Shown piece after piece: positions 1 through 12,788 of a stretch of DNA of 12,788 bases. Location of the stretch: the NCBI GenBank assembly GCA_020348925.1, contig CP070758.1, forward strand, positions 563,581 through 576,368. The letters are read 5' to 3'. How positions within the stretch are numbered: position 1 is the stretch's first letter; each line of letters opens with the position of its first letter. Both the position numbers and the translations under genes were made by a program. The notes below the pieces were generated by a model, which did not search any database, had not been told where the DNA came from, and saw nothing but the letters and a program-made list of their open reading frames with translations. The stretch comes from Gemmatimonadota bacterium. Lineage in GTDB: Bacteria; JBHIER01; G020348925.

Positions 1-293
1 ATTCTTTTAACATTATGAACAGTAATTTGCTTTGTTGGTTCTGGAAGTGGTAAAAAGCGACGGTAGACATTTGAACGTCTATAAATAGAGTCTGGTTTAT
101 TTGGTTTTCCTTTTCTGACAAAGAGCAAACCGTATTTTACCAGCCAAGTGTTGGCTCTATCAATTTTATGATGATAAATAGGGTCCTTTAATCCGAGGCG
201 TTCTGCGACATATATACCCGAATTTCTTAAATCGATTTGAACCTCACAATTTTGATGTCGCTCAAATTCCTTTATTATCTCATAATGTGTCAT
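1..293 (-). CDS. 5'-partial hypothetical protein (N-terminal ~97 codons; ORF continues past the window start)
   Basis: ATG at 293-291 (minus strand). Open frame to the window edge with no stop. Hand translation: MTHYEIIKEFERHQNCEVQIDLRNSGIYVAERLGLKDPIYHHKIDRANTWLVKYGLLFVRKGKPNKPDSIYRRSNVYRRFLPLPEPTKQITVHNVKR. No recognisable family. Absent from the ORF track because it has no stop inside the window. Its frame stays open upstream into the IS end until the orfB TAA at 333-335. Confidence 0.3.
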   Translation of the reverse strand, partial: MTHYEIIKEFERHQNCEVQIDLRNSGIYVAERLGLKDPIYHHKIDRANTWLVKYGLLFVRKGKPNKPDSIYRRSNVYRRFLPLPEPTKQITVHNVKR

Positions 294-332
294 GTAGGTC
301 GTCAAAGCAAGTCGGAAGTTTGATACCACATA

Positions 333-1358
333 TTAAGAGACGCTTTCAGCAAAATCAAGCGATTTCTTAGTTCTTCCAATCACCCCCTTTCCTAAATTCT
401 CAAATCGTCTCAGTTTCAGCGTTTTCTCCTTGATGTAATCCCGCATCCTCAGGATCTTCTGTCCCCTCCCATGATACACATCGGCAGGCGTGAGATTGTC
501 CAATGACTCATGATAACGGTGGTTGTTGTAATACTCCACAAACTCACCGATGGCCAGTTTCAGATCACCAGGAAAGTAGTAATTATCGAGGGTCACCACA
601 TTCTTCATCGACCGGTGATACCGTTCGATCTTCCCCTGGGTCTGGGGATGATACGGTGCACTCCGGATATGAGCCATCTCCTTTTTGCCCAGATATTCCT
701 GCATCTGTTTCGATATATAGCATGGCCCGTTGTCTGACAAAAGCCTTGGTCTGTGTCGAACCTGGACTTCGCTCACACCGGTCTTCTCCAGGGCCAGATC
801 AAGCGTCTGCTCCACATCATCGGTTGACATGGTCGGTGTCAGTCTCCAGGACAAAATGTAACGGGAATAGTCATCCATGACCGTACACAGGTAATACCAG
901 CCCCAGTGGATGATCTTGAAGTAGGAGAAATCCGTCTGCCACAGCTCATTGACCTTTTTTGTCGGTTGATGGAACTTGTCACTGGCAGACACGACGATGT
1001 AGGCAGGACTGGTGATCAGATCATATGCCTTCAAGATCCTGTACACACTCGATTCCGATATGAAGTATTCCTGGGTATCGGTAATATGCCATGCCAGCTC
1101 CCGGGGGGATTTTTCCGGATATTCCAAAGCGATATCGACGATCTGCTCCCGAATAGGGTCAGGTATCCTATTCCAGAACCGCCTGGGGGTCGGCTTCCGG
1201 TCGGCCAGTCCATCATAGCCGTTCTCGTTATACCGCCGATACCAGTCATAAAAGGTGCTGCGACAGACATCAAGCTCTTTAAGGGTCTGTTTCACTGGTA
1301 GAGGCGACTCTTCTACCAATCTGATGATCTCCATCTTCTCTGCCTGGCTGTACCGCAT
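333..1358 (-). CDS. IS3-family transposase OrfB (HTH_21 + rve/DDE integrase core)
   Basis: 341 aa. The N-terminal HTH region is ...CRSTFYDWYRRY.... The integrase core shows the spacing typical of a DDE catalytic core: WQTDFSYF...VMDDY...LSDNGPCY...HPQTQGKIERYHRS. The ORF lies in the -1 frame relative to orfA and is open from the A-run. Confidence 0.9.
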   Translation of the reverse strand: MRYSQAEKMEIIRLVEESPLPVKQTLKELDVCRSTFYDWYRRYNENGYDGLADRKPTPRRFWNRIPDPIREQIVDIALEYPEKSPRELAWHITDTQEYFISESSVYRILKAYDLITSPAYIVVSASDKFHQPTKKVNELWQTDFSYFKIIHWGWYYLCTVMDDYSRYILSWRLTPTMSTDDVEQTLDLALEKTGVSEVQVRHRPRLLSDNGPCYISKQMQEYLGKKEMAHIRSAPYHPQTQGKIERYHRSMKNVVTLDNYYFPGDLKLAIGEFVEYYNNHRYHESLDNLTPADVYHGRGQKILRMRDYIKEKTLKLRRFENLGKGVIGRTKKSLDFAESVS

Positions 1359-1372
1359 ATACCGCCCAACCT

Positions 1373-1720
1373 TTATTCCATGCCTTTCAGACTTTTTTTA
1401 AACACTCGGTTCTTCAGAGCCAGTTCAGCCACTAACTGTTTGAGCTGTTCGTTCTCCTTGCGATAGGCTTCCACTTCACTGCTAGTCGCCTCACGCTCAG
1501 TATCACCCAACAGCCGTTTCTTCCCAGCTTCAAGGAACTCTTTACTCCAGCGATAATAAAGATTGGGGTTGATTCCTTCTCTGCGGCAGAGCGATTTGAT
1601 ACTCTCCTCTCCTCGCAGCCCTTCTAAAACGATCCCTATCTTCTCTTCAGCACTAAACTTTCTTCTCGTCCTTCGTTTAATCTCTCGTACGACAGATTCT
1701 GGTGTGGTCTTCTGTTCCAT
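1373..1720 (-). CDS. IS3-family transposase OrfA (HTH DNA-binding plus leucine-zipper region)
   Basis: 115 aa. Basic N-terminus RRTRRKFSAEEKIGIV (Transposase_8-like HTH) and heptad leucines in the C-terminus (EQLKQLVAELALKNRVF). Ends VFKKSLKGME* and overlaps the A7G slippery run. Confidence 0.85.
   Translation of the reverse strand: MEQKTTPESVVREIKRRTRRKFSAEEKIGIVLEGLRGEESIKSLCRREGINPNLYYRWSKEFLEAGKKRLLGDTEREATSSEVEAYRKENEQLKQLVAELALKNRVFKKSLKGME
1392..1402 (-). promoter_or_regulatory. Programmed -1 ribosomal frameshift site (TTT AAA AAA AGT in the orfA frame; A7G slippery run)
   Basis: The minus strand reads tttAAAAAAAGtct. The orfA frame reads TTT|AAA|AAA|AGT. The -1 frame has a TAA overlapping the run and is then open as AAA|AAG|TCT|GAA... 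through to the orfB ATG 36 nt downstream. This is the classic IS3 A6-7G motif producing an OrfAB fusion. Confidence 0.6.
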
Positions 1721-2032
1721 TTCTGACTCCTTTCGGAAGAGTCAAGGTAACAAAATCCATCTCTTAATTCAAACACCAAATCTGTCCGAAATGTTCTGAC
1801 GGCTCACAATGGCGAAGAAAATGGGAATTTCTCTGAATCTCTTGGTAAATAGTCTCATATCTCAAAATTTAACTGCAGAGGAGATTGATTACGACTTCAC
1901 AAAACGGTTTGACATGATAGAATCAAAGCTTAGTAAAACTCATGTCAGACGGTAAAGATAATTATCGTTCCTCGCCTAATTCTGTTCATGCTCAACCTAG
2001 CAGGTCATCCACAATTTATCCTAAAAGATTAC

Positions 2033-2061
2033 TTGACTTATAGATTTCTCTCTTTTACATT
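2033..2061 (+). promoter_or_regulatory. Candidate sigma70-type promoter for kptA (TTGACT-17-TACATT)
   Basis: TTGACT at 2033-2038, a 17-nt spacer, and TACATT at 2056-2061, about 80 bp upstream of the 2141 ATG. Hexamer resemblance only. Confidence 0.3.
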
Positions 2062-2080
2062 CGTATGCACGAAAGCATGT

Positions 2081-2107
2081 ATGCATGAATTTGGAAATGC
2101 ATGAATG
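2081..2107 (+). repeat. Direct repeat ATGCATGAAT x2 (2081-2090, 2097-2106) in the kptA leader, followed by a GTGTG-rich tract
   Basis: Exact 10-mer repeated with 16-bp periodicity. Each unit contains the palindromic ATGCAT hexamer. Lies between the candidate promoter and the start codon. Confidence 0.4.
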
Positions 2108-2140
2108 TGGATGTGTGTAAGTGTGTGAAGGATTGAATTC

Positions 2141-2746
2141 ATGATTGATGAAATTTCGCGAAGACCTGTCGAGGATGAGACGGATAGAAACCTCGTCAGG
2201 ATCAGCAAATTCCTTAGCCTTGTGCTGCGGCACAAGCCGGAGACGATCGGACTGGAACTGGATGAGCAGGGATGGGCACGGGTTGATGAACTTCTATCCA
2301 AAGCCAATATGGCGGATTTACCCATGGATAGGGTATTGTTACGCCAGGTGGTCGAAGGCAGCGACAAGAAACGGTTCGCGTTCAGTGCGGATGGTGAAAA
2401 GATTCGAGCCAACTATGGCCACTCGATCGCAATCGATCTTGGTCGTGAATCAGCCGAACCACCGGAATTCCTTTTTCACGGGACAGCTATACGTTTCATA
2501 GTATCTATAAAGATGAAAGGAATCATTCCACAAGAGCGAACACATGTGCATTTATCGCCGGATGAGGAGTCGGCGATGGAAGTGGGGCGCCGTCACGGCA
2601 GTCCTGTTGTTCTGACTATCAAAGCGCGTCGCATGTATGAAGACGGATTCAAATTCTACCCGTCGGCCAGTGGTATCTGGCTGACGGAAAAAGTACCCTC
2701 CGAGTATATCATATTTCCGGCCGATACAGATTATTCAATGTTTTAA
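2141..2746 (+). CDS. kptA: RNA 2'-phosphotransferase, KptA/Tpt1 family
   Basis: 201 aa. N-terminal LVRISKFLSLVLRHKPETIGLELDEQGWARVDELL matches the KptA family signature (SK.LS..LRH.P...GL..D..GW). The motifs HGT, HVHLS and VVL are also conserved. GAAGGA Shine-Dalgarno 8 nt upstream of the ATG. Confidence 0.85.
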   Translation: MIDEISRRPVEDETDRNLVRISKFLSLVLRHKPETIGLELDEQGWARVDELLSKANMADLPMDRVLLRQVVEGSDKKRFAFSADGEKIRANYGHSIAIDLGRESAEPPEFLFHGTAIRFIVSIKMKGIIPQERTHVHLSPDEESAMEVGRRHGSPVVLTIKARRMYEDGFKFYPSASGIWLTEKVPSEYIIFPADTDYSMF

Positions 2747-2908
2747 GAATCTCCATTTGTTGATCGTCGCAAGAATATGTGGATATGTTCTCTATTTGTT
2801 TTTGACTGTCCGCCAAATTCTATATGGTGAGTTAACAGAGAGACCAGATAGTGGAGATATAAGGTTAGGATTAATATTCTCTTCGCATGATTGAAGTCAT
2901 AAACTGAA

Positions 2909-3109
2909 TTCATCTTCTTTTTCTTTGCTGGCCAAAGAAAAAGAAGCAAAAAGAAAGGCCAGCCCAAATCCTTCGCCGAGACTGCAAAGGCTCACTTTAC
3001 TGTTTTTTCCAAACTCATCCCCGCTATCGCGGGGATTCATACACGGAAAAAAAGACCGCTTCGTTCGCCTGTCGGTCTAACGGCTCAGGCTTAAGGGCAC
3101 TAAAGAGCC
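2909..3109. repeat. Intergenic mosaic repeat family, copy 1 (201 bp)
   Basis: Opens TTCATCTTCTTTTTCTTTGCTGGCCAAAGAAAAAGAAG, an A/T-rich hairpin at 2914-2946. Contains the hairpins CCCCGCTATCGCGGGG (3019-3034) and GCCTG-N14-CAGGC (3067-3090). Closes ...CTCAGGCTTAAGGGCACTAAAGAGCC. Near-identical blocks recur at 7790-8065 and 8900-9316. Confidence 0.65.
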
Positions 3110-3385
3110 AAGACAACATAATTCTCAGGAATTGATCCCGTTTTTGATAACTCAATACTGTAAAAATCCCCTTGACGAAGCGGTGTGCACGTTGTACTTT
3201 AAGCGGAACTGCTCGACGGAGTTTCGCCGTCGCGATTAATGAAATTGGAATAGGGGCGAGTGTCCTCACGAGCCGAGTAACTCTTTGACTTTTTAACTTT
3301 TTCACCTTCATCGGAGTCCGGGAAAGTGTAGTTGTTGAAATATCTGTGAAGATTGAGTAAGAAATGATAAACGAAAGGAGCGACC

Positions 3386-4516
3386 ATGGGCACGGATAAC
3401 ATCATTTTCTTGGAAGTCATCGAATGGTTTGACAAGACGGGACAGGAGCTGGTGCATCGGATTCCTGAAAAAGGCTCGGGCGAGATCAAATTCGGGGCAC
3501 AGTTGATCGTCCGGGACAACCAGGCGGCGGTCATGTTTTACAAGGGCAAAGCCCTGGACGCTTTCGGGCCCGGCCGACATACTTTGAAAACGGGTAATAT
3601 CCCCATCCTTACCAAGATCCTGGTCATCCCCTGGGGAATGACGAGCCCCCTTCGCGCCGAGGTCTACATGGTCAATATGAAGGTCTTTCCCAACCTCAAG
3701 TGGGGCACGCGGGAGCCGGTGGCCTTCAAGGATTCGGAGCTGGGGCTGGTCCGACTGCGGGCCCACGGTGTGTTCAACCTTCAGGTGGTCCAGCCGGTGC
3801 TCTTCATCAACAGCCTCGTGGGTACCATGGGTATATTCACGACAGAGGAGGTCGAAGAATATCTTAAGCGCGTCATTGTGTCACGGTTTAACGATCACCT
3901 GGGTGAAGAACTGGATAACCTTTTCGATCTGCCCGGCAGGTATGAAGAATTGTCCGAAGGCTTGCAAAAACGCTTGCAGGAAGATTTTGGCCGTTTCGGT
4001 CTGAGCCTCGAACATCTCTATATCACGTCAATAACACCACCGCCTGACGTCCAGAAGGCCATCGACGACAAGAGCCGCCTCAGTGTGATTCAAGATCTGG
4101 ACAAATTGGTCAAGATGAAAGCGGCCATGGCCATGGAAAAAGCCTCCGAATCAACGGGTGAAGCCGGCGCAGGATTCGGCATGGGGATGGGTTTTATGAT
4201 GCCGGCCATGTTTGCCAGCGCAATGAGACCCGAGACCGAAACAAAATCGGCCGCGGCGAAAGAGAAAGTTCAATGCCCGGACTGTAAGAATGCGATTCCC
4301 GAGGATGCGAAATTCTGTCCCCACTGCGGGCATCAGCAGGTCGTCTTCGGCCAGTGCACCAACTGCGGGAAAAACCTGCCACCGAACGCGAAGTTCTGCC
4401 CCAGGTGCGGGCGTCAGGTGGACGAGAAACCCACGCTCAAAATATGTCCCCAGTGTAAAACTGAGAACCTGCCCGGGGCCGCCTTTTGCAATCAGTGCGG
4501 GGAAAAGTTAGGGTAA
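3386..4516 (+). CDS. SPFH/band-7 (stomatin-prohibitin-flotillin-like, COG4260/YdjI-type) protein with three C-terminal tandem zinc ribbons
   Basis: 376 aa. N-terminal [22 protein letters not shown]...[21 protein letters not shown] is typical of YdjI-type SPFH proteins. The C-terminus carries three C-x2-C-x9-11-C-x2-C units: [38 protein letters not shown] and [26 protein letters not shown] Shine-Dalgarno 6 nt upstream of the ATG. Confidence 0.8.
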
Positions 4517-4517
4517 A

Positions 4518-5744
4518 ATGCATTTCACTGTCCAGCAGGAGTGTCCCCAGTGCGGCGGCCGCATTGAGCTTGAGGAGACCGACCACCTCATTCACTGCCC
4601 TTTTTGCCGTGTAAAGAATTTCCTCTTTGCCAAGGATTATCCGCGCTACATTCTCCCAGCGAAATCTCCAAAAAAAGAGATGATATATGCGCCGTATATG
4701 CGTTTCAAGGGTGTGGCCTTTTTCTGTTCCGGAACGTCCGTCCATCACCGGATCGTGGATGTGACCCTTCAGGGAACGAAATTGAAACAACTACCCCTAT
4801 CCCTGGGACTGAGGCCTCAAACACTGAAGATGGAATTTGTCTCTCCAAAGGTGACGGGCTCTTTTTTAAAGAACGCCATTGGTGTCAGCGATGTCTTCGC
4901 AAACGTGGGGAGCCGAAGATCCGTTTCCGGGGAAGAAAAACTGTTGCATCGAGCCTATGTCGGAGAGACACTGAGTTGTATCTATTCCCCTCTTTATGTC
5001 GAGAAGAATCAAGTCGTTGATGCTGTGACCAATAAACCCCTGACTGAACTTCCACATGGCGACGATGTTTTTGCTCAATTTACGGACACACATCCTGAGT
5101 GGCGGATTACGTTCATGTCCACTCTGTGTCCCAACTGCGGCTGGGATTTGGTGGGCGAACGGGACAGTGTGGTCTTGATCTGCAGGAACTGCAGTACAGT
5201 CTGGGAGGCGTCCGAAGGTAAGTTCATGGAGGTACAGTACAGCGTTGTTCCAGGCAAGAATGAGAGGACGGTGTATGTGCCCTTCTGGAGAATAACCGCC
5301 GAAGAGAACACCCTGCCGGTACATTCTTACGCTGATTTTATTCGAGTAACCGGGCAGCCAATGATGGTGCGGCAGGAGTGGGAGGCTCGGGAGATGTTCT
5401 TCTGCGTACCGGCCTTCAAGATCCGGCCCGGCGTTTTTCTGCGACTGGCGGTTCAGGCGACGTTTACTCAGCAGGATTTTGAAACTGATGGGGAGGGGCT
5501 TTCTGAAAACGTGTATCCGATCACGCTCCCACTAGCGGAAGCAGTTCAAGCCCTGAAAATTACTTTAGCGCGATCAACCGTGCATGAGAAAAAAGTCTTT
5601 CCGCTGCTTCCTCAGGTGAATTTTCGTGTCAAAGGTACAAATCTCGTTTTTCTCCCTTTCAGGGATAATGGAAATGAACTCATCCAGGAGCAGAAAGGAT
5701 TCAGTATTCTTAAAAATGCATTGAAGGCAGGGCGGAATTTGTGA
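4518..5744 (+). CDS. Zinc-ribbon protein with internal duplication (two ZnR + ~170-aa domain units); possible YdjG-like partner of the SPFH protein
   Basis: 408 aa. The ATG lies 1 nt after the upstream TAA, so the pair is translationally coupled. ZnR1 is CPQCGG...HCPFC (res 9-30). ZnR2 is CPNCGW...CRNCS (res ~206-227). Each is followed by a similar segment: YILPAKSPKKEMIYAPYMRF versus VQYSVVPGKNERTVYVPFWRI. No catalytic motif recognised. Confidence 0.65.
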   Translation: MHFTVQQECPQCGGRIELEETDHLIHCPFCRVKNFLFAKDYPRYILPAKSPKKEMIYAPYMRFKGVAFFCSGTSVHHRIVDVTLQGTKLKQLPLSLGLRPQTLKMEFVSPKVTGSFLKNAIGVSDVFANVGSRRSVSGEEKLLHRAYVGETLSCIYSPLYVEKNQVVDAVTNKPLTELPHGDDVFAQFTDTHPEWRITFMSTLCPNCGWDLVGERDSVVLICRNCSTVWEASEGKFMEVQYSVVPGKNERTVYVPFWRITAEENTLPVHSYADFIRVTGQPMMVRQEWEAREMFFCVPAFKIRPGVFLRLAVQATFTQQDFETDGEGLSENVYPITLPLAEAVQALKITLARSTVHEKKVFPLLPQVNFRVKGTNLVFLPFRDNGNELIQEQKGFSILKNALKAGRNL

Positions 5745-5785
5745 TTTAAGAGTTGTCCTTAAGGCACAGGTGGTTGCTGCGAAAT

Positions 5786-5825
5786 AGATTCTTCGACTCC
5801 GCTCCGCTTCGCTCAGAATGACAAA
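5786..5825 (+). repeat. ~40-bp REP-like element, copy A (GATTCTTCG-A-(CTYCG)3-CTCAGAATGACAAAG)
   Basis: The sequence is gattcttcgactccgctccgcttcgctcagaatgacaaag. It recurs at 10684-10722 in the same orientation and at 9528-9563 inverted. Pentamer order varies in the core. Confidence 0.6.
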
Positions 5826-6039
5826 GAGTTTTATGTCGACCCTCGCGACAATGTGAGGCAGGCACGGCTCAACGGCTGGCATGAAATCTAAAAAGAGAAA
5901 AATCCACCCTAACTCTCTTTTTCACAAGGAGGGGATAAAGACATCTTATGGAAGGTGGGATTGAGGGTATAGTAAAATCCTGTAAGATAAAATTTGTCGT
6001 ATAGGAAGTTTCTATGGAAGCTCTTTGGACAGAACGGAG

Positions 6040-6057
6040 CAGGGATATATATCCCTG
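6040..6057. promoter_or_regulatory. Perfect 18-bp palindrome CAGGGATATATATCCCTG upstream of the decarboxylase gene
   Basis: Exact inverted repeat CAGGGA-TATATA-TCCCTG, about 117 bp upstream of the 6174 ATG. Candidate operator, or a -10 region embedded in a hairpin. Confidence 0.35.
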
Positions 6058-6102
6058 CAATACTATTCGCCCGTCATACATATACTTGGCGATCAAGGAA
6101 AG

Positions 6103-6155
6103 GACGTAACCGTTCACCGAAACGGGCTTCGTTACCGTAACCGAATGACGTAACT
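6103..6155 (+). promoter_or_regulatory. Array of three CGTAAC(C/T) direct repeats immediately upstream of the decarboxylase start
   Basis: ACGTAACCG at 6104-6112, CGTAACCG at 6136-6143 and ACGTAACT at 6148-6155. The array ends about 20 bp before the GGAGGGG Shine-Dalgarno and the ATG. Candidate transcription-factor binding sites. Confidence 0.35.
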
Positions 6156-6173
6156 TGTCAATACGGAGGGGAA

Positions 6174-7616
<1,443 letters not shown>

Positions 7617-7789
7617 AAAACGATGCCATGACATTGAGTACCGAAATAAAATAAGAATATGTAGATACCTCTTTGAGGTTTGTTGTAGAGATGTCACACA
7701 TTCACGAGTTGAATATATGGTGTGAGGCTTTGAAAGAGCATAGATATAACATTTGTTAACTTCGTGTTTCAAACGGAACACGTAATGAA

Positions 7790-8065
7790 TACTTCTTTTT
7801 CTTTGCTGGCCAAGAATAAATTTGCTCACAATGAAAAAGAAAGGGGTACCATATCCGTTTGTCATTTTTCATTTTCTTTGCTTGTCCAAAGAAAATGAAG
7901 TAAAAGAAATGACAGCCCAATAAACCTTCGCCGGGATCGTCGGCGGTTCGCTTCGCTGTTTTTCCGAAACTCGTCCTCCCTGCGGTCGGACTCAGACAGC
8001 CGGAAAAACATCCGCTTCGCTCACTGGTCGATCTAACAGCTCAGGTTTCAGGGCATTGATGAGCC
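7790..8065. repeat. Intergenic mosaic repeat family, copy 2 (~276 bp; two A/T hairpin modules plus a divergent 3' module)
   Basis: Opens ACTTCTTTTTCTTTGCTGGCCAAG. Carries a second hairpin CATTTTCTTTGCTTGTCCAAAGAAAATGAAG, then ...GACAGCCCAATAAACCTTCGCCGGG.... The 3' module is ...CCGCTTCGCTCACTGGTCGATCTAACAGCTCAGGTTTCAGGGCATTGATGAGCC. Confidence 0.6.
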
Positions 8066-8090
8066 AATGTGTTCCGACAGCATACCTTCT

Positions 8091-8105
8091 CATTCTTGTG
8101 AGAAC
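8091..8105 (+). promoter_or_regulatory. Shared 15-mer CATTCTTGTGAGAAC, copy 1, 26 nt upstream of the ATG at 8131
   Basis: Identical 15-mer at 9641-9655, upstream of the next cassette gene. Contains the inverted repeat TTCT-N4-AGAA. Candidate shared promoter or operator. Confidence 0.4.
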
Positions 8106-8130
8106 CTGAAAATAAAGGTGCGGTTGTTCA

Positions 8131-8844
8131 ATGGAAATGAATAGGAAAACTGCTGCTTCAATAAGGGCCGGGATTGGCCTGCAAAACGAGCGGTCTCTCC
8201 ACGCTGCCATCAAAGAATGGTACTCACGTCCAGACGATCGTTTCGAAGTTATGGTTGACAATTATGTCGTCGATATCGTGCGAGACGATGTGCTCATTGA
8301 AATTCAGACGAAGAATCTTTCGGCCATTCATCGAAAACTGAGAGCGTTGATTCAGAATCATCCTGTCCGTTTGGTTTATCCGATACCGGAGGAGAAGTGG
8401 ATCGTCCGGGTTTCAAAATCCGGCGAAAAGATATTGAGCAGTCGAAAATCTCCTAAGAGGGGAAAATTGTCTGAGATCTTTGAAGAAGTCGTGTATATCC
8501 CCGGTCTTTTAAAGGAAGATCATTTCACCCTTGAAGTCCTGATGATTCAGGAGGAAGAGGTACGATGTGATGATGGCAAAGGGAGCTGGTGGAGAAAGGG
8601 TGTGAGCATAGTCGACAGACGATTAATTGATGTTGTGGAACAAATCCGGTTCAGCGACACGAAAGATTTTGGACGGTTTTTACCGAGAACGTTAGCTGTG
8701 CCCTTTACGAATAAAATGCTTGCTGAGGAGAGGGGTGAATCGGTCTCTCTGGCCCAGAAGATGACGTATTGTCTCAAGAAAATGGGATTGTTGAAAGAGG
8801 TAGGGAAGAAGGGCAATGAGTTATTGTTTGAGATAGTAAGATGA
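8131..8844 (+). CDS. Hypothetical protein; putative PD-(D/E)XK-fold nuclease-like N-domain with a winged-helix-like C-terminus
   Basis: 237 aa. The pattern helix-E (ERSLHAAIKEWY), then beta-strand D (NYVVDIVRDD), then hhhExQxK (VLIEIQTKN) is characteristic of restriction-endonuclease-fold and Rpn/YhgA-like proteins. The C-terminal LAQKMTYCLKKMGLLKEVGKKGNELLFEI looks like a wHTH. The family is not identified and the assignment is inferential. Confidence 0.55.
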   Translation: MEMNRKTAASIRAGIGLQNERSLHAAIKEWYSRPDDRFEVMVDNYVVDIVRDDVLIEIQTKNLSAIHRKLRALIQNHPVRLVYPIPEEKWIVRVSKSGEKILSSRKSPKRGKLSEIFEEVVYIPGLLKEDHFTLEVLMIQEEEVRCDDGKGSWWRKGVSIVDRRLIDVVEQIRFSDTKDFGRFLPRTLAVPFTNKMLAEERGESVSLAQKMTYCLKKMGLLKEVGKKGNELLFEIVR

Positions 8845-8899
8845 GATGAAACGATTCGCAGGGGGGGTACCATTTCCATCATATGAGAAAATTAAAAGG

Positions 8900-9316
8900 T
8901 TCATCTTCTTTTTCTTTACTGGCCAAAGAAAAAGTGTATTCGCTTTGCTCAACACTTCCAAGGGGCTCTCGCCCCTATGGCGGATTTCAGTGTTCAACCA
9001 GCTCACATCGATATTCTGTTACCCCTCGGAGGAAAGCACATTCTTTCCTCCGAACCACCTGATGTACATCTTGAAAATTTACACAATTTCCAAGATGCAT
9101 AAGAATCAAAAAGAAAGACCAGCCCAAAGCCTTCGCCGAGACCGTCAACGGCTCACGGCACTGTTTTTTCAAAACTCATCCCGCTTTCGCGGGATTCAGA
9201 CACGGAAAAAACGAAAGCCTGTCCTGAGCAGTTCGACTTCGCTCACTATAAACTTTGTCGAAGGGCTCCGTTCGCCTGTCGGTCTAACGGCTCAGGCTTC
9301 AGGGCATTGAAGAGTC
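8900..9316. repeat. Intergenic mosaic repeat family, copy 3 (417 bp; copy-1 backbone with a ~170-bp insert and a duplicated hybrid 3' module)
   Basis: Opens TTCATCTTCTTTTTCTTTACTGGCCAAAGAAAAAG. A 170-bp insert spans 8937-9106. The sequence then resumes CAAAAAGAAAGACCAGCCCAAAGCCTTCGCCGAG...CCCGCTTTCGCGGG.... The 3' end holds both a copy-2-like unit (GACTTCGCTCACT...) and a copy-1-like unit (GTTCGCCTGTCGGTCTAACGGCTCAGGCTTCAGGGCATTGAAGAG). Confidence 0.6.
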
Positions 9317-9395
9317 GATGCATTATCATAGTACAATTTCTTATGGTTCTTGATTATGAAAGTTATACCATCATGTCTGACATTCCTTAAGTTGA

Positions 9396-9634
9396 TTTAT
9401 TTAATCTGATTAATTCATGAAGTACTATGCAGACGAATGCACAGCTCTTGCGAAACCGGTGCTGCATGCAGATTTATCCACTCCACAAGGCCATACTGGC
9501 CTTGTTCCGGTCGAAATGACAGAAGGTGTCATTCTGAGCGGAGCGAAGCGAAGCCGAAGAATCTGAATGGTAACTGCTTGCATATTACGTGTATGGCATA
9601 CAACGATATGTTTGTGATTAATTCAGATTAATAA
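9396..9634. mobile_element. MITE-like insert, ~240 bp, bounded by imperfect inverted repeats (TTAATCTGATTAATTCA ... TGATTAATTCAGATTAA) and carrying one inverted REP-like element
   Basis: The left IR lies at 9396-9412 and the right IR at about 9615-9634. The interior holds GTCATTCTGAGCGGAGCGAAGCGAAGCCGAAGAATC (9528-9563), which is the reverse complement of the 5786 and 10684 elements. No ORF of its own. Confidence 0.4.
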
Positions 9635-9640
9635 CCAATA

Positions 9641-9655
9641 CATTCTTGTGAGAAC
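9641..9655 (+). promoter_or_regulatory. Shared 15-mer CATTCTTGTGAGAAC, copy 2, 39 nt upstream of the ATG at 9694
   Basis: Exact match to 8091-8105. Followed by an AAGGATAAGGAAA Shine-Dalgarno-like region. Confidence 0.4.
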
Positions 9656-9693
9656 TCAAAGATGTCTTCCATCTGAAAGGATAAGGAAATACG

Positions 9694-10326
9694 ATGTCCG
9701 CAAAACTATGTCCGAAAATTATTCTTGAGGGAACCCGGCTCACACTGAAAACGGACATTGCCTTTGCCCTGAACGAACATCCGCGTATTGTCGGTCCTCG
9801 GAAGTACAGATATCACTCGCCGTTGATCTCGGCGGAATGGTGTGCCTTCACCAACGTTCCCTGGGGACGGGGGCTCATCAATTTCGAGCCGCAGGAGGAG
9901 GATCGGGCCATGGAGACATACAAAACGTGGGCTCGATTGTTCGAGTTGTTGTGTTATTATTCCTGGATCATTGACCGTTTTCATATATCGACCCGGGCGT
10001 ACCAGTTGCAGACGTACGATACAGATTACGATTTCGGCTGGCTGGAGGAGCGACTGGCTGCCCTCGGTTTCCACCTCGTCTTCTGCACACGGACGCCGGA
10101 GTCCTTTGAAGCGGCCCGCGGGGAGAGAATAAAGATATCCGGGAAACCGGATCAGTACGATAATCTGGATGTCTTCATTCGTGAGCAGGAGCTCATGCGC
10201 CGTCTGATCGGTGAGTCCGTTTTACCCACGCTGGAGCTGGACATGTCCGATAGCAATGTGGGATCCGCAGTGGAGAGGATCGCCGACTGGCTGAGGGAGA
10301 CCGGCGGTGCATGGGCAAAAGAGTGA
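9694..10326 (+). CDS. Thymidylate-kinase-like (dNMP kinase fold) protein with a degenerate Walker A motif
   Basis: 210 aa. The N-terminal KIILEGTRLTLKT aligns with the Tmk P-loop h-h-h-EG-x-D-x-[AS]-GKST, but the glycine before the lysine is leucine (GTRLTLKT). The Tmk DR(Y/F/H)xxS..AYQ motif is retained as IDRFHISTRAYQLQ. Either a pseudokinase or a kinase of altered specificity. Confidence 0.55.
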   Translation: MSAKLCPKIILEGTRLTLKTDIAFALNEHPRIVGPRKYRYHSPLISAEWCAFTNVPWGRGLINFEPQEEDRAMETYKTWARLFELLCYYSWIIDRFHISTRAYQLQTYDTDYDFGWLEERLAALGFHLVFCTRTPESFEAARGERIKISGKPDQYDNLDVFIREQELMRRLIGESVLPTLELDMSDSNVGSAVERIADWLRETGGAWAKE

Positions 10327-10683
10327 TCGGAGCATTCAGTGTAACGAGAAAAATATCTTGAACACATTCGATACAGCCTAACCTTAAAAGTTTTGAGATT
10401 TTTACAGACACAACGTCTTTCCATTCGTTCCGAAATCCCCCCAATTTACTCTATTTTTAAATTCTCCAATTAAGTTGACGATATTCTTGATCCATCGACT
10501 CTCCACATGACAGCAAGTATCAATGAGAGTATGAAACTGTTGACTTGCAAAGCCGTCATTTTAATCCCCGGAACAAGCCAAGGGCGGGATTCGGGGAGAT
10601 ATGGCCTTCATCCCTACAGATTCCTCGATTCGGCGGAGCCTGTGCCAGGCTAAATACGTCACGTTAAGGTGTTCGCCATGCCA

Positions 10684-10722
10684 GATTCTTCGACTACGCT
10701 TCGCTTCGCTCAGAATGACAAA
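10684..10722 (+). repeat. ~40-bp REP-like element, copy C
   Basis: The sequence is gattcttcgactacgcttcgcttcgctcagaatgacaaa. Same ends as copy A. The core pentamers are CTACG, CTTCG, CTTCG. Confidence 0.6.
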
Positions 10723-10873
10723 CATGGCTTTTCTGGTGAGTGTTCAATACGAAGGAATGAAAAACGACGTTCAACTTATTTTTTATTAATAACTTGCTGG
10801 AATTTCAGGCTTTTATTTTATCAACCATTTTGGAGAAGAGCCTTAAATTTTTTGAAAATTTGAAAAATCTTCC

Positions 10874-10899
10874 TTTTTTGTGAAAACCTTTTCAAAAAA
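10874..10899. promoter_or_regulatory. A/T-rich imperfect palindrome TTTTTTGTGAAAA-CC-TTTTCAAAAAA upstream of the DUF5916 gene
   Basis: Inverted repeat with a TGTGA...TCA core, about 75 bp upstream of the 10974 ATG. Candidate operator or UP element. Confidence 0.3.
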
Positions 10900-10973
10900 G
10901 CCTGCGTCTAAATGACAAATACATGGGAGTGGGGCTATCTGAATTCATTTTACCATAATAAGGGGGAGCGGAA

Positions 10974-12788
10974 ATGAAGAGATTGTTTTTGTCTGTAGTG
11001 GTATTCGCTGTGGCATTGAACGTATGCTATGGAGACTCCGTAGATTCCCTTTCGATGAAGGACATCGAGGTTCAGGCTATTCGTTTGTCCGAGGAAGTCA
11101 TTGTCGATGGGGTTCTGTCGGAATCCGTGTGGCACAATGGATACTGTATTACTGAATTTACGCAACGGGAGCCCGATGAGTGGGCTGAAGCCACGGAGAA
11201 GACGGAAGTGCGAATTGCTTATGACGACGACGCTCTGTATGTGGGGGCCAGAATGTACGATTCCGCGCCGGACTCCATTATTGCCCGGCTTGGCCGCCGT
11301 GACCAATGGCCCAGCGCCGACTTTTTTCGGTTCTATATCGATCCCTACTACGATCGGCGCAGCGGTTTTTATTTCGGATTGAATGCCGCCGGAACCTGCG
11401 ACGACGGGATTTTGTACAACGACGAGTGGAGCGACGATTCGTGGGACGGTGTGTGGGAGGGGAAAGTCAATATTGACGAATTGGGCTGGACGGCGGAGAT
11501 GCGGATACCCTATTCACAGCTCCGTTTCCAGAAGAAGGACACCTATGTCTGGGGGATCAACTTCAGGCGATGCATTGAAAGGAAACATGAACATGCTTAC
11601 GTCGTCTTTGTGCCGACGGACGGCAGCGGATTCGTCTCCCGCTTTGTCGATTTGGTCGGCATCGATAATATTAATCCGGCCCGTCAAATGGAGATATTAC
11701 CTTACAGCCGGCTGAAGGCCGAGTATGTCCCAGCTGATCCGGACGATCCTTTCAATGACGGCTCGAGATATCCACCTGATGTCGGGGCCGATTTTAAGAT
11801 AGGTCTTGGGAACAATCTGACCTTGGATGCCACAATCAATCCCGATTTCGGGCAGGTTGAGGTCGATCCGGCGGTCATCAATCTGGGTGATGTGGAGACC
11901 TTTTACAGCGAGAAGCGACCTTTCTTCATCGAAGGCTCTTCGATCTTCGAATTCGGATACGGTGGCTCCCGCAACTTTTGGAGTTTCAACTGGAGCGGTC
12001 CGGAGTTCTTCTACAGCAGACGCATTGGCCGGCGTCCTCAGGGAAGTCTTCCCGATCATGATTGGGTTCAGGTTCCGGAAGGAACCCAGATCCTCGGGGC
12101 AACCAAATTGAGCGGAAAGATCGGAAATAACTGGAACGTGGGGACGCTCCTCGCTCTCACAGCCCGTGAGAATGCGAAACTCGATACATCCGGCCATACA
12201 TTTCGGACGGAAGTGGAGCCGCTCACCTATTACGGAGTGGCTCGTGCCCAGAAAGAGATGAACGAGGGGAAGCAGGGGTTGGGCTTCATCTCCACGCTCT
12301 CCAAACGTATGTTTGAGGATGCTCGGCTGAAGGACGATTTCAACGGAGCTGCCGGGACTTTTGGCATCGACGGCTGGACGTTTCTGGACGCCGAGAAGAT
12401 GTGGGTTATCACCGGTTGGGCCGGTATGACGCACGTAAGTGGGAGTATGCAGCGGATGCTGTCCCTTCAGGAAAGCTCCCGGCATTATTTCCAGAGACCG
12501 GACGCTTCCCACGTGAACCTGGACAGCTCGGCGACGTCGATGACCGGCTATGCCGGCCGTATTCTCGTCAATAAGCAAAAGGGGAACATCATTTTTAACA
12601 GTGCTCTCGGGGTGATCGATCCCAAATTTGACTTGAACGACATGGGCTTCATGTGGCGCACGGATGTGATCAACGGTCATCTCGGCGGCGGCTACAAGTG
12701 GACCAAGCCCGGAAAATATACCCGGTACGTTTCGCTGATCGGCGCCGTGTTCCAAAACTACGACTACGGTTGGAACAATACCTGGCGG
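10974..12788 (+). CDS. Secreted DUF5916 / carbohydrate-binding-family-9-like domain protein (3'-partial; continues beyond the window)
   Basis: GGGGGAG Shine-Dalgarno 6 nt upstream of the ATG. Signal peptide MKRLFLSVVVFAVALNVCYG. The frame was translated by hand over 604 codons without a stop. The family-typical stretch is ATINPDFGQVEVDPAVINLGDVETFYSEKRPFFIEGSSIF. The 352-aa ORF 11697-12755 on the opposite strand is judged to be an antisense artefact. Confidence 0.85.
   Translation, partial: MKRLFLSVVVFAVALNVCYGDSVDSLSMKDIEVQAIRLSEEVIVDGVLSESVWHNGYCITEFTQREPDEWAEATEKTEVRIAYDDDALYVGARMYDSAPDSIIARLGRRDQWPSADFFRFYIDPYYDRRSGFYFGLNAAGTCDDGILYNDEWSDDSWDGVWEGKVNIDELGWTAEMRIPYSQLRFQKKDTYVWGINFRRCIERKHEHAYVVFVPTDGSGFVSRFVDLVGIDNINPARQMEILPYSRLKAEYVPADPDDPFNDGSRYPPDVGADFKIGLGNNLTLDATINPDFGQVEVDPAVINLGDVETFYSEKRPFFIEGSSIFEFGYGGSRNFWSFNWSGPEFFYSRRIGRRPQGSLPDHDWVQVPEGTQILGATKLSGKIGNNWNVGTLLALTARENAKLDTSGHTFRTEVEPLTYYGVARAQKEMNEGKQGLGFISTLSKRMFEDARLKDDFNGAAGTFGIDGWTFLDAEKMWVITGWAGMTHVSGSMQRMLSLQESSRHYFQRPDASHVNLDSSATSMTGYAGRILVNKQKGNIIFNSALGVIDPKFDLNDMGFMWRTDVINGHLGGGYKWTKPGKYTRYVSLIGAVFQNYDYGWNNTWR

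Follow-up and report, generated by a model that had tools for sequence, protein, structure and literature searches.

The question raised by this locus is whether three long, similar repeats lying between its genes bound mobile gene cassettes, as an earlier note made from the sequence proposed, or are themselves the mobile units. The window, i.e., the whole stretch of 12,788 nucleotides analysed (contig CP070758.1 of a Gemmatimonadota bacterium, positions 563,581 to 576,368), contains the three intergenic copies where that note had placed them, at 2909–3122 (copy 1), 7787–8093 (copy 2) and 8900–9344 (copy 3), all on the + strand. Their similarity is far beyond chance (blastn E 1e-29 to 1e-33), and the four modules originally quoted were recovered in all of them by repeat search and MAFFT alignment. 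Copies 1 and 3 match at 87% identity over 116 nt (E 6e-33), 92% over 50 nt and 97% over 35 nt, and copies 1 and 2 at 76% over 205 nt (E 1e-29). The 3' ends first given were too short, homology among the window copies continuing for about 25–30 nt further, and weak similarity to the copy at locus L009 extends beyond the tail of copy 3 as far as about 9372.

The repeats consist of two units, which we refer to as Y and X. Y is ~200–230 nt long and starts with an A/T-rich 5' hairpin that can pair, through its GCTGGCC loop, with a downstream GGCCAGC. An imperfect inverted repeat of ~140 nt follows, in which modules 2 and 4 form ~26 bp around a T-run/A-run stem and a GC hairpin. The earlier statement that terminal inverted repeats are lacking holds for the termini, yet there is this long internal inverted repeat. 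Copy 1, delimited by repeat search, MAFFT, blastn and folding, is Y without X; it comprises the module 1 hairpin (2914–2946) and the 3' inverted-repeat domain (2962–3098), closed by a GCCC...GGGC helix and containing the inner T-run/A-run stem (3002–3010 with 3045–3053) and the apical GC hairpin (3020–3035). Copy 2 was correctly located but is not a single copy: a truncated 5' fragment (copy 2a, 7790–7835), consisting of a module 1 of the CCAAGAATAA type, as in L001 and L010, and the first ~20 nt of X (TTTGCTCACAATG), is followed by a complete Y without X (copy 2b, 7862–8068, or to about 8093 with its 3' tail) with the module 1 hairpin at 7868–7900 and the 3' domain at 7915–8054. Copy 3 is a full composite XY with a 3' tail to about 9344, in which module 1 (8905–8934) is followed by X (8935–9103, 169 nt, with AAG on either side) and the 3' domain (9122–9305).

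X is ~165–210 nt long and forms three to four hairpins, which in copy 3 include a GC hairpin (8963–8976), GGAGGAAAG/CTTTCCTCC (9029–9054) and ATCTTGAAAATT/AATTTCCAAGAT (9068–9096), along with a conserved single-stranded stretch CCAGCTCACATCG...CTGTTACCCC. It corresponds to what had been described as a 170-bp insertion in copy 3; the insertion is there but is not private, as X occupies the identical position of Y in six copies (the window and five other metagenome contigs) and also occurs at two solo loci. What is private to copy 3 is a further insert of 48 nt within its 3' domain (9213–9260), which has the CTTCGCTC motif; this motif is common to X, Y and the unrelated Z repeats and is ~12-fold enriched in the window. 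The element is not markedly AT-rich (45–46% GC, compared to a window mean of 49%). One reading frame of X is open in 8/8 copies. Because indels between aligned copies are not multiples of three and the protein-database matches of the repeats are only spurious ORFs over other copies, the X/Y repeats are, judging from their sequence, non-coding.

The surroundings of the repeats are informative in relatives. Loci L002 and L003 have the same gene order as the window (Tpt1, SPFH, zinc-finger protein, PLP decarboxylase, DUF8091 and a 221-aa homologue), with 74–80% DNA identity between the syntenic genes of the window and L002, but the three spacers, which measure 639, 514 and 849 nt in the window, are 233, 47 and 66 nt long in L002 and repeat-free in both relatives. 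Window segments 2755–3160, 7622–8129 and 8836–9671 have no counterpart in L002. The spacer between the PLP decarboxylase and DUF8091 genes, where copy 2 resides, is 35 nt in L008 (whose DUF8091 protein is 85% identical to that of the window) and 56 nt in L004–L007, and is repeat-free in L008 and L004. The conserved order thus occurs without repeats in three related metagenome lineages, with spacers of 35–233 nt compared to 514–849 nt in the window, which shows that the window copies were inserted between genes of a block that relatives without them keep in the same order. The earlier note had named gain or loss of repeat-plus-gene units among strains as decisive for its cassette view; the relatives keep the gene order with repeat-free spacers, and therefore the strain-variable part is the repeat alone.

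One of these insertions is a 406-nt segment containing copy 1 (2755–3160, + strand) that is absent from the Tpt1/SPFH spacer of L002 (BLAST edges: window 2023–2754 to L002 4830–5546 and window 3161–4832 to L002 5536–7218). Only 214 nt of it, 2909–3122, belong to the repeat family, 2755–2908 being outside. The segment is flanked on the left by GATTATTCAATGTTTTAAGAATCTCC (2729–2754), which begins 15 nt before the Tpt1 stop codon and ends 8 nt beyond it, and on the right by the direct repeat GATAACTCAATACTGTAAAAATCCCC (3146–3171), which runs into spacer conserved with L002 that contains a promoter-like TTGACG-17 nt-TACTTT. At the empty site the BLAST matches overlap by 11 nt (L002 5536–5546), and by eye the repeat spans 26 nt with 19/26 identical positions. 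A duplication of 11–26 nt is unusually long for a DDE transposase, and it flanks the 406 nt rather than the 214-nt repeat; exact flanking repeats of 9–11 nt are no commoner in the window than chance predicts. Direct repeats of 3 nt surround X, namely TTA/TTA and ATA/ATA at only two solo copies and AAG/AAG at the nested X; precisely where X starts on its 5' side is ambiguous. For Y, neither clear terminal inverted repeats nor a consistent target duplication are seen in the available copies. The sole mobility gene in the window is an IS3-family DDE transposase pair (333–1720, minus strand), and the inverted repeats and ends of this element (about 293–1808) are unrelated to the repeats; with the window IS checked, no transposase with ends matching them was identified. 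As previously noted, the window has no integrase gene; it also lacks a gene for an Xer-type recombinase, and there is no tnpA or tnpB in the window or any other locus examined.

The comparison draws on a small set of 10 copies, taken from about 7 sources. Those outside the window lie in different surroundings: after the gene of a T9SS-tailed protein (L001), between the tmRNA gene and an ECF sigma factor gene (L009), at L010 and L011, and next to a tRNA (L012). The solo X in L002/L003 (8297–8507) is inverted and in a different spacer, and that in L013 is read through in frame within a DUF6036-type nucleotidyltransferase-like ORF, adding 55 codons. The family is therefore dispersed over unrelated genomic contexts in several metagenomes. 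Copy 2b is 79–81% identical to the L011 and L012 copies compared to 73–74% to copies 1 and 3, a divergence that shows two subfamilies coexisting in the window genome. Neither X nor Y has a match in Rfam, GTDB representative genomes, viral contigs, phages or plasmids, and the Rfam search suggested earlier named no known family. The initial description of a modular, hairpin-rich family of mobile-element character is thus supported, and the family fits none described.

Both units are strongly folded. Compared with shuffled sequences, copy 1 reaches a z-score of -4.9, copy 2 one of -3.1, and copy 3 one of -5.5 on one strand and -6.7 on the other. The 3' domain of Y has 44 pairs with 92% of cells paired, and 14 pairs changed on both sides compared to 6.7 ± 1.6 after shuffling (0/500 reach 14) and 1–4 in slid controls; X has 31 pairs, 8 of which changed on both sides compared to 3.3 ± 1.3 (0/500 reach 8). 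Helices in X and Y are thus kept by compensatory changes. Wobbles in the supported helices (12 G.U versus 15 A.C) indicate no G.U bias for either strand.

These helices could alternatively point to a selected RNA function, the repeats being primarily structured RNAs of ~200–420 nt that act in cis in 3'-UTRs or between cistrons (as terminators, stabilisers or processing sites) or represent a multi-copy sRNA gene, with mobility secondary. We consider this unlikely. It would account for the many compensated helices, the very stable fold (z -5.5 to -6.7) and the finding that, in each of the seven Y/XY contexts where the upstream gene is known (copies 1–3, L001, L009, L011 and L012), repeat and gene share one orientation; four of the seven orientations, however, come from loci found via called ORFs and may hence be open to strand bias. 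Two of the seven contexts are enclosed by convergent genes, where a terminator is more useful than a promoter, and copies 2 and 3 reside inside a gene pair that is tight and probably co-transcribed in relatives, and must therefore tolerate or shape read-through. However, the lack of strand asymmetry in the wobbles is expected for DNA palindromes or folding of either strand, Rfam has no matching family, the element ends have no conserved promoter or intrinsic terminator, in L001 and L009 the upstream gene already has a terminator-like hairpin ahead of the copy, and a locus-specific function is difficult to reconcile with presence/absence polymorphism at orthologous sites and with inverted and intragenic X.

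Single-strand transposition debris, the IS200/IS605-derived (PATE-like) origin raised earlier or an IS91-type derivative, with a Y1/HUH transposase binding subterminal hairpins, is decidedly improbable in our estimate. Hairpins near both ends without true terminal inverted repeats, structure equally conserved on both strands, and the occurrence of CTTCGCTC in X, Y and Z, which could be a common recognition site, are what such elements would leave. In IS200/IS605 the left-end and right-end hairpins resemble each other and insertion makes no duplication, whereas here the 5' A/T-rich hairpin is unlike the 3' structures, direct repeats flank solo X and the copy 1 insertion, no conserved 4–5-nt target precedes the copies, and tnpA/tnpB are missing as stated above. 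Even less credible are recombination sites bounding mobile cassettes, comparable to integron attC or Xer pdif modules, a reading already contradicted by the synteny data: L002/L003 have the repeat at 0/3 junctions of the same genes, and where copy 2 lies, the spacers of L008 and L004 are short and repeat-free. Copies 2 and 3 do bracket a single gene, all three copies are oriented as the genes are, module 4 (GTCTAAC) fits RYYYAAC in copies 1 and 3, and regional gene content does vary at larger distances, as neither the SPFH pair nor the 210-aa gene is present in L004, a more distant relative. However, the paired GTTRRRY is absent, AAC is replaced in L009 (TCTTTCG), L010 and L012, no such recombinase gene lies in the window, elements of 200–445 nt are, as first remarked, far longer than attC, and the family also occurs beside tmRNA, beside tRNA and inside an ORF.

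We conclude, with a probability of about two in three, that the repeats represent a MITE/BOX-like mobile family, non-coding and non-autonomous, composed of two nested units, and the best reading is that this family is new, in an uncultured lineage. X is itself an independent repeat, one copy of which would have landed in the A-rich 3' arm of the first hairpin of Y, between AAG triplets, after which the XY composite would have spread; copies 1 and 2b may either be ancestral and never have contained X or have lost it by precise deletion. The mosaic pattern, previously attributed to recombination between copies, is better explained by nesting or loss of X together with small indels. A transposase encoded elsewhere would move the elements in trans by recognising conserved hairpins or ends, with X probably making target duplications of about 3 bp. 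The copies would have no role in organising cassettes, and neighbouring genes, if influenced at all, would be so incidentally, through read-through transcripts that fold and act as terminator, stabiliser or insulator, as for REP, BOX and Correia.

Among known systems, integron attC sites share imperfect palindromes between co-oriented genes but differ in size, in their R'/R'' pair and integrase, both missing here, and in that these genes are syntenic in repeat-free relatives. REP/BIME elements with RAYT transposases likewise form mosaics of palindromic units in spacers at gene 3' ends with likely side effects on mRNA 3' ends, but X/Y have no 20–40-nt REP unit with a GTAG head, are 5–10 times longer, and no RAYT gene was seen. 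Prokaryotic MITEs, including QMITE2 of Coxiella, Correia/NEMIS of Neisseria and Nezha, and their in-frame intragenic insertion have been described (PMC10969869); the present repeats resemble them in being small, non-coding, multi-copy, intergenic and strongly base-paired, in presence/absence polymorphism among relatives, in short direct repeats at junctions and in multiple subfamilies, and differ in that the long inverted repeat is internal with none evident at the termini, GC content is barely below that of the window, no parent IS is matched and the copy 1 duplication is longer than usual. Rickettsia palindromic elements (RPE, PMC10969869), ~150-nt palindromic repeats found in frame without a stop in coding genes, recall X in L013 but have no sequence relation to X/Y; the single intragenic X was found through ORF read-through, an ascertainment bias, and most copies are intergenic. 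The BOX repeats of Streptococcus are modular, with the arrangement boxA-boxB(n)-boxC, an optional inner module, boxE/F variants in S. suis, a size of 67–637 bp and open frames on both strands (PMC3049150). The X/Y repeats are similarly interspersed in intergenic regions, transposase-less and variable in size, with fixed outer parts, a predicted fold that tolerates the presence or absence of the inner module, and chance open frames on both strands called as genes. They differ from BOX in phylum and have no sequence similarity to it; their inner module, X, is ~170 nt long, single rather than a tandem array and also free-standing at other sites, and their outer part contains the inverted-repeat domain of ~140 nt.

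The window contains three intergenic repeats, all in the same orientation, namely copy 1 (2909-3122), copy 2 (7787-8093) and copy 3 (8900-9344). Their description in the earlier note is confirmed with corrections: blastn comparisons among the copies give E values of 1e-29 to 1e-33, the folds are far better than those of shuffled sequences (z = -5.5 for the plus strand and -6.7 for the minus strand of copy 3 and, with folding as DNA, -4.9 for copy 1 and -3.1 for copy 2), and all four sequence modules quoted there are found in the window copies. Copies 1 and 3 are 87-97% identical and copy 2 is 74-76% identical to either of them, with indels between copies that disrupt the reading frames. In copy 2, a complete element of the short form (7862-8093) is preceded by a 5' fragment that is truncated (7790-7835), and a 48-nt insert (9213-9260) is private to copy 3. 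The flanks upstream of module 1 have no significant similarity among the copies, which indicates that the element does not reach further 5' than module 1.

The repeats can be decomposed into two units. The unit that we call Y, present alone in the short form, starts with an A/T-rich 5' hairpin with a 13-14-bp stem and continues into a 3' domain, an imperfect inverted repeat of ~140 nt, where module 2 pairs with module 4 as an internal, ~26-bp imperfect inverted repeat with covariation; the domain has a GCCC/GGGC closure, inside which lie a T-run/A-run stem and a GC hairpin. The second unit, X, is 169 nt long in copy 3 (8935-9103), where it is nested in Y, and its ends read GCTCGCTTCGCTCGC... 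and ...AATTTCCGAGATGNNAAG. The earlier note had recorded it as a 170-bp insertion of copy 3; the unit is real but not private to that copy, as it occupies the identical position in the metagenome loci L001 and L009-L012. Of the copies outside the window, L001 came from one metagenome pattern match and L009-L013 were reached via spurious ORFs in the protein databases (P0121-P0124 and P0126). Copy 1 equals L009 minus precisely X and one AAG. Solo copies of X also occur: an inverted one at 8297-8507 of L002/L003, contigs of a related lineage, between the zinc-finger gene and the PLP decarboxylase gene, and one of 165 nt in L013, where it is read through in frame within the ORF of a DUF6036-type nucleotidyltransferase (130-591) and adds 55 codons. 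Taking X plus one ATA out of L013 restores a continuous ...GYKPNIPVPARDF... A small ATG-started ORF of 41-50 codons (MADF..PAHI..LLPLGGKHILSSEPPDVHL) is open in copy 3 (8981-9106), L009 (380-505) and L001 (2208-2360); this frame is probably not a gene, because it is broken in L002 and its substitutions are not significantly concentrated in third positions (11/24). X has a second frame that is open in each of the eight copies.

The genes around the repeats were assigned with Pfam. On the plus strand they encode Tpt1/KptA (2141-2746), an SPFH protein with zinc ribbons (3386-4516), a zinc-finger protein (4518-5744), a PLP-dependent decarboxylase (6174-7616), a DUF8091 protein (8137-8844) and a 210-aa protein (9694-10326) with a faint likeness to thymidylate kinase (E 0.05); an IS3-family transposase pair (333-1720) lies on the minus strand. 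PADLOC defence models gave no matches among the proteins neighbouring the repeats, and there is no defence-island context. The DUF8091 protein is 100% identical to an NCBI protein with the locus tag JSV84_02230, encoded by a metagenome-assembled genome labelled 'Gemmatimonadota bacterium'. Contigs of three related lineages were reached via homologues of the DUF8091 protein. In L002/L003, where this protein is 78% identical to that of the window and the syntenic genes are 74-80% identical in DNA, the order and orientation from Tpt1 through SPFH, the zinc-finger protein, the PLP decarboxylase and DUF8091 to the 210-aa homologue are the same as in the window. The spacers differ in length: 639 nt in the window against 233 nt in L002/L003 between Tpt1 and SPFH, 514 against 47 nt between the PLP decarboxylase and DUF8091, and 849 against 66 nt between DUF8091 and the next gene. 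The parts of the window that carry copies 1, 2 and 3 (2755-3160, 7622-8129 and 8836-9671, respectively) are absent from L002, and L002 has X at a site where the window has none. The spacer between the PLP decarboxylase and DUF8091 is likewise repeat-free in the other two lineages (35 nt in L008, at 85% protein identity, and 56 nt in L004-L007). Since the block is conserved in relatives that lack the repeats, its spacers acquired them later by insertion. Copy 1 precedes a spacer segment that is conserved with L002 and contains a promoter-like TTGACG-17 nt-TACTTT (3174-3202), and is therefore outside the native leader of the SPFH operon. In the more distant relative L004, two small ORFs (93 and 147 aa) replace the SPFH and zinc-finger pair (305-3497, compared with window 2141-7616) and the 210-aa gene is missing; gene content thus varies here at larger evolutionary distance, and those junctions of L004 contain neither X nor Y.

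At the insertion junctions, TTA/TTA borders the solo X of L002, ATA/ATA that of L013 and AAG/AAG the nested X. For copy 1, the alignments of the window to the empty site of L002 overlap by 11 nt, and a 26-nt direct repeat with 19 of 26 positions identical (73%; 2729-2754 and 3146-3171) brackets 406 nt, of which the repeat family accounts for just 214 nt. No duplication is recognisable at the other Y copies and, taken by themselves, exact 9-11-nt repeats in flanking positions occur in the window no more often than expected by chance.

Conservation of base pairing was assessed in eight sequences for each unit. The 3' domain of Y has 44 pairs with 92% of cells paired, and 14 of the pairs have changed on both sides, compared to 6.7 +/- 1.6 in shuffled controls (none of 500 reaches 14) and 1-4 in slid controls. 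In X, 8 of 31 pairs have changed on both sides, with 91% of cells paired; the shuffled controls give 3.3 +/- 1.3 (none of 500 reaches 8) and the slid ones 0-3. Entire hairpins have been swapped for other sequence of like shape, for example GGGGCtctcGCCCC versus TCCCGAAggctTTCGGGA, and the third hairpin is shortened in L012. These comparisons demonstrate selection on pairing in both X and Y. An assignment of the RNA strand by wobble pairs looked positive with four or five sequences and disappeared with eight, where the supported helices contain 12 G.U and 15 A.C cells; with this balance, the data do not single out one RNA strand as the object of selection, and they agree equally well with pairing at the DNA level or in RNA from either strand.

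Public data contain few members of the family: when 1.8 billion protein representatives were scanned in full with HMMER, just five ORFs matched, all of them overlying copies of the repeat. The pattern TCTAACRGCTCAGGYTTNAGGGCA occurred once in metagenomes (L001) and was absent from GTDB representative genomes and viral contigs; CCAGCNCACATCGNNNNNCTGTTACCC was likewise absent from both of the latter sets, and GGNGGAAAGCACATYCTTTCCNCC, the best-conserved pattern of X (7 of 8 copies), from viral contigs. BLAST against phages and plasmids gave no match to the family. The Rfam search that the earlier note proposed found no described RNA family for the copies: in scans of the window, L001, L002, L004 and L009-L013 at E <= 1, no covariance model of Rfam 15 identified any copy, and the matches were confined to Flavo-1 (E 0.68), which falls on the A/T hairpin, one tmRNA, one tRNA and a snoRNA model hit by chance. 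Within the family, copy 2 is 79-81% identical to L011 and L012 and 73-74% to copies 1 and 3, which themselves group with L009 and L011 at 82-85%. By these identities, two old subfamilies coexist in the window genome, which argues for repeated transposition over local duplication.

The loci demonstrate insertion polymorphism, dispersal in unrelated contexts, nesting and subfamilies, and the best-supported reading is that the repeats are non-autonomous mobile elements of the MITE/BOX kind. MITEs are small (under ~600 bp), non-coding and multi-copy, with terminal inverted repeats, a target-site duplication of fixed length and, in the same genome, a cognate autonomous IS whose ends match. X/Y elements are also small, non-coding and multi-copy, with three copies in the window, a further seven at other loci and presence/absence polymorphism at orthologous sites; their outermost conserved ends (TTCTTTTTCTTTGCTGGCC ... 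CTCAGGCTTCAGGGCA) are not mutual inverted repeats. In behaviour the closest analogue is the modular BOX family of streptococci, where an inner module between the outer ones is optional and is tolerated by the fold, and where both strands contain ORFs (PMC3049150). MITEs of prokaryotes generally are also near, and the in-frame X of L013 is reminiscent of Rickettsia palindromic elements (PMC10969869). None of these has a sequence relation to the X/Y family, which is not previously described even though its kind is already known. REP/BIME elements differ in that the 20-40-nt REP palindrome with its conserved head tetranucleotide is absent inside X and Y; a GTAG-headed palindrome at 2500-2527 of L001 lies outside the element. 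As to mechanism, X would be a miniature element that entered the A-rich arm of the first hairpin of Y with a 3-bp target duplication, after which the composite XY would have spread. Mobilisation would occur in trans by a transposase encoded elsewhere, and any effect on neighbouring genes would presumably be exerted via folded read-through RNA. The IS3-family element of the window (~293-1808, minus strand, with orfA at 1373-1720 and orfB at 333-1358) was rejected as the parent, because its ~35-bp imperfect terminal inverted repeats, which begin with TGT, are unrelated to X, Y and a further repeat family, Z.

The earlier note had viewed the repeats as gene-cassette boundaries. This is contradicted by L002/L003, which keep the same genes in the same order without repeats, so that units of repeat plus gene are not gained or lost in a cassette-like manner at these boundaries. 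attC sites are 55-140 nt long and pair an R'' RYYYAAC with an R' GTTRRRY, and their arrays adjoin a gene for the tyrosine integrase intI. The elements studied here are 214-445 nt long and the R'/R'' pair is missing: the GTCTAAC of module 4 in copies 1 and 3 is partnered with the AA bulged and no GTTRRRY follows, and the RYYYAAC-like motif is not conserved in L009 (TCTTTCG), L010 and L012. The statement that no integrase is encoded holds, as the Pfam scan of ORFs in the 12.8-kb window returned the IS3-type rve transposase only. An origin from hairpin-recognised single-strand elements, proposed in the form of an IS200/IS605-derived PATE, is disfavoured. IS200/IS605 elements have alike left and right subterminal hairpins and insert 3' of a fixed 4-5-nt target without target duplication. 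Here the A/T-rich 5' hairpin is unlike the GC-rich long-range helix of the 3' end, both solo copies of X lie between direct repeats, as does the segment with copy 1, the 5' flanks (few junctions) have no common sequence, and Y1 TnpA, with or without TnpB, was found neither in the window nor in the loci of relatives examined.

It is possible that the element works primarily at the RNA level. Wherever the gene upstream of a Y or XY copy is known (seven contexts), the copy has the orientation of that gene, and two of the seven sit between convergent genes; ascertainment bias may explain part of this orientation signal. A much bolder version, to which we assign very little credence, would make XY, at ~360-420 nt, a mobile structured RNA and not what is left of a DNA transposon. 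Such an RNA could be the orphan scaffold or guide of a nuclease or recombinase that is RNA-guided and encoded by a transposon, or a retro-mobile, SINE-like RNA, and it would suit the covariation-backed multi-helix fold, the flanking duplications, which vary in length from 3 to ~26 nt, and the uniform co-orientation.

Reading the repeats as mobile elements of the MITE/BOX kind removes a false lead from the annotation, there being no cassette system at this locus, and explains spurious 140-160-aa "hypothetical proteins" called on the repeats (P0121-P0124, P0126 and a 154-codon ORF at 8846-9310). For mobile-element biology it provides a clean case of one miniature element inside another, with the composite then spreading, together with hairpins that compensatory changes have kept in different lineages and a single insertion in frame within a gene. 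Strains of this uncultured lineage could be told apart with the family as a marker. If the transcripts are functional, it would also be a test case for operon rewiring by such repeats, since the genes separated by copies 2 and 3 are spaced by no more than 47-66 nt in relatives.

Several minor observations concern other repeats and motifs. The family Z (core GTCATTCTGAGCGGAGCGAAGCGAAGCCGAAGAATCT), unrelated to X and Y, has three copies of 79-95% identity, each in a spacer, at 5786-5841 (+), 9509-9565 (-) and 10682-10722 (+). The middle copy lies in a 197-nt segment (9418-9614) that is missing in L002 and has the same 11-nt sequence, TGATTAATTCA, as a direct repeat on either side (9407-9417 and 9615-9625). 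The 8-mer CTTCGCTC occurs six times in the window (767, 5807, 8015, 9237, 9541 on the minus strand, and 10704) compared to 0.49 expected, a count reached by none of 200 shuffles. Five of the six sites are inside repeats (the three Z copies, copy 2 and the private insert of copy 3), and X begins with close variants of the 8-mer (GTTCACTTCGCTCAACAC; GCTCGCTTCGCTCGC), which may be a shared recognition motif of whatever moves these elements. An identical 15-nt motif, CATTCTTGTGAGAAC, is found at 8091-8105 and 9643-9657, where it precedes the start codons of the DUF8091 and 210-aa genes by 25-37 nt, and just past a gene end in L001 (129-142). It is absent from the matching spacers of L002 and L008, and could be a repeat tail, a tiny insertion or a regulatory site. 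In two of the seven Y/XY contexts a tmRNA or tRNA gene (L009 1-164; L012 1016-1090, minus strand) is within 150-400 nt of the repeat, which exceeds the random-spacer expectation by a rough estimate (p ~0.01); no duplication of a tRNA or tmRNA 3' end was seen at these two loci. Runs of a short degenerate AAGTCGAAAGGTCAAAAAGTCGAAAAG-like unit (L012 165-200, 660-700 and 805-845) border the XY copy of L012 on both sides and recur downstream, and represent another low-complexity repeat of that organism.

Follow-up and report, generated by a model that had tools for sequence, protein, structure and literature searches.

As a rule, bacterial SPFH proteins work by way of a partner dedicated to them and encoded in the same operon, for example NfeD, FtsH or YdjG/H. 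Study of the soluble YdjI/SamI branch is only now beginning and, to our knowledge, is confined to Bacillus, in which the branch is tied to PspA. The combination of an SPFH gene with a dedicated operon partner is a recurrent logic of prokaryotic SPFH systems, and a survey of 2009 predicted just two small SPFH subfamilies to be soluble (PMC2636767). Bacillus YdjI is soluble, depends on YdjG/YdjH for its membrane localization and is required for PspA foci (PMC8581546). The protein, also named SamI, has a C-terminal zinc finger past a low-complexity linker (bioRxiv 10.64898/2026.02.06.704340; PMC11237479) and is a brake that restrains the signalling of its partners SamGH (bioRxiv 10.64898/2026.02.06.704340), while YdjG has an NTF2-like (YpeB-related) domain after its ribbons (PMC11237479).

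In the stretch of 12,788 nucleotides analysed here (the window), the list of open reading frames places a gene pair on the forward strand, with gene 1 at 3386-4516 (376 aa) and gene 2 at 4518-5744 (408 aa). On balance, the pair probably forms a self-contained two-gene operon, in which a soluble YdjI/SamI-type SPFH scaffold is encoded together with a dedicated, previously undescribed partner. The stop codon of gene 1, TAA (4514-4516), is followed by a single A at 4517 and then by the ATG of gene 2 from 4518, and the letters of the junction confirm the start of gene 2 1 nt past the gene 1 stop that had been noted from the sequence. This stop-start junction, TAA-A-ATG (4514-4520, + strand), fits translational coupling. 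The gap between the SPFH gene and the partner gene was 0 nt in 22 of 61 related loci and 1 nt in another 22, with junctions such as TAGATG, TAAATG and TGACATG, and the two genes are consistent with a translationally coupled unit.

The assignment of gene 1 (+ strand) to the soluble YdjI/SamI-type SPFH proteins is based on its reading frame, Pfam and BLASTP. Residues 24-233 (3455-4084) matched the Pfam profile Band_7_1 (PF13421) over positions 2-210 of 211, with an E value of 6.7e-62 and a score of 209 bits (cut-off 24). The alignment places a Gly/Met-rich hydrophobic linker at residues ~258-280 (4157-4225), the pattern of which, G-x-G-[LMIF]-G-M-G-[ML]-G-[FLI]-MMPAMF, is closely kept in the 10 partner-linked homologues displayed out of a 57-sequence alignment. 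Three tandem zinc ribbons, at residues 297-314, 324-341 and 354-371 (4274-4498), each read C-x2-C-x10-C-x2-C in a regular-expression search; Pfam matches to Zn_Ribbon_1, DZR and Zn_ribbon_3 cover residues ~291-376, and the triple ribbon is kept in 63 of the 64 full-length orthologues from related loci. In a BLASTP comparison, gene 1 shared 25% identity with Bacillus YdjI over 318 residues (E 3e-30), the alignment extending across the linker into the first ribbon; judged by these sequence comparisons, it is a full-length homologue of YdjI/SamI. The sequence-only reading of gene 1, a COG4260/YdjI-type SPFH domain followed by three tandem ribbons, therefore stands on Pfam, BLASTP and the ribbon search. 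A sequence search of gene 1 against the PDB gave no match, and looking up its exact product returned no record. The hydropathy peak in a 19-residue window falls at residues 134-152, inside the SPFH domain and not at the N terminus; no N-terminal transmembrane segment was apparent by hydropathy, the SPFH domain beginning at residue 24, and the protein is predicted to be soluble, without an N-terminal transmembrane anchor.

Like YdjI/SamI of the pspA-ydjGHI (samGHI) operon, gene 1 combines a Band_7_1 domain lacking an N-terminal transmembrane segment with a Met/Gly-rich linker and a C-terminal C4 ribbon, and is encoded beside a protein with two zinc ribbons. It differs in having three ribbons where YdjI has one, in heading a two-gene unit whereas YdjI is the last of four, and in having no pspA, ydjG or ydjH alongside. 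The sequence-only reading had taken the SPFH-ribbon fusion for a reordering of Ydj parts; however, because YdjI itself already ends in a zinc finger, such a fusion is the normal layout of the family and only the triplication differs. Its statement that the window contains no pspA was corroborated by Pfam. In addition, phmmer searches with single Bacillus seeds found no PspA, YdjG or YdjH homologues in the window or in ~90 related loci (about +/-6-10 kb), no Pfam matches to PspA_IM30 or TPM were present in nine annotated contexts, and no YdjH/TPM partner was found beside the pair.

The pair itself is strongly conserved. Each of the 61 metagenome loci with room for it has an SPFH-ribbon gene directly upstream of the partner gene and in the same orientation, 44 of them with a gap of 0-1 nt, and the pair was also intact in nine of nine other contexts looked up, namely a 2.5-Mb Deltaproteobacteria MAG chromosome, Desulfurivibrio alkaliphilus (CP001940), a Nitrospirota MAG and six further contigs. 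The complete genomes with the pair include CP001940 and CP070704. When neighbouring ORFs were clustered without bias, the SPFH gene was the sole universal neighbour of the partner gene. This adjacency is far beyond chance, and in a family found in both Desulfobacterota and Nitrospirota (sulfate-reducer-type bacteria) the two genes are invariably neighbours. That the genes form a conserved pair was one half of what the sequence-only reading had staked itself on, and these counts uphold it; the other half, a kinship of gene 2 with YdjG, is taken up below. The flanks of the pair differ among genomes and are mostly housekeeping genes rather than islands, for example yidC/trmE/mreB, dnaB/ribosomal proteins, rpoD/dnaG, smc/ftsY and tatC/purA/dnaJ. 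Two candidates for a third gene of the module were rejected, each looking like local synteny: a PilZ gene, upstream in 10 loci only, and a GAF-domain-like protein (by eye; Response_reg in locus L004), near 18 loci. Two apparent Rosetta-stone fusions, "long" SPFH ORFs of 552 and 416 aa, proved to be longest-ORF artefacts with spurious N-terminal extensions.

Gene 2 (4518-5744, + strand) encodes two tandem modules, each made up of a zinc ribbon and an alpha/beta domain. The ribbons, at residues 9-30 (4542-4607) and 204-225 (5127-5192), both read C-x2-C-x14-C-x2-C by regular expression, and their eight Cys are invariant across 99 homologues with 30-47% identity to the window protein. A profile comparison of the N half with the C half gave 95.9% probability (E 5e-9, 175 columns), which justifies regarding gene 2 as an internal duplication of the ribbon plus alpha/beta module and bears out its earlier description as "duplicated" with two more ribbons. 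The structure model is of high confidence along the whole chain, with no segment of pLDDT <50. Pfam detected no domain in gene 2 other than the ribbons, its profile gave weak, ribbon-only matches against PDB sequences, no solved structural relative or PDB fold match was found, and no catalytic or ligand motif was recognisable. Gene 2 belongs to a large, uncharacterised and previously undescribed family of constant length, with 1070 representatives (roughly a thousand 50%-identity clusters), 484 of them at E<=1e-30.

Neither protein of the pair has a predicted transmembrane segment; the hydropathy peak of gene 2, at residues 294-312, holds Lys, Arg and Pro and is modelled as a strand-helix region. 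The extreme C-terminus of gene 2 (residues 397-408, ILKNALKAGRNL; 5706-5741, + strand) forms a cationic amphipathic helix by hydrophobic moment, model and conservation. Specifically, the hydrophobic moment is 0.75 in the window protein, with a median of 0.56 over 99 homologues, and across the family this stretch belongs to the top ~3% among the 12-residue windows of each protein and has a median net charge of +2; the model has a helix at residues 399-405; and close homologues invariably have K399 and G405 and almost always L402, R406 and L408. From its composition, the helix is a candidate membrane-targeting element. However, given its confident placement in the model, the helix could simply pack on its own domain.

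How far gene 2 resembles YdjG/SamG bears on a second reading, that the pair is a true Ydj/Sam-type Psp module. Gene 2 would then correspond to YdjG in diverged form, and a PspA/IM30 protein encoded elsewhere in the genome would be brought to the stressed membrane by the pair. Like YdjG/SamG, gene 2 is the operon partner of a YdjI-type SPFH protein and has two C4 ribbons of a similar, possibly TFIIB-like kind, which align at 90-94% probability; in gene 2 the ribbons are 195 residues apart, and PF08271 scored 14.4 bits, far under its cut-off of 29. Each protein has a putative membrane-contacting element at its extreme C-terminus, a transmembrane segment in YdjG and the amphipathic helix in gene 2. 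The genuine homology of gene 1 to YdjI and the need of Bacillus PspA foci for YdjI (PMC8581546) also favour such a module, as does a first, less diverse profile that aligned gene 2 residues 332-382 to YdjG 96-141. Unlike YdjG/SamG, however, gene 2 has no NTF2-like domain, and its C-terminus is an amphipathic cationic helix rather than a transmembrane segment. When a diverse gene 2 profile was compared with the YdjG-family profile by hhalign, 30 ribbon columns aligned and nothing more, the part of gene 2 that aligns being ribbon 2 only; with the ribbons removed, the probabilities were 6% and 3%. An early alignment of 138 columns vanished with a more diverse profile and was dropped as evidence, and BLASTP and three rounds of hhalign were robust for the ribbon alone, so that gene 2 as a YdjG homologue was rejected. 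The description of gene 2 as a YdjG-like zinc-ribbon protein is thus not supported, no homology being detectable beyond the ribbon, and we regard a Psp module of this type as rather unlikely.

The ribbons also raise the idea that gene 2 is a regulatory or nucleic-acid-binding ribbon protein, held at the membrane by the SPFH assembly and freed on envelope stress, with a brake or anti-regulator logic akin to SamI-SamGH (bioRxiv 10.64898/2026.02.06.704340) or PspA-PspF. TFIIB, RpoP and ribosomal proteins contain such ribbons, and automatic JGI names as well as weak matches in the PDB and Pfam point to these proteins. However, those matches are ribbon-only and under the family cut-offs, gene 2 has no HTH or other DNA-binding domain, and no regulated target gene is conserved beside the pair, which makes such a regulator improbable.

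Under the preferred reading of a scaffold with its own partner, the gene 1 and gene 2 proteins would form a complex, the ribbons providing protein-protein contacts. The SPFH protein would oligomerize under the membrane, by analogy with other SPFH systems, and gene 2 would fill the role of YdjG/YdjH, tethering the SPFH assembly, being regulated by it, or both. Tethering would be peripheral, needing no transmembrane segment, and would operate through the cationic amphipathic C-terminal helix of gene 2, to which the Gly/Met-rich hydrophobic linker of gene 1 perhaps adds, as the composition of these elements suggests. Most likely, the pair would serve these anaerobes in constitutive membrane/envelope homeostasis, without dependence on a PspA encoded in the operon.

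Upstream of the pair, outside the module, lies a structured repeat of ~215 nt (2909-3122, + strand), with further copies in the window at 7862-8093 and 9075-9344; its predicted RNA fold has an energy of -66.3 kcal/mol (z -3.9), and it matched no Rfam family. The sequence-only reading had placed the pair behind a cassette-type repeat. The repeat does exist upstream, but in the closest relative (locus L094) KptA and the SPFH gene are 55 nt apart and the repeat is absent, and it is an insertion in an otherwise conserved KptA-SPFH intergenic region, probably not a cassette boundary. That this repeat bounds an integron-type gene cassette with the pair as its cargo, an idea prompted by the structured repeats between several same-strand genes of the window, is most improbable: the window has no integrase, reading the repeat by eye showed no complementary RYYYAAC...GTTRRRY core pair, the closest relative lacks the repeat between KptA and the SPFH gene, a different repeat follows the pair on its downstream side, and elsewhere the pair occupies unrelated chromosomal contexts. 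Between the repeat and gene 1, a putative promoter of the pair (3172-3200, + strand) consists of TTGACG (3172-3177), a 17-nt spacer and TACTTT (3195-3200). The closest relative keeps the 46-nt block around it (3160-3205): by eye, ~44/46 positions agree with L094 ~673-718, whereas the intergenic sequence on either side is not shared. With a -10 hexamer that matches only 3/6, the candidate escaped the consensus scan; the promoter and terminator scan found nothing above shuffled expectation.

The position of the pair among repeats, adjoining an IS3-family element, might suggest an anti-phage sensor/effector or abortive-infection pair reacting to membrane damage, and the sequence-only reading had mentioned a sensor/effector of membrane damage during phage infection. 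This gained no support. Specifically, PADLOC-DB gave no defence-protein match, with one sub-threshold ribbon match (E 0.0016); PHROG matches were ribbon-only, save one weak match to the SPFH domain (phrog_200, E 2.2e-5); tblastn against 72,556 plasmids and 50,697 phage records found nothing; and there was no structural match in BFVD. In other genomes the flanks are mixed and mostly housekeeping, with no recurrent defence neighbour, and the repeat beside the pair is a later insertion. Neither defence genes nor PspA/IM30, which had been put forward as possible recurrent neighbours, were found as such in the neighbourhood survey. An anti-phage role is therefore disfavoured, and we give it very little probability.

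Like stomatin-NfeD, flotillin-YuaF/NfeD2 and HflK/HflC-FtsH, the locus encodes an SPFH scaffold with a conserved, dedicated operon partner. It differs from SPFH-NfeD operons in that gene 2 is not NfeD-like, no NfeD Pfam match being found for gene 2 or any ORF of the window, and in that both proteins of the pair are without transmembrane segments. A stronger form of the preferred reading can be offered tentatively: the partner would be a new family with a fold unseen in solved structures and an obligate co-subunit of a PspA-independent SPFH system lacking transmembrane segments, tethering SPFH oligomers peripherally by its C-terminal helix, and the pair would be a distinct SPFH class core to Desulfobacterota and Nitrospirota.

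In other phyla, then, the same SPFH branch is found with a different, equally conserved partner, with no PspA or transmembrane anchors nearby. The locus separates the traits intrinsic to the SPFH protein, the linker and ribbon, from those specific to Bacillus. In addition, the pair gives a defined, testable context to the large uncharacterised family of gene 2, and one host of the pair, Desulfurivibrio alkaliphilus, is in culture and has a complete genome.

Both genes of the pair lie on the + strand where the sequence-only reading had placed them: gene 1, an ORF of 376 aa (3386-4516) encoding the SPFH-ribbon protein, and gene 2, an ORF of 408 aa (4518-5744) encoding its partner. Gene 1 matched Pfam Band_7_1 (PF13421, residues 24-233, E 6.7e-62), and several Pfam zinc-ribbon models matched residues ~291-376, where a motif scan located the three expected tandem ribbons (297-314, 324-341 and 354-371), each C-x2-C-x10-C-x2-C. 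Using a published ydjG primer sequence (PMC8581546), we retrieved a Bacillus pspA-ydjGHI locus and found that gene 1 aligns with YdjI at 25% identity over 318 residues (E 3e-30), across the Met/Gly-rich linker and into the first ribbon; this alignment, together with the Band_7_1 match, upholds its assignment as a YdjI-type SPFH protein. In the literature, YdjI (SamI) is a soluble member of the SPFH family that has a low-complexity region and carries a zinc finger at its C terminus (bioRxiv 10.64898/2026.02.06.704340; PMC11237479), and it likewise scored for Band_7_1 and a C-terminal ribbon. Since Bacillus YdjI itself carries this ribbon, SPFH plus ribbon is the normal layout of the family, and the supposed new fusion of Ydj ingredients has to be given up. 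The single variation is the triple ribbon, present in gene 1 and kept in 63 of the 64 full-length orthologues at related loci, whereas YdjI has one ribbon. A Gly/Met-rich hydrophobic segment of 16 residues was closely conserved among the displayed orthologues, and sequence searches detected no solved structure. Gene 1 adds a member to a known family: its product is a soluble SPFH protein of the YdjI type, in which both the hydrophobic linker and the triple ribbon are conserved.

The two ribbons ascribed to gene 2 were found by motif scan at residues 9-30 and 204-225, each C-x2-C-x14-C-x2-C, and no Pfam or NCBIfam model matched the protein at cut-off. A word-indexed search returned 617 relatives, the best 120 of which were 405-414 aa long and 50-77% identical (one 100%), with the named few among those listed coming from Desulfobacterota-type MAGs. 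An exhaustive profile search at E<=1e-3 gave 1070 representatives of clusters formed at 50% identity (484 at E<=1e-30); most were full-length, with about 395-430 aa. Across 99 aligned members that share 30-47% identity with the window protein, all eight ribbon cysteines and P59, P158, P255 and F256 were invariant, and a Pfam scan of all 99 yielded ribbon families only, all sub-threshold. The N and C halves aligned with each other over 175 columns (hhalign, 95.9%, E 5e-9), with a weak but colinear signal (33%) after removal of the ribbons, so that the term "duplicated" was apt: by profile comparison the halves are homologous through internal duplication, making gene 2 a duplicated ribbon-plus-domain partner.

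Its proposed likeness to YdjG fared less well. In YdjG, two ribbons near the N terminus are accompanied by an NTF2-like domain and, at the C-terminal end, a TM segment (PMC11237479; PMC9239133; also Pfam), and in BLASTP the ribbons alone aligned with gene 2. A first profile comparison covered 138 columns at 76% probability, a more diverse gene 2 profile left 30 ribbon columns (90%), and without ribbons the probabilities were 6% and 3%, all against a YdjG profile that is shallow (members >=66% identical) and limits these comparisons. We therefore regard gene 2 as a two-ribbon partner of another kind and, given that shallow profile, not as a demonstrable YdjG homologue. No free hydrophobic helix was found in gene 2; where YdjG has its TM segment, gene 2 has a putative C-terminal amphipathic helix.

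A single A separates the TAA of gene 1 (4514-4516) from the ATG of gene 2 (4518), as had been noted, a junction consistent with a co-transcribed, translationally coupled dyad. A 371-385-aa Band_7_1-ribbon gene lay directly upstream of the gene 2 homologue, on the same strand, in 9/9 look-up contexts (a 2.5-Mb Deltaproteobacteria MAG chromosome, Desulfurivibrio alkaliphilus CP001940, a Nitrospirota MAG and six other contigs). Among 80 metagenome loci, the SPFH gene was upstream in all 61 with >=1150 nt of upstream room, with a gap of 0-1 nt in 44/61; gaps that were larger, or negative, reflect start artefacts of the longest-ORF calls. The pair is thus always kept together, in chromosomal contexts. 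The Nitrospirota MAG contig JBHPDZ010000002.1 has two copies of the pair, arranged as mirror images and flanked by the same sets of genes, which suggests a palindromic assembly artefact and not a true duplication. When neighbouring ORFs were clustered without bias, no further neighbour proved universal; 18 loci had a GAF-domain-like protein (identified by eye) near the pair and 10 had a PilZ protein, and the varied flanks were mostly housekeeping (yidC/trmE/mreB, dnaB/ribosomal proteins, rpoD/dnaG, smc/ftsY, tatC/purA/dnaJ). The survey for recurrent PspA or defence neighbours found no PspA, YdjH/TPM or YdjG homologue in any neighbourhood examined; a Ydj-like system linked to Psp, whose PspA would be encoded at another place in the genome, is an unlikely reading of the pair. 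Nor did the suggested sensor or effector of phage infection find support: PADLOC gave no defence match, its one hit being a sub-threshold match to a ribbon, PHROG matches were ribbon-only apart from one weak SPFH-domain match, and plasmid and phage collections held no copies, which leaves a defence system very improbable.

In the window, the pair is flanked by genes for the RNA 2'-phosphotransferase KptA/Tpt1 (2141-2746, + strand; NCBIfam NF002014, 241 bits vs cut-off 239) and a PLP-dependent decarboxylase (6174-7616), with an IS3-family element upstream (transposase in two ORFs, 333-1720, - strand; orfA HTH_Tnp_1 1373-1720, orfB rve integrase core 333-1358). KptA is syntenic with the pair only in the closest relative, L094 (partner 77% and KptA 80% identical). 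An intergenic structured repeat of ~215 nt (2909-3122, 7862-8093 and 9075-9344; partial copy 8900-8980), the supposed cassette-type repeat, comprises a perfect 14-bp hairpin and then a ~150-nt imperfect hairpin (RNA MFE -66.3 kcal/mol, z -3.9); it belongs to no Rfam family and shows no evident attC cores. Because the KptA stop and SPFH start of L094 are 55 nt apart and the repeat is absent from that spacer, the repeat-bearing block is an insertion and not a cassette boundary, and the repeat behaves like a MITE-type insertion; that the pair is integron-cassette cargo is accordingly scarcely credible. A 46-nt block (3160-3205) containing TTGACG-N17-TACTTT, about 44/46 identical by eye to L094 ~673-718, is a plausible promoter of the SPFH operon on sequence grounds, followed by about 165 nt of extra sequence before the ribosome-binding site in the window and by about 20 nt in L094. 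Another repeat, ~40-56 nt long and unrelated to the first (AGATTCTTCGACTxCGCTxCGCTTCGCTCAGAATGACA), occupies three intergenic regions in both orientations (5786-5841, 9509-9565 inverted, 10682-10722). Farther downstream, repeats part the + strand ORFs 8131-8844 (237 aa) and 9694-10326 (210 aa) from their neighbours, and neither has a Pfam, NCBIfam or PADLOC match. An ORF of >600 aa (~10974-12788, + strand) runs off the window end, with an N-terminal hydrophobic segment, DUF5916 (E 2.7e-41) and a sub-threshold CBM9-like match (E 4e-4, 20.8 bits vs cut-off 23.4); the 352-aa minus-strand ORF 11697-12755 is probably its antisense shadow.

SPFH proteins are oligomeric scaffolds near the membrane that work with operon partners (PMC2636767, PMC8581546), and by analogy the two products would form a complex beneath the membrane. 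The last 12 residues of gene 2 have a hydrophobic moment of 0.75 here (median 0.56, top ~3% of windows) and a net charge of +2, suggesting that they form an amphipathic helix that is cationic and conserved; for comparison, the amphipathic helix at the C terminus of E. coli FtsA gives 0.57 by the same calculation. Because it is placed where YdjG has a TM segment, this helix is a candidate for peripheral membrane tethering. We slightly favour a PspA-independent two-protein SPFH scaffold; a sequestered-regulator model seems improbable.

As far as these searches show, the gene 2 family and the obligate dyad are undescribed, and full-text literature searches found no published description of the pair. 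The type of system, an SPFH protein with a dedicated partner, is itself already known; the pair overturns nothing established, and its function is putative. It would interest specialists in SPFH proteins and envelope stress, and the orphan gene 2 family gains a context.

What the first reader, a model, noticed from the sequence alone, without database searches (positions are those of the whole stretch)
9694..10326. Thymidylate-kinase-like protein with a degenerate P-loop next to a nuclease-like gene
The protein retains the Tmk family's EG...K(S/T) P-loop position and the DR(Y/F)xxS..AYQ nucleoside-binding motif. The second P-loop glycine is replaced by leucine (GTRLTLKT rather than GxxxxGKT). 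This usually abolishes or re-tunes phosphate binding.

The gene is carried in its own repeat-bounded cassette directly downstream of a PD-(D/E)XK-like/wHTH gene, and a KptA RNA 2'-phosphotransferase is also in the window. Possibilities include:

- a nucleotide-modifying or nucleotide-depleting defence component;
- a pseudokinase regulator;
- a kinase acting on a modified or phage-type nucleotide.
Basis: partly seen in the sequence, partly recalled or inferred. Interest (0 to 1): 0.6.

Follow-up and report, generated by a model that had tools for sequence, protein, structure and literature searches.

The report
Uncharacterised, highly conserved thymidylate-kinase-like protein family
The gene encodes a member of a large, unannotated and unusually strongly conserved bacterial protein family that is a remodelled relative of thymidylate kinase; its odd phosphate-binding loop is a family trait rather than decay, and nothing links it to phage defence or to a mobile cassette.

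Summary

The protein belongs to an unannotated family: more than 7,700 sequence clusters and at least 599 species, all seen as MAGs, mostly Chloroflexota plus about a dozen other phyla. Members are 72-83% identical although synonymous sites are saturated.

The residue before the Walker-A lysine is the only hypervariable P-loop position (F/L/H/G/Y...). YorR has Phe there. The Leu is therefore tolerated, not degenerate.

Thymidylate-kinase positions that contact dTMP are altered, which suggests a different acceptor.

The genomic context argues against defence:
- No neighbour is conserved across 74 loci.
- No homologue was found in phage, plasmid or viral collections.
- A relative keeps the same gene order without the flanking repeats, so these are later intergenic insertions.

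Best reading: an active phosphotransferase of the Tmk superfamily with an unknown, non-dTMP substrate. A non-catalytic nucleotide binder remains possible.

The parts
9694..10326 (+). CDS of the 210-aa Tmk/YorR-like protein (core clade of an unannotated family)
9727..9753 (+). Walker-A/P-loop EGTRLTLKT (E12-T20). L18 replaces the second glycine. R15 sits where Tmk carries Asp/Glu.
   Evidence: Alignments. Residue counts: G13 309/309, T14 304, R15 267, L16 273, T17 274, position 18 F117/L88/H34/G31, K19 274, T20 272. Aligned to E. coli IEGLEGAGKT and to YorR LEGPDCCFKS. The model has strand 8-13, then a loop, then helix 19-26, with pLDDT 94.
9775..9873 (+). Most conserved segment of the protein: a basic, aromatic-rich region (E28-F52, part of it inserted relative to Tmk/YorR) followed by TNVPWGRG (T53-G60), which aligns with the Tmk 'TREPGG' dTMP-phosphate loop
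   Evidence: Residues 31-66: mean top-residue frequency 0.96, and 22/36 positions are >=98% identical in 193 core sequences. hhalign pairs FTNVPWGRGL with E. coli FTREPGGTQL and leaves a 12-residue gap in the E. coli row before it. Counts. Segment pI 9.2 against 5.4 for the whole protein. This region has the lowest model confidence, pLDDT 67-74.
9973..10005 (+). DRFHISTRAYQ, the counterpart of the Tmk DR(H/Y)..S..AYQ motif after strand 3
   Evidence: D94 304/306, R95 302/304, F96 302/303, H97 296/303, Q104 299/307. Aligned to E. coli GDRHDLSTQAYQ and to YorR IDRFVYSNLVYA.
10114..10140 (+). LID-like basic segment ARGERIKIS (A141-S149)
   Evidence: R142 261/304, R145 262/284, K147 216/274. Aligns with YorR KRLRVRG. 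Lies within the stretch (residues 91-172) of the weak Pfam Thymidylate_kin match. Deleted in the divergent 'GTK' subclade.
9527..9565 (+). Upstream copy of a dispersed ~40-nt repeat (GTCATTCTGAGCGGAGCGAAGCGAAGCCGAAGAATCT). Genomic context, not part of the gene's function.
   Evidence: Inverted repeat I2. Three copies in the window against 0 expected. The same motif occurs in Chloroflexia loci L023 and L028.
10682..10720 (-). Downstream, inverted copy of the same dispersed repeat
8836..9671 (+). Repeat-bearing intergenic block with no counterpart in the syntenic relative L094, where the corresponding gap is 54-66 nt
   Evidence: blastn of the window against L094. Gene calls. Alignment.
8131..8844 (+). 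Upstream neighbour: DUF8091 (PF26351) protein with a PD-(D/E)XK-like N-terminal domain and a winged helix. Adjacent to the Tmk-like gene only in this lineage.
   Evidence: (invariant D48, E57, Q59, T60, K69). Absent from the 73 other Tmk-like loci.

Best explanation
The gene encodes a stand-alone cytoplasmic enzyme of the thymidylate-kinase (Tmk) / YorR branch of P-loop nucleotide kinases. It belongs to a previously undescribed, very slowly evolving family found on chromosomes of uncultivated bacteria.

Most likely it still binds a nucleoside triphosphate on its unusual Walker-A loop. K19 and T20 would hold the beta/gamma-phosphate and Mg2+. The side chain at position 18 would point away from the phosphates, which would explain why it is free to vary. 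With D94-R95 and the LID arginines R142/R145, the protein would transfer the gamma-phosphate to a phosphorylated, nucleotide-like acceptor. That acceptor would be held by the invariant basic and aromatic segment (residues 28-66) and by Q104.

The acceptor is probably not dTMP, because the Tmk positions that read dTMP are changed.

Shown here: the fold, the homology, the motif conservation, the purifying selection, the lack of mobile or defence context, and that the flanking repeats are secondary insertions. Inferred: catalytic competence, the orientation of residue 18, and the class of substrate.
For: Fold and homology:
- AF2 model pLDDT 90.1.
- Family profile against PDB sequences: YorR E 1.2e-3.
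- hhalign against YorR: probability 89%, E 2e-6, 153 columns.
- YorR itself passes the Pfam Thymidylate_kin threshold, 28.2 bits against 27.
- PHROG 761 'thymidylate kinase': E 1.8e-5, and 1.8e-7 for family member P0218.
- Weak Pfam Thymidylate_kin hits in 12 of 30 members.
- hhalign against verified E. coli Tmk lines up the P-loop, the TREPGG loop and DRH..STQAYQ.

Catalytic-type residues kept in the core clade: E12, G13, K19, T20, D94, R95, R142, R145.

The Leu is tolerated. Position 18 is hypervariable and is Gly in about 10% of sequences, including P0122, whose 90% cluster has 536 members. YorR has Phe there.

Altered acceptor site. R15 replaces the P-loop Asp/Glu of Tmk, N54 replaces the TREPGG Arg, and T75 and W79 align with E. 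coli F74 and R78.

Selection. Across 74 genes the median pS is 0.76 (saturated) and pN 0.166. In 193 core sequences, 79 of 210 sites are >=98% identical. The protein is more conserved than the neighbouring PyrD, GatB and enoyl-CoA hydratase genes in the same genome pairs.

Context. Varied, ordinary-looking metabolic and housekeeping neighbourhoods, with no neighbour conserved across phyla.
Against: - No activity data exist for this family or for YorR.
- No curated family model reaches threshold.
- The alignment to E. coli Tmk has low probability (28%), so the residue-by-residue statements about thymine contacts are tentative.
- A divergent subclade of 42 proteins (P0139-like) has G-T-K instead of x-K-T and lacks the LID, yet keeps the acceptor-side motifs. 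The function conserved across the whole family may therefore be ligand binding rather than phosphotransfer.
- The model coordinates could not be inspected, so the P-loop geometry and the direction of the residue-18 side chain are not verified.
- Model confidence is lowest (pLDDT 67-74) in the conserved insert.
Confidence: 0.5

Rival explanations
1. Non-catalytic nucleotide- or ligand-binding protein (pseudokinase, sensor or adaptor). The Tmk fold is kept to bind a small phosphorylated ligand or a partner macromolecule, and the extreme conservation reflects an interaction surface rather than chemistry.
For: - The Walker A is non-canonical throughout the family.
- In the divergent subclade the Lys/Thr order is swapped and the LID is deleted, while HPxxxG, ISAxW, PWG, DRFH-ST-YQ and EQ are retained.
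- About 60% of sites are >=90% identical across phyla (125 of 210). That is unusual for a small metabolic kinase and more typical of proteins with conserved partners.
Against: - In the core clade, to which the window protein belongs, every residue class needed for phosphotransfer is conserved at 86-100%: K19, T20, D94, R95, R142, R145.
- No conserved neighbouring partner gene was found.
- The protein is acidic overall, pI 5.4.
Confidence: 0.2
2. A conventional dTMP kinase in unusual dress: the housekeeping Tmk of these lineages, having displaced the canonical gene.
For: - Closest characterised enzymes by fold are Tmks.
- The DRx..S..AYQ motif and the TPE-LID arrangement resemble Tmk.
- RefSeq labels YorR 'thymidylate kinase'.
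- In 7 Chloroflexota loci the gene lies next to pyrD, a pyrimidine-synthesis gene, though convergently oriented.
- An essential role could explain the strong conservation.
Against: - Positions that recognise dTMP in Tmk are changed: P-loop acid -> R15, TREPGG Arg -> N54, and E. coli F74/R78 -> T75/W79.
- The distribution is patchy within each phylum, and every one of the 80 genome records listed is a MAG.
- A close relative (L096) lacks the gene at the syntenic site with no remnant, which is hard to reconcile with an essential gene unless another Tmk is present.
- Presence or absence of a canonical tmk in carrier genomes could not be tested.
Confidence: 0.12
3. Anti-phage defence or nucleotide-depletion module acting with the adjacent DUF8091 nuclease-like/wHTH gene (and perhaps KptA), carried on a repeat-bounded mobile cassette.
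For: - DUF8091 is plausibly a PD-(D/E)XK-type nuclease fused to a winged helix.
- The DUF8091/Tmk-like pair is adjacent, with only a 66-nt gap, in one related genome.
- An IS3-family element and dispersed repeats are nearby.
Against: - PADLOC finds nothing for either gene.
- DUF8091 is absent from all 73 other Tmk-like loci, and L096 has DUF8091 without the Tmk-like gene.
- No homologues in 50,697 phage records, 72,556 plasmids or 2.9 million viral contigs.
- Sequence conservation is far higher than is usual for defence genes.
- The repeats are insertions that came after the gene order was established.
Confidence: 0.05

Closest known systems
YorR of Bacillus subtilis prophage SPbeta (PDB 2AXP, 3KB2), a structural-genomics protein described as a 'presumed nucleoside kinase'
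   Same: - Best profile match: hhalign 89%, E 2e-6.
- Same EG....xK(S/T) loop with a bulky hydrophobic residue (Phe) in place of the second glycine, and the same IIDRF motif.
- YorR was crystallised with a guanine nucleotide, GDP-3'-phosphate (PMC10994351).
   Different: - YorR is 165 aa and aligns with gaps across much of the conserved 28-66 region.
- It has Asp, not Arg, at the third P-loop position.
- It is phage-encoded, next to a 5'-3'-deoxyribonucleotidase and near the DNA polymerase gene. The window family is absent from phage and viral collections.
- YorR's own function is untested.
Canonical thymidylate kinase (Tmk, Pfam PF02223, e.g. E. coli 4TMK)
   Same: - Same order of motifs: P-loop, TREPGG-like loop, DR(H/Y/F)..S..AYQ, TPE plus an arginine-rich LID.
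   Different: - Below the Pfam threshold: 13.6 bits against 27.
- The second Walker-A glycine is not conserved.
- The P-loop acid is replaced by Arg.
- The TREPGG Arg is replaced by Asn, and one Gly by Trp.
- Extra residues lie before that loop (12-residue gap in the E. coli row).
- The residues aligned with E. coli F74 and R78 differ.
- Cross-phylum identity is 72-83%. From general knowledge, Tmk orthologues are much less similar than that.
Deoxynucleoside kinases and phage 'nucleotide kinases' of DNA-hypermodification clusters
   Same: - In such phage clusters, Tmk- or YorR-like proteins are predicted to act as nucleotide kinases (PMC13326640). This parallels the idea of an altered acceptor.
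   Different: - No modification, glycosylation or other nucleotide-metabolism genes accompany the gene.
- It is not phage-borne.

Membership tests
Thymidylate kinase (Pfam PF02223 / EC 2.7.4.9) | Scores above the curated family HMM threshold | tested here: not met
   13.6 bits, E 0.054, against a gathering score of 27. 12 of 30 family members give only weak hits, best E 0.024. No NCBIfam model hits.
Thymidylate kinase (Pfam PF02223 / EC 2.7.4.9) | Tmk-type P-loop NMP-kinase fold with a LID | tested here: met
   [not shown]
Thymidylate kinase (Pfam PF02223 / EC 2.7.4.9) | Canonical Walker A, GxxxxGK(S/T) | tested here: not met
   The window protein has GTRLTLKT. In 309 unique family sequences the position is F 117, L 88, H 34, G 31.
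Thymidylate kinase (Pfam PF02223 / EC 2.7.4.9) | DR(Y/H/F) motif followed by S..AYQ | tested here: met
   DRFHISTRAYQ at residues 94-104. D94, R95, F96 and Q104 are each conserved in at least 97% of family sequences.
Thymidylate kinase (Pfam PF02223 / EC 2.7.4.9) | dTMP-contacting residues: P-loop Asp/Glu, the TREPGG arginine, and the base-stacking Phe and Arg of helix 3 | tested here: inconclusive
   hhalign places R15, N54, T75 and W79 at these positions, so they are not conserved. The alignment probability is only 28%, and the assignment of the E. coli residues' roles rests on general knowledge.
Thymidylate kinase (Pfam PF02223 / EC 2.7.4.9) | dTMP + ATP -> dTDP activity; being the genome's essential tmk | not testable with these tools
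   Needs an enzyme assay, and a search of the whole source genome for a canonical tmk.
YorR-like kinases (SPbeta YorR, PDB 2AXP/3KB2) | Closest structural and profile similarity, with a non-glycine hydrophobic residue before the Walker-A lysine | tested here: met
   [not shown]
YorR-like kinases (SPbeta YorR, PDB 2AXP/3KB2) | Phage or prophage nucleotide-metabolism context | tested here: not met
   YorR lies beside a deoxyribonucleotidase and near the DNA polymerase gene in SPbeta. The window family has no phage, plasmid or viral homologues and sits in varied chromosomal neighbourhoods.
Known or candidate anti-phage defence systems (PADLOC-DB) | Match to a defence-protein model and/or a conserved partnership with an effector gene | tested here: not met
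   No PADLOC hit for the Tmk-like or the DUF8091 protein. None of the window's neighbours recurs in the 73 other loci.
Mobile gene cassette bounded by repeats (integron-like or MITE-flanked) | The repeats delimit a unit that moves with the gene | tested here: not met
   The inverted repeat is present. However, relative L094 has the same DUF8091/Tmk-like order with gaps of 66 and 94 nt and no repeats. The motif is dispersed. The longer repeat's GTCTAAC core does not sit in the arrangement of an integron attC site (my reading of the alignment).

The most novel reading that the evidence does not exclude
This is the founding member, for annotation purposes, of a deeply conserved enzyme family confined to uncultivated bacteria (Chloroflexota and about a dozen other phyla). 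The family would have re-tooled the thymidylate-kinase scaffold to phosphorylate a nucleotide-like metabolite not yet recognised as a kinase substrate. One speculative candidate is a 3'-phosphorylated or otherwise extra-anionic nucleotide, suggested by Arg replacing the sugar-3'-OH-binding acid. Alternatively, the family could serve as the sole, non-orthologous dTMP kinase of these lineages. In either case its near-frozen sequence would mark an important and unknown step of nucleotide metabolism.
Probability: 0.2. Interest if true: 0.65.

Novelty: new variant of a known kind. Interest (0 to 1): 0.4.

Why it matters
If confirmed, thousands of 'hypothetical proteins' in environmental genomes would gain a superfamily assignment and a testable activity.

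The family also offers a natural experiment on the Walker-A motif. The second 'invariant' glycine can be Phe, Leu, His, Tyr or Gly while the rest of the loop is frozen.

Its conservation is high for a small accessory-looking protein: 72-83% identity across phyla with saturated synonymous sites. That points to an unrecognised, tightly constrained role in nucleotide metabolism or nucleotide sensing.

For the scan itself, this case shows that flanking repeats and a nuclease-like neighbour can wrongly suggest a defence cassette.

Tried and rejected
- **Curated family models.** Pfam, NCBIfam and PADLOC give no hit above threshold for the target.
- **Direct phmmer against PDB sequences.** Only chance hits.
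- **AlphaFold-database fold search.** The library was unavailable.
- **Gene neighbourhoods.** 74 core-clade loci, three divergent-clade loci and the canonical-glycine clade show only lineage-specific synteny. In some Chloroflexota this is a divergent 130-aa protein in 14 of 74 loci, plus enoyl-CoA hydratase, GatB and a convergent PyrD. Nothing is shared across phyla. The 130-aa neighbour has no Pfam hit.
- **Riboswitch or leader search.** Rfam on the window and on 11 homologous loci found nothing upstream of the gene.
- **Canonical Tmk in the held loci.** None found, which is uninformative because the flanks are short.
- **Overlapping-gene or RNA constraint as the cause of the conservation.** Rejected, because synonymous sites are saturated.
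- **Integron attC reading of the long repeat.** The conserved GTCTAAC / GTTAGAC core lies in the wrong arm, and the paired core of about 190 nt exceeds the usual attC size (general knowledge). Rejected (the comparison is my own).
- **Copies of the long repeat elsewhere.** Exact 29-mer and 19-mer scans of JGI metagenome contigs, and of all held loci, found none.
- **Literature.** Nothing on DUF8091, and nothing for thymidylate kinase combined with non-canonical Walker A. YorR appears only as a structural-genomics entry.

Full report
**1. The observation**

The ORF 9694..10326 (+) is present and encodes 210 aa. Its product is identical to an NCBI MAG protein, JSV84_02235, annotated 'hypothetical protein' and carried on a 5.04-Mb contig labelled Gemmatimonadota.

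Residues 12-20 read EGTRLTLKT. The first Walker-A glycine (G13) and the Lys-Thr pair (K19-T20) are in place, and Leu-18 occupies the position of the second glycine. Residues 94-104 read DRFHISTRAYQ.

**2. Fold and homology**

Curated libraries do not recognise the protein. Pfam gives only a sub-threshold Thymidylate_kin match (13.6 bits against 27), and NCBIfam and PADLOC give nothing.

An AlphaFold2 model built on a 30-sequence alignment is confident (mean pLDDT 90.1, pTM 0.88). It shows the strand / P-loop / helix start and the alternating beta-alpha core of a nucleotide kinase.

- Sequence profiles agree. The family profile finds YorR among PDB sequences (E 1.2e-3). hhalign against YorR gives 89% probability and E 2e-6 over 153 columns.
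- YorR itself just passes the Pfam Thymidylate_kin threshold.
- PHROG 761 'thymidylate kinase' matches at E 1.8e-5.
- hhalign against E. coli Tmk, whose sequence I checked against 4TMK, lines up four motifs: KIILEGTRLTLKT with YIVIEGLEGAGKT, FTNVPWGRGL with FTREPGGTQL, ETYKTWARLFE with MFYAARVQLVE, and WIIDRFHISTRAYQ with WVIGDRHDLSTQAYQ. The probability is low, 28%.

The protein is a genuine but remote relative of Tmk and is closest to YorR.

**3. The family**

- The 5.8-billion-protein search returned 7,716 hits at E <= 1e-3 among the 8,000 candidates scored. All named ones are 'hypothetical', none has a Pfam domain, and the best 120 are 78-100% identical to the query.
- At 50% clustering there are only 427 representatives, mostly fragments. 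A handful of full-length divergent members are 35-48% identical.
All 80 listed are MAGs. Most are Chloroflexota (Anaerolineae, Chloroflexia, Thermoflexia, Ktedonobacteria). Others are labelled Acidobacteria, Calditrichota, Ignavibacteria, Bacteroidota, Deltaproteobacteria, Gallionella/Burkholderiaceae, Verrucomicrobiota, KSB1, Vulcanimicrobiota, Zhuqueibacterota and Synergistia. Identity is 72-83%.
- Among 74 genes, synonymous sites are saturated (median pS 0.76) while pN is 0.166. The similarity therefore reflects purifying selection on the protein. It does not reflect recent transfer or a nucleotide-level constraint.
- In 193 unique full-length core sequences, 79 of 210 positions are >=98% identical and 125 are >=90% identical. 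The most conserved stretch is residues 31-66.
- In syntenic Chloroflexota genome pairs the protein is more conserved than PyrD, GatB or an enoyl-CoA hydratase next to it.
- Similarity does not follow taxonomy closely. Non-Chloroflexota sequences are often nearest to Chloroflexota ones at about 78-83%, and two Calditrichota sequences are 94-97% identical to one from a MAG labelled Deltaproteobacteria. Together with the patchy distribution, this suggests old transfers plus loss.

**4. The 'degenerate' P-loop**

Across 309 unique sequences, G13 is invariant. T14 (304), R15 (267), L16 (273), T17 (274), K19 (274) and T20 (272) are strongly conserved.

Position 18 is the exception: F 117, L 88, H 34, G 31, Y 9, N 8, R 7, W 5. 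Family members with a fully canonical GTRLTGKT exist and are abundant; the 90% cluster of P0122 has 536 members. YorR has Phe at the aligned position (GPDCCFKS) and was nevertheless crystallised with a bound guanine nucleotide (PMC10994351).

The Leu is therefore not a lineage-specific lesion. The family tolerates almost any side chain there while the rest of the loop is frozen. The simplest reading is that this side chain points away from the phosphates, but I could not inspect coordinates, so this is an inference.

**5. Is it a kinase, and of what?**

In the core clade the residue classes a Tmk-type kinase needs are conserved:
- the Walker-A Lys and Thr;
- E12;
- D94 and R95;
- LID-like R142, R145 and K147, in a TPE...AR.ER.K.S segment that aligns with YorR's KRLRVRG.

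This favours catalytic competence.

The acceptor side is remodelled. R15 replaces the P-loop Asp/Glu, N54 replaces the Arg of TREPGG, W57 replaces a Gly, and T75 and W79 align with E. coli F74 and R78. Extra residues lie before the TREPGG-like loop, shown as a 12-residue gap in the E. coli row. The surrounding segment, residues 28-66, is basic (pI 9.2) and nearly invariant. I infer an anionic, nucleotide-like acceptor other than dTMP.

One caveat matters. A small divergent subclade of 42 proteins has G-T-K in place of x-K-T and has lost the LID, yet it keeps the acceptor-side motifs. Ligand binding rather than phosphotransfer may be what the wider family shares.

**6. Context and the defence or cassette idea**

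*No conserved association.* None of the window's genes recurs beside the Tmk-like gene in the 73 other loci. PADLOC is silent. There are no homologues in the phage, plasmid or IMG/VR collections. Neighbourhoods elsewhere are ordinary metabolic or housekeeping ones.

*Relatives of the window genome settle the cassette question.*
- L094/L095 keep the order KptA, SPFH, zinc-ribbon protein, PLP decarboxylase, DUF8091, Tmk-like at 73-80% nucleotide identity, but with short gaps (66 nt between DUF8091 and the Tmk-like gene).
- The window blocks 2755-3160, 7622-8129 and 8836-9671 have no counterpart there.
- L096/L097 keep the block up to DUF8091, followed by DUF5916, and have no Tmk-like gene or remnant.

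The repeats are thus later intergenic insertions in this genome, not cassette borders. The DUF8091/Tmk-like adjacency is a lineage-specific neighbourhood.

The 39-nt inverted repeat flanking the gene belongs to a dispersed motif. It has three copies in the window against none expected, and it also occurs as close inverted pairs in two Chloroflexia loci.

**7. Verdict**

- The Tmk assignment is right at the level of superfamily and fold.
- The defence, nuclease-partner and degenerate-loop readings are not supported.

The object is a member of a large, undescribed and exceptionally conserved YorR/Tmk-like family. My best estimate is an active phosphotransferase with a non-dTMP acceptor (0.5). 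The alternatives are a non-catalytic binder (0.2), a conventional Tmk replacement (0.12) and a defence role (0.05).

It fails membership of Pfam Thymidylate_kin on score and on Walker A, although it shares the fold and the DRx..S..AYQ motif. I rate it a new variant of a known kind, of moderate interest (0.4). The interest lies mainly in the family's size, its complete lack of annotation, its extreme conservation and its naturally variable 'invariant' glycine.

Noticed in passing
window 2940-3125, 7893-8096, 9100-9347 (within insertion blocks 2755-3160, 7622-8129, 8836-9671): Three direct copies of a repeat whose paired core spans about 190 nt. The predicted fold is one long imperfect hairpin: 40 pairs, 94% of cells paired, 6 pairs with compensatory changes, reached by only 2 of 500 shuffles. 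The G-U pairs make sense only on the + strand. The repeat is absent from syntenic relatives, from all other held loci, and from JGI metagenome contigs by exact 19- and 29-mers. Its nature (MITE, REP-like element or structured RNA) is unknown. The only Rfam match is a sub-threshold Flavo-1 hit on the adjacent A/T palindrome at 2891-2969.
   Followed up: partly
window 5786-5841, 9509-9565, 10682-10722; L023 4815-4955; L028 about 5027-5153: A short dispersed motif, GTCATTCTGAGCG(N)AGCGAAG..GAATC. It occurs three times in the window against 0 expected. In two Chloroflexia MAG loci it occurs as inverted pairs about 110 nt apart, so it is shared across phyla. Its nature was not identified.
   Followed up: partly
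window 8131-8844: DUF8091 (PF26351) is a large family, with 5,287 hits in bacteria and Bathyarchaeota. It has a predicted restriction-endonuclease-like N-terminal domain (invariant D48, E57, Q59, T60, K69) and a C-terminal winged helix. Some members are mis-named 'ribosomal protein S25' by JGI. The literature search found no paper mentioning it.
   Followed up: partly
window 2141-8844; L094 3933-9714; L096 305-4258: A syntenic block is conserved in related genomes: KptA (RNA 2'-phosphotransferase), an SPFH/Band-7 protein with triple zinc ribbons, a 408-aa zinc-ribbon protein, a PLP-dependent decarboxylase and DUF8091. L096 has two small ORFs in place of the SPFH pair. The zinc-ribbon protein has a weak PADLOC hit to candidate PDC-S64, E 0.0016, over residues 8-32, one of its predicted zinc-ribbon stretches.
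   Followed up: no
window 333-1720 (- strand): An IS3-type insertion sequence. It has an HTH_Tnp_1 orfA (1373-1720) and an rve-integrase orfB (333-1358). The relative L094 has a TPR gene upstream of KptA instead.
   Followed up: no
proteins P0139, P0145, P0156, P0160 and relatives (alignment A2): A small divergent subclade of the family (42 proteins). It has EGT(D/E/N)Y(A/G)(G/N)TK in place of EGTRLTxKT, a deleted LID, and a C-terminal extension ending ..(I/L)P(S/A)(C/V/I)(C/Y). It keeps the DRFH-ST-Q, PWG and ISAxW motifs. It may be a non-catalytic offshoot.
   Followed up: partly
L037, L041, L047, L057, L063-L066, L075, L077, L084, L087, L089 (just upstream of the Tmk-like gene, opposite strand): A conserved protein of about 130 aa (MDDKITIIEGPPPVFEHVNDGW...) with no Pfam hit. 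It is transcribed divergently from the Tmk-like gene in 14 of 74 loci, all Chloroflexota (13 directly adjacent; in L081 it lies 1.9 kb away).
   Followed up: partly
window 10974-12788 (runs off the end): A gene with a probable N-terminal signal peptide, encoding a DUF5916/CBM9-like protein. Its antisense strand carries a 352-aa shadow ORF (11697-12755, -) that is not a gene.
   Followed up: yes
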